A stretch of 64,000 nucleotides of DNA from Syntrophales bacterium (lineage in GTDB: Bacteria; Desulfobacterota; Syntrophia; Syntrophales; UBA2210). A program made the translations under genes and the position numbers. The DNA is taken from positions 1,408,001 through 1,472,000 of the forward strand of contig CAXXNF010000002.1 of the NCBI GenBank assembly GCA_963666365.2, given 5' to 3'. A model generated the notes under the pieces. That model did no database searches. It was given only the letters and a program-made list of their open reading frames with translations, and was not told the DNA's origin. Shown piece after piece: positions 1-64,000 of the stretch (position 1 is the first letter of the stretch; each line of letters begins with the position of its first letter).

Positions 1-1036
1 ATGTTCCCTTGTGCACAAGTCCTTCCTCGAGTGCCGCGGCGGCAACAATCGGTTTAAAGGTCGAACCGGGGGGATATTGTCCCCCAATTGACCTGTTCTG
101 CAGGGGACTCAAGGGATTGTTCAGCAGATTCCCCCACTCCCCCGTTGCGATGCCTCTATTGAAAAGATTGGGATCAAAGGAAGGTTTGCTCACCATAGCG
201 AGGATCGATCCATCCTTCGGATTCATTACGATTACCGATCCTGCCTTTTTATTAAAGGCATCCCAGCAGGCCTTTTGTAGTTTGCTGTCGAGCGTGACGA
301 TCACGTTGGCGCCCGTCATGGATGCAACCTCGCTCAAAACTTTGAGTTTTCGTCCCGTCACGTTCACTTCGATCTGTTCTCCTCCGCGGGCGCCTTTCAA
401 GTACTTGTCCAGACGTTTTTCCACGCCATACTTTCCGACGATATCATCGGCACGGTAATCTTTGTATGAAGGCATCGATAATTCAGAAGCGGCGATTTCC
501 CCCACATACCCGAGCACATGGGCCATCATGGCGCCCATGACATATTCCCTGACAGGCACCACATCAACCATAATTCCCGGAAGAACGCCAAGGTTTGTCT
601 CGACGACGGCCACCTTGTCCCAGGAAACATTGGTTTCAAGCCTCAGTGGAACAAAGGGTTTCTGCACACGGAGTGATGAAAGATTTCCCGAAAAGGACAG
701 CGCCTTTGCCTCATAAAGACCGGTCAGCGTTTCGACGACGGCCCGTATGTCTTTGGCCTCTTCAGGGATGATGGAAATATCGAACGAGGGGTGATTGTCT
801 ACAAGAATATTTTGATAGGCATCAATAATAAGTCCTCTCAGGGGTTTAATTTCACGGACTCGTATCCTGTTATTTTCAGATCGTTGTCGCAAATCACTTC
901 CGTTCAATATCTGAAGATACCAGAGCCGGGCAAGAAGGATGAAAAATGCCGCCAGCACCACTACGCCGATGACCCTGAATCGTATCCTGAAGTCGGACGG
1001 TTCGTGTTTGTCAAGCTTTCTGCGACTCGTTGGCAC
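1..1036 (-). CDS. mrdA: Penicillin-binding protein 2, N-terminal part (runs off the window start)
   Basis: Manual translation from GTG at 1036: MPTSRRK...FFILLARLWYLQILNG...SENNRIR...PLRGLIID, a typical class B PBP start; follows mreBCD. Confidence 0.9.
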   Translation of the reverse strand, partial: MPTSRRKLDKHEPSDFRIRFRVIGVVVLAAFFILLARLWYLQILNGSDLRQRSENNRIRVREIKPLRGLIIDAYQNILVDNHPSFDISIIPEEAKDIRAVVETLTGLYEAKALSFSGNLSSLRVQKPFVPLRLETNVSWDKVAVVETNLGVLPGIMVDVVPVREYVMGAMMAHVLGYVGEIAASELSMPSYKDYRADDIVGKYGVEKRLDKYLKGARGGEQIEVNVTGRKLKVLSEVASMTGANVIVTLDSKLQKACWDAFNKKAGSVIVMNPKDGSILAMVSKPSFDPNLFNRGIATGEWGNLLNNPLSPLQNRSIGGQYPPGSTFKPIVAAAALEEGLVHKGT

Positions 1037-1514
1037 TCAGCAACCTCTCTATCCTGTCAAATATGGAAAACAATAAAGGACTGATCCCCCCAAGGATCAA
1101 CGCCTGTACAAGTATGGGCCAAACGACACCGAGGCCCATATCGCTCTCGTAGAAGTATCGGAAGACGAGCACCATCAAGCCCCCCTCACACAACGAGGCC
1201 AGCGCAGTGACAAGCATGATCACAATGTTATGTTCAGCGTACATGCGAAGCGAGAGGATCTTTGCTATGGCGAACATGAGCATGTACATCGTAAGATAAA
1301 AATAGGGAATCGTACCCACCAGGGCGTCGAGGCAGAAGCCCAGGGCAAAGGCCAGCAGCCCTCCTTTCGGAATGCTTACGCGAAAACCCGCGAAAATTAC
1401 CAGCACGAGCGAAAGTTCCACCCTGAGTGCACCTATAAAAAGAATATCAAAAAACGTGACCTGGAAACCTACGAGGGCGAGCACGCCCAGGGGAACGATG
1501 AAATAGCAAATCAC
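1011..1514 (-). CDS. mreD: Rod shape-determining protein MreD
   Basis: 167 aa, highly hydrophobic, lies between mreC and mrdA. Confidence 0.8.
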   Translation of the reverse strand: MICYFIVPLGVLALVGFQVTFFDILFIGALRVELSLVLVIFAGFRVSIPKGGLLAFALGFCLDALVGTIPYFYLTMYMLMFAIAKILSLRMYAEHNIVIMLVTALASLCEGGLMVLVFRYFYESDMGLGVVWPILVQALILGGISPLLFSIFDRIERLLSANESQKA

Positions 1515-2338
1515 TTCGCTCCCCCATTTTCACTGATAATGACGGCAATTTCCTCGATCTTTTCCACATCCACTGCGGGCATTACTTCAATTTCCTGGAA
1601 GAGGTCCGCATCACTCTTCCTGACCTTCGTCACCCTTCCCAGCAGCAATCCCTTGGGGAACCCCCCTGCAAGTCCCGATGATACAATCACGTCACCTGCC
1701 GCGACATTCTCCGTGCGTGGGACGTATTTCATGATGCAGCAGGTTCCATCTTTCCCCTCAAGAATGCCTCTCACCCGCTGTCTCTGCACAAAGGCATCGA
1801 TACGACTGTTATAATCGACGATCAGAAGCACTTTGGCCATGTTCCAGGATACCTCGATGATCTTTCCTACCACTCCATCATCGGTAACCACGGGATAGCC
1901 GACCTTCAGACCATCAGTGGCCCCTCTATCAATAACAAAGGACTTGAACAGCGATGCCCGTTCTCTTCCTATCACTCGCGCGGCAATTGTCGGACTGTTT
2001 ATCTGCTCTTTCAGGCCCAGAAGTTTTCGCAGCCTTCGGCATTCAAGAGTCACTTCCCTGGACTGGTTAAGTTCTCTCTCAAGCCCGGAAATCTGTGTTT
2101 TCAACCTTTCGTTTTCCTCTTTTATCCCCACGAGGAACACATACCGCTCCCAGGTTTCTCCCACCGCGTCAAAGGTTTTACCGATAAAATTCTGAAGAGG
2201 CGTGACAGCCTCAAGCACCACCTTCCTCAGAAACAGCGTTTCATTATCGCTGCCGGCGCCGACGTAAAACGTAACAAATAGTGCGGCCACAACAATGCAG
2301 CATACGGTAATTGTAAGATATTTTCTAAGAGTAGGCAT
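1511..2338 (-). CDS. mreC: Rod shape-determining protein MreC
   Basis: N-terminal TM, coiled coil (EENERLK), IDRG..DG, GVVGKI and SSGLAGGFPKG motifs; synteny. Confidence 0.93.
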   Translation of the reverse strand: MPTLRKYLTITVCCIVVAALFVTFYVGAGSDNETLFLRKVVLEAVTPLQNFIGKTFDAVGETWERYVFLVGIKEENERLKTQISGLERELNQSREVTLECRRLRKLLGLKEQINSPTIAARVIGRERASLFKSFVIDRGATDGLKVGYPVVTDDGVVGKIIEVSWNMAKVLLIVDYNSRIDAFVQRQRVRGILEGKDGTCCIMKYVPRTENVAAGDVIVSSGLAGGFPKGLLLGRVTKVRKSDADLFQEIEVMPAVDVEKIEEIAVIISENGGAK

Positions 2339-2441
2339 TCTGCATCCGACGATTGCATCGAAAGTCAGCCGCTATCCACAGAGCGTGCGAACGCTGCGGT
2401 TATGACCACATAAATATGCGGGCCGGGTAGGTATCCTCGAC

Positions 2442-3494
<1,053 letters not shown>

Positions 3495-3630
3495 TTATCA
3501 GCACATTCGCCTTATCCTATACAGTATTTCCGGGGGCTAATCAATTAAAAAACTATTGCATTTTGACGGGGAGTATACTACTACAGCACCTGAAAAGTTT
3601 CTATAACAATAGGGGGTTACAGACTGAAAA

Positions 3631-5265
3631 ATGTTACAGCTGATGCGGAAGCACGCCAGAAACTGGCTCATGAAGGTGATACTCGGCATTATCATTATCG
3701 TCTTTGTATTTTATTTTGGATCGATGAGAGGAAGCCTGCAGACTGAAACAATTGCAAAAATAGACGGACTCCAGATTGCGCGTGCAGAATATATCAAGGA
3801 GTATCAGGATCTTATTGACTTTTACCGTCAACGCTACGGGAACAGCATCAGCGACGACCTTCTCAAGAAACTCAACCTCAAGCAACGCGCCTACGACAGC
3901 CTTATCGAACGAATGATTATTCTCGCTAAGGCCGATGAGCTTGGCCTTGAGGTAAGCGACGAAGAGGTAACGGAAAAGATCCTTTCATATCCGGCGTTTA
4001 AACGCGACGGAGTATTTGATCCCAGTCTTTACGAACGCATACTGGCCTTTCAAAAAATCACTCCGGAAGAGTTCGAGGACAGTCAGAGGCGATTTCTGAC
4101 AATCAACAAGTTGGAACGGTTGATTAAAGAATCGGCAAAAGTGTCCGATGAAGAAGCCTACGAGATATATCGGATGCAAAACGAGAAGATCAATCTGGAC
4201 TTTGTCAAAATAACACCCGATGCCTTCATAAAAGGAGTAAATCCCACCGACGAGGATCTGAAAAATTTCTTGAAGGAAAAGGCGGAAAACTTTCGTGTGC
4301 CCCGTCAGATAAAACTTGAATATATAAGGATTCCCGGCGCGGACTTTGCCCAGTCGCACACGGTGACGAAAGATGAAATAGAAGAGTATTATCGATATCA
4401 TAAGGAGGATTTTACCAAAAAGGTAAAGGTGATGGTGGAAGGAAAGGAAGAAGAGAAGGCAGAACCGGCGCCGCTTGAGGAAGTGCGAGATACAATTATC
4501 GATTCGATACAACAGACAAAAGGGATGGAAAAGGCCTTCATGGTTGCGAAAAAGGCACACGACATCATTTATCAGGAAGAAAATTTCCATCAATACGCAG
4601 AGGCGCAAGGACTGAAAGTGGCTGAAACGGATCTCTTTTCAGAAGAAAATCCTCCCAAGGAACTTCTCATGGTCGCCGATCTTTTTGCCTGGGCTTTCGA
4701 TCTTCAGGAAGGCGAGATCTCGCCGGTACTTTCCGACGACAAGGCTCACTATATCTTTCGCCTTACCGGAGAAAAGGCGTCCTATATCCCCGCTCTTGAA
4801 GAAGCGCGCAAGGAAATTGAGCAGAGTTACCGTGAAAGTGAATCCATTAAACGGGCAAAAGAACGGGCGGAAGGAATTCTCGCCCGGTTGAAAAAGGGAG
4901 ATCTTTTCCTCAGAGTCGCAGACGAGGAGGGGCTGAAATGGGAGGAAACCGGTTTATTCAAGCCAAGTCAAGATATTCCGAAAATCGGGTTTTCAAGCGA
5001 TCTCTTCGGCGCCGTCTATGAACTTTCCATAAAAACCCCCTATCCCGAAACGGTCTTTTACATCAACGGCAGCTATGTCGTCGTCCGGCTGAAGGAACGG
5101 GGAACCATCAATAACGAAGAGTGGGAAAAAGCAAAAGAGGGACTGAAAACATCACTTCTGAATTTCAAGAAGGAAGACTATTTCCGCTCGTGGCTCGAAG
5201 AAACGCGTAAGATGATGACAAAAGAGGGCCGCATTGAAATTTTGAAAGAGGTAGAGGACATTTAA
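3631..5265 (+). CDS. ppiD: PpiD-like periplasmic folding chaperone (SurA N-terminal domain)
   Basis: MLQLMRK..WLMKVILGIIIIVFVFYFG anchor, G.FD..Y motif, 544 aa. Confidence 0.75.
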   Translation: MLQLMRKHARNWLMKVILGIIIIVFVFYFGSMRGSLQTETIAKIDGLQIARAEYIKEYQDLIDFYRQRYGNSISDDLLKKLNLKQRAYDSLIERMIILAKADELGLEVSDEEVTEKILSYPAFKRDGVFDPSLYERILAFQKITPEEFEDSQRRFLTINKLERLIKESAKVSDEEAYEIYRMQNEKINLDFVKITPDAFIKGVNPTDEDLKNFLKEKAENFRVPRQIKLEYIRIPGADFAQSHTVTKDEIEEYYRYHKEDFTKKVKVMVEGKEEEKAEPAPLEEVRDTIIDSIQQTKGMEKAFMVAKKAHDIIYQEENFHQYAEAQGLKVAETDLFSEENPPKELLMVADLFAWAFDLQEGEISPVLSDDKAHYIFRLTGEKASYIPALEEARKEIEQSYRESESIKRAKERAEGILARLKKGDLFLRVADEEGLKWEETGLFKPSQDIPKIGFSSDLFGAVYELSIKTPYPETVFYINGSYVVVRLKERGTINNEEWEKAKEGLKTSLLNFKKEDYFRSWLEETRKMMTKEGRIEILKEVEDI

Positions 5266-5266
5266 A

Positions 5267-5341
5267 GTAGGAAGAGTAGGAAGAGTAAGAAGAGTAGGAA
5301 GAGTTGTCTTCAACTTTTCCTACTTTTCCTACTTCCTCAAC
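5267..5341. repeat. Inverted array of 9-mer tandem repeats between convergent genes
   Basis: GT(A)(G/A)GAAGA x4 (5267-5302), GTTG-TCTT-CAAC centre, then TTTTCCTAC x2 and TTCCTCAAC. Confidence 0.85.
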
Positions 5342-5996
5342 CTTCCGTCATCGCCAGTACTTCGTCGACCAGTTTTTCGATTCCACGGGCAACGTGAGCA
5401 ATAGAGCGACCAAGCATGTAGGCAGGGGTTGTCACGACGCGCTGTGCGCGATCCACCACTGTTCCTTCGACCGCACAGGTGACGTGCTTCCCTCCCATTG
5501 CTTCGATTGCAGCGGCCGTTGCAGTATCGGAACCGACCGTGAGCTGCGGATTAAACCGGCCCAGTAGCTTCGCGGCGACTACCGGCGCGATGCACATGAA
5601 GCCGAGGGGTTTCTTCTGATCGTGCATTTCGAGCACCAGTGCTTCCACCTCGGGAATGACGCTGCAGTCGGCACCCTTGAGGGCAAAGTCGCAGAGATTT
5701 TTCGCGGCGCCGAACCCACCGGGAAAAATGAGGGCATCGAGGCCGCCGGCCGATACTTCCTTCATACTCCTGATCTCACCCCTTGAAATCCTCGAGGATT
5801 CGACAAGCACATTTCTCTTTTCGGAAGCGGGGACGCCCGCCGCATGATTCATCACATCGCGTTGTTCCATATCGGGCGCCATACAGACAATATCGGCGCC
5901 AGCCCGGTCGAGAAAATAGAGCGTCAACGTCGCTTCGTGAATCTCGGCGCCATCGTAGACACCGCACCCCGATAATACTACACCTACTTTCGCCAT
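5337..5996 (-). CDS. elbB: ElbB/ES1 glyoxalase (DJ-1 superfamily)
   Basis: VLSGCGVYDGAEIHE, PGGFGAAKNL, CIAP and TTPAYM motifs. Confidence 0.93.
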   Translation of the reverse strand: MAKVGVVLSGCGVYDGAEIHEATLTLYFLDRAGADIVCMAPDMEQRDVMNHAAGVPASEKRNVLVESSRISRGEIRSMKEVSAGGLDALIFPGGFGAAKNLCDFALKGADCSVIPEVEALVLEMHDQKKPLGFMCIAPVVAAKLLGRFNPQLTVGSDTATAAAIEAMGGKHVTCAVEGTVVDRAQRVVTTPAYMLGRSIAHVARGIEKLVDEVLAMTEG

Positions 5997-6007
5997 GGAA
6001 AACCTCC

Positions 6008-7387
6008 TTACCTTATCTGATGCCGTTTCAACTTCTCCACATAGGTGGTTCTGTTCAGATTCAGCAGCTTTGCCGCCCGATTTTTCACCCCGCCGGACTG
6101 TTGCAAGGCCTTGAGAAGCAAGTCCTTTTCAAACTCGTCCATTACCTCGCTGATGCTCAACCCTTCAGGGGGAATCTGAATATTCGGCGCCATCTCATCC
6201 TTCCGAAAACCGGACGCGCATATTTTATCGGGCAGGTCTTCCACATCCACGAATCCGGAGCCTTTCATCACTACCAGCATTTCTATGACGTTTTGCAGTT
6301 CCCGCACATTTCCCGGCCAGTGATAGTGCATCATTATTTCCAGTGCTTCATCGGTCAATCCTTCTACACTTTTTTGTTTTGTTTTCTTGAACCTGGAAAC
6401 AAAGTGCTCGACAAGCACCGGGATATCCTCTTTCCGCTCACGTAAAGGGGGCAGATGAATAGGTATCACATTAATTCTGTAAAAGAGGTCCTCTCGGAAA
6501 CGCTTTTCCCGTACGGCATCTTCCAGATTCTGATTTGTTGCAGCAATTATCCGTACATCGGCATCGATCGTTTTCATTCCGCCGATACGTTCGAACTGAC
6601 GTTCCTGAATAACCCTGAGCAGTTTCACCTGCAGCGAAGGACTCATGTCGCCGATCTCATCGAGAAATATCGAACCCCCCTGGGCCAACTCAAATCGTCC
6701 TGTCCTGCTTCGAATGGCCCCCGTAAAGGCGCCTTTCTCATGGCCAAACATTTCGCTTTCCAAAAGCTCTTCAGGAATGGCGCCGCAGTTCACCGTCACA
6801 AGAGGTCCTGTTTTTCTTTCACTGTTGAAATGAAGCGCCCGCGCCACCAGTTCTTTACCTGTGCCACTTTCGCCATAAATAATCACGGTACTGTCCGTTC
6901 CCGCCACCTTTTCTATAGTAGCAAAAACGGTTTTCATGCCGTTGCTGTACCCGATCATCTTTCCGAAATCGAACTTCTCCATCAGCTGATCTTTGAGCGA
7001 TTCATTCTCGCCGCGAAGGAGGGCAAATGAAAGGGCCCTCTGCAGGGACAGCTGTACGCGATCATCCTTGAGCGGTTTGGTAATATAATCAAATGCCCCA
7101 AGCCTCATCGCCTCCACTGCACTTTGTACGGAGGCATACCCGGTGATGACCACAACAACGGTATCCGGATATTCTTCCTTCAGAAACTTCAGCAGTTTCA
7201 TTCCCCCGATATGGGGCATTTTGAGATCCGTAATCACCAGATCATACCGTTGACGCGAAAAGGCATCCATCGCCTCTTTCCCGTCTTTACAGGGAGTAAT
7301 CTCGGATGCACTCCCGGAAAGCATCTCTACAAGATTTTCCCTGTTTAGATCATCGTCTTCCGCAACGAGTATTCTTGGTTTCTTCAT
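6008..7387 (-). CDS. Sigma54-dependent response regulator (REC-AAA-HTH, NtrC/FlrC-like)
   Basis: REC domain, GESGTGKE, GAFTGA, WPGNVREL, C-terminal Fis HTH. Confidence 0.95.
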   Translation of the reverse strand: MKKPRILVAEDDDLNRENLVEMLSGSASEITPCKDGKEAMDAFSRQRYDLVITDLKMPHIGGMKLLKFLKEEYPDTVVVVITGYASVQSAVEAMRLGAFDYITKPLKDDRVQLSLQRALSFALLRGENESLKDQLMEKFDFGKMIGYSNGMKTVFATIEKVAGTDSTVIIYGESGTGKELVARALHFNSERKTGPLVTVNCGAIPEELLESEMFGHEKGAFTGAIRSRTGRFELAQGGSIFLDEIGDMSPSLQVKLLRVIQERQFERIGGMKTIDADVRIIAATNQNLEDAVREKRFREDLFYRINVIPIHLPPLRERKEDIPVLVEHFVSRFKKTKQKSVEGLTDEALEIMMHYHWPGNVRELQNVIEMLVVMKGSGFVDVEDLPDKICASGFRKDEMAPNIQIPPEGLSISEVMDEFEKDLLLKALQQSGGVKNRAAKLLNLNRTTYVEKLKRHQIR

Positions 7388-7524
7388 TGGATCAATTGAG
7401 GCTCATGCAAAGAAATATGTTCAAGAATGTAAAGGTGTAATCAAATTTCTCCGAATAGTCAACAGGAAATCAGCCTTTATGGCGCCGCTGTCGCAGACGA
7501 AATAATTTTACCGCAATAAAATAC

Positions 7525-7552
7525 TCAAGTTTTGCAGTTGAAGCTCCGATAA
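7525..7552 (+). promoter_or_regulatory. Putative sigma28 (FliA) promoter, upstream copy
   Basis: TCAA-N16-TCCGATAA. Confidence 0.55.
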
Positions 7553-7589
7553 CACCATCACTTGTAAAATTATTTTTTTAAAAAATCGC

Positions 7590-7617
7590 TAAAGTAATAC
7601 ATCCCATCTGCCGATTA
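7590..7617 (+). promoter_or_regulatory. Putative sigma28 (FliA) promoter
   Basis: TAAA-N16-GCCGATTA, 36 nt before the ATG at 7654. Confidence 0.7.
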
Positions 7618-7653
7618 CCTGGTAAAGCAATTTTCGGACGAGAGGTAACTACC

Positions 7654-7860
7654 ATGACAATATCGTCCTACCAAGTCGAAAATGTTCTTCGTACCTATAC
7701 AAAACAGGGCAATTCGAGGAGGTCTGTCTCAGGCAGCGGTGATACCGTCCACACACGCCAGGATATCGTCACTCTTTCAGGGGGGGCAAAAGAGGGGGCC
7801 TACGATAAAATATCATACAGCCTTCTTGATATCCTCCTGCACAACAAAGAGGCGAAGTAA
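7654..7860 (+). CDS. Small DVU0524-like (FlgM-associated family) protein
   Basis: MTISSYQVENVLRTYTKQ start and D.VTLS motif; GAGAGG SD; sigma28 promoter upstream. Confidence 0.6.
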   Translation: MTISSYQVENVLRTYTKQGNSRRSVSGSGDTVHTRQDIVTLSGGAKEGAYDKISYSLLDILLHNKEAK

Positions 7861-7868
7861 AAGGATTT

Positions 7869-9353
7869 ATGGCACATTCCCATTGCTCAGAGACAAAAAC
7901 GATTCTTGTGGTCGATGACGACATCGCAACGCGCGTCCTCATCACGGACGCCCTGAGGGAAGGGGGATACCCCAACACACGGGAGGTAAAAAACGGTTTC
8001 GAGGCCCTCGAATCCTTCGAAAGAGAGGGAAGCGATCTTATAATCAGTGATCTGAACATGCCCGGCATGAGCGGCATGGAGCTTTTAAACCGCATCAAGG
8101 AATTGAATCCCTCTATTCCTGTCATTATCGTCACCGGCTATCCTTCCATAGACAATTCCGTGTCGGCTATGAAAAAAGGGGCTGTCGACTTTCTCACCAA
8201 ACCTTTTAAACCGGATGATTTGCTTTTCAAGGTCAACCTTTATCTCAAAGAGAATTCCTTCTTGAAGGATGAGGGCATCGCCTGCGACGGGACGGATTGG
8301 AAGTTGCATGAAAAGATCAGAGAACTGTCAACAATTGACGTCATGTATGACCGGATCGAAAATACAAGGGGAGACGACGACGATATCTTCCGGGAAATCG
8401 TCCAGCTTGCGCTCAACGTCACCGAAGGTCAGCGGTGCCTTCTAGTTCTTTTCGACGAAGTGCAGGACAGGTTCTACAATAAGATATACCACACAAAGAA
8501 TGTGCGCACGCTTCACGAAGAGGCCGAAGCCAGGGCAATGACAGCGCATCTGACCCACCTCTTCAGACAAGTCGTTCAGGACAGCAAACCCCTGCTTATT
8601 CGCTCGAACAACGATCGTGATCACTTCAATGCCCTGATTTCGGTCCCTCTGATGATTCGCTCGAAGGTCTTTGCGCTCCTTACCGTAACGAGCGAAGATC
8701 CCACCTGCACATTTACACAGAAAGACCTCTCATACCTGCTCAACCTCACGGCGCGGGCTTCGCTGAACCTGGAAAATACCCTTCTTTACAAAAGCCTCTT
8801 CGGCAGCATCATGGACACCTTTGAATCGCTGATCCAATCGGTCCAGGCGCGGGATCACTATACCGAACGACATTCACGCAGCGTGACAAAGTTTGCCGTC
8901 GAGACGGGTCGTGCCATGCACCTTTCCACCTATGAAATGGAATCGCTGAAAATCTCTTCTCTCCTTCACGACATCGGGAAAATAGCCATTCCTGACCACG
9001 TGCTGCTGAAACCGGGACAACTTACGAACGAAGAATATGAAATAATCAAAAACCATTCAGCAATAGGTGAAGGTATCCTTAAATCGATTGCATTGTTTGA
9101 GGAAGAGAGAAAAATAGTGCGTCACCATCATGAACGATGGGACGGACGAGGCTACCCGGACGGTCTTGACAAAGAGCACATACCCCTGCTTGCCCGCATT
9201 CTTTCCGTAGCGGATACCTTCGATGCCATGACGAGTGATCGCCCCTATCGCAAAGGGCTTGAACTCAGCCATGCCGTCGATCAGTTGATAAAAAACCGCG
9301 GCTCACAGTTTGATGGCGACATTGTGGACGTGTTCATCGGAATTCTCAATTGA
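7869..9353 (+). CDS. REC-GAF-HD-GYP c-di-GMP phosphodiesterase
   Basis: REC N-terminus; LHDIGK, HHERWDGRGYP, D.FDAMTSDRPYR motifs. Confidence 0.92.
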   Translation: MAHSHCSETKTILVVDDDIATRVLITDALREGGYPNTREVKNGFEALESFEREGSDLIISDLNMPGMSGMELLNRIKELNPSIPVIIVTGYPSIDNSVSAMKKGAVDFLTKPFKPDDLLFKVNLYLKENSFLKDEGIACDGTDWKLHEKIRELSTIDVMYDRIENTRGDDDDIFREIVQLALNVTEGQRCLLVLFDEVQDRFYNKIYHTKNVRTLHEEAEARAMTAHLTHLFRQVVQDSKPLLIRSNNDRDHFNALISVPLMIRSKVFALLTVTSEDPTCTFTQKDLSYLLNLTARASLNLENTLLYKSLFGSIMDTFESLIQSVQARDHYTERHSRSVTKFAVETGRAMHLSTYEMESLKISSLLHDIGKIAIPDHVLLKPGQLTNEEYEIIKNHSAIGEGILKSIALFEEERKIVRHHHERWDGRGYPDGLDKEHIPLLARILSVADTFDAMTSDRPYRKGLELSHAVDQLIKNRGSQFDGDIVDVFIGILN

Positions 9354-9418
9354 ATACCGTAGCTTCCCCTCCTTGCATACTTTCATAGCAGCCCCTGTGT
9401 GCTCACCTGCTGCAGCAA

Positions 9419-9434
9419 TGGCACGAATGGTGCA
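9419..9434 (+). promoter_or_regulatory. Possible sigma54 promoter of the PilZ gene
   Basis: TGGCAC-N5-GTGCA, with GG and GC at correct -24/-12 spacing. Confidence 0.5.
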
Positions 9435-9536
9435 TGTGACAAAAAAACAGTACGCCAGTGCACGCAGTCGACAGCATAGCAGGTTTTATCACCACATCAG
9501 GGAGGGCATGGTTCAATTCAGTAAAAGGACCCGCCC

Positions 9537-10325
9537 ATGGGGAACACAATGGAACAGGACATCAGAGAAGGAACGGACATCGATATCAGTTTCAGCGACG
9601 GCAATAAACTCACCACATCGAAAGGCCGCGTGGAAGCCGTCACCTCAGAAGGCATGGTCATCACTCTTGACATAAGCGACAAATCCATGACGCCTCCCCC
9701 GGGAACCGACATATATGTACTCAAAGGCGGGGGCTTGTACAATATTGTCGATTCAACGCACTTCCCCCGCCTTGTCATCGAAAGGGTGGTCAAAAGAAAC
9801 CACGCCCGCGTTGATGATGTGCTGAAAATCAGTTACCGCAAGATACCATCGGAAGAATATGCCCGTAAAGAAACACAGTCGAGACTGATCCTGGAAGATA
9901 CCTTCGGAGAATCCAGGGACATACCGGAAATCGAAGAGATATCCACCGCGCTTCTCTACAAACTCATTTACCAGCTCAGCCTTAAGGTGGATCGTCTCAT
10001 CGACATGATGGAAAGTAAACAGCAACATCCTTATAAAACCATTTTCGATGAGCGGATTAACATCAGTGCCTCAGGGATGCGCTTTATGACCGATGAAGAG
10101 GTGCAGGAAGGTGACATTATGGCGCTGAGAATAGCGCTTCCCCTTGCAATGGCAACTCGGCTTCATGTATTGGCCGAGGTGGTCTCGATACAGCCCCCCA
10201 CAGACGATCAAAAGCGTATGGTTTCGGTGAAATTCATTGATCTTTCACAGGAAGTCAAGGAAACAATCACGAGATATGTCTTCAAGCGGCAGAGGGAGCT
10301 TCTGCGACGGGAAGGGAATAAATAG
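9537..10325 (+). CDS. PilZ domain protein (flagellar brake-like)
   Basis: RNHAR (RxxxR) and NISASG (NxSxxG) motifs; C-terminal I.RYVF.RQRE. Confidence 0.82.
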   Translation: MGNTMEQDIREGTDIDISFSDGNKLTTSKGRVEAVTSEGMVITLDISDKSMTPPPGTDIYVLKGGGLYNIVDSTHFPRLVIERVVKRNHARVDDVLKISYRKIPSEEYARKETQSRLILEDTFGESRDIPEIEEISTALLYKLIYQLSLKVDRLIDMMESKQQHPYKTIFDERINISASGMRFMTDEEVQEGDIMALRIALPLAMATRLHVLAEVVSIQPPTDDQKRMVSVKFIDLSQEVKETITRYVFKRQRELLRREGNK

Positions 10326-10339
10326 CAGGGAAGAGGATG

Positions 10340-12151
10340 TCACCGGCCCAATTCGACGTTCACTGCACTGCAAAGTTTCTCAGGACCACAGGGCTTGCCT
10401 ATATAACATTCTGCGTCTGGCCGCTGAACCTCTCGGCAGGGCACATACACACTAATTGTTGTTCCACTGCCCAAAGGGCTTTCAATATCGATATACCCGT
10501 GGTGATCCTTCACTGTAGCCCACACAATGGCCATACCCAGACCCGTGCCGCTTCTGCCCATTTTCTTTTTGGTGAAGAAGGGCTCAAAGATTCTCTCTCT
10601 GTCTTCGGCGGCAATACCTACGCCGGTATCGGACACGGTGAGCACCGCATAGCTGCCCTTTTTTATATCCTCAAATCGTCTCTCAGACTCGCTCAGTCTG
10701 ATATGTTTCGTCGCAATCACTACCGTTCCCGCATCACATATAGATTCCACTGCGTTGAAAACGAGGTTCATAACCACCTTGCCGAGATGCACAGGAGAAC
10801 CGACCACCTGTGCCGCATCCTCCGAGAGGATTACATCGAGGTTCACACCGGGATGACGCGTCATCATCTCTGCGTGCTCCGGACTCTCCAGATACTCACC
10901 GATGATTTGATTAAAATTAAACACTTCCTGCACCGCAGTGCCGCACCTTGCAAGCGCCAGGAGATCCCGGGCGATGGCGGCCGCCTTTTCTCCCGACGCC
11001 TTGATCGTCATGACCGGTTTTCTCAACGGGCTCCATTCAGGAAGCTTGGCAAGCAGAAGCTCAGGATAACTGACAAGTCCGCTGAGCACATTATTGAGAT
11101 CGTGGGCCACGCCGCCCGCCAATATTCCCAAGGCCTCCATCTTTTCGGCGCGTTGCAGTTGTTCTTCCAGGTTTCTTCTCTCCTCGTCCGCCCGCTTGCG
11201 TTCCGTGAGATCACGATTGTACACGATAGACCCTACGAAGCTCCCATCTTCTCCATAGAGGGCCTTTTCTTTTCTCCACACGGAGACTGGCCTTCCGCTT
11301 TTCGCCACTAACTCTATCTCTCCTTCACAGAACCCCCGTTCCCTCAACTGGGATGATTTTTTCCTGAATACATCGGCACAACCCTCGGAAAAGAACTCCG
11401 CCGTATGCCTTCCCGTAATATCTTCGCGCCGGCGGCCGAGAAGATTCTTTTGCGCATCATTGATGTCGACAATATTCCCCCAGGCATCAAGCACCTCAAC
11501 ACCATCAGGGGCGGCCTCGAAGAGAGTCTTGTACGTTTCCTTCCGCTCAAGCGTCTCCGTAACCTCCCGTATCATGCGATAAAGATAGAAGCTTTCGATC
11601 GCATTCGCACTGTTGAGGAGAATAATGGAAAGGAGTGAAAGGCTGACCTCGGAAACTCGAGCGGTGTCATCTAAGAGGCCTATGAACATGCCTCTGGTCC
11701 TGGAGCGTGTGGAAAGGACATGAAGAATAAACTGCCCGGCTTTATTTCGCGAAGAAACCGTTACGGGACGTTTTTCACGGAGCGCCCAGGCAAATACGCC
11801 CCTTTCTATCATTGAATTGGTTTCTTCTAGGGCGTATGCGCTGAAGGTTGCCGGGGTCGTCCGGTAATGAATGAAGTCATTGTTCTCTTCATTGACCAGA
11901 TAAAAGGTCATGGCTTTGAAAGGGATAAGGCTTGATATTTTGGACTCCGTCTCATCCAGAATCAGCGATACATCCTGAAGTTTATTGATGCTTTGCTGGA
12001 AATCTCCGAGCGAGGCGGCCATCTCAAGGGCATCGGCCGTGCAGCGGTGCATATCCTCCAGATGGCGGATCCGCCGTTCAAGGTAGTGAAGTGTTGCATC
12101 ACTGTCGCCTGTTCTATTTTGGGTCGGAAAGGAAAAATGCGATAATCTCAT
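10340..12151 (-). CDS. PAS sensor histidine kinase without a receiver domain
   Basis: PAS, LAGGVAHDLNN H-box, NLVFNA N-box, DTGVG, FEPFFT, GTGLG. Confidence 0.9.
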   Translation of the reverse strand: MRLSHFSFPTQNRTGDSDATLHYLERRIRHLEDMHRCTADALEMAASLGDFQQSINKLQDVSLILDETESKISSLIPFKAMTFYLVNEENNDFIHYRTTPATFSAYALEETNSMIERGVFAWALREKRPVTVSSRNKAGQFILHVLSTRSRTRGMFIGLLDDTARVSEVSLSLLSIILLNSANAIESFYLYRMIREVTETLERKETYKTLFEAAPDGVEVLDAWGNIVDINDAQKNLLGRRREDITGRHTAEFFSEGCADVFRKKSSQLRERGFCEGEIELVAKSGRPVSVWRKEKALYGEDGSFVGSIVYNRDLTERKRADEERRNLEEQLQRAEKMEALGILAGGVAHDLNNVLSGLVSYPELLLAKLPEWSPLRKPVMTIKASGEKAAAIARDLLALARCGTAVQEVFNFNQIIGEYLESPEHAEMMTRHPGVNLDVILSEDAAQVVGSPVHLGKVVMNLVFNAVESICDAGTVVIATKHIRLSESERRFEDIKKGSYAVLTVSDTGVGIAAEDRERIFEPFFTKKKMGRSGTGLGMAIVWATVKDHHGYIDIESPLGSGTTISVYVPCREVQRPDAECYIGKPCGPEKLCSAVNVELGR

Positions 12152-13397
12152 CTAGTTGCCTGTCTATGTGTTCTATCACCGGGTGCAGGATATTCTTCGA
12201 TAGTCCCAGACTCGCCCAGGATTCGGAATCCAAAACAGGAACAAGCGTTTCACCGCTCGCCCCCACCTCTATAGTATTGGTAATTATATCAGCAAGATGC
12301 ACAATAGACGACTCAAGCCGGTTTTGTGACTTCTGAGGTTTATGATGATAGCGTATGATATTTTCCAGAAGGAACGGCAGATTCCATTTTTTCACGAGCA
12401 GGCCGCCTATCTCCCCATGATCCGTACCCAATTCTTCACGCTCCGCTTCATAGACGAAAAGTTCAGTATCCCGGGCTCTTTTGAGGGTTTTCATCATGTG
12501 GCACGGCCAATAGCTGTATAATATAAGACGGCCTATGTCATGGAGGAGACCGGCCACAAAGAGCCGTTCCGTGTTCTGTATATTTTTATAACCGGCGATC
12601 AACCGCGATGCAAGACCGCATCCGATGCTGTGTTTCCAGAACGATTCCATATCGATATATTCAAGGGGAATATGTTCGAACATCTTCATAATGCTCACGC
12701 CAAAAGCAAGCGTAGTCAGCTGTTTTGTCCCCACAATCGCCACCGCCCTGGACAGCGTGTCAATTTTGTAAGGAAACCCGTAGAAGGCACTGTTGACTAT
12801 CGTAAGCAATCGGCTGGCAAGCGCCACATCCATGCTGATGACGGAGGCGATATCATTGGCCGAACTTTTCGGATCCATGATTGTTTCGTTAATCCTGTTA
12901 AATATGGCGGGCAGTGTAGGGAGTCTGAGATCATTCTGAATAAACGCGGCAAGATCGAGCAGTTCCGGTTCTCTTTCTCCCGTCACCACGCAGCCGCACT
13001 GCCGAAGGAGTTTTTGCTCGCGGTACAGGCTGCGCTCCTGCGTGTGAGGGGCCCCATTGCGCACCCTCCTCTCTATGTAAAGTTTTTTCAACTCTTCCAC
13101 CGCCGGATGCCCCGCCTCGGTCCGTTGAAACTTGTGTACGACCCGTCCCCGGGCGGATGAGATCACTTCCGCAATGCCGCCATCGGAAAGTCCAGCAGAT
13201 TCATCGGCGGCTATCCCCTGAATATCGGCTTCGACAATACCCCAGACCTTAAGAATCCTGATGTGTTCCGGCGTCAGTACCGTACCCGAGGCAAAGAGGA
13301 ACCGACCATCATGATTTCTGACATCGGCGGCGAGCATCATGCGGGGTTCCAGATCAGCAAGCTTTACCATGCCCATAGCATTCACACCTTTATACAT
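12114..13397 (-). CDS. HDOD domain protein
   Basis: LPTLP, D..LASRLL.IVNSAFYG, FWKHS, AGLLHDIG and W.LP motifs. Confidence 0.9.
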   Translation of the reverse strand: MYKGVNAMGMVKLADLEPRMMLAADVRNHDGRFLFASGTVLTPEHIRILKVWGIVEADIQGIAADESAGLSDGGIAEVISSARGRVVHKFQRTEAGHPAVEELKKLYIERRVRNGAPHTQERSLYREQKLLRQCGCVVTGEREPELLDLAAFIQNDLRLPTLPAIFNRINETIMDPKSSANDIASVISMDVALASRLLTIVNSAFYGFPYKIDTLSRAVAIVGTKQLTTLAFGVSIMKMFEHIPLEYIDMESFWKHSIGCGLASRLIAGYKNIQNTERLFVAGLLHDIGRLILYSYWPCHMMKTLKRARDTELFVYEAEREELGTDHGEIGGLLVKKWNLPFLLENIIRYHHKPQKSQNRLESSIVHLADIITNTIEVGASGETLVPVLDSESWASLGLSKNILHPVIEHIDRQLDEIIAFFLSDPK

Positions 13398-13474
13398 AAA
13401 TTAGCATTTTATAACAGGCACATAACGGGGAACCACCCATTCCTGCCTTCAAATCGACTTTCATGCTGTACTAT

Positions 13475-13502
13475 TAATCGTCAATCGCCCCCTTAAACTT
13501 GA
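13475..13502 (-). promoter_or_regulatory. Possible sigma28 promoter for the HDOD-kinase pair
   Basis: Minus strand TCAA-N16-GACGATTA. Confidence 0.45.
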
Positions 13503-13598
13503 GTACATTTTGCACTTTTCCGACCCTTGCCTTATGCGGTTCAATGTATTATGGTGGAGTGCATGCAACACGCATCTTTACCGGAAGAAGGATCGTTA

Positions 13599-13988
13599 AT
13601 GAAAGGCGTCATTCTGGTTGTCGATGATGAGTGGTCGATACGCAGCCTCTTTGAAGAAGTGCTCATGGACGCAGGGTACCGGGTGCGTGGGTCTGAAAAT
13701 GCTGAGGAGGCGCTGCGCACGCTTCAAGAAGAAAATATCAATGTAATCTTTCTCGACTTAAAGTTATTCGGGATGAACGGCATTGAACTTTGCAAACGAA
13801 TCAGGGGCCAAAGCCCCCTGGCGATTATTTATGCAATAACGGGCTGGGCCGGTCTTTTTGAGATAGAAGAGTGCCGTGAGGCAGGATTTGATGACTTTTT
13901 CAGAAAACCCATCGGCGCGGAAACAATCACAAAGGCAGTTGAAGAGGCCTTTGAAAAGATTGAACGGTGGACAACCCGGCGGCGCTGA
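13599..13988 (+). CDS. Single-domain response regulator
   Basis: ILVVDDE, LDL, ITG and KP motifs; start moved to ATG 13599 after AAGGA. Confidence 0.85.
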   Translation: MKGVILVVDDEWSIRSLFEEVLMDAGYRVRGSENAEEALRTLQEENINVIFLDLKLFGMNGIELCKRIRGQSPLAIIYAITGWAGLFEIEECREAGFDDFFRKPIGAETITKAVEEAFEKIERWTTRRR

Positions 13989-14005
13989 TCAATTCTCTGT
14001 GCCAC

Positions 14006-14500
14006 TCACTCGTCTTGAATCACTTCTCTGATTTTTTCTGTAAGATATTCTATTTCGAAGGGTTTCCGTACAAAAGCGCGGCACCCCCGTCTCAGAAGTT
14101 CCGACACGTGCCCTTCCGCGCTGAACCCCGAAACAATGATGACCTTTATGGAGGGATTCATTTCCTTCAGTACGCCATAGGTTTCAAAGCCGTTCATGCC
14201 GGGCATGATTAGATCCAACAGAACCAGCGCGATATCATCCCGGCGGGCACGGTATATCTCAACAGCTTCGTTGCCGTTGCGCGCCACAAGGACCTGGTAG
14301 CCAACGGCTTCCAGTATCTCCCTGTTCACGTCGAGCACACGATCCTCATCATCGACCACAAGAATCACCTTACCGGGGGAAGCGGCGCGCAGTTTCCGGG
14401 AAAACTCGTCACCAATTCCCTCAGTGTCTTCCGATGCCTTATCCCACGACATGAAGCGCCTTTCCGATATTATTCCGCACGCTTTTTCTTTGTCCGTCAT
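14006..14500 (-). CDS. Stand-alone receiver domain of the hybrid-kinase C-terminal type
   Basis: ILVVDDE, LLDLIMPGMNG, SGFS and KPF motifs; start uncertain. Confidence 0.82.
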   Translation of the reverse strand: MTDKEKACGIISERRFMSWDKASEDTEGIGDEFSRKLRAASPGKVILVVDDEDRVLDVNREILEAVGYQVLVARNGNEAVEIYRARRDDIALVLLDLIMPGMNGFETYGVLKEMNPSIKVIIVSGFSAEGHVSELLRRGCRAFVRKPFEIEYLTEKIREVIQDE

Positions 14501-14602
14501 CCCTGTCCCTGTGCCGGTTGCAGTATCCTCCCTCCGCCCCGGCGCACATGTTCACTTTTCAGTCAAGGCCGCACCCACAAAGTCTGAAACGACAAAATAC
14601 GC

Positions 14603-15079
14603 TCAGCTCTGCGGCTTGCCCATGCACACATCGGCAAAAAAGGGTCCATAGTCGGTCTCGAAAGGAATCACGAGACTGGGCCCTCCCAGAAGATGAACGA
14701 TCGAGTGCCCTTTCCCCGTCACCACCGTGGGGAGGGCCGCCGTAAGGCTGATTCCCATCTGATCCAGCTTCTGTCGCGCCGCCCCCGATACCATGTTGGT
14801 GATTTCTCCCACTGCGTCTTTAATATCGTCATTGATAATGCTTATTTCCTCGCCAAGCATATTGGAAACGAGCTTTACAATGCAGCCTTCGCTGAAGCTG
14901 AGCGCAAACGACCCTCTCACCGAACCGGCAATGCCGATGATTCCTGAAATATCGCCCTTCGCGTAATCGCCGTTTTTCAAGAACGGCTTTCCCGCCCTCG
15001 GCTCAATAAACGCCATGGTCCTGATCACATTAATTGTTCCCTCAAGAAAGGGATTAATAAATTGAACGTCCATTTTCAC
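14603..15079 (-). CDS. cheX: Chemotaxis phosphatase CheX
   Basis: FINPF, GIIGIAG, DAVGEITNMVSG (ExxN), PTVVTG motifs. Confidence 0.92.
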   Translation of the reverse strand: MKMDVQFINPFLEGTINVIRTMAFIEPRAGKPFLKNGDYAKGDISGIIGIAGSVRGSFALSFSEGCIVKLVSNMLGEEISIINDDIKDAVGEITNMVSGAARQKLDQMGISLTAALPTVVTGKGHSIVHLLGGPSLVIPFETDYGPFFADVCMGKPQS

Positions 15080-15104
15080 CTCGATTCTCGACAGGTCTGC
15101 GGCG

Positions 15105-15488
15105 CTACTGATATTTTGCCACTATTTTCCCTATCTTCTCATTTAATACCTCCGCGGTAAAAGGCTTCACAATGTAGTTGTCAACGCCGGCTTTCACTGC
15201 CTCCACCACATTCTCTTTTAGTGATTCCGCGGTCACCATGAGAAAAGGCGTTTTAGAAAGACTTTCATCGGCCCGGACTTCTCTTAGGAGTTCAATTCCC
15301 GTCATATTCGGCATATTCCAGTCGGATATTACAAATTCAATCTTCTGGCTCCTGAGTTCCGCAAGGGCCATGACGCCATCTTCAGCCTCGACGATGTTCT
15401 CGTACCCTATCTGTTTAAGAAGATTTCTGATAACCTTCCGCATGGTGGCAAAATCATCCACAATTAAAATTTTGCTGTCTTTGTTCAT
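15105..15488 (-). CDS. cheY: Chemotaxis response regulator CheY
   Basis: VDDFATMRK, SDWNMPNMTG, MVTAE and YIVKPFT motifs. Confidence 0.95.
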   Translation of the reverse strand: MNKDSKILIVDDFATMRKVIRNLLKQIGYENIVEAEDGVMALAELRSQKIEFVISDWNMPNMTGIELLREVRADESLSKTPFLMVTAESLKENVVEAVKAGVDNYIVKPFTAEVLNEKIGKIVAKYQ

Positions 15489-15527
15489 ACCAATCTCCTG
15501 ACAACCAATTAGTGTACATTAAAAAAT

Positions 15528-17741
15528 TTACAGTGCCTGTTTCTCACTCAATTCAAAAAGGCCTTCTGGATCAACGATGAGTCCCACATTGCCGTCACCC
15601 AGAATTGCCCCGCCGGACATGCCCCTGATATTTTTGAAATCTCCGCCTAGCGACTTGATGACCACCTCGCCCTTTTCAAGCACCTCATCGACGAGCACGC
15701 ATTTTGAACGGTTACCCGCTTCCACCACCACCACGAGTGCATCCCAGGGATCCTGAAACTGCGGGGTAACCCTGAACACGTCATACAGTCTCAGAAGAGG
15801 AAGAAGATCCCCCATGACATTGAGCATTTCCCCCTTCCCCACTACCTGCGTGTAGCTTTCCCGATCAGGCCTAAGGAGACGCCTGATGGCCGTGGTCGGG
15901 ATAATATATTTCTCGCTTCCCACCCTTACAATCATGCCGTCGATTATCGCCATTGTCAGGGGAAAGAGCGTCGCAAAGGTCGTCCCTTCGCCTTCAACAC
16001 TTTTAATCTCAATTTTACCCCGCAGTTTATCCACAGTCTGCTTTACCACATCCATGCCGACCCCACGCCCCGAAACATCCGTCACCGACGCGGCAGTAGA
16101 AAAACCCGGAAGGAAGAGAAGTCGATACACCTCCTGGTCCGAAAGAACATCGGCTTCGCCGACAAGGCCCTTTTCACGCGCCTTCTTGAGAATTTTCGAG
16201 GTGCTCAGTCCTCCACCGTCGTCCGATATCTCAATGACAATGCTCCCACCCTTGTGGTAGGCTTTCAGCTGGACAAGCCCCTTTTCCGCCTTACCCCGCT
16301 TTAGACGCGCTTCTTTTGACTCCAGTCCGTGATCAACGGCATTTCTCACCATATGGACAAGGGGATTGTAAATCTCTTCCACCATCTTGCGATCGATCTC
16401 CGTGTCTTCTCCCACCATCTCAACGGACACATCTTTCCCGGCATTCCTCGCCAGGTCTCTCACCAGGCGGGCCATCCGCTGGAAGGTCTGCTTGATCGGC
16501 ACCATTCTCAAGCTTGTCGATGTCCTCTGCAGTTCCGAAGTAATGCTCGAAAGCTGCGATATATCACCCATGAGCTTTCTGTCCTCGCTTTTCTGCGTCA
16601 TAAGATTCTGCTTTATCATAGACTGTGTGATCACCAGTTCGCCGATCATGTCGACAAAATCGTCAAGTTTTTTCACATCGACGCGAATTGTATTGGTATC
16701 GGTAACCTGCCGCGTCTGCTTGCGCAGGGCCTGCAATACCTGCTTGGACTTGACCTTCCCTTCCTCGATGAGCGTTTCACCGATTTTCTTTGACGTATCA
16801 CTCCTTTTCTGAAGGCTTTCCTCCAGAACTTCTTCGGTTATAACCCCGTCTTCCACCAGTATGGCGCCGAGCTTCTTGATACTTCTCTCCTCCTCGGGGG
16901 GTTCATCGTCGACGGTGGCAATCCTCTCCCTCAACCCGGACATATCCGGGATATAGGGGTGTGTGCGGTTGCCCTCCATCACGTCATTGAGACTTCCTAT
17001 CATTTCCTTGAGCACATCGGCGCCCTCAAGGACAATGTCAATGAGTTTTGAATCAACATTCAGTTCGCTGCTTCGGGCCCGGTCGAGCAGATTTTCCAGA
17101 TCGTGGGCAATGTCGCGTATTTCTTTCAGATCAAGAAAACTTGCCACTCCCTTTATCGAGTGAAAGGGACGGAACACTGCGTTGATATACTCTTTATCTT
17201 CCGGGTTTTGTTCAAGATTGAGAATATTGATCTCGATTTCGCCTATGTATTCGAGCCCCTCAACAATGAAATCCCGCAGCAGCGATTCATCCTGTACTTT
17301 AAACCCTTCCTCTTCGGCGGGCTGTTCATCCCGGGGAGCAACCACTTTCTTTTCCTCCTTGTCTTCCGGCAGTCCGCTTTCTCCGTCTGAGACACCCATG
17401 ACCAGTGAGAGTGATCCCATTAATTTGTCAATGGGGACGCCGCAGGAACCGTTCCTGGTCAAGTTTTCCGCCATTTGCTGCATCGCGGCAATTCCCTTTT
17501 CGCACACTGCATATCCGGCGCCGTGATCAACGCTTTCGAGCACCATCTTTTCAAGCAGGGCATTTATCCCCTTTGCCACACGCACCAGATCATCCATTGC
17601 AGGATCCTTTGCTTCTGCAATGATTTCCTCCAGTGAATTGAGCAGTTTGCCTGCTGCAGGCACATCAATGCTCTGTTCGTCGAGAATAAGAAAATCCGAA
17701 GTCAATTTATTAATAAGATTGGCAACGCGTTCATAATCCAT
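15528..17741 (-). CDS. cheA: Chemotaxis histidine kinase CheA
   Basis: Hpt FRPFHSIKG, HMVRNAVDHGLE, DDGGG, DVSGRGVGMD, C-terminal CheW domain. Confidence 0.97.
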   Translation of the reverse strand: MDYERVANLINKLTSDFLILDEQSIDVPAAGKLLNSLEEIIAEAKDPAMDDLVRVAKGINALLEKMVLESVDHGAGYAVCEKGIAAMQQMAENLTRNGSCGVPIDKLMGSLSLVMGVSDGESGLPEDKEEKKVVAPRDEQPAEEEGFKVQDESLLRDFIVEGLEYIGEIEINILNLEQNPEDKEYINAVFRPFHSIKGVASFLDLKEIRDIAHDLENLLDRARSSELNVDSKLIDIVLEGADVLKEMIGSLNDVMEGNRTHPYIPDMSGLRERIATVDDEPPEEERSIKKLGAILVEDGVITEEVLEESLQKRSDTSKKIGETLIEEGKVKSKQVLQALRKQTRQVTDTNTIRVDVKKLDDFVDMIGELVITQSMIKQNLMTQKSEDRKLMGDISQLSSITSELQRTSTSLRMVPIKQTFQRMARLVRDLARNAGKDVSVEMVGEDTEIDRKMVEEIYNPLVHMVRNAVDHGLESKEARLKRGKAEKGLVQLKAYHKGGSIVIEISDDGGGLSTSKILKKAREKGLVGEADVLSDQEVYRLLFLPGFSTAASVTDVSGRGVGMDVVKQTVDKLRGKIEIKSVEGEGTTFATLFPLTMAIIDGMIVRVGSEKYIIPTTAIRRLLRPDRESYTQVVGKGEMLNVMGDLLPLLRLYDVFRVTPQFQDPWDALVVVVEAGNRSKCVLVDEVLEKGEVVIKSLGGDFKNIRGMSGGAILGDGNVGLIVDPEGLFELSEKQAL

Positions 17742-17743
17742 AG

Positions 17744-19230
<1,487 letters not shown>

Positions 19231-19646
19231 CCTCCTCCATTCCCAGCACTTGATAGAGCATCTGCCGGCAATCCTCAGGCAGGAAGGGCTTTTTCAGAAA
19301 CCCTCCCGCACCTTTTTCAAAGGCTTCGTGAATGCGTTCTTGATTGCCTTCAGTGGAAACAATCACCACCGGTATCGCCCTGAGCAAAGCGTCGGCTTTC
19401 ATTTGGCACAGCATCTGGATTCCGTTCATTTCGGGCATATTGATATCGGAAATAACTAAATCCACCCAGTGTTCCGACAAGAGGGCAAGCGCTTCTTTAC
19501 CGCTTCCCGCCTCGAAGCAATTGTCCATTTCAAAGCCCGACATGGAAACCACTTTTTTGATCACTGACCTCATGGAACGGGAATCATCAACAATCAATAC
19601 ATTAAATGACATGGCCCAACCCCGCGACGTACATGTGTTACTCCCT

Positions 19647-20129
19647 TTAAATTATCTTTTCATACCCTTTTGCGTTCGACACACAGGTGGTCCCGGTTGC
19701 AATATCGAGGCGAACGGTCCGGTTGAAATCGCCCCCTGTGTCTTCGCCGTCAACAAATACATTATTCTTCCAGAATATCTTTCGTATTGCCGTAATGTTT
19801 TTATGTCCGATCTGAAATCGGTTATCTTTATCGAGTATATTGGCGCCGCCCACAACCTTGACGGACATCCGTTTTTTTTCCGCCCCGAGTTTGTAGCAAC
19901 TCTTGAACAGAAGCGGTATGCCTGTGTCGGCAAACATGGCCGGCCGCATCATGGCCTTTTTTTTATCGATCGATGAATCGGCAAGCATAAAGTGCAGCAA
20001 TCCACCGACCTTTGCATGGGCATCGAACACAGCAACGGCAATACAGGAACCGAGGGCGTAGGTAACAAGCAGATCCTCGATATTACCGCTTACTTTAAAA
20101 TCAGCAACTCCTACAATAATCTGTGCCAT
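19647..20129 (-). CDS. cheD: Chemoreceptor deamidase CheD
   Basis: TYALGSCIAV, HFML, FADTG and EDTGG motifs. Confidence 0.95.
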   Translation of the reverse strand: MAQIIVGVADFKVSGNIEDLLVTYALGSCIAVAVFDAHAKVGGLLHFMLADSSIDKKKAMMRPAMFADTGIPLLFKSCYKLGAEKKRMSVKVVGGANILDKDNRFQIGHKNITAIRKIFWKNNVFVDGEDTGGDFNRTVRLDIATGTTCVSNAKGYEKII

Positions 20130-20134
20130 ATGTT

Positions 20135-20986
20135 CTATTTCCGATATACGCTTGGTTCGATATATCTGAAGCGATGGGCCAGCCCCGTCAAGCTTTCCGA
20201 ATGCCCCACAAAAAGATGTCCCCCATCCTTAAGACAGTCATAGAACCTGTCGATGAGCACCCGCTGTGTTTCTTTGTCAAAGTAGATCATCACGTTACGA
20301 CAGAAAATAATGTCAAACCCCTCGTTGAAGGAGATCGGATCTTTAAGATTAAATCTGGCAAAATGAATCATCTGCCTCAGGACATCCTTGACGCGATACT
20401 GCCCCTTCCACTTCCCCGTGCCCTGCTGAAAATATTTGCGAAGCATAGCCTGGGGAATCCGGGCAGTGCCTTTCTCCTGATACACGCCGGCAATGGCCTG
20501 TTTCAATACCTTTGTGGAAATATCCGTTGCCAGAATTTTCACTTCCCATCGCCGCCCTTCCAGCACATCATGAAGCACCATTGCCATTGTATAGGGTTCC
20601 TCCCCCGTGGAACACCCGGCGCTCCACAGTTTCATTTTCATTGCCCCCTGGAGAGGCGGCCCGGCCTTCGCCATGGCCGCCGCAATTTCCCGGAGCGCCT
20701 GAAAATGAGCCTCTTCCCTGAAAAAACTGGTGAGGTTCGTGGAAAGCGAATCAATCATCGCGGTCAGTTCTTCCGTACCCTCCTGCGTCGTCACATGCTT
20801 CAGGTAATGGGCAAAAGAGGTGAAATTACCCTCTTTCAGCCTCTTGTTGAGACGGGCCTTTACCAGCTCTCTTTTCCCGTCATGCAGGTTGATACCGCAC
20901 AGGTCGTACACAAAGCGGCTGATTTTCTCAAAATCCGCATCGCGAAGCTCGTAACTCTTAGCCAGTGTAGTGCTCAGGTCCATCAT
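20135..20986 (-). CDS. cheR: Chemotaxis methyltransferase CheR
   Basis: TN.TSFFRE..HF, WSAGCSTGEEPY and IFCRNVMIYFD motifs. Confidence 0.97.
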   Translation of the reverse strand: MMDLSTTLAKSYELRDADFEKISRFVYDLCGINLHDGKRELVKARLNKRLKEGNFTSFAHYLKHVTTQEGTEELTAMIDSLSTNLTSFFREEAHFQALREIAAAMAKAGPPLQGAMKMKLWSAGCSTGEEPYTMAMVLHDVLEGRRWEVKILATDISTKVLKQAIAGVYQEKGTARIPQAMLRKYFQQGTGKWKGQYRVKDVLRQMIHFARFNLKDPISFNEGFDIIFCRNVMIYFDKETQRVLIDRFYDCLKDGGHLFVGHSESLTGLAHRFRYIEPSVYRK

Positions 20987-21057
20987 CCGCCTATCCTTCT
21001 CGGTCCATGTCAGGGGTCATTTGTTTCATACACGCGCCTGCCTGTGTTCAAGACATG

Positions 21058-23145
21058 CTAAAAGTTTTCAAAACTGCCCTCATGCAATGGAATTACCTTT
21101 TCGGGATCGATTTTACCCATGCGTGCATCCATTATTTTTCCATTTCCCCTGCCGTTTCCGCGACGGCTTGCGACGCCGGGTGCGGGAATTGCTTCATTCA
21201 GCCCGCCGCCGTTTTGGCCTGCATGCTGTTCAGAGTAAATGGCATGCTGTTTCTGAAGCTTCTCTTTGCCGGCGCCGCCGACCATGGCGATCATCGCACG
21301 AACGATGTCCTGCATACCCATAGCCTGTGCACTCATTTCTTCCGAAGCCGCGGCACTTTCCTCGGCATTCGCCGCGTTCTGCTGGGTTACCTTGTCCATT
21401 TCCGCCACGGCGCGGTTGATCTGTTCGATTCCCTGCGACTGCTCCTGCGACGCCGCGGCAATCTCGCCGATCAGATCACGGATCTTGCCCGCGATCTCTG
21501 CATTCTTCTCGAAGGCCTCGTTCGTTTCACCGTTGAGCTTTGCCCCTTCCTGAACCGACTTTACCGTGTTGCCGATCAGATCATTCGTGTTTTTCGCCGC
21601 CTCGGCCGACCGAATGGCCAGATTCCGCACCTCTTCAGCCACTACGGCAAACCCGGCGCCCGCTTCTCCCGCCCTGGCCGCCTCTACGGCCGCATTGAGC
21701 GCAAGGAGGTTGGTCTGGAAGGCAATCTCGTCGATGGTCTTGATAATCTTCTGGGTCTCACCGGAATTACGATCGATCTCGGTGATGGCCACGGTCATCT
21801 GCTCCAGCTTTCCGCTCACCTCCGTCACGATATCGGCGGCCTGCTGCATCAACCCGTTGGCCTGCTGGGCGTTGTCGGCATTCTGTTTCGTCATCGAGGC
21901 AAGCTCTTCCAGGGACGATGAGGTCTCCTCGATCGACGAGGCCTGTTCCCCGGCGCCTTCGGCCAGCTGCTGACTTGAGTTCGACACCTGACCGGATGCG
22001 CCGGTCACCTCGTCCGCGGTGACGCTCAATGATTCAATAATTCGGTAAATAGGCCTGGTCAGTGAGTTGGACACCAGCATTGCGATAGGGATGACCACCA
22101 GCACGCAAATTAAGCAGACCAGCGCCAGTATCTTGATCACTTGCCATGTATTTGCCCACGCCACCGCTTCAGAGTACAAAGCCGAAATTTGACCGATCTC
22201 TGTCGATCCGTCATAGAGGGGAAGCACAGCCTGAAAATAGCCGCCGCTTTTTAATCCTATGCGATTCAACGTATACTGATTTGCTTTCGCTCCGCCCCCC
22301 TCCTGTGCGGCAACGGCGGTTCCTTTCTGAAGATTGATCGACTGGTACTCTCCAACGGTACCCGTGCTCAGGCCGTCTTTGGAAAAGATATTTATTCCTG
22401 TTCCCGTAAGCCCCGCCATCTTTTGCGCAAAGGCCTCGTCGAGTTTGCGAATTGCGACCACCACACCGAATTGCTTTTTTTCAAGTTCACTGGTCTGCTT
22501 GTTGTAGTCGTCCGCCATAATCGGGGCATATGCCGTGACACAGAGAGCATCGCCGTAACGCTTGAAGATCACGTCAGCTTTCCCGGGAAGAGCCTGCGGA
22601 AACTGCACCGCCAGCCCGATGTCGCCGACACCCTTTGACTGCTGCCATTTGACCTCCGTCGCCTGCACTCCCTTTTCCGATTGCATGCTGTAGACGGAAT
22701 CCTTCGTACAATATCCCCGTGTGTAGACGCCCTTCTCCCCTTCAGCGACAAAGGCGACCAACGTGCCTTCCATGCTGTAGATAGCCATTTTCCAGAGGTC
22801 GCTGGTTACGCCGACCTGATAGAGAGAGGCCACCATCTGCTCATAGGTACTGCCCAGCATGCTGTCCGAACCGGAAGCGTCATCCTTCATCTCATACACG
22901 AATTTGAGCGAAGACCCCATGTCATTCATCGTCGATGCCTGCGACGCGTCGGCAGCAAGTTTACCCTTTTTTTCCCCAAGATCGCTGGCAACCACGTTGA
23001 GTGATTTTGTCACTAGATCAAAAGACTGCGCGCCATTCTGACGGTTGATCAGATACGAGACTACCAGGGTGGTCGCCACCATCACAACGATTACAAGTGT
23101 GAGGGATCCCAGTATCAGTTTATTCTTGAGTGTCATTTTTTTCAT
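21058..23145 (-). CDS. Methyl-accepting chemotaxis protein with C-terminal pentapeptide
   Basis: Two TMs; [21 protein letters not shown] hairpin tip; ends in SFENF (xFxxF CheR tether). Confidence 0.96.
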
Positions 23146-23171
23146 GCCGCTGCTATCCTTTCTTTTCTCAT

Positions 23172-23690
23172 CTACTGCATTACGGAGCTTATGGCCGCCA
23201 CTTCCTCTGCGCCGAGCACCTTGTCAATATCAAGAAGGATTTTGACATCCCCTTTTACCTTTGCCATGCCGAGGATGAAGCCCGTGTTGAGATCCACACT
23301 GAAGGTAGGGGTATCCTCGATGTCTTCCTGACGGATGTTAAGCACTTCTGAAACGGAATCGACCACAATCCCCATGACAATGCTTCGTCCGTAATGATCG
23401 GCGATATCGATCACGATAATACAGGTGCGCTCGTCATAGTCATGGGTGTCCATACCGAATTTAAGCCGCAGATCGATAACCGGGATCACCTTTCCCCTCA
23501 GATTGATTACGCCCTTTACATAGTGAGGGGTTTGCGGTACCGAGGTGATGTTCATAATGCCGATGATTTCCTTCACCTTGAGAATCTCCACCCCGTATTC
23601 TTCACCACCCAGTTCAAAGGTGAGAAACTTCCCTTCCTTTACTCCTTTGCGTTTCACTTCTTCTTTCTGGTCCGTCATATTGGTCTGCAT
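23172..23690 (-). CDS. cheW: CheW adaptor
   Basis: [16 protein letters not shown] and [10 protein letters not shown] motifs; ATG 23690 follows a purine-rich AAGGAGGAAAAGGA tract. Confidence 0.95.
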
Positions 23691-23839
23691 GTCCTTTTCC
23701 TCCTTCAATATTACTTCTTGTCGTGTATCGGGGAGCTGCGCATTGTACTTACTTCCCACTTATTCAACCGCCTCTCTTCAATAAAAAGGCGCCGCTTCTG
23801 TTTTCACCGGCATCGGCGAACAGACATCCCATTCATGCA

Positions 23840-24469
23840 TTAGAGGGCAAGCGCTTTTTTTATGACCCCGGAAAAAACTTTAAAATCTATAGGTTTTACC
23901 ATAAATTCCACTGGGTTTATTCGCCGGATCCTTTCAGCACTGCCATTGCCCGGATAGCCGGAAAGAAAGACTATTTTCACATCTTCAAAGATGAGACGAA
24001 CTTTCTCGGCCAGTTCTATCCCATCGAGATGATCCATAATTACATCGAGCACCAGTAAATCCGGCTTCCTCCCGCCGATGACCAGCGCCGCTTCCACACT
24101 GTCGGAAAATGTCATGAGCCTGCAGTGCTTCGCCAGATCGCCCTGGGCAAATAATTCCCGGATACAGTCAAGAATTGCCTCATCGTCATCAACGGCAACG
24201 ACCAGTTTTTTCCCGGTTTTATCCTCTTCCGAAGATCGGACCGATGCATCGAAACAATTGTTCTCCTCACCTCCGCAGAGCTCGTCGAGCACGTCGCCCG
24301 AAAGTCCGAAATCATGAAGCAGGCGCCCCACTTCAGAGGTACGAATTTTTATGTGTTTTCCTATGCCGTATGCGCTGATTTTGCCGTCTTTCACCCATCG
24401 ATACACCGTTACTCGATTGACTTTCAGAAGATCGGCAACCTCGGTTGTGGAATAAAATGTTTTGGCCAC
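23840..24469 (-). CDS. Excisionase-type HTH (HTH_17) fused to a receiver domain
   Basis: YSTTEVADLLKVNRVTVYRWVKDGKI N-terminus; VDDD, LDV, SG and KP receiver motifs. Confidence 0.85.
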   Translation of the reverse strand: MAKTFYSTTEVADLLKVNRVTVYRWVKDGKISAYGIGKHIKIRTSEVGRLLHDFGLSGDVLDELCGGEENNCFDASVRSSEEDKTGKKLVVAVDDDEAILDCIRELFAQGDLAKHCRLMTFSDSVEAALVIGGRKPDLLVLDVIMDHLDGIELAEKVRLIFEDVKIVFLSGYPGNGSAERIRRINPVEFMVKPIDFKVFSGVIKKALAL

Positions 24470-24545
24470 TCCCGTACTCCCTCAACAACATTTGAACCGT
24501 TTGAACGTCCTGCAACGATTTAATCCTATGCAACCTGTGAACCTA

Positions 24546-24572
24546 TGATCGGAATCGACGAAAAAAACTTGA
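24546..24572 (-). promoter_or_regulatory. Putative sigma28 promoter of the chemotaxis operon
   Basis: Minus strand TCAA-N15-TCCGATCA. Confidence 0.6.
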
Positions 24573-24654
24573 GTCTTTTTTATCAGACCTTAAAAAATCC
24601 CTGCACTCATCGAGCCTGGAGAAACAGAGCCGCCCCCTTCAAAAACGGTTCCTC

Positions 24655-24670
24655 TGGTACGGGATTTGCT
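24655..24670 (+). promoter_or_regulatory. Putative sigma54 promoter
   Basis: TGGTAC-N5-TTGCT, upstream of 24748. Confidence 0.7.
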
Positions 24671-24747
24671 CAGATGATTGTGTCCGGGTTTTTGCAGGGG
24701 ATGGAAGGATTGTCTTTTATCATCATTGAAGTGCAAAGGAGTGGCCC

Positions 24748-25659
24748 ATGAAAAAAGTAGCCGTTATGGGATCTCATGACGAAAGAACCTCTTCGCTTAT
24801 TCGAATTTTCCGCTCCCGGCATATGCTCGCCGCAGTCTGCCGTAAGAATCCTTCTGAAGCCGGAGACGGAATCGATCTTCACAATGTCGCCGAAAGCGCC
24901 CTTCAGGATGTCCTGCAAGATCCCGAGATCGATGCGCTGGTTGCCTCGGCGACGAGCGATACCGGGATCGAACTGGCACTACGCTGTCTCACTGAGGGCA
25001 AACACCTGATGATGGACCGCGCCTTCGCGCCGGACGGCGAGGGCATCAGGGAGATTGAAGGGCTTGCATCCACCCATCGTCTGGTCTTGATGGCAGGTTC
25101 GCCGCGTCTGTTCCATCCCTCGATCTCGCGGATCAAAACTCTTATCGACTCGAAGGAATTGGGAACCGTCACAGGGATGTCTTCGATCCATCTCAGCCGC
25201 AGGCACAGGACAGACACCCTTCTGAGACGCGCTGAGGAGGAAGTGGAAATCGCGACGCATCTGATGGGTTCGAACCCACTGTCACTCTTGACGCACATAC
25301 AGGAAGCCCCTTCATGCGATGAAACCGCAATAGTGGAAACAAGGGCGCTCTTCAAGTCCGGCCTGGTGCATAAATGCATTGTCTCAGGAACCCTCAATTC
25401 CGACGAGGGGTATCGCCTTATTGTCACAGGCGACAAAAAAATGGCGGTCCTCGACTGGCAGGCACAGAGAGAACGTCTCGTAATCGGCCAAGCGCTGCGG
25501 GAAAGCGCCGCACTGGAACAGACCCCCTGGACGCCGGTGGACGACGCCTTGATGCTCGAATCCATGTGCCGGTTCTTTATTGATCAGATGGAAAAGGCTG
25601 CCATATCCGATTACCGCACTATTTCCCCTGTTTCCGCACTGAAGGCGGCGTCGGCGTAA
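24748..25659 (+). CDS. Degenerate Gfo/Idh/MocA oxidoreductase-like protein
   Basis: L.DPEIDA, GKH, FHP.I..IK.LIDS.ELG match the family; GxGxxG and EKP are missing. Confidence 0.65.
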   Translation: MKKVAVMGSHDERTSSLIRIFRSRHMLAAVCRKNPSEAGDGIDLHNVAESALQDVLQDPEIDALVASATSDTGIELALRCLTEGKHLMMDRAFAPDGEGIREIEGLASTHRLVLMAGSPRLFHPSISRIKTLIDSKELGTVTGMSSIHLSRRHRTDTLLRRAEEEVEIATHLMGSNPLSLLTHIQEAPSCDETAIVETRALFKSGLVHKCIVSGTLNSDEGYRLIVTGDKKMAVLDWQAQRERLVIGQALRESAALEQTPWTPVDDALMLESMCRFFIDQMEKAAISDYRTISPVSALKAASA

Positions 25660-25660
25660 G

Positions 25661-26701
25661 ATGAAAATGAAAAACACCACAGCGACGCCATCCCACCACG
25701 GGACAGTCCGGAATCTCCCGGAACCTATGAAAAGAGTTGATGTACGCACTTTTAAAGACTGCAGTTTCGGACGCAACATATGCATACGGGCCTGTCGCAT
25801 CTCCCTCTGTGCGGGTGTTCGTATCGGCGACAATGTGACGATAGAGGCGGAAGAAATACGGATCGGCCATGATGTAGTCATAGAGAAGGATACCGTTATC
25901 AGAGGCATAGCGTCCCCCATGTCCTGCTTGCGGCTCGGCGATAACGCCTTTATCGGCTTCGCCAACCAGATACTGGTTCCCTCTTTTACAATGCTCGATT
26001 TTTCTCAACTTCACAACAGCGGGCTTCACAGCGGGTATAAACGGCTTTTTATCGGTCACAATTGCTGGATAGGCCAGCAGACGATTCTCAACGCCACGGA
26101 AGAGTTGACCATTGGAAACAACGTCCGCATCGGCACACAATCTCAATTGTGGACCCATGTGGCAAGCGGCGAGTTACTGGAAGGATGCACTCTCTTCGGC
26201 AGCAAACCTCTTGTGATAGAGGATAACGTCTGGATCGTGGGCGGCGCGGTAATATCGCCTGGACTTACCCTCGGGAGAAATTCCATCATCATGACAGGCG
26301 CCGTGGTGACGCGCGATACGGGGCCCTATCACACCTACGCGGGCATCCCCGCCGTAAATGTCACCGAGAAACTCAATTTCTGGAGAAAAATATCGCTGGA
26401 GGAAAAATTTTCCCTACTGAAAGGAATGGCCGATGAATTCATCGCGCACTACCCTCAGTATCGCCATCTCGTGCATGTCGTTGAAACTTCCCCCGATGCA
26501 GCCCGGGGTGATTACCGTGAAGGAAGCATTGTTCTGGCAAAGGACGTTGAAGACCTGTCGATATGTGAAGGACGCCCTTTCTCCGTCTTTGATTTGCGTT
26601 CGAAACGATATACAAAAAAACGGTCTCCCGTCGAGATTGACTGGATAAAGTTTACCGTCGGATACCGGGCGCGCTTCATCCCCTACGAAGCCCCGTCATA
26701 G
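25661..26701 (+). CDS. Left-handed beta-helix (hexapeptide) acyltransferase
   Basis: Repeated IG.N motifs; LWTH; VIEDNVWI.GGAVISPG and GAVVTRD. Confidence 0.85.
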   Translation: MKMKNTTATPSHHGTVRNLPEPMKRVDVRTFKDCSFGRNICIRACRISLCAGVRIGDNVTIEAEEIRIGHDVVIEKDTVIRGIASPMSCLRLGDNAFIGFANQILVPSFTMLDFSQLHNSGLHSGYKRLFIGHNCWIGQQTILNATEELTIGNNVRIGTQSQLWTHVASGELLEGCTLFGSKPLVIEDNVWIVGGAVISPGLTLGRNSIIMTGAVVTRDTGPYHTYAGIPAVNVTEKLNFWRKISLEEKFSLLKGMADEFIAHYPQYRHLVHVVETSPDAARGDYREGSIVLAKDVEDLSICEGRPFSVFDLRSKRYTKKRSPVEIDWIKFTVGYRARFIPYEAPS

Positions 26702-27952
26702 GGCGCCGCACTCACTGCCCGCACGATTCAGCAGTGTGACGACCCGTTCCTGTACAGTGGCTTCCATGCCGCAATAGAGCGGAAGAGTGATGGAAAGTCT
26801 ATCGGCGATATAGGAAAAGGGATAATCGTAATCGGCAAGACCATATTTTTTTTTGTAATAGTCCAGCGTATGGACGGCGTGGGTACCCTGCCGCACCGCA
26901 ATGCCCTCTCCTTCGAGATAGGCCATGAGACGATTCCGCGCGCTGTTCCACCGTGCAACCGAGGACCGGTCGAGTGTCCGTCCGTCCTTCGACGTCAAGT
27001 CCTGTCCCTGATAGAGGCACACATAGGACTGATAGGCATGGGTGCAGCCCACAGGCACGAAAGGAGGCGTTATAGACTCGCTGGAAACGAGCAGCTCATT
27101 ATACCGGCGGGCGGCCCTCCGACGGGCCCCTAAAATTGTCTTTGCTTTTTTCATCTGCGTGACGCCAAGGGCCCCCTGAAGATCGGTCATCCGGTAGTTG
27201 TACCCGAGCATGGCAAACTCGGGGAGGAGCGAACCGCCCTGCGCCAGGTGCCGGGCCAGGTCGGTCTTCGAAGCGCCATGGTCTCTCAGTGTTCGCACAC
27301 GATCGGCAATCGCGTCATTATCGGTCACGACCATGCCCCCCTCGCCGGTGGTGATTGATTTGCGGGGATGAAAACTGAAACAGCCGGCCAGCGCCCCGGC
27401 GCCGGCAAAGCGACCGTTTCTTTTCGCGCCGAAGCCGCAGGCGGCATCTTCAATGACGGACAGATCATAGCGGTCGGCAATATCGTGAATGGCGTCCATA
27501 TCGGCGCAAAGGCCGAAGAGGGACACGGGAATAATCGCTCTGGGGCGAAGCGTCGCCGATTTCTTTCTCAGACATTCTTCTATCCTGAAGGGATCGATGG
27601 TATAGGTGGCGGGATCGATATCGATGAACAGGGGGACAGCGCCGGTATATTCAACGGCATTGGCCGTTGCGATGAAGGTAAAGGAGGGAAGCAGCACCCC
27701 GTCTCCCGGCCCCACACCGGCCGCCAGCAGCGCCAGATGAAGGGCCGTCGTACAGGAACTCGTGGCGACGGCGTGGCGTACACCGATAAATGTCTTGAAT
27801 ACTTCTTCAAATTCGGCTACGCGAGGTCCCTGGACCAGCCAGCCCGATCTCAGGACATTTACCACCGCCGCTTCTTCCTCTTGATCAAATACCGGCTTTG
27901 TGATGGGAATCCGTCCTGCAGGCGCGTCCTCAGTCTTGAAAATCGTTTTCAT
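26696..27952 (-). CDS. DegT/DnrJ/EryC1 sugar aminotransferase
   Basis: SCTTALHLAL, IEDAAC, FSFHPRKSITTGEGG (PLP lysine), GYNYRM; start moved to MKTIFK. Confidence 0.93.
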   Translation of the reverse strand: MKTIFKTEDAPAGRIPITKPVFDQEEEAAVVNVLRSGWLVQGPRVAEFEEVFKTFIGVRHAVATSSCTTALHLALLAAGVGPGDGVLLPSFTFIATANAVEYTGAVPLFIDIDPATYTIDPFRIEECLRKKSATLRPRAIIPVSLFGLCADMDAIHDIADRYDLSVIEDAACGFGAKRNGRFAGAGALAGCFSFHPRKSITTGEGGMVVTDNDAIADRVRTLRDHGASKTDLARHLAQGGSLLPEFAMLGYNYRMTDLQGALGVTQMKKAKTILGARRRAARRYNELLVSSESITPPFVPVGCTHAYQSYVCLYQGQDLTSKDGRTLDRSSVARWNSARNRLMAYLEGEGIAVRQGTHAVHTLDYYKKKYGLADYDYPFSYIADRLSITLPLYCGMEATVQERVVTLLNRAGSECGAL

Positions 27953-28901
27953 AGAGCGCTCCAATAAATTGATCTTTTCGCCAATAGGCCTCCCAATGAT
28001 CGCACCCCCTGCAGAGATCCTCCATCTCCCCCATCCCCATCTGCGCCCTCCGTTGAAGCTCGTATGTTTCGCTCCGCCAGATCTCCTGAATCGAACGGTC
28101 GTGCACACTCCCCAGCGGCGCCGTTCTATTCCAGTCGTGGTTGCAGAGGGCGACTTCGCCATTCCAGTACACCACCAGTTCATTGAAGGGCTTCAGACAG
28201 GGTTTTCTCGACTTGGATGGCCCTTCTTCTCCCGCATCCTCAAGTGAACCGAAATGCCCGTCCCGGGAGTGCTCCCTGTATACCCGAACACGATCGACCT
28301 TTCCCGACCAGAAGCGGATGAACTCTTCCACGCCTTCCGCGGTATCGTCCGTTTCCACTACCGATACCTGTATCTGCGGTTTTTTCGCGTTCCTCTCCTG
28401 CTTCATCGTGCAGAGATATTCGACATTCCTCAGAACATCTCCAAGATCGGCGTTCCTGCGCACACTCCCGTATATGTCGGGATCGACGGAATCAATACTG
28501 AAGGACACAAAATCAACTTCCAGATTGACAAAGGCATCGGCGATGACAGGATCCATCATTGTGGCATTGGTGGCGAGCTGCACCGACCCGACGCGGGGGG
28601 TTGCATAGGCAAGCATTGTAAGAAACTCGGGATGCAGCAATGCCTCACCCCGGAAAAAAGGCACCAGCACGGTACCGGGATGCGCTGCCATCTCATCGAT
28701 GATTCGGGTAAAAAGGGGAACCGCCATAAATCCTTTGGGACCTGACATGTAGCGTCTCGGACACATGCTGCAGTTCAGGTTGCAGTGGTTGGTCAGCTCC
28801 ACAGTGACACGGCGAGGAAACGCGGGAACTGTTGGAACATAAGGAAAATCTTCCGGAGCATGCAGCCCCGATTGAGATAGAGGAGTTGATCCGTTATACA
28901 T
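27930..28901 (-). CDS. Radical SAM protein with SPASM/twitch domain
   Basis: CNLNCSMC; GE.LLHP; C-terminal PC..PF...NGEVALC...CRGC. Confidence 0.9.
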   Translation of the reverse strand: MYNGSTPLSQSGLHAPEDFPYVPTVPAFPRRVTVELTNHCNLNCSMCPRRYMSGPKGFMAVPLFTRIIDEMAAHPGTVLVPFFRGEALLHPEFLTMLAYATPRVGSVQLATNATMMDPVIADAFVNLEVDFVSFSIDSVDPDIYGSVRRNADLGDVLRNVEYLCTMKQERNAKKPQIQVSVVETDDTAEGVEEFIRFWSGKVDRVRVYREHSRDGHFGSLEDAGEEGPSKSRKPCLKPFNELVVYWNGEVALCNHDWNRTAPLGSVHDRSIQEIWRSETYELQRRAQMGMGEMEDLCRGCDHWEAYWRKDQFIGALYENDFQD

Positions 28902-30840
28902 GCCGTTCACCATCGATGAAGATTCTGTTCCACCACTCGAAGGAGAGAAGCGACCAGATCAGCAGGCGATGATTGGCCTTTCCCCGCGTATGCTGGTCAA
29001 GAACAGTCTCAAGAAAATTTTTTCTGAAATATCCCCGGTCAAGCGCCCTGTCCGAAAGGATAATCGACCGGATGTAGTCAACGAGCTGCTGCATATACCA
29101 TGACTGATCGGGAGCACTGAATCCCTGCTTGCGGTTTTTTATGATCTCATCGGGAAGCACGCCTTCCATGGATCGGCGGAGCACATACTTGCCTGACAGA
29201 TTGATATCGTCGCCGGCGCCGGAAATCCAGGATCTGTCGATGAGATATTTCACCGGGATCTTTGAAGTGAAATCCACCAGTTCATTGTCAAGAAAGGGCA
29301 CCCTCGATTCCAGGGAATGGGCCATGCTCAGCTTGTCTTCAATGACCAGAATGCCGTGAAGAAAGGTCTTGGCATCGAAGTACAGCGCCTTTTTCAGGAA
29401 GTTGTTGTTTCCGTCGCGCTGAATGACCCGCTGCAGCGACTGGAACGAGGAATAGTCCCCCAACTCTCCGTGCACATCGGCGCTGAAAAAATCCCTCTTA
29501 TCCTCATCGGCAACAAGACGGGACCAATACCGGTACGATATTTTTTCAAACTCGTCGCAGCTCCGGCACTCTTCGATCATACGGTACCGCCAGGGATAGC
29601 CTCCCAGGGTTTCATCGCCGCCAGGTCCCGCCAGCACCACCTTGACGAACTTGCTTGCAAGCTGCGACAGGTAGTAGTGGGGGTAGGACATGCCGACCCG
29701 AAGGTCTTCCATGTGCCATATGACCCGGGGCATCGCCCACTGGAGGTCTCCCGCATGAATGACCATCTGGTAGTGTTCCGTCCCGAAGTGACTGGAAAGG
29801 AGCTCCGCTTTGTCCCGTTCATCAAAGAAGTTTTCCAGGCTCACCGCCGTGGCCACATCGAAGCCGCCCGTGAAGGTCATGAGGCGGGGGATGAACTTCG
29901 AGGCAAAGGCGGCAATGGTGCTGGAATCGAGACCACCCGAAAGGTAGCTGCCCACGGGGACATCCGACACGAGCTGCCGTTCCACGGTCCGTTCCAGCAG
30001 CTCCCTGAGCGTATGCACGTAATGGGCTTCGCCCCTGTCCTCTGAATCCTCAAAGGAAAAATCCCAATACTGTTCCTTTCTGACAGTACTGCCCTCTACC
30101 ACGATATAATACCCGGGCTCCAGCATGGCGATGTCTTTAAAGAGGGTCCGATCCCCGAAGGTGTTTTGAAAAGTGAAATAATCGCACAGGGCATGCAGAT
30201 CCAGCGATGCATTGATCCCTTCGACCTGCAGCAATGCCTTCACTTCCGAAGCAAATGCAAGGACTTCGTTTCGAACGGTATAATAAAGGGGCTTTGCCCC
30301 ATAACGGTCACGTCCAAGAATCAGCTTGTTTTTTTTCCCGTCCCAGAGGGCAAAGGCAAAAATACCGTTCAGGCGTTCCACCGCCTTTTCACCATACTCT
30401 TCATAGAGGTGAATAATGACTTCCGTATCGGACTGCGAAAAGAAATAGTGTCCCTTCTCCTGCAATTCGCGGCGAAGTTCCCTGAAATTGTAAATCTCCC
30501 CGTTGTAGGTAATCCACCGTCCGTTGGTCCGGTTCGACATGGGCTGGTGGGCGTAGGAGGTGAGGTCGATGACGGATAGACGGCGATGCCCCAGGGCAAG
30601 ATTGAAATGGCCGTTCCCGTTAAAATGCTCGCGCCAGGCTGCCCGGTCGGGGATGTCGTGCATGTCCTTCCCCCTCTCCACCCAGTATCCTTCATCCTCA
30701 TAGGGCGCATTCCGCACATGAAAGTAGACATACCCTTCATCATCGGGTCCCCTGTGCCCCATGACATCGCACATTTTTTTCAGGCAATGGGCGGGGACCT
30801 CTCTGCGCATCATGTGATATAAGCCTGCGATTCCGCACAT
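28894..30840 (-). CDS. asnB: Asparagine synthase-like glutamine amidotransferase (WbpS-like)
   Basis: N-terminal MCGI; HRGPD, NGEIYN, LSGGLDSS and ESRVPFLD motifs. Confidence 0.93.
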   Translation of the reverse strand: MCGIAGLYHMMRREVPAHCLKKMCDVMGHRGPDDEGYVYFHVRNAPYEDEGYWVERGKDMHDIPDRAAWREHFNGNGHFNLALGHRRLSVIDLTSYAHQPMSNRTNGRWITYNGEIYNFRELRRELQEKGHYFFSQSDTEVIIHLYEEYGEKAVERLNGIFAFALWDGKKNKLILGRDRYGAKPLYYTVRNEVLAFASEVKALLQVEGINASLDLHALCDYFTFQNTFGDRTLFKDIAMLEPGYYIVVEGSTVRKEQYWDFSFEDSEDRGEAHYVHTLRELLERTVERQLVSDVPVGSYLSGGLDSSTIAAFASKFIPRLMTFTGGFDVATAVSLENFFDERDKAELLSSHFGTEHYQMVIHAGDLQWAMPRVIWHMEDLRVGMSYPHYYLSQLASKFVKVVLAGPGGDETLGGYPWRYRMIEECRSCDEFEKISYRYWSRLVADEDKRDFFSADVHGELGDYSSFQSLQRVIQRDGNNNFLKKALYFDAKTFLHGILVIEDKLSMAHSLESRVPFLDNELVDFTSKIPVKYLIDRSWISGAGDDINLSGKYVLRRSMEGVLPDEIIKNRKQGFSAPDQSWYMQQLVDYIRSIILSDRALDRGYFRKNFLETVLDQHTRGKANHRLLIWSLLSFEWWNRIFIDGERHV

Positions 30841-30851
30841 CTAAAGATTCC

Positions 30852-32402
30852 TCATGCATACAGCCGTCTATCATAATCACTGAGGGTAATCCCCAGTTGA
30901 TCGAAGATATTTTCCTGAATCATGTATCGGTAAAAATCCGATTTGACTCCCCTCTGCAACATCTCTTCCTGCCGGTACCACTCCCTGTTGCAGAAGTGGG
31001 GAATTTCCTTCCCGGCCGCAAGCGTCCTGTAGAGATCGAGAAACCTCGGCAGGTTGACGCCGATATCGGTATTGGCAAGCACCCATTCCCTCGATTTTCT
31101 GCCCAGTTCCTCATAACGGCCATCGCGTTTCATTGCGATGCAATCCATGATCGTGTCTTTAAAGACGCCCTTCACTATATTGATGATCGGCGGATAATTG
31201 CGCCGTTCCTCCCACTCGCTCCCCTGATAGACCAGTACGGGAATCTCCCAGCACATCATCTCGTTTCCGAAAAGACCGAAGGTGCCGCCGGCGATCTGAT
31301 CGATGGCAAAATCGGCATAGGCGTACTTCTCTTTGGCCTTCGCCGTCGGCATCCCGCTTACATAGATAAGCTCAATGGGCATCCCCTCGTTTTTGCACTC
31401 TTCCAGCAATTCGACAATGATCTTGGTCCCTTTTTTCCAGCCCGTTGAGGGAGCGTGCAGGAAATAGGTCTTTCCGGGATCCTTGTCGACAAGATTTTTT
31501 TCGATAAGCCGCTGCTTTTCCTCAAGGGTCCACTCAAGAGGGTCGATGAGACCGTATATCATCAGCGAACGGGGGATATAGGGATCTCCCAGCATTACAT
31601 GGGCATAGCGGTTTATCGTCTTGTGCGCGACGTAGTGTTTGAAAGTAAAGGTATAGGGCGGGGGCGGATCGTAGCCGAGAAACTTTGCCGTGTTGTAGAG
31701 CAGGCATTCGGGCCCCCGCATGTCGCTCCCCCAGAAGGAAAAGAGTATTTTTTTATCCCTGCGTCTCAGTTCCTCCAGATCGCGCAGGTCCGGATAGAGT
31801 GAGTGGGCAAAATGAAAATGAAATATGTCATACTCGTCAATTGTTTGACGGGCGAAGGCATCGATCGCCGCCCCCTTTTTCTCCTGGGGCAGACTGTTGA
31901 TGTTCAAGTTGATGTCGCATTGATATTGCAGCCAGGAATCATAATAGTTCGCACTCACGGCATGCACCCCCCGGGCCCTGAGATACCGCGTGATCCTCGC
32001 CATGTTGCCGGCTATCTCGAAGGGGCAGTGGATGATTTTTTTGCCCGCAAGAATGTCGGCGTCCTCACCGGGCGCTCCGAGGGGGGCTGCATGCACAGCC
32101 ATGGACGCTCTCAGCAACGCATGCAATTCCTTTCTCTGTGGGCCGGTTTTGAAGATATCCGCTATATTTGCAAGGGCATCCCTGCTGGAGGGATCGATTT
32201 GAAGCACCTTCATAAAATAGTGAAGTGACTGGGCAATATCCTCCCGGGCAAAGGCTGCAACACCAAGGTTATTCAGGATTCGGCAGTCGTCGGGTGCTCG
32301 TTTCAACAGCGCGGCAAAGAGGGTTTCCGCCTCCTCGATACGCCCCTCCTCATACAAATACTCGCCCTGCTCGATATCTGCTTGTAAATTCAATGCATCC
32401 AC
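30852..32402 (-). CDS. TPR plus GT-B glycosyltransferase-like protein
   Basis: N-terminal TPR (LNNLG); DIFHFHF, F.GSD.R, HAPS...KGT and DQ..G.FG..G.E motifs. Confidence 0.75.
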   Translation of the reverse strand: MDALNLQADIEQGEYLYEEGRIEEAETLFAALLKRAPDDCRILNNLGVAAFAREDIAQSLHYFMKVLQIDPSSRDALANIADIFKTGPQRKELHALLRASMAVHAAPLGAPGEDADILAGKKIIHCPFEIAGNMARITRYLRARGVHAVSANYYDSWLQYQCDINLNINSLPQEKKGAAIDAFARQTIDEYDIFHFHFAHSLYPDLRDLEELRRRDKKILFSFWGSDMRGPECLLYNTAKFLGYDPPPPYTFTFKHYVAHKTINRYAHVMLGDPYIPRSLMIYGLIDPLEWTLEEKQRLIEKNLVDKDPGKTYFLHAPSTGWKKGTKIIVELLEECKNEGMPIELIYVSGMPTAKAKEKYAYADFAIDQIAGGTFGLFGNEMMCWEIPVLVYQGSEWEERRNYPPIINIVKGVFKDTIMDCIAMKRDGRYEELGRKSREWVLANTDIGVNLPRFLDLYRTLAAGKEIPHFCNREWYRQEEMLQRGVKSDFYRYMIQENIFDQLGITLSDYDRRLYA

Positions 32403-32500
32403 TCCTCACCTGCCCGCGATAGGAGGCATCGAAAATGATCACGCCATCCTGTCCGCTTTCGCAGAAACTCACTCACCGGCATCTCTGCCTTCTCACGTTT

Positions 32501-32516
32501 AGCAATTATCATGCCT
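32501..32516 (-). promoter_or_regulatory. Putative sigma54 promoter of the GT-asnB-rSAM-aminotransferase operon
   Basis: Minus strand AGGCAT-N5-TTGCT. Confidence 0.68.
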
Positions 32517-32560
32517 GCGCATCCTTCGATCGAACGACCGGACAACTCCGGTGCCGTTTC

Positions 32561-32576
32561 TGGCACTGATCTTGCT
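32561..32576 (+). promoter_or_regulatory. Putative sigma54 promoter of the GT2-TPR gene
   Basis: TGGCAC-N5-TTGCT, a consensus match. Confidence 0.78.
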
Positions 32577-32631
32577 TCATCAGGTTGATGGGTTTGCAAT
32601 TCCACACACATCACGACATGAAAGGGCGCAC

Positions 32632-34338
32632 ATGGTGAGTGTACTTACCGACAGCGGACATCACAGCGAAAGAGGGCATCAAGAAAACACCGCCATCCTG
32701 CTGTCCGCCTGCATGATGGTAAAAAACGAGGAGGCGATGCTTTCGGGTTGTCTCGAGAGCATCAGGGATCATGTTGATGAACTGGTCATCGTCGATACGG
32801 GATCGACCGACCGCACTATGGAGATTGCCCAGGCCTTCGGCGCCCGCCTGTTTCATCACCCCTGGGAGCACAATTTCAGCCTCCATCGCAATCAGTCCAT
32901 CGCTTACGCCCGGGGACGATGGATCTTCATCATCGATGCCGACGAGGTGCTGGCACCCGCGGCAGTGCGAAGCCTCAGAGACGAAATCACCCTGGCCGAT
33001 ACAAAAGGAATGGACTCGCTGGTCATGAAGGTGGAAAACATGATGTCCCAAGGGCAAGAAACCGTCTGCAATGATTCGATTCGTCTTTTTCTGAATAACG
33101 GCGCCATCCGATATGAGGGAATCGTCCACAACAATCTGACGGGATTTTCACAGCCCGGCGGCTCGCTCAACCGCATCATCCACTACGGATACGACAAAGG
33201 GCGCGGCATGGCCGAGAAGAAATTCCAGCGCACCGCCGCACTCTTAAAAAAACAGATCGCCGAAAATCCCACCTCCGCCGCCGCCCACATGTACCTCAGC
33301 TCCTCCTACGCATCGCTCGATCTGTTCGAGGAATCCCTGAAGGAAGGCATGATTGCGGTGGATCTGGTGGAATCCGAGAATATCACCAACAAAACCTATG
33401 TACGGGCCTACTACGACGTGATCCGGGCGCTGATCCTCTCAAAACGCCTCGATGAGGCGAAACGTTATTGTGCAAGGGCATGCGAGCGCTTCGGGGACCA
33501 GATCGACGTCCTGGCGGCCCGCACCATGATCGCCTTTGAAGAGAAGAACTGGGCATCCGTCCTGGACTACGGAACCCGGTACCAGGAGCACCTCAACCGC
33601 TACCGTAACGGCGCCGGCACATCCGAAATGGTACATGTGGCCACTTACGGCGATGCCTGGAAAATATACGGCTGGATGGGATCGGCGCATCTGAAGCGGG
33701 GAAACATAGATGAGGCCGAAAGGCTCTTCCGCGGCGCACTCAACTGCGCCGCCGACAGAGGCGCAGTGTCCCGTCACGCGGGACTGGCCCTGATAAGCGC
33801 GGGCCGCATCGATTCGGCCCTGCCCTATCTGGAACAGGCCTACACCCTTGCCGACGGCACACAAGACTCGAGAGTGGTAGAGGCCCTTTTCAAGATCGGA
33901 ATTCTTAAAAGGGACAGGATGCGCGCTGCAGGAATGCGTACCGAAGCCCTGGCCATGGCGGACCTTTCCCTTTCCTGGTGCATGGAACTTGCCGACTTCG
34001 CCCAGCGCTACGGCGATGCGGAAAGCGCTCTCGCTCTCTACACCGCGGTATCTGAAATGGATGAGGGACATATCGAGGCCCGACTCCAGGCGGCCCTGCT
34101 GCTCCTCGCCGAGGGACGCATCGAAGAGGTAGTCCGGCACTGCGACGAGATGCTTCGCACGCTCTCACTCCCCAGGGATGTCACCATCGCCTCCTTTGCC
34201 GACCTGGCGGCATTATTTGCCGGTATCGGAAACAACCTGAGGGGGAAGAATATTCCCGGCGACGCAATTGCCCAACGCATTTCGGCACGACTCATTGACA
34301 TCGAGAGTCAAAAGTCCCGCCATTCGGACACTCCTTAA
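32632..34338 (+). CDS. GT2 family glycosyltransferase with TPRs (probable flagellin glycosyltransferase)
   Basis: SACMMVKNEE, VDTGSTD, IDADE (DxD) and HYGY motifs, C-terminal TPRs; directly upstream of fliC. Confidence 0.9.
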   Translation: MVSVLTDSGHHSERGHQENTAILLSACMMVKNEEAMLSGCLESIRDHVDELVIVDTGSTDRTMEIAQAFGARLFHHPWEHNFSLHRNQSIAYARGRWIFIIDADEVLAPAAVRSLRDEITLADTKGMDSLVMKVENMMSQGQETVCNDSIRLFLNNGAIRYEGIVHNNLTGFSQPGGSLNRIIHYGYDKGRGMAEKKFQRTAALLKKQIAENPTSAAAHMYLSSSYASLDLFEESLKEGMIAVDLVESENITNKTYVRAYYDVIRALILSKRLDEAKRYCARACERFGDQIDVLAARTMIAFEEKNWASVLDYGTRYQEHLNRYRNGAGTSEMVHVATYGDAWKIYGWMGSAHLKRGNIDEAERLFRGALNCAADRGAVSRHAGLALISAGRIDSALPYLEQAYTLADGTQDSRVVEALFKIGILKRDRMRAAGMRTEALAMADLSLSWCMELADFAQRYGDAESALALYTAVSEMDEGHIEARLQAALLLLAEGRIEEVVRHCDEMLRTLSLPRDVTIASFADLAALFAGIGNNLRGKNIPGDAIAQRISARLIDIESQKSRHSDTP

Positions 34339-34435
34339 TTCACGTAACCGGCTTCGTGAAAAGGGAATCTCAGAATCTCATGGACCATTCCCCTCTCTTT
34401 GACACTTCAGCACAATAGAAATGTAGTTACAACGT

Positions 34436-34456
34436 AACATAGAACATAGAACATAG
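34436..34456 (+). repeat. 7-mer tandem repeat
   Basis: AACATAG x3. Confidence 0.7.
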
Positions 34457-34522
34457 CGCACTTCCTGCAGTCCCCAAAAAGACACACCATATTACAAAAA
34501 CCATACACATCGAAAAAATGGC

Positions 34523-34550
34523 TAAAGCTATTTCTCCCTCCTGCCGATAG
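34523..34550 (+). promoter_or_regulatory. Sigma28 promoter of flagellin
   Basis: TAAA-N16-GCCGATAG. Confidence 0.8.
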
Positions 34551-34663
34551 TAGAGTCAACTTTGAGAAAGGAGGTGAACGGCGAAGGCAGGATTGAGGGA
34601 GCGTCTTTACTTACAGAAAAAAAGTAACCATTCGTTCATTACATTACTATTTAAACTACCGCA

Positions 34664-34704
34664 CGGCATGGACGCCGGCGGCGCCACACTATCAGGGAGG
34701 ATAG
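34664..34704 (+). promoter_or_regulatory. Two putative CsrA-binding hairpins in the flagellin leader
   Basis: CGGC-ATGGAC-GCCG and CTATC-AGGGAG-GATAG; the second overlaps the SD. Confidence 0.68.
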
Positions 34705-34707
34705 ATC

Positions 34708-36138
34708 ATGGGTTTAAGAATTCAAAACAATATCGCGGCAATGAACGCACACCGTCAGTTGAGCGCATCCGATGCGGCTCTCTCCAAATCGCTGGAAAAA
34801 CTTTCTTCGGGCTTCCGCATCAACAAGGCCGCCGACGACGCGGCGGGGCTGGCCATCTCCCAGTCGTTCAGGGCCGACATCGCCAGCTACAAGGTGGCAA
34901 GCAGAAACACCTCCGAGGCGAACTCTCTTCTTCAGGTGGCTGAAGGTTCGCTGGATCAGATGGGAAACATCCTTACCCGTCTGAAGGAGCTGTCCACACA
35001 GGCGGCTTCCGGTAACGCCGGGTCGAATATCGACAAGATCAATGACGAAGCGAATCAGCTCATCTCCGAATTAGACAGAATCGCCACCAGCACCAACTAC
35101 GCCGGCACGGATCTGCTCACGGGCAACCTGGCGGCGGGCACCATGACGGGAACCGTGGCCGATGCCTCTCACGGTTCCGATGCCACGGCAGTCGGTGAGA
35201 GCGGCGCATGGTTCGGCGCCACCGCCACCGGTCAGCTCACCGCCGTTACCGGCATCACCGGTACGCTGGATTCATCCATTGAAAACCTGGAAGACAGCGC
35301 CAACACCTGGACCATCGCAAAAGACGGCACGGCATCGGGTCTGGTGCTCTCCAACGGCAACGGCATGCAGTTCACCGCCACCGTCAACACCGGTGAAGGG
35401 ACGATCACCGTCGCCGGCATGGGCGAAGATCAGTCCGATCTGGTCATCGCCGGGACCGTCACCGACACCACGGCTGCCGATGGCGACACCATCGCCTTCG
35501 ACAAACTCGGCATTTCCTCGGTCAGCGTCGATGCCGGCACCACGGCCCAGGCCTGGACATTCTCCACTTCCGGCAGCAACATCGTCCTCACCGGCGCCGA
35601 CGGCACCAACCAGTCCGTGGCAGCCACGGCGGGGAGCGCTGTCGACTTCACCAATCTGGGCATCTCCTTCACCCTCGACGCCGAATGGGATACCAACGAC
35701 CTCGACGGCCTGACCATCACCACGGCGGGGACTGCCGGTACGTCCCTTGACTTCCAGATCGGTTCTGAGAACGCCAGCGACAACCAGTTGAGCATCAGTC
35801 TGGACGATGTACAGGCATCCGCACTGGGTCTCACCAGTGACATGCTTTCGACACAGTCGGGCGCACAGACGGCGCTGACCACTATCGACAGCGCCATCGA
35901 CACACTGTCGTCCAGCAGAGGCGACGTGGGCGCCTATATGAACCGCCTCAGCTACGCCTCGGCCAACTTGTCCAGCATGATTGAAAACGTCCAGGCGGCG
36001 GAATCGGTGATCCGCGACGTGGATATGGCCGCGGAGATGACAAGCTTCACGAAGAACCAGATCCTGATGCAGGCCGGCACGGCCATGCTCGCCCAGGCAA
36101 ACTCCGCCCCGCAGGCGGTTCTTTCGCTCCTCGGGTAG
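34708..36138 (+). CDS. fliC: Flagellin
   Basis: LSSGFRINKAADDAAGLAI; C-terminal ESVIRDVDMAAEM..F.KNQIL.QAG.AMLAQAN. Confidence 0.98.
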   Translation: MGLRIQNNIAAMNAHRQLSASDAALSKSLEKLSSGFRINKAADDAAGLAISQSFRADIASYKVASRNTSEANSLLQVAEGSLDQMGNILTRLKELSTQAASGNAGSNIDKINDEANQLISELDRIATSTNYAGTDLLTGNLAAGTMTGTVADASHGSDATAVGESGAWFGATATGQLTAVTGITGTLDSSIENLEDSANTWTIAKDGTASGLVLSNGNGMQFTATVNTGEGTITVAGMGEDQSDLVIAGTVTDTTAADGDTIAFDKLGISSVSVDAGTTAQAWTFSTSGSNIVLTGADGTNQSVAATAGSAVDFTNLGISFTLDAEWDTNDLDGLTITTAGTAGTSLDFQIGSENASDNQLSISLDDVQASALGLTSDMLSTQSGAQTALTTIDSAIDTLSSSRGDVGAYMNRLSYASANLSSMIENVQAAESVIRDVDMAAEMTSFTKNQILMQAGTAMLAQANSAPQAVLSLLG

Positions 36139-36189
36139 GATCACAGCGGAAAGAAGGGCATCGTCTTTCCGGAACAGTCTCACCACCAG

Positions 36190-36219
36190 GGCCGCGCCTT
36201 TCCGGCGCGGCCTTTTTTT
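36190..36219 (+). terminator. Rho-independent terminator after fliC
   Basis: GGCCGCGCC-TTTCC-GGCGCGGCC followed by T7. Confidence 0.88.
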
Positions 36220-36251
36220 GGCCGGTTTTTTGCTTACCGGAGAAAATGAAT

Positions 36252-36278
36252 TAAAGATTGGGAACATTTTTCCGATAA
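36252..36278 (+). promoter_or_regulatory. Sigma28 promoter of fliD
   Basis: TAAA-N15-TCCGATAA. Confidence 0.75.
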
Positions 36279-36290
36279 TTATCTTAGGAA

Positions 36291-36364
36291 GTAAGAAAAG
36301 TAGGAAGAGCAAGAGACGTGGGAAGCGTCATTTTTTTAACCCAAAACCTATAACCCATAACCTC
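36291..36364 (+). repeat. Degenerate 9-mer and 7-mer tandem repeats in the fliD leader
   Basis: GTAAGAAAA/GTAGGAAGA/GCAAGAGAC/GTGGGAAGC, then TAACCCA/AAACCTA/TAACCCA/TAACCTC. Confidence 0.6.
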
Positions 36365-36372
36365 ATCAGGGC

Positions 36373-39300
36373 ATGCGCATGTCAAGTACGAATCTCATAA
36401 GCGGTCTTTCCAGCGGTTTCGACTGGCGTTCCATGATCGATCAGCTCATTGCCATCGACAGCCGGCGCGTTACGATCGTTGAGCACAAGAAAAGCGAGTA
36501 TGAATCGAAGCTTTCAGAGTGGCAGTCCTTCAATACGAAGCTCCTCGCACTGAAAACAACGGCGGAGAATTTAAGCGATCCCGACGACTTTATGAGTTTC
36601 AGCACAAATATGACCTCCGACAGCGCCACCGTCAAGGCGTCGGACCTTATCTCGGTGACCACTTCGTCGTCGGCGGCCGTGGGCGCCTACTCCATCGTGG
36701 TCGAGGAAAAGGCCTCGGCCCAGCGGCTTTCGTCGAACGCCTTCACCAGCCTCTCCGATGCACTGGGGACGGCCTGCGCCGGCGACATCATCATCAACGG
36801 CGTCACCATCACGATCGACGCCGGCGACAGTCTTACCGATATCAGGGACAGCATCAACAATGCGAACAGTGGAAGCACCCCCAGCGGTGTGACCGCCGGC
36901 ATTGTCAGGTATGGAGAAAGCGACTACCGGCTGTCGCTGACAAGTGATGCCACCGGCGCCGATGGGATCAGCCTTTTGAACGGCAGCGCCGGCGACATAT
37001 TGAACGCCCTCGGTTTCACCGACACCTCCCGGGTCGCCAAAAATCATCTCACCGGGGGCGACAGGAGCGACTGCTTTACCAGTTCCGTGGTCGCCGTCCA
37101 GACACTCCTCGGCCTTAACGACGCACGAACCTCGTCGGAAAACGGCATCGTGATCAACGGCGCCGGCATTGCCGCAATAGATCTCGCCACGGATACCCTT
37201 ACGACGATCGCCCAGAAATTCGTTGCTGCCGGCATCGATGCATCGGTGGTCAGTGAAACGGTCGACAACGAGGTGACCTATCGCCTGTTCATCGAGGGCG
37301 GCGCCAACACCTACACCGATGAGCACAATATTCTGGAAACACTGGGCATCATACGGGGGGGGCTTTCCGATGTAATGGGCGTCGAGGGCGATATCGAGAA
37401 CACGTCGGCCGGCGAGGCAATCACCGAGGATACCCTCATCAGCGCGATCGACGGGTACACCGGCTACGCGGCCGGCGATTACCTCTACCTGAACGGCACA
37501 AGAACCGACGGGACCACGACCGGCCTCCCCGATACCAGCCTTGTGTTTTCCGATACCACCACGGTGCGAGATCTCCTCGACACCATCGATAGCCTCTTCG
37601 GCAACGTGACGGCATCGGTGACCGGCGACGGGAAGATCCGCGTGGTCGACAACGGATCGGACGACAGTACGCTGGCGGTCCGGATATCAGTCAAAAACTC
37701 CGGCGGATCGGAAGAAACCACCCTGTCCTTCGAAAGTGACGGCGACATGGGAACGGCCGCCTCTCTGAGGGCGCGGGAGGTCGTCGCGGGAGGCGACGCG
37801 TCGATTACCATAGACGGCGTGGAGGTGACCAGTTCCAACAATTCCATCACCGACGCCATCAGCGGCGTGACCATCGATCTTCTGAAAGCGGATACGGAAA
37901 CGACCGTTTCTCTTGATGTCATCAGGAATCTGAACGCCGTCAAATCCAGAATCAGCACCTTCGTCAGCAGTTACAACAGCGTCATGTCCTACATACAAGC
38001 CCAGCAGTCCTACGATACGGAAGAAAAAGCCACGGGGGGGATTCTCTTCGGCGACGGCACCCTTTCATCAGTGAAGTCGGACCTGACGACCACCCTTCTT
38101 GAGACCGTCTGGGGCGTATCGTCGGAGTTCTCCATCCTGGGCCTCGCCGGCATCAATGTTGACAAAGACGGTCTGCTTTCCGTCGATTCGGACACCCTGA
38201 CGGAATATCTGGAAACCAACTTCAACGACATAAAACTGCTCTTCGCGGCGAACGGCACTGCCACAGGTTCGGACCTGGAGTACATCTCCTCCGGCGCCGA
38301 AAGCACCGCCGGAGACTATACCGTACATATCGATCAGGCAGCCTCACAGGCGACCCGCACGGGAAGCGTCGATCTTTCAGGGGGACTTTCGGAAAATATA
38401 ACTCTTTCCATCACCGAATCGGGGAACACGGCACAGGTGGCATTGACCGCGGGGATGAGTCTTGACGAGATAATCGAGGCGATTAATACCGAAACGGACA
38501 GGAATGTGACGGAAACCCTGGTCGGCGCCGTGCGCCTCTACGAAGGAACGGGACAGAGCAGCGCCATGACCGCGCAGACCGCCTGGGACGAGGTGTATGT
38601 CGGAGGCAACTCGGCCAACCTCCATGACGGCGATGTTATCGCATTTTCAGGCACGAACCGGTCCGGTCAGTCCATCTCCGGCGCCTATGCCCTTGACGAT
38701 GCATCCTCCGATACTGTCCAGGGGTTGCTTTCGGCCATCGAATCGGCCTTCGGCGGCGCGGTAAGCGCATCTGTCGACGCGTCCGGCCGTATCGTCATCA
38801 CCGATACCTTTGAAGGGGCAAGTCGACTCAGCATCTCCTTCGACTATTCCGACGCCCATCAACTGACCTTCGGTTCCGTGGATGCCACACCGGACGCAGG
38901 GGACGGCAGCCGGGAGGGACGCTGGGCGGTCCCCGTGACCGCATCGGACGACGGCAGTGGTCACCTTGTGCTTACCCACGACTATTACGGCAGCAGCCTC
39001 GGCTTTACCCTTTCGCAGACCGGCGCGACGGATTACCGGGAAATCGCTCTCTCGGATTCAGCATTGACGACGGCAGCATCGTCGGGGCAGATACTGGCCG
39101 ATGGTTCCACGACCTGGGACGGGCTTTTCGGCGCACAGGTGGAAGAAACAGACACCATTACCATCGCCGGGACCACCCATGACGGCACGGACGTAGGACC
39201 ACAGAGCTACAGCATCTACGGTGCGGGCAGTTACAAAGATGTGGACAGCCTGCTTACGGCGATTGAAGCCGCCTTTACCGCCGCCGGAGGATCGGTGGAC

Positions 39301-39894
39301 ACCCGCATCGAAGACGGGAAAATCGTGGTGGAAGACATGGAAACGGGAGAGGGCACCCTCTCGCTGACGCTGACCTGCAACAATGAGGGGGCCACATCTG
39401 ACCTTGATCTCGGTCTTTTTGATGCAGAATCGATGGTCGCTCATGACCTGACGCTGGGGCTTACGGGAGGCGCCGCAAACGGTCTCGATGTGGTGGGCGC
39501 CATCAACGGAGACCCCGCTTCCGGGTCGGGACAGATTCTGACATCGGAATCTGGCGCAACGGAAGGCATCAGTGTGAAGTATGGGGGAACCGACGCCGAC
39601 ATCGATGCGGGAACCGTACGGCTTACCACGGGCGTTGCCGAACTCTTCAGCCGGGTGCTCAGGAATATTACCGACCCCATCGATGGGTATGTGGTCTTCA
39701 AAAAGGAGTCACTCAGCACGAGTATCGAATCTTTTGAGGACCAGATCGATCGCATGACGGAACTTCTGAACCAAAAAATGCAAACGATGATCAATCGTTT
39801 TGTCGCCATGGAACTGGCTATCAGTGAGATCCAGAGTCAAAGTTCCTGGCTTTCAAGTCAGATCTCCACGCTCTTTGACTTTAGCGGCAACTGA
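36373..39894 (+). CDS. fliD: Flagellar cap protein FliD, very large (1173 aa)
   Basis: ISGLSSGFDW..MIDQL N-terminus; IDGV...SSNN.I.DAI.GVT; C-terminal F.AME..IS; precedes fliS. Confidence 0.93.
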   Translation: MRMSSTNLISGLSSGFDWRSMIDQLIAIDSRRVTIVEHKKSEYESKLSEWQSFNTKLLALKTTAENLSDPDDFMSFSTNMTSDSATVKASDLISVTTSSSAAVGAYSIVVEEKASAQRLSSNAFTSLSDALGTACAGDIIINGVTITIDAGDSLTDIRDSINNANSGSTPSGVTAGIVRYGESDYRLSLTSDATGADGISLLNGSAGDILNALGFTDTSRVAKNHLTGGDRSDCFTSSVVAVQTLLGLNDARTSSENGIVINGAGIAAIDLATDTLTTIAQKFVAAGIDASVVSETVDNEVTYRLFIEGGANTYTDEHNILETLGIIRGGLSDVMGVEGDIENTSAGEAITEDTLISAIDGYTGYAAGDYLYLNGTRTDGTTTGLPDTSLVFSDTTTVRDLLDTIDSLFGNVTASVTGDGKIRVVDNGSDDSTLAVRISVKNSGGSEETTLSFESDGDMGTAASLRAREVVAGGDASITIDGVEVTSSNNSITDAISGVTIDLLKADTETTVSLDVIRNLNAVKSRISTFVSSYNSVMSYIQAQQSYDTEEKATGGILFGDGTLSSVKSDLTTTLLETVWGVSSEFSILGLAGINVDKDGLLSVDSDTLTEYLETNFNDIKLLFAANGTATGSDLEYISSGAESTAGDYTVHIDQAASQATRTGSVDLSGGLSENITLSITESGNTAQVALTAGMSLDEIIEAINTETDRNVTETLVGAVRLYEGTGQSSAMTAQTAWDEVYVGGNSANLHDGDVIAFSGTNRSGQSISGAYALDDASSDTVQGLLSAIESAFGGAVSASVDASGRIVITDTFEGASRLSISFDYSDAHQLTFGSVDATPDAGDGSREGRWAVPVTASDDGSGHLVLTHDYYGSSLGFTLSQTGATDYREIALSDSALTTAASSGQILADGSTTWDGLFGAQVEETDTITIAGTTHDGTDVGPQSYSIYGAGSYKDVDSLLTAIEAAFTAAGGSVDTRIEDGKIVVEDMETGEGTLSLTLTCNNEGATSDLDLGLFDAESMVAHDLTLGLTGGAANGLDVVGAINGDPASGSGQILTSESGATEGISVKYGGTDADIDAGTVRLTTGVAELFSRVLRNITDPIDGYVVFKKESLSTSIESFEDQIDRMTELLNQKMQTMINRFVAMELAISEIQSQSSWLSSQISTLFDFSGN

Positions 39895-39972
39895 CGTAAA
39901 GAGGATATTTCTACAGGGTAATGACCGCTCTGTTAATGAATGTATCTGAGTACACAGGAAAAGGAGGCATAT

Positions 39973-40431
39973 ATGTACGGAAAAGGAGTCAATGCATACC
40001 GGCAGACGCACGTAGTCACCGCCGATCCGCAAAAGCTGATCGTCATGTGCTACGAAGGGGTGATCAAAAACCTGAGATGCGCCCGCACCGCCTATGAGTT
40101 GAATGACTACGAAACAAAGGGACAGTCCCTGACCAAGGCGCATGATATTGTGGTATTCCTCATCCAGTCGCTCGACATGGAGAAGGGGGGCGATATTGCG
40201 CGCGGACTGGATGCGCTCTACAATTACATTCTCCGCCGCACCATGGAGGGCGATCTGAAGAAGGACATGACGGTCTTCGATGAGGCAATCGGCATATTTG
40301 AAGAACTGCTGTCCTCCTGGAGAGAGATATCGTTCCCTTCGCAAAAGGGCGATCACGAAACGGTCATGCCCGTAAGAAACAAAGGAACAGGAGAGGTACG
40401 ACAGATACTCTCCGGCAGCATCGGGGCTTGA
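39973..40431 (+). CDS. fliS: Flagellin chaperone FliS
   Basis: AY....V.TADP.KLI.MCYEG; SLDMEKGG.IA..L..LY.Y; AAGGAGG SD. Confidence 0.92.
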   Translation: MYGKGVNAYRQTHVVTADPQKLIVMCYEGVIKNLRCARTAYELNDYETKGQSLTKAHDIVVFLIQSLDMEKGGDIARGLDALYNYILRRTMEGDLKKDMTVFDEAIGIFEELLSSWREISFPSQKGDHETVMPVRNKGTGEVRQILSGSIGA

Positions 40432-40434
40432 CCT

Positions 40435-40890
40435 ATGGACACCATGGCTCAGAATTCCGAAAACCTCATGCATCTGATCGTCAGGAAAAGGGATTTTCTG
40501 GAAGAGTTCCTTGCCTACACGGAGCGCCTCGTAAGAAAAACAGAGATCCTCGATGTGGACGAGATTACCCACCTCATCGGCAAACGGCAACGGCTCATCT
40601 CGGCAATTGAACGCATCGACAAGCGTATCGCTATCCTGGGAGGCGCCTCGGTGTTCTCCTTCCTGCCGGATTCCCGGAAGGGGGAACTGGCAGCGCTCTT
40701 CGAATCCATGAAAACAACCGCCCTTAAGGCCACCGAACTGACGGAGGACTGCGAGGCGTCGATGAATCTTGCCCGCCGTTATTTCAGAAATGAACTGTCG
40801 CGCAGCGGCAGGAAAAAGGAGGATCTGTCGCCCTATGCAGGCGCTTCAAGGCGTGCTTCGTCGCCGCGATTCCTCGACGCAAAATTGTGA
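40435..40890 (+). CDS. FliT/FlgN-like helical flagellar chaperone
   Basis: Follows fliS; helical, with RQRLI..I..ID and a C-terminal Y...FLD.K. Confidence 0.55.
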   Translation: MDTMAQNSENLMHLIVRKRDFLEEFLAYTERLVRKTEILDVDEITHLIGKRQRLISAIERIDKRIAILGGASVFSFLPDSRKGELAALFESMKTTALKATELTEDCEASMNLARRYFRNELSRSGRKKEDLSPYAGASRRASSPRFLDAKL

Positions 40891-40976
40891 GTTGCCTCTG
40901 AGGATTTGATTATTCCACCCCCTTCGGCGGCAGGTCTTTTAGAACCGCGGCACATCAATTTCTTCACCGTCTCCTT

Positions 40977-42284
40977 TCAGACGCCGTCATCGGGTTCTTC
41001 TTTATCGAAAAGTTCCGGGTACAGCACCTTGCAGCAGTCCGGACAGAGGCTGTGGCTGAAATCTGCTTCCGAATGATCGCGCACATAGGCCTCAATTTGA
41101 TGCCAATAGCCGCTGTCATCCCGAATTTTTTTGCAGTGTGCGCAAATAGGAATCAATCCGCTGAGGGTTTTTACCTGTGTCAATGCATTCTGAAGATCCA
41201 CGACCAGAGCTTCTCGCTGTTCCTCCAGTTGTTTTTTGACAGTGACATCGCGGATGATGATAAGCGTTCCTGCTTCCTGTTCCCGCGCATCCATCAATCC
41301 GATGCTGCGCACATCGAGATATTGAACGGCATCCCCTCTCTCGAGCTTTTCCTGCCGCTCCTTTTCACCGTCACCGTCGTCACGTACGAGCATTTCCACC
41401 CACTGAGGGAATAGGGCGTCAAGATGCCGCCCTATCGGGGAGGATCTCTCCATTCGCATCAGTTTCAGGGCAGCGGGATTGACGTCCACGATGCATCCGG
41501 CGTCGTCCAGCACCAGCACACCGTCGTTCATTCGTTCGACAAGCATATCTCTTGCAACCGGCACCACCTGCAACAGGAGATACCGGTACAGCGCCCAGAT
41601 TATCAGGATACCCGTCACAGTAAAGATCAGTGGAGAAAGATCCAGGTTGGGAAAGGGCGACAGGTCTGTGAGATAGAGCAGATTGCCTACAAGAGGGGGC
41701 GCCATAGCGAAGACAACGATAAATGCCTGGCGGCGATAGAGTTTCCCCCTGAGCCGGAACATACGCAACAACAGCGCGGCCATAAGGACATACGCGCCAT
41801 AAATGTACACGATATGCACCCAGTACCAGATCCCTTTTTCCAGGGCCAAAACCGTTATCCCGCCACTCCTGTCCAGAGAAATTGCCCGGTAAAAAAGCCC
41901 ATGCGTTTCCGTCGTCCAGTTCAAGAGAAGGGTAATCAGAGGAATAATTAAGAGAACAACAATCATACGCCTCGTCAGCACGGCGGTATGACCGGCATAC
42001 TGCAAGGCGAAGCAGATGCCCCAAAACGGCAGGAAGGCAATGCCCAGGTATTCAAACCTCAACCAGAAGCGCATGGTCCCCAGCTCGGTTCCCGCCAGTT
42101 CCATGGCATAGCCGAATGACCATATGGCCAGGGACAACATGAACAGTGAAAAGGACTTCGCGCCTGCAGATCTGCGTCGCTGCCACACGTACCATGCGGC
42201 CACCGCGGAAATGAGCGCGGAGGTCAGTGCCATTATTATGTATACCGTTTGCTGCACCGATTTGCCTCTTTTCTTCTCCTTCAA
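40977..42284 (-). CDS. HisKA_7TM-type membrane sensor + PAS + C-terminal Cys/His domain (no kinase)
   Basis: 7 TM N-terminus (NWT...HGLFY, G.WYWVH); PAS; IPICAHCKKIRD...W..IE.Y...SHSLCPDC. Confidence 0.8.
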   Translation of the reverse strand: MKEKKRGKSVQQTVYIIMALTSALISAVAAWYVWQRRRSAGAKSFSLFMLSLAIWSFGYAMELAGTELGTMRFWLRFEYLGIAFLPFWGICFALQYAGHTAVLTRRMIVVLLIIPLITLLLNWTTETHGLFYRAISLDRSGGITVLALEKGIWYWVHIVYIYGAYVLMAALLLRMFRLRGKLYRRQAFIVVFAMAPPLVGNLLYLTDLSPFPNLDLSPLIFTVTGILIIWALYRYLLLQVVPVARDMLVERMNDGVLVLDDAGCIVDVNPAALKLMRMERSSPIGRHLDALFPQWVEMLVRDDGDGEKERQEKLERGDAVQYLDVRSIGLMDAREQEAGTLIIIRDVTVKKQLEEQREALVVDLQNALTQVKTLSGLIPICAHCKKIRDDSGYWHQIEAYVRDHSEADFSHSLCPDCCKVLYPELFDKEEPDDGV

Positions 42285-43621
42285 CCGCGCATGCGCGCCA
42301 CCACTATTTCAATCCTCTCGGAATGCAGCGCCCGATCAAGCAGGCGCCTCACCTCGGCGGCATTACGGGGGTCTTCAATCCTGCTGACAAAAGCACCCCA
42401 GCCGGACAGCACCTGTTCGAATATTCCCTCCGGAATCGGCTGACCTCCCGTCGCCATGGCGCACCCGTTTTCCACCACCAGCACCTTTAAAGGAACCCGC
42501 CGCGCCATGGCCTCGATCAGGCCCATATGGCCCGCAGCGAGAAAGGCGTAATCGCCCGTGACGGCCCAGGGTCGATCAATTCCCCCGAGATGCGCGCCGA
42601 TCGCCATGGGAAGGCTCCCCCCGTAATAGCTGCAGGCATCGACGCAGGCATAGGGAGCAAAGGCGAAGAGGCTGGAAAGTCCCGTGTCGCCGCAGACGAA
42701 GGGAATCTGCGGGCGCAGTTCCTGAAAGACATCGAAGAGCGGAACATACTGGGCAGCCGCCGACCGCCATGCGGGGGGCAGCCCCTCAGGAATGGGCGGC
42801 ATGACGGGTTTTGGGACATTTCGCCAGTCGCCTCGGGCACGCCGTGTTTCATACACCTTTTGCTGATACACGGCAAGCGGAGGGCAGAGGACATGACGCA
42901 TGGGATCCCGTTTGTAGTGAGCCCTAGGAGGCGCAAGGGGCCGTCGCATACAGACGGTATGCTTCGACATCAGTCTCGAATCAAGCAACAGGGCCACCGG
43001 GGTCCTGAGTTCCTCCGACCACAAAAAACTTTCGATGAGGGCTTGGTAAACAGTGCCGATTTCCGCTCTTTTAAAGGGAATGCCCGTCCCTTTCAGAAAC
43101 ATGCCGAGATCGAACACACTGTCGGAGTGGGCGCCCAGGGGATCATCTATCACCACGGCAACGAAACCGGCCGTCGTGCCGAGCGTCAGAGAATCGATCA
43201 CGCTGTTTGCCGCCTTTGCAAAGCCGTGGGATTTGATTATCGTCGCTGCACGCGTTCCCGCCAATGCGGCGCCGCAGGCCATGGTATAGGCCAGCTCCTC
43301 ATTGAACGCATAGGGAGGATTTTTTCCGGTGAGCCGGTGACAGGCATCGAAAAGTGCGGCAACTCCCGTGGCGGGAACGCTGGTTACTGTCCTTGCCCCG
43401 GCATCCTGAAGCCCCCAGGCGACGGCCTCGACAATGTCCACAGTCCGTACACCATCCCCTGCCTGTGTAAGCCCCGGGAATGCCTGCGGCAGGAAAAGAC
43501 CGGCAACGGCAAGACCGCTTACCTTGAGAAAGGTGCGGCGGGATTTGTCAAAATAGGTCAGTTCCGCCTCCGCCATGTAGTGTCTGTCATCGTCGCACCG
43601 ACTGTTCTCCATTGTGATCAC
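42281..43621 (-). CDS. Tat-signal TPP-dependent enzyme, IorA-like
   Basis: SRRTFLK plus hydrophobic stretch; NEE.A...A.GA..AG.RA; GDYAF...EN..AMATGGQP; start uncertain (43576 possible). Confidence 0.75.
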   Translation of the reverse strand: MITMENSRCDDDRHYMAEAELTYFDKSRRTFLKVSGLAVAGLFLPQAFPGLTQAGDGVRTVDIVEAVAWGLQDAGARTVTSVPATGVAALFDACHRLTGKNPPYAFNEELAYTMACGAALAGTRAATIIKSHGFAKAANSVIDSLTLGTTAGFVAVVIDDPLGAHSDSVFDLGMFLKGTGIPFKRAEIGTVYQALIESFLWSEELRTPVALLLDSRLMSKHTVCMRRPLAPPRAHYKRDPMRHVLCPPLAVYQQKVYETRRARGDWRNVPKPVMPPIPEGLPPAWRSAAAQYVPLFDVFQELRPQIPFVCGDTGLSSLFAFAPYACVDACSYYGGSLPMAIGAHLGGIDRPWAVTGDYAFLAAGHMGLIEAMARRVPLKVLVVENGCAMATGGQPIPEGIFEQVLSGWGAFVSRIEDPRNAAEVRRLLDRALHSERIEIVVARMRG

Positions 43622-43824
43622 ACATCCTTTTTAAACCTACGGTGAGTTGCTTTCCATTATACTGCCGACCTGCCGGCATAATGGCTGCTTTTTACGAATC
43701 ATCATACATTCATTGCTTGCATAGCGCAGCAATTATTGATAAAAACGCAAAGTTTTTTTCGAATGCATACACCTATCAGTCAGCTATTACAATAGAACAA
43801 TAAAAAAATAGGAGAAGGAAAATT

Positions 43825-45006
43825 ATGAGAGATGTAGTTATTGTCAGTGGCGCCAGAACGGCAATCGGTGATTTTCAGGGATCGCTTTCCGGTCTCAATG
43901 CCGTGCAGTTGGGCATTATTGCGCTGAGCGGTGCGATCGATAAAGCAGGTATCGACAAAAACCTTATTCAGGAAGTGATCTGCGGCCATGTCAACCAGGC
44001 CGGCGCTCCCGGAAACACCGCCCGTCACATTGCCATGGGAGCGGAACTTCCCATCGAATCTTTTGCCTTTACGGTACACCAGCAGTGCGCCTCATCGATG
44101 CGCGCCGCCGAAGTGCTCTCCCAGGAAATCATGCTGGGCAAAGTCGACATCGGCGCCGTGGTCGGCGTGGAAAGCATGAGCAACGCTCCCTATCTGCTTT
44201 TCGGCGCCCGCAAGGGATATCGTCTCAACGACAGCGAGCAGATTCAGGACAGCCTGATGATCGGCGGCCTGGTGGACGTACTTCTGGGCTATCACATGGG
44301 AATCACGGCGGACAACATTGCCGATCACTATGGCATTTCCCGCAAGGAACAGGATGAGTGGGCGCTCATGAGTCATCAGCGCGCCTGTGCCGCGATTGAA
44401 AAGGGATTGTTCAACGATGAAATCATTCCCGTCGAGATCAAGGTCAGAAAGGGGACGGCCATTTTTGACAGGGATGAACATCCCCGACCCGACACCAGTC
44501 TGGAAGTGTTGAGCAAGCTCAGACCGGCCTTCAAAAAGGACGGCACGGTCACGGCGGGCAATGCGTCGGGTCTCAACGACGCCGGTTCCAGCCTGATTTT
44601 GATGGCCGCCGACAAGGCAAAAGAACTGGGCATCACCCCCATCGCCCGAGTGGTCGCGTCGGCGCCCGGTTCGGTCGAACCCCGCATTATGGGCATGGGT
44701 GTCGTTCCGGCAACGAAAAATGCCTTGAAATTCGCCAATATGAAGCTGGAAGACATCGATTACTTCGAGTTCAATGAAGCCTTTGCCGCGCAGGTGATCG
44801 GCTGCAACCGCGAGTTCAACATCGATGTGGAGAAAATCAACGCCGTCGGTTCCGGCATCAGCATGGGACACCCCGTCGGAGCGACCGGCGCCCGTCTGAT
44901 CGTCACCATGATGAACGAACTGAAACGCCAGGGGAAGAAATTCGGATGCGCCTCCCTCTGTGCAAGCGGTGGACCGGCCCACGCGTTTATCATTGAGATG
45001 CTGTAA
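43825..45006 (+). CDS. Thiolase (acetyl-CoA acyltransferase)
   Basis: CASS, NEAFAAQ, GHPVGATG and C.SGG motifs. Confidence 0.95.
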   Translation: MRDVVIVSGARTAIGDFQGSLSGLNAVQLGIIALSGAIDKAGIDKNLIQEVICGHVNQAGAPGNTARHIAMGAELPIESFAFTVHQQCASSMRAAEVLSQEIMLGKVDIGAVVGVESMSNAPYLLFGARKGYRLNDSEQIQDSLMIGGLVDVLLGYHMGITADNIADHYGISRKEQDEWALMSHQRACAAIEKGLFNDEIIPVEIKVRKGTAIFDRDEHPRPDTSLEVLSKLRPAFKKDGTVTAGNASGLNDAGSSLILMAADKAKELGITPIARVVASAPGSVEPRIMGMGVVPATKNALKFANMKLEDIDYFEFNEAFAAQVIGCNREFNIDVEKINAVGSGISMGHPVGATGARLIVTMMNELKRQGKKFGCASLCASGGPAHAFIIEML

Positions 45007-45008
45007 TG

Positions 45009-45989
45009 TTACAACAGATCCGTGGCGGCATCGTCCTGCTCTGACATTTCAATCACCTTCCGGTAGGGCTTGCGGTTGACCCTCAATTGAAAAATATCCG
45101 GACGGGCGTAATGTCCTGCGATATCAAAGGCCGATTTCGCCGCCAGGATCTGTTCCGTGGAACCTTCGGCCATGAGAATTGTTTCCCCCTCGGCGGGACC
45201 GGCGATTACTTCGCCTCGTGGATCGATGATGTAACTGTCCCCCCGATAGCGGGCAGCCAGTTCCTTGTAGTCGTCAGGCACGGCATCGGGCGAATTCAAG
45301 CCGCCCACCAGGATAACATAGGCCGCCGCCTGCGAGGCAAAGGCGCGTGAAAGCAGGAGCTGGCGGGCCCACATGGGATTGGGGGGTGCCGGCGCCTTCG
45401 GCTCGGCGCCCGGCCAGGCCGCCACATGCACCTGTGTCCCCTGGGACATGAGGACATATCCGGGCAGCACCATATTGTGCTCCCAGCAGTTCAGACCGCT
45501 GATTCTTCCATAGGGCCGAGGGTATACCGTGAGGCCCGTTGCGTCACCCTCGCCCCAGATTGTCCGTTCCCGGTGTGTCGGCTTCAGTTTGCGGTGCCTG
45601 CCCAGAATCGTTCCATCACGACTTATGAACAGGAGCGTGCAGTAGACCGTACCCTGAGAATGTGCGTCGCGCTCCACCATGCCGATCACCACATCGATAC
45701 CTGCACGTTTCGCTGCACTGCATAATCGATCAGTGGTAGGACTCGGTATTTCCGCCGAATTCGTCAGGTAATCCGCTGCGGCTCTCCACTGCAATCGGTG
45801 ATCCTTACCTGATCCCCACACAAAAAAAGGATAGCCCGGAAGCCATGTTTCACCGAAAGCGGCGATGGTTGCCCCTTTCGTTCCCGCCTCCTCAATAAGA
45901 CTGCAGGCCTTCTCGGTGGAAGCCTCCAGATCGAAAAAAACCGGCGCCGCCTGGATTGCCGCCAGTCTGAACGTGTGATATCTACCCAT
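45009..45989 (-). CDS. Nitrilase (carbon-nitrogen hydrolase)
   Basis: E-K-C triad in ETWLPGYP, HRKLKPT and NCWEH; D..GHYARPDIF. Confidence 0.92.
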   Translation of the reverse strand: MGRYHTFRLAAIQAAPVFFDLEASTEKACSLIEEAGTKGATIAAFGETWLPGYPFFVWGSGKDHRLQWRAAADYLTNSAEIPSPTTDRLCSAAKRAGIDVVIGMVERDAHSQGTVYCTLLFISRDGTILGRHRKLKPTHRERTIWGEGDATGLTVYPRPYGRISGLNCWEHNMVLPGYVLMSQGTQVHVAAWPGAEPKAPAPPNPMWARQLLLSRAFASQAAAYVILVGGLNSPDAVPDDYKELAARYRGDSYIIDPRGEVIAGPAEGETILMAEGSTEQILAAKSAFDIAGHYARPDIFQLRVNRKPYRKVIEMSEQDDAATDLL

Positions 45990-46056
45990 GGCAGTCTCCT
46001 CGTAAAAAATCTATTTTCGCCGTATAATTGACAGCCCGTCCCTCTCTCCGCACCCT

Positions 46057-46818
46057 TCAGCGGACGGCAACGCCTCTGCCGCGCAGATAGTCCTTCAATT
46101 CGCTGATCCCGATGATCCCGAAATGGAACACCGACGCGGCCAGCAGAATCGATGCACCCGCTTCCACCGCTGCATAAAAGTGCTCCAGTTTCCCCGCGCC
46201 GCCGGAGGCCACCACTTCGGCCGACACCGCTTCTTTAATCGCCTTGATTACCGGCAGGTCATAGCCGGTCTGCACACCGTCGCCCGCTTTGCTGGTCGGA
46301 AGAATCACCGGAACCCCGTATCCGTCGACGCGCTTTGCCCATTCGATCGCATCTGCACCGGTAGCTGTTCGCCCCCCGTCAATATATACTTCATAGCCTG
46401 AAGGCAGAGAAACATTGCGATCTACGTCGATGGCCACCGTCACCTTCTCGGCGCCCAGCTCCTTGACCATTTCTTTGATCATTTCCGGGTTTCGAAAGGC
46501 GGCGCTGCTGATCGAGACCTTGTGGGCGCCCGCGCTCAGCACCCGTTCGGCAGATTTCACATCGGAGATGCCGCCCCCGACGGTAAAGGGCACCGTCGTG
46601 ACCCGGGCGACACGGGCCACGACGTCTATCATGGTGGCCCTTCCTTCCACCGTGGCGGTAATGTCCAGAAGCGCCAGCTCGTCCGCGCCGGCGTCGCAGT
46701 AAGCGCGCGCGCATGCAACCGGATCACCGGCGTCTTTAATATCCACGAAATGAACTCCCTTGACAACGCGTCCGTTCTGCATATCCAGGCACGGCATAAT
46801 TTTAACTTCCTGACCCAT
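46057..46818 (-). CDS. hisF: HisF-like cyclase paralog
   Basis: PCLD..GRVVKG, GDPV, PFTVGGGI, SGGAG and AASVFH motifs. Confidence 0.88.
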   Translation of the reverse strand: MGQEVKIMPCLDMQNGRVVKGVHFVDIKDAGDPVACARAYCDAGADELALLDITATVEGRATMIDVVARVARVTTVPFTVGGGISDVKSAERVLSAGAHKVSISSAAFRNPEMIKEMVKELGAEKVTVAIDVDRNVSLPSGYEVYIDGGRTATGADAIEWAKRVDGYGVPVILPTSKAGDGVQTGYDLPVIKAIKEAVSAEVVASGGAGKLEHFYAAVEAGASILLAASVFHFGIIGISELKDYLRGRGVAVR

Positions 46819-46821
46819 TCT

Positions 46822-47481
46822 TTACCTCCCTTTACAAAGTTTTTTTAAGACGTTTAGTATATATGCAGCTCCTACCGGCTGATTGTGACCTGACAGGATA
46901 AGGCGGGGCTTCAGGTCCAGATACGATTCCAATACACGCTTATACCGTAGCGGATCCGATTCAAGATCGGGCAGTATCTGATCATCATTATCACCGATGT
47001 TATCCCCCACAATAAGCATATTTTCATTTTCCACGAATATGCTTATACCATCTTCGGAATGACCTTCCGCATGAAATATGAAAATACCGTCCTCGGGAAA
47101 TATCAATTTCGAATCGATAAGCACGTTTGGCACTCTCTTCTTCACAGTTCCCCGCCGACATTCCCGATTCTCTTTCAGCATACCATCCCATTGTTGCGAA
47201 ATTTTCTCAATTATTCGTAAATGTGCCACAATGTCTGAACCAGGAAAGGACCCATTGCCCCAGATATGATCCCAGTGATAATGAGTGTTTATAACAATCG
47301 ACGGTTTTGTATCATCAATGTGCCTCATTATTGCCTCGGCGGACTCGGATCCAAATCCGGTATCGACAATGTAATTTCTCTTACGCGCACGCACCACGAA
47401 AGAATTTGTGGGACAATTCTCAATCACATATTGCCTGACCTGCGTAATACTTTTTGAGATATGATCAACGTGATATTCCAT
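46822..47481 (-). CDS. Metallo-beta-lactamase fold hydrolase
   Basis: VDTG, THYHWDH..GN, GHS, GD and GH motifs. Confidence 0.88.
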   Translation of the reverse strand: MEYHVDHISKSITQVRQYVIENCPTNSFVVRARKRNYIVDTGFGSESAEAIMRHIDDTKPSIVINTHYHWDHIWGNGSFPGSDIVAHLRIIEKISQQWDGMLKENRECRRGTVKKRVPNVLIDSKLIFPEDGIFIFHAEGHSEDGISIFVENENMLIVGDNIGDNDDQILPDLESDPLRYKRVLESYLDLKPRLILSGHNQPVGAAYILNVLKKLCKGR

Positions 47482-47516
47482 TAGTCCAAACTGCCATTTC
47501 TTTGATTACCTGTCTG

Positions 47517-48524
47517 CTACTGAGTATAACCCACAGTCAGATGGTAGTTCATGCGATCGTACACGAAAATGATCCGGTTGTTAAGCTCCAGGGTCGTGTA
47601 AATCTGTATAGGTGATCCGAGAATACGTCGTTTCATGGCCTGGGTCCAGATCGATTTCCGGCTGAGGGCCATGGCGTTGAGGATGCAGGGCAGGGGCGCC
47701 TCGAGGTTGCGAAACCGCTTCCCCGCATCAAGAAAATAGAGGTAATCGAAATCGCCCCCCTTCCCTCTCAGCAGGTTCTGCACCTCTCCTAGGGCCCTGT
47801 CGTGCACATCCGACATAAGGTTCAGGTGTGACAGGATATCCGGCACGATTTCCCTCACGTCCTCCATCCAGTGGCGCGAGATCTCATCCCGCTGCCGCTC
47901 GATGACCCGTGCCATCACATTGGAAAGAAATAATTTTTCTTCCTGCGGCGTCACCTCGGGCAGCTCATTCTCTTCCATGCCTGAAAAGAGCCGGCGATAG
48001 GAATCGGCGATGGCCCAGGCATCGCGATACAGGGCCAGATACCGTTCAACGGCCTTCGTATTGGATTCCCAGGCCAGCGGTGGAAGATCGTGAATGGGCA
48101 CAAACCGGGCTTCGACGGCGTCGTCCCCCGGCGCCACTTTCCCGCCTGTGCGTTTCACCTCATAGGTAATGATGGCCATACTGCCGTAAACATCATTTTC
48201 CACGGTATCGACATCGATAAGCCTGATGATCTCACCCTGCAGGCCCGCTTCCTCGCGAAGCTCCCGGAGTGCGGCATCCTGCACGTGCTCACCCGATTCG
48301 GCAAATCCGATGGGAAGGCACCACATGCCTCGGTAGGGATCGTTTCCCCTCTTTACAAGGAGAAGTTCCCGTTTGTGGTTGACGACAATGGCGCTTACGG
48401 CAGGCAGAGGATTTTCATAAAACACGGTGTCACAATGCACGCAATACTCTCTTGTTTTCCCCTCCATATGCCGTGGCGCGAGAATACCTCCGCAGTGCGC
48501 ACAGAACCGTCGCTTTTTTTTCAC
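47517..48524 (-). CDS. Zn-ribbon NUDIX hydrolase with an extra C-terminal helical domain
   Basis: FCAHCG...CVHC..YENP; Nudix box GFAESGE-x7-RELREEAGL; about 160 aa extension. Confidence 0.88.
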   Translation of the reverse strand: MKKKRRFCAHCGGILAPRHMEGKTREYCVHCDTVFYENPLPAVSAIVVNHKRELLLVKRGNDPYRGMWCLPIGFAESGEHVQDAALRELREEAGLQGEIIRLIDVDTVENDVYGSMAIITYEVKRTGGKVAPGDDAVEARFVPIHDLPPLAWESNTKAVERYLALYRDAWAIADSYRRLFSGMEENELPEVTPQEEKLFLSNVMARVIERQRDEISRHWMEDVREIVPDILSHLNLMSDVHDRALGEVQNLLRGKGGDFDYLYFLDAGKRFRNLEAPLPCILNAMALSRKSIWTQAMKRRILGSPIQIYTTLELNNRIIFVYDRMNYHLTVGYTQ

Positions 48525-48536
48525 GAATCACCTCTT

Positions 48537-49397
48537 TCACGGGTGCGGGTCATAACATCGAAACACACAATCATCCTTGGTAATCACTACGGCGCCCCCG
48601 GTACGGGCACGCTCGCGGACAGTGTGGTAAAACACCGACAGCACCTCTTCGCTTTTTCTCTGATCGGCTTCAAAAAGTTCCTTGAAAAGCAGGGTGCGCT
48701 TTTTCGAAAGATAGTCGATGCAATCCTCTATGTGTTCATGGGGAAAGGCAAGATCGTTTTCAAAGATGATCTTCTCTATCCCGCCGAAGTAGGGTCTCAA
48801 CTGCGCCTCCCCGTTCTCCAGGGAAAAGACCCGCAGAAGCCGGCCGATGGCAAGTTCTTTCGGGGCTTCCAGGCCCGAGGCCCTCATGGATTCTGAAATC
48901 AGCGCGGTCACTTCCTGAAGCGACGCCTCCGCATGGGTGATAGTGATAAACACGCCTCCGGGTCTGAGAATGCGTGCGATATGATCGATCAGATGGGGAA
49001 AAAAATAAAGTGAATAGCTGGCCGCTACCAGATCGAAGCGCTCCGGGGCCATCTCCCTGATGCAATCGGCGCTGCCGGCAAGAAATTCTCCCCTGTATCC
49101 CATCGACCGCACGACGGCAAGAAAGAGACGGCTGTTGGCCTTGTCGATTACGTCAACCCCGGTAATGGAGGCCTGTGCCTTCAGGCGACCGGCGAGTTTT
49201 TCCGTAAAAAAACCATAGGCACAGCCGAGATCCAGCACCGAATCCACTTCAGAGAGGTTCAGACCGTTAAGCGCGGTTTCACGAATGTCCTCCTGATTGA
49301 CCGAATACTGGAAAATCAGCTGCCGTGTTTTGATATGCTCCTGAACCGACTCGTAGGTCTTTTTAATATCGCTAAGGGAAAAGAATTTCTCGTTCAT
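48537..49397 (-). CDS. Class I SAM-dependent methyltransferase
   Basis: VLDLGCAYG, FDLV and LRPGG motifs. Confidence 0.85.
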   Translation of the reverse strand: MNEKFFSLSDIKKTYESVQEHIKTRQLIFQYSVNQEDIRETALNGLNLSEVDSVLDLGCAYGFFTEKLAGRLKAQASITGVDVIDKANSRLFLAVVRSMGYRGEFLAGSADCIREMAPERFDLVAASYSLYFFPHLIDHIARILRPGGVFITITHAEASLQEVTALISESMRASGLEAPKELAIGRLLRVFSLENGEAQLRPYFGGIEKIIFENDLAFPHEHIEDCIDYLSKKRTLLFKELFEADQRKSEEVLSVFYHTVRERARTGGAVVITKDDCVFRCYDPHP

Positions 49398-49486
49398 GAC
49401 CCCGCGCTCCCTTCTTTACAGAAAAGGCGATCTCATCGGCTTCTCAACGTCCCCTGCCCCATGACGGACGGCAACGGGTCTTCACT

Positions 49487-50797
49487 CTACCTGACCGTGC
49501 GCGAAAGATACTGCGCCTCTTTCTTGCCGGTCCGCTCATCGACAAAGCGCAGCATCACCCCTCCGGCAATAAAGAGGATGGCGATGGAGGTGATGCTTAT
49601 GCGCGACGCGAAGATGCTCGAATATCCCATGGAGCGTACCACCAGCGCGGTGATGCCGAGAAACACCGGTCCTATGACAACGGAAAACTTGCCGATGAGA
49701 TTATAAAACCCGAAAAACTCGGCCGACTTTTCAACGGGAATGATCCGTGCGAAATAGGACCGGCTCAGGGCCTGAATGCCTCCCTGAACCATACCGATGA
49801 CTACCGCCAGGATGTAAAATTCGTTTTTATGCGTCATGAAGGCGGCATAGATCGTGACGGCGATATAGACAGCAATGGCAATGTAAATGGCGCGCTTTGT
49901 ACCTATTTTCCCCCCCAGATAGCCGAAGGCGACGGCCGAAGGAAACCCGACGAACTGGGTAATGAGAAGCGCCAGAATGAGGTCGTTGGTTTCGAACCCG
50001 ATGGACATGCCGTAATCGAGGGCCATTCTGATGATCGTATCGACACCGTCGATATAGAGCCAGTAGGCGATGAGAAAAAGGAAGATCATTCTCAGATGGC
50101 GGATCTCCCGGAACGTGTGCCCAAGCTGCCGCAGCCCTGCCGAAACTGCATCGAAGGCACCTGTCCTCTCCTTGGCCCCCGGTTCCTTGACAAAGAGAAA
50201 GACCGGGATGGAAAAGATCGCCCACCAGCACGCCACGGAAAGAAAGGCAAAGCGCACGGCCGCCCCGGCATCGGCAAAGCCGAAAGTGGCCGGCTTCAGC
50301 GTCATCCACACATTGAACGCGAAGAGTATGCCACCTCCCAGATACCCCAGTGAGAAGCCCAGGGCCGACACAAAATCCATGCGCCTTTCCGAGGACACCG
50401 CCGTAATCAGTGAATCGTAAAAGATATTGCCGCCGGAAAATCCCACCGTCGCCAGCACATAGACGGCGATGGCCATGCCCCAGTTCCCCCTTGTCACCAT
50501 ATACAGCGATGCCGTCATCACCACCCCGATGAAGGCGAAGAACATCAGGAATTTTTTCTTCGCTCCTCCCCGATCGGCAATGGCGCCCAGGATCGGCGCC
50601 GACAGTGCGACGACCATGCCGGCGATCGAATTCGCCATGCCCAGTTTTGCCGTACTCACGACGGTATCGGTGCCGGCGCTCCAGAATTTTTTAAAGAAAA
50701 TCGGGAAAAAGGCAGCCATAACCGTGGTGGCAAAGGCCGAGTTGGCCCAATCGTACATTGCCCATCCGAAGACGGCTTTTCGTGTATCGCGCTGCAT
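49487..50797 (-). CDS. MFS transporter, Atg22/UMF1-like
   Basis: WAMYDWANSAF, FY.SL, LGY.GG and QALSRS...EFFGFY motifs. Confidence 0.9.
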   Translation of the reverse strand: MQRDTRKAVFGWAMYDWANSAFATTVMAAFFPIFFKKFWSAGTDTVVSTAKLGMANSIAGMVVALSAPILGAIADRGGAKKKFLMFFAFIGVVMTASLYMVTRGNWGMAIAVYVLATVGFSGGNIFYDSLITAVSSERRMDFVSALGFSLGYLGGGILFAFNVWMTLKPATFGFADAGAAVRFAFLSVACWWAIFSIPVFLFVKEPGAKERTGAFDAVSAGLRQLGHTFREIRHLRMIFLFLIAYWLYIDGVDTIIRMALDYGMSIGFETNDLILALLITQFVGFPSAVAFGYLGGKIGTKRAIYIAIAVYIAVTIYAAFMTHKNEFYILAVVIGMVQGGIQALSRSYFARIIPVEKSAEFFGFYNLIGKFSVVIGPVFLGITALVVRSMGYSSIFASRISITSIAILFIAGGVMLRFVDERTGKKEAQYLSRTVR

Positions 50798-50899
50798 ACG
50801 TAGTTGTCGTTCTCCTTTACAGCGATTTCAGAAACAGATACTCCCCCCTGATGTGCCCCTGTCGCGTCCCTTACAGAATCACACAGCACCACCAATTTC

Positions 50900-50968
50900 G
50901 TCTTACCGGCGAATGCCGGCATCCAGTTTTTCACACACGTTCCGGATTCCGGGTCAAGCCCGGAATGA
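50900..50968. repeat. REP-like double-hairpin palindromic element
   Basis: GTCTTACCGGC-GAAT-GCCGGCATCCAG ... CCGGATTCCGGG-TCAAG-CCCGGAATGA. Confidence 0.7.
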
Positions 50969-51032
50969 AAGAGAAGGAATTATGCAAGGTCTCCTGTCAT
51001 ACCGACGGCAGGCTCGTATCAAAAAAACACGC

Positions 51033-51725
51033 TTAATGTCCCAGCCAGTGCAGTGCCCTCTCGACAATCCGTGAGTGGATCTCATCGGACGTGGTCTCCA
51101 TACACCGAGGCGTATGAAACGAATGGTCCGCCCCTTCGATTACCTCCAGATCCCATGATGCAGTCAGACACCCCAGCACTTCCTTAAGAACTCCAAGATC
51201 GCAGAGCGAATCCCGGGTTCCGGCAAAAAATAGCATGGGAATGCGAATGCGATAAAGGTGCGCGTCCCGCCTTTGCTCCCTTTTGCCAGGCGGATGAAGA
51301 GGATATCCGAACAATATGAGCCGCTCGGCCTCAAGCATGCCCTCCGCCGCCATTTCGGTGGCGACGCGCCCCCCCATGGACTTGCCGCCGGCAATGATCC
51401 TGTCGATCCTGCAGGCCGGGTCTTCCCTCAGGTAGCGACAGACACTCCGCCACGTGTCCATCAGCCGGATCTGCGAGTCGGGCGCCTTCTTCCCCCGTTC
51501 CCGATAGGGAAAATTGAATCGAATCGAAAGATAGCCTGCCCGGGCGAATCCCTCCGACAGGGCGACAATCAGCGGACTGTGCATATCGTTTCCCGCACCG
51601 TGGGCCACGGCAAAGGCAGATCCCACCCCCACCTTGAAATGCTCGGGTACGGCAAGCAAGGCCGACACGGGATCTCCCTTTTCAAGCGGAATCATGGCGC
51701 TTCGCGTAGTAAATTTCATATCCAT
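51033..51725 (-). CDS. Alpha/beta hydrolase (KANL3/Tex30-like)
   Basis: HGAG..M, RFNFPY, GGKSMGGR, GYPLHPPG and DHSF motifs. Confidence 0.88.
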   Translation of the reverse strand: MDMKFTTRSAMIPLEKGDPVSALLAVPEHFKVGVGSAFAVAHGAGNDMHSPLIVALSEGFARAGYLSIRFNFPYRERGKKAPDSQIRLMDTWRSVCRYLREDPACRIDRIIAGGKSMGGRVATEMAAEGMLEAERLILFGYPLHPPGKREQRRDAHLYRIRIPMLFFAGTRDSLCDLGVLKEVLGCLTASWDLEVIEGADHSFHTPRCMETTSDEIHSRIVERALHWLGH

Positions 51726-51911
51726 GTCGCCCCTCCGTCATCAACGCCATACAAAAGGTTTGAACCATTTATTAAGGAGTGCCGATGCGAATCGCCCCTT
51801 CACAGTGCCCGCATGAACGGCCCCGCAAAGAAGCACCGTGGTCAACAGAATCTCAGAAACCAGGGGAAAAGTCAAACCGTTTGCTGCTCATTGATGTGTT
51901 ATGTGACTTCC

Positions 51912-52928
51912 CTACGCCCGATGGAGATCCAGGCCCATTTTTGCAAAGATCGGCGTCAGGAGCTCCATCGCCCGCCGTTGATGCGCCTTGACCGCCTCCT
52001 GGAAGCGGAACCAGTCGGTCTGTTCTTTGTCGATCCCCTCTTTCCAGAAATAGCGGTCCTTGATGAACGAAAATGATGAAGCGATTCCATGGTTCGCATC
52101 CTTCAGCCCCCGCACCTCGCAGTCAAGGGCTTCATCAAGCCAGCGATCCCGGTCGAAATCTCCAAGCCATGTGGCCTGATGCCGATAGGCATCCGCACGC
52201 AACGACGCACTCCGGTTGAAAAATCCCGAGGTCGATTTTCCCATGATCGTCCTGAGCGAGTTATTAAGCGTATCCCAAGAAACAGGAATTTCCTTTCCCT
52301 TCGTCTCGTTAAAGCGTCGGTATTTCTCGTAGAGCCTCACCGACGCCTGCAGGAAGCGCTCGTTGTTGTCCACATCTTCATTCACCAGACGGCAGTCCTT
52401 CCAGCGGTGGGCCACCCAGTCAGGATGATGTTCCCCATCGGCATGACCGATGTCGGGTTTGGGGTCAAGCCCCATATTGTTGAAGTAATCGTACCATCCG
52501 ACAAAATTCTGGTGGGCCCAGGTATCGGCATACATGTGCGAGGCAACGCCGATGCGATGCAGGCGAAAATCGTCGGCGGACCTGAATGCCTCGTCCATAA
52601 GCTTGTTCGCATACTCATTGTCGGGGGTGGTGTTGAGCAGATGCATCTTGCCGTCACGCCGGCAGGCTTCATCAGAGAAAGGATCGCCCGGCATGAAATG
52701 AAAAACGGGATAGATGCGCATCAGCGTACGCTTGGGCTTCAGGATATTCATCGTCTGTGAGATATACACGGTATAGACATCCTCCGTTCTACGATCTTCA
52801 ATGCAAAAGCCGACATCGTTCTCGTCGACATACTCTGAGGCGAAGGCGATGATCCGCGCCTCTGCCTCCGTAAAACCGGCAGCATGGGCCACAATCCCCG
52901 TGATGTAATAATGAAACTCAGTATCCAT
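51912..52928 (-). CDS. DUF6765-like His-rich metallo-hydrolase
   Basis: MD.EFHYY, A...GF, YVD, FHF.PG and H..ADTWAHQNF.G motifs; start moved to ATG 52928. Confidence 0.65.
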   Translation of the reverse strand: MDTEFHYYITGIVAHAAGFTEAEARIIAFASEYVDENDVGFCIEDRRTEDVYTVYISQTMNILKPKRTLMRIYPVFHFMPGDPFSDEACRRDGKMHLLNTTPDNEYANKLMDEAFRSADDFRLHRIGVASHMYADTWAHQNFVGWYDYFNNMGLDPKPDIGHADGEHHPDWVAHRWKDCRLVNEDVDNNERFLQASVRLYEKYRRFNETKGKEIPVSWDTLNNSLRTIMGKSTSGFFNRSASLRADAYRHQATWLGDFDRDRWLDEALDCEVRGLKDANHGIASSFSFIKDRYFWKEGIDKEQTDWFRFQEAVKAHQRRAMELLTPIFAKMGLDLHRA

Positions 52929-53206
52929 CAACACACTCCTCCTTTGGACAGTAATCGGCCGTTGCCGACGCAAACGGCGCTTCTCTTTCCTGTGCACGGT
53001 CTGAAGGCGTGCAGTTCAGTGTCGGTGAGGCTTATGTATACTGGTATCGGTCACGAAGTTGATGCCGGGGGTCCAAGTCGGCGGCGGATGCGGAATAGTG
53101 CCGCCATTCTAATTTGATTTTTCTTTTATGGCAATGAAATGTTATTATTGCCGCGCACTATTAAGGCACAGGCTTTTTTTTATTACCACAAAAAGAGGAG
53201 GCATCT

Positions 53207-54001
53207 ATGCGTACAATTAAAATATCTTTAATTATTTCGGCATATTTATGCAGCATCATGTTATTCCTGCCCTTTTCCGCCGGAGCTGACGACGGCAGGG
53301 ACGCTCCTTCCGCAAAAGTCTGCCGGGCCATCCAGGACCGCCTCGACGATCTGACGAATACCATCGATCGCCTTTCCGTCGCTATGGCGGGAAAGCCCCT
53401 TCAAGGCGAAGAGACGCAGCGGCTTCTGTTGCAGACCTACGAATCGGATCGGGCATTCTTTTCCGTAGTCACGATTGATCGGAATCTAACACTGGCCGCC
53501 GTGGCGCCTGAGTGTTTTCATCGTGCCATCGGGCAGAGAACAGGAAGCCCGCAGTCGGTAAAAAAGGCTTTCGAAAGCGGCCGCGTAGAATTGAGCGACT
53601 CCTTTACCGCCGCAGAGGGATTCTCTTCCTGCGCTCTCAACAAGGCTATCAAAAGGGGACAGGGGCTGGTATCAGCCACCTTCAATCCCTCCGATGTCTT
53701 CGCAAATGCCATCCCCGCCGAGTTCAAACTGGCCGTCTTCATCCTGAGAGCAGAGGACGGGGTGATGGAATTCAGCAATCATGCGGAAAACATGAACCGA
53801 TCCGTGCTGAGCGACCCGAAATTCGACAGACACTATGCGGATTTTCAACGGCTCTGCCGCAGCATTCTCAAAGAAAAGAAGGGAACCGGCGCCTATCACT
53901 ACAAAAAATTTCCCACCACCGACATCGTATTGAAAACCTGCTCATGGGATACGGTCGCCTGCGGCCGGCGCTTCTGGCGGGTGGTCCAGTTTCACGAATA
54001 G
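53207..54001 (+). CDS. Secreted stand-alone Cache-like domain protein
   Basis: Signal peptide; SDSF.A.EG, DG....N, GTG.Y.Y..K..W.TV.....WRVV; no second TM. Confidence 0.55.
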   Translation: MRTIKISLIISAYLCSIMLFLPFSAGADDGRDAPSAKVCRAIQDRLDDLTNTIDRLSVAMAGKPLQGEETQRLLLQTYESDRAFFSVVTIDRNLTLAAVAPECFHRAIGQRTGSPQSVKKAFESGRVELSDSFTAAEGFSSCALNKAIKRGQGLVSATFNPSDVFANAIPAEFKLAVFILRAEDGVMEFSNHAENMNRSVLSDPKFDRHYADFQRLCRSILKEKKGTGAYHYKKFPTTDIVLKTCSWDTVACGRRFWRVVQFHE

Positions 54002-54105
54002 GGACACTTCCCTATTTAAAAGCGTTTAGAACATTTAGACAACAACGATCTCAACGTTACTAACGTTACTAACAATCCTAACGTTTAAGCAGGGGGAGTG
54101 TCCCT
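53997..54105. repeat. Hairpin-armed element, copy 1 (degenerate right arm, 9-mer filled)
   Basis: AATAGGGACACTTCCCTATTT ... (T/C)AACGTTAC-like 9-mers ... AGGGGGAGTGTCCCT. Confidence 0.7.
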
Positions 54106-54573
54106 GTGATGAAAGGAACATCCATGCACCAGGGCTTCTATTTTGAAGAGTTTTCATTGGGAGACACGTTCAGAACCGAAGGAAGAACTGTCACCGAATC
54201 GGATCTGGTCGAGTTCGTCACCCGGCACACCTACAGCGAACCCCTTTTTATGGACCGGGAGTACATCGAGAAGGAAACCCAATTTGAAGGGCCCATCGCG
54301 CCTGCCCTCATGACCGTGTCCATGGCCGACGGGCTTTCAATCCTCTCGGGCATTATCCACAAGACGGGAATGGCCTTTCTCTGGATGGAAATGGACGTAA
54401 AGGCCCCCGTCTTCATCGGGGACACCATCCACGTCGAGATAGAGGTCATTGAGAAACGGGAAACCCAAAAACCGGATCGCGGTATCATCAACTTCCGCCA
54501 CCGCGTACTGAACCAGAAAGGGGAACTGGTGATGGAATACTGCGTAAAAAGAATGATCCGCCGCAAAAAATAG
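54106..54573 (+). CDS. MaoC/PaaZ-like hotdog dehydratase
   Basis: YFEEF..GD....GRTVTE.D; PVFIGDTI; NQ.GE.V motifs. Confidence 0.88.
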   Translation: MMKGTSMHQGFYFEEFSLGDTFRTEGRTVTESDLVEFVTRHTYSEPLFMDREYIEKETQFEGPIAPALMTVSMADGLSILSGIIHKTGMAFLWMEMDVKAPVFIGDTIHVEIEVIEKRETQKPDRGIINFRHRVLNQKGELVMEYCVKRMIRRKK

Positions 54574-54663
54574 GGACACTTCCCTATTTTTGGTCCGTAA
54601 AAAGCTGATATAAAAAAGGAAATATGGATCTCCCGCAAAATAAATAGGGAAGTGTCCCTATTT
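54568..54663 (-). repeat. 96-bp MITE/REPIN-like element, copy 2
   Basis: Terminal inverted arms AAATAGGGACACTTCCCTATTT / AAATAGGGAAGTGTCCCTATTT. Confidence 0.9.
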
Positions 54664-56971
54664 ATCGAAGGCCGGCTACGTCCTGCAGGATGTAGACAAT
54701 ATCCGCCAGGCCGACTTTTCCATCGCCGTTCACGTCGCCGGCGGGAGAGGGCCTCTCTGCCGATATCCCCACAATATACTTGAACGCCAAGAGGGCATCC
54801 CCCAGTTCGAGGCGAAGATTCCCGTTTACATCGCCCCGCGGAGGCGAGAAGACCACGATGCCCGCATCGACAACCCCCAGACCTCCGGAGAAATAAATCA
54901 CCCCTTTAGCGTCAACGGTCATTTGGGTCTCGTCAAGTGTGGTCACCGGTTCAGGCGCGCCGGTAAGATCCACATCCGCCGGCACCCTGCTGTTGGCAAA
55001 GCGCAGATGCCTTCGATCGAAGGCACTGGTATCGGTCATGGTCGCCCAGGTGTTGCTGTCAGGCACATATCTCTGCTTTGCCGCATTCCAGATGTCGCCG
55101 TTATCGTCCTGATATATTCGGTACCCGCCTGAATAGCCGAATGCATCCTGGTTCTTGAACTGAAACCACTGAGGGTCTCCCCCCTCCGGGTCCTTTTTCA
55201 TCAGGGCGATCCCATTCCAGGTCATGAACCACACATTGCCGCTATCGTCCATAAGCACACCGTCAACCCGATAATCGGGAAAGCGTTCCGTATCGGACGA
55301 GTCATACCAGATCCACGAACTGTTGCCGGGATCGAGGTAATAGACGCCAAAGGCGCCGTGAAACCATTTTCCGTCTTCCGGGTCTGCATAGGCGCCGTAA
55401 TAATAGTAACTGGTATATGAGGCTTCCGGCAGATCGATCCACTGCTCGGCATTGACGTCATAGGCTGCGGGGGGGGCGTTCTGGGGAGCAAAATAGATCC
55501 GGTTTTTCGAATCCACGGTCACCCCGGCAAAGCCAAAGCTGCCGAACGATCCGCCTCCTGTCTGGCGAAATTGCTGCCAGGTTCCGTCCGATTTGAGCCG
55601 TGCGATACTGGGATCGTCATAGGCAGGAAACCAGACGCCGCCGCTTCTGTCGGCGGCAATGAAATCGTACCGGTTGCTGGTGAGGGTGGTACTGTCTTCC
55701 CGAAAAGTGTGGTGGGCGATCTGTGCAAGCTGCGGTTGTCCCTGATCGTTCACCGGAAGGTAGTGCACCCCCGTTCCGTTCCCCGTGATGCCGGGCGTAT
55801 AGGCCGTGGTGAACCAGAGCCCGTCTTCTGTTGCCGCCATGCCCGGAATCTGTTCGCTCTGCAATCCCAGATCGGCCGCCCGGTAACGGAACCACTGGCC
55901 GCTCTCCGCCCCTGGAACGTACCGCAGCAGCCCGCCATTCTGGCTGTAAAACCCCCCGAACCAGACCGATCCGTCGCCGGAGGCCTCGATGCTGCTCACT
56001 CTACTGTCGGACATTCCTATTTCCGCGTTCAAATCGTACTTAATCCATTCACCTGCGGCAGTGCAGCAATAGATCCCGTATGACACATAGCTTCCGGAGC
56101 CGACCCATATGTTGCCCCCGGCATCTTCCTCGATGTAGGACAGGGGGCTCGCACCAGGCACATCGGGATCTTCTGTGTCATTGTACACGTAGACCGTGTT
56201 GACAAGACTGGTCCCCATGGCGAGCCCGTATCCATCGGTCACCCAGTAGCGCCCCCGGCTGTCGATGAGGGCATCGCTGATAAAATAGTTGTTGTAGGGA
56301 AGGTATACTTGGCGGCTTTCGGCCACGGAAAGCGACGAGTCGATGCGAATGATCCCCCGGGCCGAAATAAGCAGTACGTCCTGCGTACCGCCCCCTTTTT
56401 CGATCAGGCGGATGCGATGCACGCTGTCCACGTTGGTCGTGTCGGTGCCCGGTGACAGATCGCTCGTATCCTGCATGGTAAAGGTCAGCATCGATCCGTC
56501 AGGCTTCTCGCACAGGACCTGACGATTTGCGAGGCCGTACCAGACATTTCCCTGCGCATCCTTCAGAGCGCATCGCACTGCGGTAACCAGCTCCGGCTTT
56601 TCCACCACCGTAAGGTAGTCCTTGCCTACGGCGTTATTCCTTTGACTGTTCGTGATGTACCGGAATGTGCCCGCAGGATCGTCCGGTGCGTGGTACCACA
56701 CGCCGGGATCGTACTCGCTCCCCTCGACAGCGCTCACCCATAGCCCACCCTCGGCATCGACCGTCACATCGCTGGGCCGGTAGGGTACATTATTGGTGCG
56801 AAGTCGGTACCAGCCTTCGAACTGCACGGGTTGTGCATGGGCACTCTGTAGGCCTGTCCCGACCCCCATGAATAGGCTCAGGCAGATCAAGGCACAAGAA
56901 ACAACCCTTCTCGTCACTGTCCCCCGGCCACAACAGCGCTTTTCAATGAAATACTGCATGGCGACCCCCAC
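54662..56971 (-). CDS. Secreted beta-propeller protein with a C-terminal dockerin-like (EF-hand) module
   Basis: Signal peptide (AHA); repeated D..G..W(F/V) blades; GDVNG x2 at the C-terminus. Confidence 0.78.
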   Translation of the reverse strand: MGVAMQYFIEKRCCGRGTVTRRVVSCALICLSLFMGVGTGLQSAHAQPVQFEGWYRLRTNNVPYRPSDVTVDAEGGLWVSAVEGSEYDPGVWYHAPDDPAGTFRYITNSQRNNAVGKDYLTVVEKPELVTAVRCALKDAQGNVWYGLANRQVLCEKPDGSMLTFTMQDTSDLSPGTDTTNVDSVHRIRLIEKGGGTQDVLLISARGIIRIDSSLSVAESRQVYLPYNNYFISDALIDSRGRYWVTDGYGLAMGTSLVNTVYVYNDTEDPDVPGASPLSYIEEDAGGNIWVGSGSYVSYGIYCCTAAGEWIKYDLNAEIGMSDSRVSSIEASGDGSVWFGGFYSQNGGLLRYVPGAESGQWFRYRAADLGLQSEQIPGMAATEDGLWFTTAYTPGITGNGTGVHYLPVNDQGQPQLAQIAHHTFREDSTTLTSNRYDFIAADRSGGVWFPAYDDPSIARLKSDGTWQQFRQTGGGSFGSFGFAGVTVDSKNRIYFAPQNAPPAAYDVNAEQWIDLPEASYTSYYYYGAYADPEDGKWFHGAFGVYYLDPGNSSWIWYDSSDTERFPDYRVDGVLMDDSGNVWFMTWNGIALMKKDPEGGDPQWFQFKNQDAFGYSGGYRIYQDDNGDIWNAAKQRYVPDSNTWATMTDTSAFDRRHLRFANSRVPADVDLTGAPEPVTTLDETQMTVDAKGVIYFSGGLGVVDAGIVVFSPPRGDVNGNLRLELGDALLAFKYIVGISAERPSPAGDVNGDGKVGLADIVYILQDVAGLR

Positions 56972-57066
56972 TTTTTATACGGTGTAAGTTACCAAAAAAA
57001 CTTTTACATTTCGACAATTACCTGTTTAAATATGGTGATGATATTGTGAGAAGTCAAGAAGAAAAA

Positions 57067-57162
57067 AAATAGGGACACTTCCCTATTTTTTTCGCAGGAG
57101 ATCCGAATTTCCTTATTTATATCATAGTCTTACAAACCAAAAATAGGGAAGTGTCCCTATTT
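57067..57162 (+). repeat. 96-bp MITE/REPIN-like element, copy 3
   Basis: Matches the reverse complement of copy 2 at 84/96 positions without gaps (manual alignment). Confidence 0.9.
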
Positions 57163-58014
57163 CAGGTATGAGGCGAGGGCGTCGGCGTAATAAAGGGCGT
57201 CCTCGTATCCCTGGTCGTAGGCCCCATAGAGCTTTTGCTGGTTGCGTTCAATGCGTCCCGCCGCGACTGGCCGCCTCGGTCTGATGACGAATACTTCGTT
57301 CCGTTCTTCCATTTCTTCGATTACGTCCATTGTCTCATTGTAACGGATGAATCGCGTTGCCACGTTTTTGCAGAGACCGGGGAATCGTCCGTACCGTAGG
57401 CGGGTGATTTTTTCGGCAAGGGGCGATCTCTTTTTGCGGTAGCCCCTGGGCCGGGTAAGCACGAGTACATGCCTTGTGTTCCCGTCATCGATGCTTTTCC
57501 TTATGGGGACGGAATCCGCCAGACCTCCGTCCATCAAAACCCTGCCGTCGTAACGGACCGGATGCGCCAGGAAGGGAAGACTGCTCGATGCCTGAAGGAC
57601 CGTCATATAATCGAGTCCGAGTCCGTCTTTTTCATAGTAGAGGGCCTCTCCCGTGCGGCAGTCCGACACCACGGTCACGCACCGCTGGTCGCTCGTAAAA
57701 AAGGCCCCGAAATCAAAGGGTACCAGTGAGTAGGGGATCGTATGGAAGATAAAGTGCATGCCGAAAAGCTCGCCCCTGAAGAGAAGCCGCAGATAGCTGA
57801 AATACCGCCGGTCGTTGACGTAACGAATATTGACGATGCGGTTTCTCCCCTGCTGGCGCGATACATAACTCGCCGCATTGCAGGCGCCCATGGAAACGCC
57901 GATGACATAGGGAAAATAGAGATTGTTCTCCATGAAATAGTGGAGCACTCCCGATGTGAACACCCCTCGAAGTCCCCCTCCTTCCAGAATCAGTGCCGTT
58001 CTCTGCAGGTCCAT
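57157..58014 (-). CDS. Patatin-like phospholipase
   Basis: GGGLRG, GVSMG (GxSxG) and DGG motifs. Confidence 0.92.
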   Translation of the reverse strand: MDLQRTALILEGGGLRGVFTSGVLHYFMENNLYFPYVIGVSMGACNAASYVSRQQGRNRIVNIRYVNDRRYFSYLRLLFRGELFGMHFIFHTIPYSLVPFDFGAFFTSDQRCVTVVSDCRTGEALYYEKDGLGLDYMTVLQASSSLPFLAHPVRYDGRVLMDGGLADSVPIRKSIDDGNTRHVLVLTRPRGYRKKRSPLAEKITRLRYGRFPGLCKNVATRFIRYNETMDVIEEMEERNEVFVIRPRRPVAAGRIERNQQKLYGAYDQGYEDALYYADALASYLK

Positions 58015-58031
58015 GCCCGTTCTCTCTCATT

Positions 58032-59639
58032 TTAATTATATTCCCTGGTCTTGAGAAAGGTCACATCGGGCCAGGCTTCCATGCAGCGGTCGAGCCGCCA
58101 TTCGCTGGTGGCAAGATAGGCAAGATGTCCCTCTCCATCAAGGGCAACCATGGTGGTGTTGTCCGCCTCGAACTCCTTGAGACGGGTTCGATCACGGCAG
58201 TCGACCCATCGGGCCATCACGTACCGCACCGGTTCGTACACCGTTTCGGCCCCGTATTCGGCCTTCAGGCGTTCCGCAGTCACATCAAACTGAAGGGCAC
58301 CGACGGCCCCCACTATGTAATCGCTGTTGCCCAGAAGACGAAACACCTGAACGGCCCCTTCCTCGGCAAGCTGTACCAGGCCTTTTTGAAGTTGCTTCGT
58401 CTTCATGGGATTTTTCAGGCGGATTTTTCGAAAATGCTCCGGTGCGAAACTGGGAATACCGGTAAATTTCATGGCTTCCCCTTCGGTGAAGGTATCGCCT
58501 ATCTTTATGGTGCCGTGATTGTGAATGCCGATGATATCCCCGGGATATGCCTCGTCCACGTTGGTCCGGTCCTGGGACATGAAGATCGTGGCATTTGCAA
58601 TGGTAATTTCCTTCCCGATCCGGTGGTGGACCACCTTCATCCCCCGGCTGAAGGTTCCCGAGCAGACCCGCAGAAAGGCGATGCGATCACGATGGGCGGG
58701 ATCCATGTTCGCCTGAATTTTGAAGACAAATCCCGAAAAGGCCTCTTCGTGGGGCGACACGGTTCTCGTCAGGGTGGCTCTCTCCATCGGCCCGGGCGCC
58801 ATCTCCACAAAGGCATCGAGCAGTTCCCGCACTCCGAAATTATTGACGGCGCTCCCGAAAAACAGAGGGGTTTGATTGCCTTTCAGATACTGTGCGATCT
58901 CAAAGGGGTTTGTGGCCCCTTCCAGAAGCGCCATATCGCTCCTCAGCTCATCAGCCTGACTGCCCAGCAACTGATCGAGGCGAGGGTCGGCAAGATCCTT
59001 TATCCTGATACCCTCACGGGGGTGGGTATTTTCTCCGGGCGTAAAAATATGCATCTCCCGAAGATACCGGTTGTAAACTCCCTTGAAGGCCTTTCCCATA
59101 CCCACGGGCCATGAAAGGGGAACGCATTCAATCTGCAGTTTGTCTTCAATGTCGGCGATAAGATCCAGCGGGAAAAGACCGTCCCGGTCCAGTTTATTGA
59201 TAAAGGTGATAATGGGGGTATTGCGCATGCGGCAGACTTCCATGAGCTTTTCCGTTTGAGGTTCCACCCCCTTGCCGCTGTCGATTACCATGAGGGCGCT
59301 GTCGACGGCGGTGAGCACCCGGTAGGTGTCTTCCGAAAAATCCTGGTGGCCCGGCGTGTCGAGCAGGTTGATCTCATAGTTCCGGTAATTGAATTTCATT
59401 ACCGAACTGGTCACCGAGATGCCCCGCTCCTTTTCTATGCTCATCCAGTCGCTGGTCGCATGCCGGGCGGCCTTTCGCGCCCTTACGGCGCCAGCCTGCT
59501 GAATGGCGCCGCCGAAGAGCAGCAGCTTTTCGGTCAATGTCGTTTTCCCGGCATCGGGATGGCTGATAATCCCGAAGGTGCGCCGCCGGCTCACTTCGCT
59601 CTGGTGGTGCCTGTTCACGTACACAATCCCCATACACAA
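58032..59639 (-). CDS. prfC: Peptide chain release factor 3
   Basis: [29 protein letters not shown] and [14 protein letters not shown] motifs; start uncertain. Confidence 0.97.
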
Positions 59640-59817
59640 TAATCTTCTCTATGCTCTTCCCGACAGCAGAAACGGTGACACAGGGAAAGCGCGCTTTTTC
59701 GAGGCACGCGCACACGGATGCAGTCGGAAAAAGAAAAGAGCCCTTACCATACCAGGCGAGAATTGTATAGACATTTTTCATGCGCGGTCAGGGTATCCCC
59801 CTTATATCCGCGTCACT

Positions 59818-60387
59818 TCACAGGAATTCCAGTCGATACTGCCGAAGCTCCTGTCGAAGTTTCACCACATCGCCCACATACTGCTCCAGCTCCCGCCAGA
59901 ACTCGACCCCGTGATGCTTCAGACGGGTGTGCACCAGTTCATGGAGGATAACATAATCGACAAGCCGTCCAGGCAGGCGCGCCAGCTTCTCGTTGAGACT
60001 GATAGTATTCCTCGCCGAACAACTTCCCCACCGGGTTTTCTGCGTGCGGATCGTCACCGCGCCATAGTGAAATCCATGCATCCCTGCGAGCGCAGTGAGT
60101 CGCTTGCGCAGCAGCGCCTTCGCCGCATCCCCCGACATCACTTTACACTCCGCCGCACGCGCTTCGCCGCACCTTCGCACCAGGCACGACTTCCGGCGTT
60201 GCCGGTCGATCCAGTCCGTTTTTTCCCGCAGAAAACGTTCCGCCTGACGGATCGAACCCTTCGGAGGAATGGTCACCCTCACCTCTCCCGTCACCGTCAC
60301 CGAAATAGAGAGGCGCCGCGCCCGGGCGCTCTTTCGGAGCCGCACCACGCCTATTTCCGGAATATTCACTATCGTTGATTCTTTCAT
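59818..60387 (-). CDS. YgjP/M48-like metallopeptidase
   Basis: KTRWGSCS; YVILHELVH...H...FW. Confidence 0.9.
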   Translation of the reverse strand: MKESTIVNIPEIGVVRLRKSARARRLSISVTVTGEVRVTIPPKGSIRQAERFLREKTDWIDRQRRKSCLVRRCGEARAAECKVMSGDAAKALLRKRLTALAGMHGFHYGAVTIRTQKTRWGSCSARNTISLNEKLARLPGRLVDYVILHELVHTRLKHHGVEFWRELEQYVGDVVKLRQELRQYRLEFL

Positions 60388-60453
60388 ACTCGCTTCCGGT
60401 GGGGAATTGTGCCATAAAATTATTTTTTAGGGAACACATAAAAAAGAACAAAT

Positions 60454-60566
60454 TTTCGCGCAGAGTCGCAGGGACCAAACAGATTTATCCCGTGAAATGC
60501 GAAGCCTATTTCACCGGGACCAAACAGACCAGACAGACCAAACAGACCAGACAGACCAGACAGACC
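60454..60566. repeat. Composite repeat: CGCAGAG-type unit, hairpin and 9-mer array
   Basis: TTTCGCGCAGAGTCGCAG; CCCGTGAAAT-N9-ATTTCACCGGG; GACCA(A/G)ACA x5. Confidence 0.8.
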
Positions 60567-60640
60567 TTGACGGCATCGTCAATTCGTGTCACATTCCCAA
60601 GCATTGCCTTATACATGCCACAAGACGGGGCCTTTTCACA

Positions 60641-60991
60641 ATGGACGTGGGACCACGGATAAAGAGGGAACTGCACACGGTTGAAACCATGATCGGCATC
60701 AGTTGCCGTGACTGGCATCACCCCGATGAAGGCACCCTGTGCGATGAATGCCGCATCCTGCTTACCTATGCAACGACCCGGTTGACGCGATGCCCCTTTC
60801 AGGAAGACAAGACGACCTGCGCTCAATGCCCCGTGCACTGTTACAAGAAAGACATGCGGGAAAAAATGCGGACCGTCATGCGCTATGCCGGCCCAAAGAT
60901 GCTCTTCCGCCACCCGCTGATGGCGGCGCGTCACATGCTCGATGGCCTGAGGAAAGAACCGGTTTCGAAAATAGAGCCGCCGGAGTATTGA
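60641..60991 (+). CDS. YgbA-like (nitrous oxide-stimulated promoter family) Cys-rich protein
   Basis: RE..TV..MI..C..H...LC.EC..L..YA..RL..CPF...K..C..C..HCY...MRYAGP.M. Confidence 0.88.
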   Translation: MDVGPRIKRELHTVETMIGISCRDWHHPDEGTLCDECRILLTYATTRLTRCPFQEDKTTCAQCPVHCYKKDMREKMRTVMRYAGPKMLFRHPLMAARHMLDGLRKEPVSKIEPPEY

Positions 60992-61013
60992 CAATGTCGT
61001 AAAAAACTGCTCT

Positions 61014-61031
61014 ATGCCGACCGGTCGGCAT
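61014..61031. promoter_or_regulatory. Perfect 18-bp palindrome abutting TATAAT (operator-like)
   Basis: ATGCCGACCGGTCGGCAT followed by TATAAT at 61032-61037. Confidence 0.5.
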
Positions 61032-61084
61032 TATAATGGAACGTAACTCATATTTACGTGAGCAGCGTACCGAAAAAACCAGGG

Positions 61085-61260
61085 TTTCGCGCAGAGGCGC
61101 AGGGGCGCTGAGGAAAAGAAAAAAGAAAAAATAAATAGGCTTTCTCTGCGAGCTCAGCGGCTCTGCGGGAAAACAAAAAAACATGCTCGCGCAGGGGCGC
61201 AGAGAACGCAGGTTATTTATAAGATATAACAAGGCTTTCTTAGCGAGCTCCGCGTCTGCG
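61085..61260. repeat. Two tandem CGCAGAG-type inverted-repeat elements
   Basis: CGCGCAGAGGCGCAGGGGCGCTGAG...CTCTGCGAGCTCAGCGGCTCTGCG; CGCGCAGGGGCGCAGAGAACGCAG...TTAGCGAGCTCCGCGTCTGCG. Confidence 0.75.
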
Positions 61261-61297
61261 GCAGCAAATGAAACAGTCGCTTAATAGTCAAATCGGC

Positions 61298-62464
61298 ATG
61301 AAAAATACGGTCCCCATTATTCTCACATGTCTGGTCCTGATCGCCTGTGCACCTGCGGAGATAGTGCAGGTGACGCGCAGTGCCATTACGGGCGACGCCG
61401 CTTCCGCCGGTCGGCTGGTTGCCCGAAAAGCGGTACGCTATGCCCTGGCGCCTGAAAGGCTCAACAGGGATCTGGAGCGCATGCAAAAAGTGATCGATGC
61501 CTTCAGAAAAGCCGTGGGCGAAGGCTGGGGAAAGGATGAAGCCAGGGAGCCTTCCCCCCGTGAATATGTGAAATATATCCAGAATTACCGCTCACGGGCA
61601 ACTGTTGATTTCACCCACGGGCTTATCACGGTGGAAACCATAGATGAAACGGCGCCGCTGGCAAGCCTGAAAAAGGCCATCGTCACCACGCTTCTGACGC
61701 CGGACGACCCGAGAGCGGTCGACCTCTACTCGGCCCGTTCCGTGACGCTGGGGGAAACGCCCTTTCTGCTGGGCGAGGTCAAGGATTTTGACGGTGAAGA
61801 TATCCGGTGGGCATGGCGGGCGGAGCGCTTCGCCGAGGGACTGATCAAGCGAAACCTCACGCAGAGGACCGTCACGGTCGAAAAGGCGAATCGCACCGTG
61901 TACCGGGTGACGATACCCATGGTCACCGACCACCAGGATGTGCGCATCCGGAAGTATCGCCCCCTCGTGGAGCGGTATGCCGCAGCATACATGCTGGACA
62001 GAAACCTCGTCTATGCCATTATTCACACGGAAAGTGGGTTCAATCCCTATGCGATAAGCCGATCCCAGGCCCTGGGACTCATGCAGATCATGCCTTCGAC
62101 GGCGGGAAGAGACGTCCACCGCCTCTTAGAGGGCCTGGACGGCATTCCTTCAAGGGAATTTCTTCTCAATGCAGCGCACAACATTGAATACGGATGCGCC
62201 TATCTGCGCATCCTCATCTCACGCCATCTCAAGGGAATAGACGATCCTCTGTCGCTGGAGTACTGCACAATCGCCGCCTACAATGCCGGCGCGGGCGAGG
62301 TGCTTCGCACCTTCGACGCCGATCGTAACCGCGCCCCCTTCGTGATCAATGGACTTGCCCCTCTTGAGGTCTACACCCGCATCACCGACGAAATTCCCAA
62401 GGAAGAGGCCCGCCGGTACCTGTCAAAAGTGCTGAACGCGAAAAAGGATTTTGTAAATTTCTGA
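61298..62464 (+). CDS. mltC: Membrane-bound lytic murein transglycosylase C
   Basis: Lipobox LIAC; TESGFNPYA, GLMQ and AYNAG SLT motifs; LLTPDDP..VDLYS. Confidence 0.87.
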   Translation: MKNTVPIILTCLVLIACAPAEIVQVTRSAITGDAASAGRLVARKAVRYALAPERLNRDLERMQKVIDAFRKAVGEGWGKDEAREPSPREYVKYIQNYRSRATVDFTHGLITVETIDETAPLASLKKAIVTTLLTPDDPRAVDLYSARSVTLGETPFLLGEVKDFDGEDIRWAWRAERFAEGLIKRNLTQRTVTVEKANRTVYRVTIPMVTDHQDVRIRKYRPLVERYAAAYMLDRNLVYAIIHTESGFNPYAISRSQALGLMQIMPSTAGRDVHRLLEGLDGIPSREFLLNAAHNIEYGCAYLRILISRHLKGIDDPLSLEYCTIAAYNAGAGEVLRTFDADRNRAPFVINGLAPLEVYTRITDEIPKEEARRYLSKVLNAKKDFVNF

Positions 62465-62485
62465 CCGAAGGCGCCGTGCGTCGCG

Positions 62486-63196
62486 CTATATTCCCTCTAT
62501 CAGCAATCGGGCCAGTTCGTCCGGACGGGAGAGCATCACGTCATGATCCGCATCGATTTCCTGAAGATCCCCACCGAGCTTTGTCGAAAGCGACAGGCAG
62601 AGATCCCTGGGAAATGTCCTGTCACGGGAACAGAGAATATACCGCCGACGGACCGCGATATCCCGTGCCGACAGCCGCGCCGGCTCAAGATAAGGCGCAA
62701 AGGGCTGCGGAGTGAGCAGTTTGAAATACCGGCGGGCCTCCTTTTCGGGCAGGTCGGTAAAGAAACGGGCATAGGCATCGGCGAAGGCAACGCTGATGGT
62801 CCTGTCGTGTGACTGATCGGCCATGTCGAAGTAGCTTGACCGGCGGCTTTCCGGAATGAGATCGATCGCGGCCTCACCCTGGTCAAGGACGAGGGCGGCA
62901 AGAAAGACCACCTCCGTGACTGTCTCGGCGTTATCACGGGCCACTTCGGGAAGGAGCATACCGGCGATTGAATGCCCTACCAGAACGAGACTGTCAAAAT
63001 CCCGCGACTTGAGGAAGCGGTTTGCCGCCGCCGCATAGGCATCGAAGGTCACCGTAAAGCGTGGAGTAGGATCATCGCCGTGCCCGGGAAGGTCGAAGGC
63101 AAACCCCCTGTGTCCCCGTTTTTCGAGTTCGCTGATCAAAGGATTCCAGCACCACGCACCATGCAACCCTCCGTGAATGAAAACGAAGTCCGCCAT
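62486..63196 (-). CDS. Alpha/beta hydrolase (esterase, Abhydrolase_6)
   Basis: FIHGG.HGAWCW, DLPGHG, GHSIAG and DHD motifs. Confidence 0.9.
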   Translation of the reverse strand: MADFVFIHGGLHGAWCWNPLISELEKRGHRGFAFDLPGHGDDPTPRFTVTFDAYAAAANRFLKSRDFDSLVLVGHSIAGMLLPEVARDNAETVTEVVFLAALVLDQGEAAIDLIPESRRSSYFDMADQSHDRTISVAFADAYARFFTDLPEKEARRYFKLLTPQPFAPYLEPARLSARDIAVRRRYILCSRDRTFPRDLCLSLSTKLGGDLQEIDADHDVMLSRPDELARLLIEGI

Positions 63197-63227
63197 AGCA
63201 TCATTATCCTTTCTCTACTGAATATCG

Positions 63228-64000
63228 TTATTCCGCATTCAGAAATTTCCTGATTTCACTGTCACGCGCTTCATTTGGTTGAAAAATTATTGAATAATGG
63301 TCCGTTCCCGTCACGGTGCAGAGGCGCGAATCGGGAATCGCCTCTAACATGGGAACTACAGTTTCGTCGGCAAGGAGTAGATCTTTCGGGCTGAGAAGCC
63401 CCCGATCAGCCCTCAGAATCAATGTGGGACAGAGGACCTGTGAGTAAAATGTGTTGAAATCGACCGTTCGTACATTGGTCGACTCTTCAACAACCATTTC
63501 AGCGGTATGTCGTGTCCTTACCCCCCCGTCGACCGCTTCTATTTCATAGCGGAAATAATTCTCGATGGCCTCCGACCAGGGATGGAAAAAAGGTGATGCC
63601 TTCATGGGCGCCAGGTAGTGCTCCATGGAAGGAAACACCTTTCCCAAACGATCCAGGCTTGTCTGTATCGCTTTTGTAAAGTGTTCGCCATGGTCGGAAG
63701 GCAGCGTTCCGCCGCCATCGATAAGAATGAGTCGCTCTACTCTGTCGGAATGACGGGCGGCAAAGACAAGCGAAATAAAGGCGCCCAGCGAATGACCCAT
63801 CATGACCACGCGATTGATTTCCAGTGCATCGAGCACATTCAGGATGTCCCGCACATGATGATCCATTGAATATCCTGTGTCCGGCTTATCCGACAATCCC
63901 CGTCCACGGAGATCCATCGCGATAATTCGGTAATCCGGCACGAGCGATTCGGCAATCACATCCCAGCATCGACAATTGGCGGTCAATCCATGCACACAGA
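63228..64000 (-). CDS. Alpha/beta hydrolase (start lies beyond the window end)
   Basis: HGLTAN, DLRGRG.S, GHSLG and C-terminal DHY motifs. Confidence 0.88.
   Translation of the reverse strand, partial: CVHGLTANCRCWDVIAESLVPDYRIIAMDLRGRGLSDKPDTGYSMDHHVRDILNVLDALEINRVVMMGHSLGAFISLVFAARHSDRVERLILIDGGGTLPSDHGEHFTKAIQTSLDRLGKVFPSMEHYLAPMKASPFFHPWSEAIENYFRYEIEAVDGGVRTRHTAEMVVEESTNVRTVDFNTFYSQVLCPTLILRADRGLLSPKDLLLADETVVPMLEAIPDSRLCTVTGTDHYSIIFQPNEARDSEIRKFLNAE

Follow-up and report, generated by a model that had tools for sequence, protein, structure and literature searches.

A gene from a Syntrophales bacterium encodes a two-domain (PYR+PP) descendant of IorA, the catalytic subunit of indolepyruvate:ferredoxin oxidoreductase, in which the motif for thiamine diphosphate (ThDP) and Mg2+ is intact and which carries a translated, conserved leader of the twin-arginine (Tat) type. 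We put the probability at roughly 55% that this protein is a homodimeric ThDP/Mg2+ enzyme that is exported by the Tat pathway and carries out non-oxidative chemistry in the periplasm. The gene lies in a window of 64,000 nucleotides of contig CAXXNF010000002.1, and all positions below refer to this whole stretch.

Results

The gene, its start and its parts

The open reading frame and all of the motifs quoted in the original prediction were present exactly where they had been placed. In the numbering of the 446-aa ORF, EAVAWG..DAG occupies residues 65-75, NEELA... 107-133, DDP 160-162, GDTGL 311-315, and GDYAF...EN..AMATGGQP 356-395. Translation probably starts at ATG 43612 rather than GTG 43621, since an AAGGA sequence lies 12 nt upstream of the ATG and the product matches the 443-aa form in the databases (P0001). 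There is also an in-frame GTG at residue 61 (43441), just ahead of the conserved core, which could give a leaderless protein of 386 aa, similar to the archaeal and Bacteroidota forms described below. A scan of positions 43300-43900 against Rfam gave no match, which means that known riboswitches, the TPP riboswitch included, are absent there. Longer or fused forms of the protein (782-2230 aa) were not found, which is weak evidence.

Table 1. Features of the ThDP protein gene and its downstream neighbour (positions in the window)
Feature	Position	Strand	Remarks
IorA-derived ThDP protein ORF	42281..43621	-	446 aa from GTG 43621; 443 aa from ATG 43612; stop codon 42281-42283
Shine-Dalgarno-like AAGGA for ATG 43612	43625..43629	-	read from the sequence
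Tat-type leader, residues 4-54	43460..43612	-	n-region with conserved LTYFD, twin-arginine motif, h-region VSGLAVAGLFLP, c-region ending TQA
Twin-arginine motif SRRTFLK, residues 27-33	43523..43543	-	followed by VSGLAVAGLFLPQAFPGLTQA
PYR domain, about residues 59-222	42956..43447	-	OFOR alpha-chain fold match; 27% identity to own IorA 9-210
Catalytic Glu108 codon	43298-43300	-	inside the PYR domain
Family-specific linker, about residues 223-300	42722..42955	-	in place of IorA domain II; near-invariant HVLCPPLA and LPPxWR
PP (diphosphate-binding) domain, residues 301-446	42284..42721	-	TPP_enzyme_C match; OFOR beta-chain fold match
ThDP/Mg2+ motif G356-D357-Y-X26-N385, then T391-G-G-Q394	42467..42556	-	40-sequence family alignment
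HisKA_7TM + PAS downstream neighbour gene	40977..42284	-	HisKA_7TM 4.1e-68

The protein descends from IorA and has lost its iron-sulfur parts

Among the NCBIfam models, the best match of the protein was IOR_alpha (TIGR03336, 5.3e-26), the next ones being 1e-3 or weaker; this match came in two stretches and scored 91.1 bits, short of the equivalog cut-off of 650.9 bits. Pfam TPP_enzyme_C matched as well (2.9e-10; 40.6 bits, cut-off 21.9), as did POR_N under its cut-off (8.8e-5). BLASTP against the IorA of the same genome yielded two blocks of 26-27% identity, in which residues 65-263 correspond to IorA 9-210 and residues 272-443 to IorA 330-509; IorA residues 211-329 (domain II) have no counterpart. 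IorA is thus the closest sequence family, with homologous PYR and PP domains and with the motifs DDPxxHS, GDxG, and xxN...TGxQ in common, whereas the ThDP protein differs from it in lacking domain II, the ferredoxin tail, and an IorB partner and in bearing a Tat leader.

The IorA of this genome (600 aa) was then aligned to a 40-member alignment of the new family. Its C340, C343, C365, and C512 (in CPGCP, GDIGC, and the C-terminal RGPC), which we take from the OFOR beta subunits to be the ligands of a ThDP-proximal [4Fe-4S] cluster, align to P282, A290, L315, and G446, and none of the 40 members has a cysteine in these four columns. GDTGL stands at the position of GDIGC, the C-terminus of the ThDP protein falls just short of the C512 position, and the eight ferredoxin-domain cysteines of IorA (C533-C588) lie past the C-terminal end of all 40 members. 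Consistently, Pfam Fer4 did not match the ThDP protein but did match the real IorA of the genome. The original prediction had described a protein with GDTGL for GDIGC and with neither CPGCP nor a ferredoxin tail, and the alignment bears this out. Since the Fe-S ligands are missing, the name "indolepyruvate ferredoxin oxidoreductase alpha subunit", which some sources give to such genes, is wrong.

The absence of a nearby iorB was likewise confirmed: the ORFs up to about 5 kb from the gene include no IorB, and none was found among the same-strand neighbours of its homologues (100 scanned of the 124 listed, from 72 loci). A canonical IorAB pair is encoded about 558 kb away in the same genome, with overlapping genes for IorA and the POR-family IorB (7.5e-42).

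No flavin, heme, or Fe-S motif was found in the protein, and non-oxidative ThDP chemistry is most likely because an electron-transfer cofactor is absent. An oxidative enzyme of the periplasm, in which the ThDP intermediate would not be protonated and would instead directly reduce an acceptor outside the protein (a c-type cytochrome or a disulfide or polysulfide), has some appeal given that the ancestor was an oxidoreductase, that Tat substrates are mostly redox enzymes, and that one locus of the Tat clade (L020) has a cytochrome c gene on the same strand directly upstream (Cytochrome_CBB3, 8.3e-12). However, this neighbour occurred at only 1 of the 72 listed loci, and the leaderless archaeal and Bacteroidota members have the same active-site residues and no such partner; together with the missing cofactor motifs, this makes the oxidative reading unlikely. 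If it were true, the protein would be a redox enzyme with an outsourced electron-transfer chain.

The ThDP site is intact and the protein is predicted to form a homodimer

Across the 40 aligned homologues, E108, G356, D357, and T391-Q394 were invariant, and N385 of the ThDP/Mg2+ motif was present in 39. E108 aligned with the NEK of IorA and with the glutamate of solved PYR subunits. Equally invariant were the DDPxGxHSD block of the PYR domain and a set of non-cofactor active-site residues (R124, K130, H132, K136, N139, D143, D160, S166, and D167).

The AlphaFold2 (AF2) model of the protein had a pLDDT of 88.5 and a pTM of 0.87, with leader residues 21-54 below a pLDDT of 50. A comparison with decarboxylases had been proposed, and both domains of the model did match ThDP enzymes: the best two-domain match by VIA-align was 8x3x (Z 31.3, rmsd 3.0 over 331 residues), followed by AHAS 6lpi (Z 29.5) and the decarboxylase KDC4427 8zk6 (Z 29.3). 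Taken singly, residues 56-263 matched OFOR alpha chains (Z 18-20) and residues 273-446 the OFOR beta chain 5b48_B (Z 15.2). Foldseek on the same model returned generic ThDP enzymes only, at high rmsd, and was less informative than VIA-align. In sequence searches, phmmer with the ThDP protein found nothing in the PDB, and the family profile gave only weak PYR-domain matches to solved chains (best E 0.0011, which does not reach the default of 0.001).

A homodimer was predicted with an ipSAE of 0.93 (best control 0.00), a partner pLDDT of 91, and at least 97% contact agreement between runs. Among proteins of known structure, 20 of 30 pairs and 1 of 23 single chains attain the ipSAE mark, and the present dimer probably does so because it resembles ThDP dimers that have been solved. 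In the model, residues 106-107 of one subunit touch residues 358-363 of its partner, and the predicted ThDP site spans the interface, with the PYR domain coming from one subunit and the PP domain from the second. Such a homodimer would account for export in the folded state.

The leader is translated, conserved, and of the Tat type

The twin-arginine motif, hydrophobic helix, and TQA end of the original prediction stood up to closer analysis. The leader scored 19.1 bits against the NCBIfam Tat signal TIGR01409 (cut-off 16.7) and 20.6 bits against Pfam PF10518 (TAT_signal), just under the cut-off of 22.7. Among the homologues, 95 of 103 Tat-type leaders fit the consensus [ST]RRxF[LI][KQRT]. Measured as the maximum 12-residue Kyte-Doolittle mean, the hydrophobicity of the h-region was 1.92 in this leader and 1.8 on average in Tat-type leaders (range 1.28-2.27), against 2.78 in Sec-like leaders (n=12; range 2.23-3.35); these leader classes (Tat-type, Sec-like, lipobox) follow our own regex and hydrophobicity rules, which are heuristic and differ from SignalP. 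The c-region ends in T-Q-A, an A-x-A-like cleavage site with short side chains. A codon comparison (23 leader codons, 11 homologues) counted 66 identical, 86 synonymous, and 101 nonsynonymous cases, and the leader is translated, as its amino acids are conserved over the 86 synonymous changes. The genome also encodes TatC (1.2e-75) and two TatA/B proteins (1.8e-19 and 5.1e-18).

These data bear on whether the protein stays in the cytoplasm or is bound to the membrane from the cytoplasmic side, be it because the leader is not used for export (as a vestigial, chaperone-binding one of the NarG type) or because translation starts at GTG 43441. This GTG sits where leaderless homologues begin, such forms exist in the wider family, and the LTYFD of the n-region is conserved beyond what a Tat signal generically needs and could mark a chaperone-binding site. 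Yet the leader is translated and runs from the full consensus through an h-region to an A-x-A-like end, and its clade includes members in which a lipobox or a classical Sec signal occupies this position, features that make sense only for exported proteins. We therefore regard a cytoplasmic location as quite improbable. A true start downstream of the twin arginines, the case that would have undercut the leader, is not favoured either, given the signs of translation in the leader codons. Export of the protein itself and its loading with ThDP are putative.

Leader-bearing homologues form one clade with several targeting types

All leader-bearing homologues fell into a single clade (120 of 183 tree rows, SH-like support 99), which is nested among leaderless proteins of about 385 aa from archaea, Bacteroidota, and Ignavibacteria; leaderless rows numbered 66 of 183. 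As the tree was built with FastTree and rooted at its midpoint, the direction of change, a gain of the leader, is inferred only. By regex, a lipobox directly follows the h-region in 9 of 190 sequences, and 13 sister sequences within the clade have Sec-like leaders in place of the Tat type. The Sec pathway exports unfolded chains, so for the family as a whole cofactor loading before export is not the whole story.

The family profile also found six lipoprotein pseudo-enzymes, in which catalysis and the ThDP motif are both lost, and the leader clade may be the origin of these cofactor-less proteins. Their wholly lost catalysis, along with export and the Sec-type relatives, which hint at a cofactor met outside the cell, could be read as signs of a non-catalytic exported protein that binds ThDP or thiamine for scavenging or storage. 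This is highly improbable for the present protein: Glu108 and the non-cofactor active-site residues, which mere binding does not need, are invariant in all 40 homologues, and the six pseudo-enzymes lost the ThDP motif too.

The downstream 7TM-PAS gene is a lineage-specific neighbour

The downstream gene encodes a HisKA_7TM domain, a PAS domain, and a Cys/His-rich C-terminal module that has no family assignment, with no kinase domain. It is probably co-transcribed with the ThDP gene. The 4-bp overlap of the original prediction holds if the 7TM gene starts at TTG 42284 and is lost if it starts at GTG 42257, which has GAGG 8 nt upstream and is equally good; the two genes are accordingly -4 or +24 bp apart on the same strand.

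This arrangement raised the idea of a sensing module, in which the periplasmic ThDP protein binds or converts a metabolite and signals to the 7TM-PAS receptor. Besides the close same-strand spacing, it is favoured by two close relatives that keep the pair (L108, 92% identical, and a marine-sediment contig of 12.1 kb with about 93% DNA identity) and by a distant locus (L041) with an adjoining HisKA_7TM histidine kinase gene. The pair-keeping relatives are, however, too close to count as independent, and L041 is the only one of 80 homologous loci from other genomes with a full-length 7TM relative beside the homologue, where the gene is divergent and the homologue leaderless. When we checked whether homologues keep the 7TM neighbour, there was none at the Tat-clade loci L005-L017 and L020, which make up a neighbourhood sample of about 14 loci for this clade. 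In a same-genus genome (G001, 97% complete), an orthologue of neither gene was found; synteny with it is broken, with thiolase and FliD about 90 kb apart there, and this break is silent on whether the two genes move together. The proposed module thus lacks support from the gene surroundings, and we consider it very unlikely; the 7TM-PAS gene is a lineage-specific neighbour outside the conserved unit.

The ORF list of L108 includes a 436-aa gene. A BLAST cluster (c8) considered as a recurring sensor neighbour was set aside, as its members are generic PAS histidine kinases and the 7TM domain occurs in L041 only. Among the listed neighbours of homologous loci, no conserved gene hinted at a substrate. 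A single-protein query for related loci was too narrow, returning 0 among genome contigs and 2 among metagenome contigs.

Discussion

The original prediction of an exported, folded, cofactor-loaded, and Fe-S-free ThDP protein derived from IorA was supported by every test that we ran on the sequences, that is, by the leader, the Tat genes, the cofactor residues, and the ligand loss, and such a protein would have come about as follows. An IorA ancestor would have shed domain II and the ferredoxin domain, along with the proximal [4Fe-4S] site and the IorB partner. Its descendant would fold, dimerise, and take up ThDP while still in the cytoplasm; export of the folded protein by the twin-arginine pathway would follow, with the leader cut after TQA (residue 54). 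In the periplasm, a 2-oxoacid (arylpyruvate-like, by descent) would be decarboxylated to the aldehyde, or the enzyme would act on C-C bonds in a related way, as a lyase or carboligase; we infer the reaction type, be it decarboxylase, lyase, or carboligase. There is no obvious physiological reason for periplasmic decarboxylation, which counts against this best explanation.

Comparison with known systems places the protein between well-studied groups. The PDC-like ThDP enzymes (PDC/IPDC/KDC, AHAS, 2-hydroxyacyl-CoA lyase, and HKA synthase) were its best two-domain structural matches (Z 28-31, 324-352 residues), and like them it is predicted to be a homodimer with a PYR-PP interface and has no OFOR-type redox cofactor; identity is only 12-19%, however, and the middle (TH3) domain is absent. 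To our knowledge, all of these enzymes are cytoplasmic, or peroxisomal in eukaryotes. The same minimal PYR+PP build of about 380 residues, with no middle domain, is seen in the sulfopyruvate decarboxylase ComDE, the phosphonopyruvate decarboxylase RhiEF (9iz3), and the alpha-imino acid decarboxylase AzcBC (9u8q). These two-domain decarboxylases match the ThDP protein far more weakly than IorA does: the family profile hit their PYR subunits at E 0.0011-0.0015 (RhiEF 9iz3, E 0.0015), and TIGR03845, from the sulfopyruvate/phosphonopyruvate decarboxylase models, matched the protein at E 0.0052, with a score of 16.7 bits where the cut-off is 147.95. We know of no export signal in any of them.

Cofactor-containing Tat substrates include molybdo-, Fe-S, NiFe, copper, and flavin enzymes and the NADP-bound GFOR of Zymomonas. 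The ThDP protein resembles them in its S-R-R-x-F-L-K leader with a moderately hydrophobic h-region, and the same rationale would apply, namely that an oligomer is exported once it has folded and taken up its cofactor. ThDP is not a cofactor known from Tat substrates, and ThDP enzymes of bacteria are considered to be cytoplasmic. A full-text literature search found no paper on a Tat-exported ThDP enzyme, and the parts of the literature that it covered, including those of PMC13768988, held nothing on exported or cluster-less IorA-like proteins.

The odds seem to us about even that this is a first family of ThDP-containing Tat substrates, in which an oxidoreductase subunit, pared down to a minimal form free of Fe-S clusters, would carry out periplasmic C-C chemistry in anaerobes and whose clade would switch between Tat, Tat-lipoprotein, and Sec targeting. 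If so, an exported ThDP clade that spans several phyla would extend the Tat repertoire by a further class of cofactor, and the switching within it would imply that ThDP loading is possible outside the cytoplasm, too. Syntrophic and sediment anaerobes would then possess an unrecognised periplasmic 2-oxoacid or aldehyde chemistry, and the leaderless, Tat, Tat-lipoprotein, Sec, and pseudo-enzyme lipoprotein forms would make up a natural series for the recruitment of a cytoplasmic enzyme to the cell envelope. Collectively, our results suggest an undescribed kind of thiamine enzyme that works outside the cytoplasm.

Descent from IorA and loss of the Fe-S features

The ORF of the TPP gene (446 aa, numbered from its earliest in-frame start, a GTG) was confirmed in the window sequence, and each motif quoted in the original prediction was located where that prediction had placed it. 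The start is likely the ATG at residue 4, because AAGGA lies 12 nt upstream of it and P0001 (443 aa), the database version of the protein, begins there. Residues 16 (ATG) and 61 (GTG) are further in-frame starts, the second of which leaves room for a leaderless isoform.

The protein matched TPP_enzyme_C (2.9e-10, above cut-off) and POR_N (8.8e-5, below cut-off) in Pfam, and its top NCBIfam match was IOR_alpha (TIGR03336; 5.3e-26, in two stretches; remaining matches 1e-3 or weaker), although its 91 bits fall short of the model's cut-off of 651 bits. A canonical 600-aa IorA that matches POR_N, TPP_enzyme_C, and Fer4 is encoded elsewhere in the genome; its stop overlaps the IorB gene (POR, 7.5e-42), and this IorAB pair lies ~558 kb from the window. 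BLASTP aligned residues 65–263 and 272–443 of the query with residues 9–210 and 330–509 of IorA (26–27% identity), whereas IorA residues 211–329 (domain II region) and 510–600 (ferredoxin domain) have no equivalent in the query. We then added the genome's IorA to a 40-sequence family alignment. The columns matching C340 and C343 (CPGCP), C365 (GDIGC), and C512, the presumed cluster ligands by analogy with OFOR beta subunits, hold Cys in none of the 40 members, and the eight ferredoxin Cys lie beyond the C-terminus of all 40. Because of the two-block homology, the Cys-less ligand columns, and the missing counterparts of domain II and the ferredoxin domain, the query is, judged by sequence, an IorA descendant that fails four defining IorA features. 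All Fe-S features and the partner have been lost, which bears out the original prediction of an IorA-like protein with neither Fe-S ligands nor a ferredoxin tail.

Cofactor site, fold, and predicted dimer

In 40 homologues (43–71% identical to the query), E108, R124, K130, H132, G133, K136, N139, D143, D160, S166, D167, G311-D312, G334-G335, G356-D357, E370, and T391-Q394 are invariant, and N385 is kept in 39. Since E108, G356-D357, T391-Q394, and N385 are among these, the query has the canonical catalytic Glu and GDY-X26-N ThDP/Mg motif. The ThDP site is intact and under selection.

The AlphaFold model (pLDDT 88.5, pTM 0.87) is confident from ~residue 56, with pLDDT <50 at residues 1–8 and 21–54. 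Over both domains, it aligned with the pyruvate-decarboxylase-type ThDP enzymes 8x3x (Z 31.3; 331 residues at rmsd 3.0), 6lpi (Z 29.5), and 8zk6 (Z 29.3). OFOR chains cover one domain apiece (alpha chains, Z 17–20 over residues 56–263; beta chain 5b48_B, Z 15.2 over residues 273–446). A sequence search of solved chains returned none at the default E-value of 0.001, the top profile match being 0.0011. The query is predicted to form a homodimer (ipSAE 0.93 vs 0.00 for the best control; partner pLDDT 91; at least 97% of contacts common to runs). That mark was reached by 20 of the 30 proteins whose solved structure is a pair and by 1 of the 23 whose solved structure is a single chain, and the score may only mirror likeness to solved dimers. 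In the predicted dimer, residues 106–107 of one chain contact 358–363 of the other, the textbook inter-subunit ThDP site.

A translated and conserved Tat leader

The 57 N-terminal residues from M4 scored 19.1 bits against TIGR01409 (TAT_signal_seq; cut-off 16.7) and 20.6 bits against Pfam TAT_signal, below its cut-off of 22.7. Over 23 codons around the motif, 11 homologous loci compared with the query gave 66 codons identical to it, 86 that differ synonymously, and 101 that differ nonsynonymously, and RR is spelled CGC CGC, CGC CGG, CGG AGG, CGC AGA, or CGA CGG. By this codon comparison and the differing RR spellings, the leader is translated. Using our own rules (RR regex plus Kyte-Doolittle hydrophobicity), we sorted 190 family sequences: 94 are Tat-type, 9 more combine a Tat-type leader with a lipobox behind the h-region, 14 are Sec-like, 58 are leaderless, and 15 are ambiguous; 17 labels were changed by eye, chiefly for over-long ORF calls and truncated entries. 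The pattern [ST]RRxF[LI][KQRT] fits 95 of the 103 Tat-type leaders, whose h-regions have a mean hydrophobicity of 1.8 (1.28–2.27) vs 2.78 (2.23–3.35) in 12 Sec-like leaders, and a median of 36 residues separates the RR motif from the core. Tat translocase components are also present in the genome, namely TatC and two TatA/B proteins. The leader is a conserved Tat consensus and contains the twin-arginine motif named in the original prediction.

The n-region preceding RR reads L-T-Y-F-D/N throughout the main clade, and a second clade has L-W-Y-Y-D. This conservation exceeds the need of a generic Tat signal and may mark the place where a dedicated chaperone for export binds. Compared with the 92%-identical relative at locus L108, leader codons 16–55 carry 0 synonymous and 2 nonsynonymous differences, and the core 44 and 33, respectively, in 391 codons; the leader's lack of synonymous change against 44 in the core suggests an additional nucleotide-level constraint at the 5' end of the gene. 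An Rfam scan around the leader region gave no match.

Coordinates of the features (window positions unless a locus is named)
Feature	Position	Strand	Remark
TPP gene	42281–43621	-	GTG start 43621; ATG 43612
SRRTFLK	43523–43543		residues 27–33
n-region	43544–43561	-	residues 21–26
Leader codons 16–55	43457–43576	-	L108:5046–5165
7TM gene	40977–42284	-	7TM-PAS, no kinase domain
Cys/His-rich module	~40980–41240		C-terminal part of 7TM protein
3-nt insertion site	42248	-	N-terminus of 7TM gene
Filament-cap-like gene	36373–39894	+	upstream of fliS
cupin_2 gene, Geobacteraceae	L049:5398–5874		immediately upstream of homologue

Distribution and history of the family

A word-indexed search returned 159 relatives; among the 120 listed, those with a name come mostly from Syntrophales and 'Deltaproteobacteria', some of them under the label 'indolepyruvate ferredoxin oxidoreductase alpha subunit'. 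Searching all 1.84 billion representatives with HMMER gave 208 clusters at E ≤ 1e-30, in which full-length single-stretch matches score above ~200 bits and IorA-like proteins of 450–650 aa match in two stretches from ~170 bits down. Species-representative genomes yielded 125 relatives, with 80 loci kept from Syntrophales, Geobacteraceae, Bathyarchaeia, Methanothrix, Anaerolineae, Bacteroidales, Melioribacter/Ignavibacteria, and others; their homologues are mostly ~385 aa and start 3–8 residues ahead of the core. The gene is patchy among kin, occurring in 4 of 61 related genomes (the window's own counted), and was not found in a same-genus genome (97% complete).

In a midpoint-rooted FastTree phylogeny (183 distinct cores, 384 columns), every Tat-type, lipobox, and Sec-like sequence falls in one 120-row clade (SH-like support 99), so the RR leader is kept by homologues within one clade, where relatives also carry other export signals. 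Four rows in this clade lack a leader (three are N-terminally short database entries, the fourth is L056) and five are ambiguous; outside it, the 63 rows are leaderless except one ambiguous row (L083). Exported vs leaderless states require 5 changes. Since IorA, the natural outgroup, is cytoplasmic, the simplest reading of this tree would be that export was gained once and that targeting then switched among Tat, Sec, and lipoprotein forms.

Six cluster representatives (P0194, P0199, P0202, P0204, P0205, and P0214; 427–451 aa; family-profile E 1e-45 to 1e-67) begin with Sec lipoprotein leaders, in which a lipobox Cys comes after a hydrophobic stretch. Lost in these proteins are E108, N385, TGGQ, the GD[YF] motif, and the K130/H132/K136/N139/D143 set; a Pfam scan of the six gave no match. 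They look like exported lipoprotein pseudo-enzymes derived from the ThDP fold of this family. In the leaderless group, P0132 (579 aa) has a ~190-aa N-terminal extension that looks like HPPK/FolK and may stem either from a genuine fusion or from an error in gene calling.

Neighbouring genes

The neighbour survey covered 810 ORFs from the 80 loci, called by a crude longest-ORF rule. The proposed sensing module with the 7TM gene is not supported: BLASTP matches to the 7TM protein occurred at two loci only, namely L041, where a HisKA_7TM-PAS-HisKA-HATPase kinase is transcribed divergently from a leaderless homologue and sits 100 bp upstream of it, and L034, where the C-terminal module alone lies ~5 kb off. 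The order thiolase, TPP gene, 7TM gene, FlgN-like, FliS, FliD is kept at L108 (protein 92% identical) and on a contig of 12.1 kb from marine sediment (337 differences over 5201 bases); both are close kin and so lend the pairing no independent support. In 40 related genomes, the best non-self matches of the 7TM protein are 31–35% identical.

We scanned 100 of 124 same-strand neighbours (gaps within 200 bp, 72 loci) with Pfam, the 24 omitted being members of represented BLAST clusters. The scan revealed no IorB, ferredoxin partner, or other cross-lineage recurrent family, in line with the originally noted absence of an iorB near the TPP gene. Neighbours that do recur are tied to single lineages or dispersed: 12 Ignavibacteria/Melioribacter loci have a downstream-coupled cupin_2 gene, 5 loci have GNAT genes, 2 Methanothrix loci have an AI-2E transporter, 2 Syntrophales loci have both a permease and a Cache protein, and L020 has a cytochrome c. 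In the Ignavibacteria/Melioribacter loci, the cupin_2 gene is small and directly adjoins or overlaps the stop codon of the leaderless homologue (L042, L052–L055, L059, L060, L064, L065, L077, L079, and L081); the Geobacteraceae locus with a cupin_2 gene has a Sec-like leader.

The ~85-aa Cys/His-rich module of the 7TM protein (CxxC ... H ... CPxCC) had no match in Pfam/NCBIfam; copies 41–53% identical occur at three other sites in the genome, and also in related genomes, on other N-termini. The 3-nt insertion in the 7TM gene is in frame and found in marine-sediment relatives (runs X5, X7). The filament-cap-like protein (1173 aa), a putative FliD judging by its position, is much longer than usual FliD; its same-genus counterpart is 68% identical and of similar length.

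Possible function and novelty

We infer that a folded, ThDP-loaded dimer would be exported and that its chemistry would be non-oxidative. With no cluster, flavin, or heme, and so no internal acceptor, the protein is suggested to catalyse 2-oxoacid decarboxylation or a lyase/carboligase reaction; its descent hints at arylpyruvates as putative substrates. Sec-like relatives do not fit a logic of loading the cofactor and then exporting, and no rationale for periplasmic decarboxylation is evident. Full-text searches of literature outside subscription-only titles, and a term search of PMC13768988, turned up no account of a Tat-exported or periplasmic ThDP enzyme or of a cluster-less IorA-like protein. 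ThDP enzymes of this fold and export by the Tat route are each already known, but their union in one protein and the minimal architecture derived from IorA seem not to have been described before.
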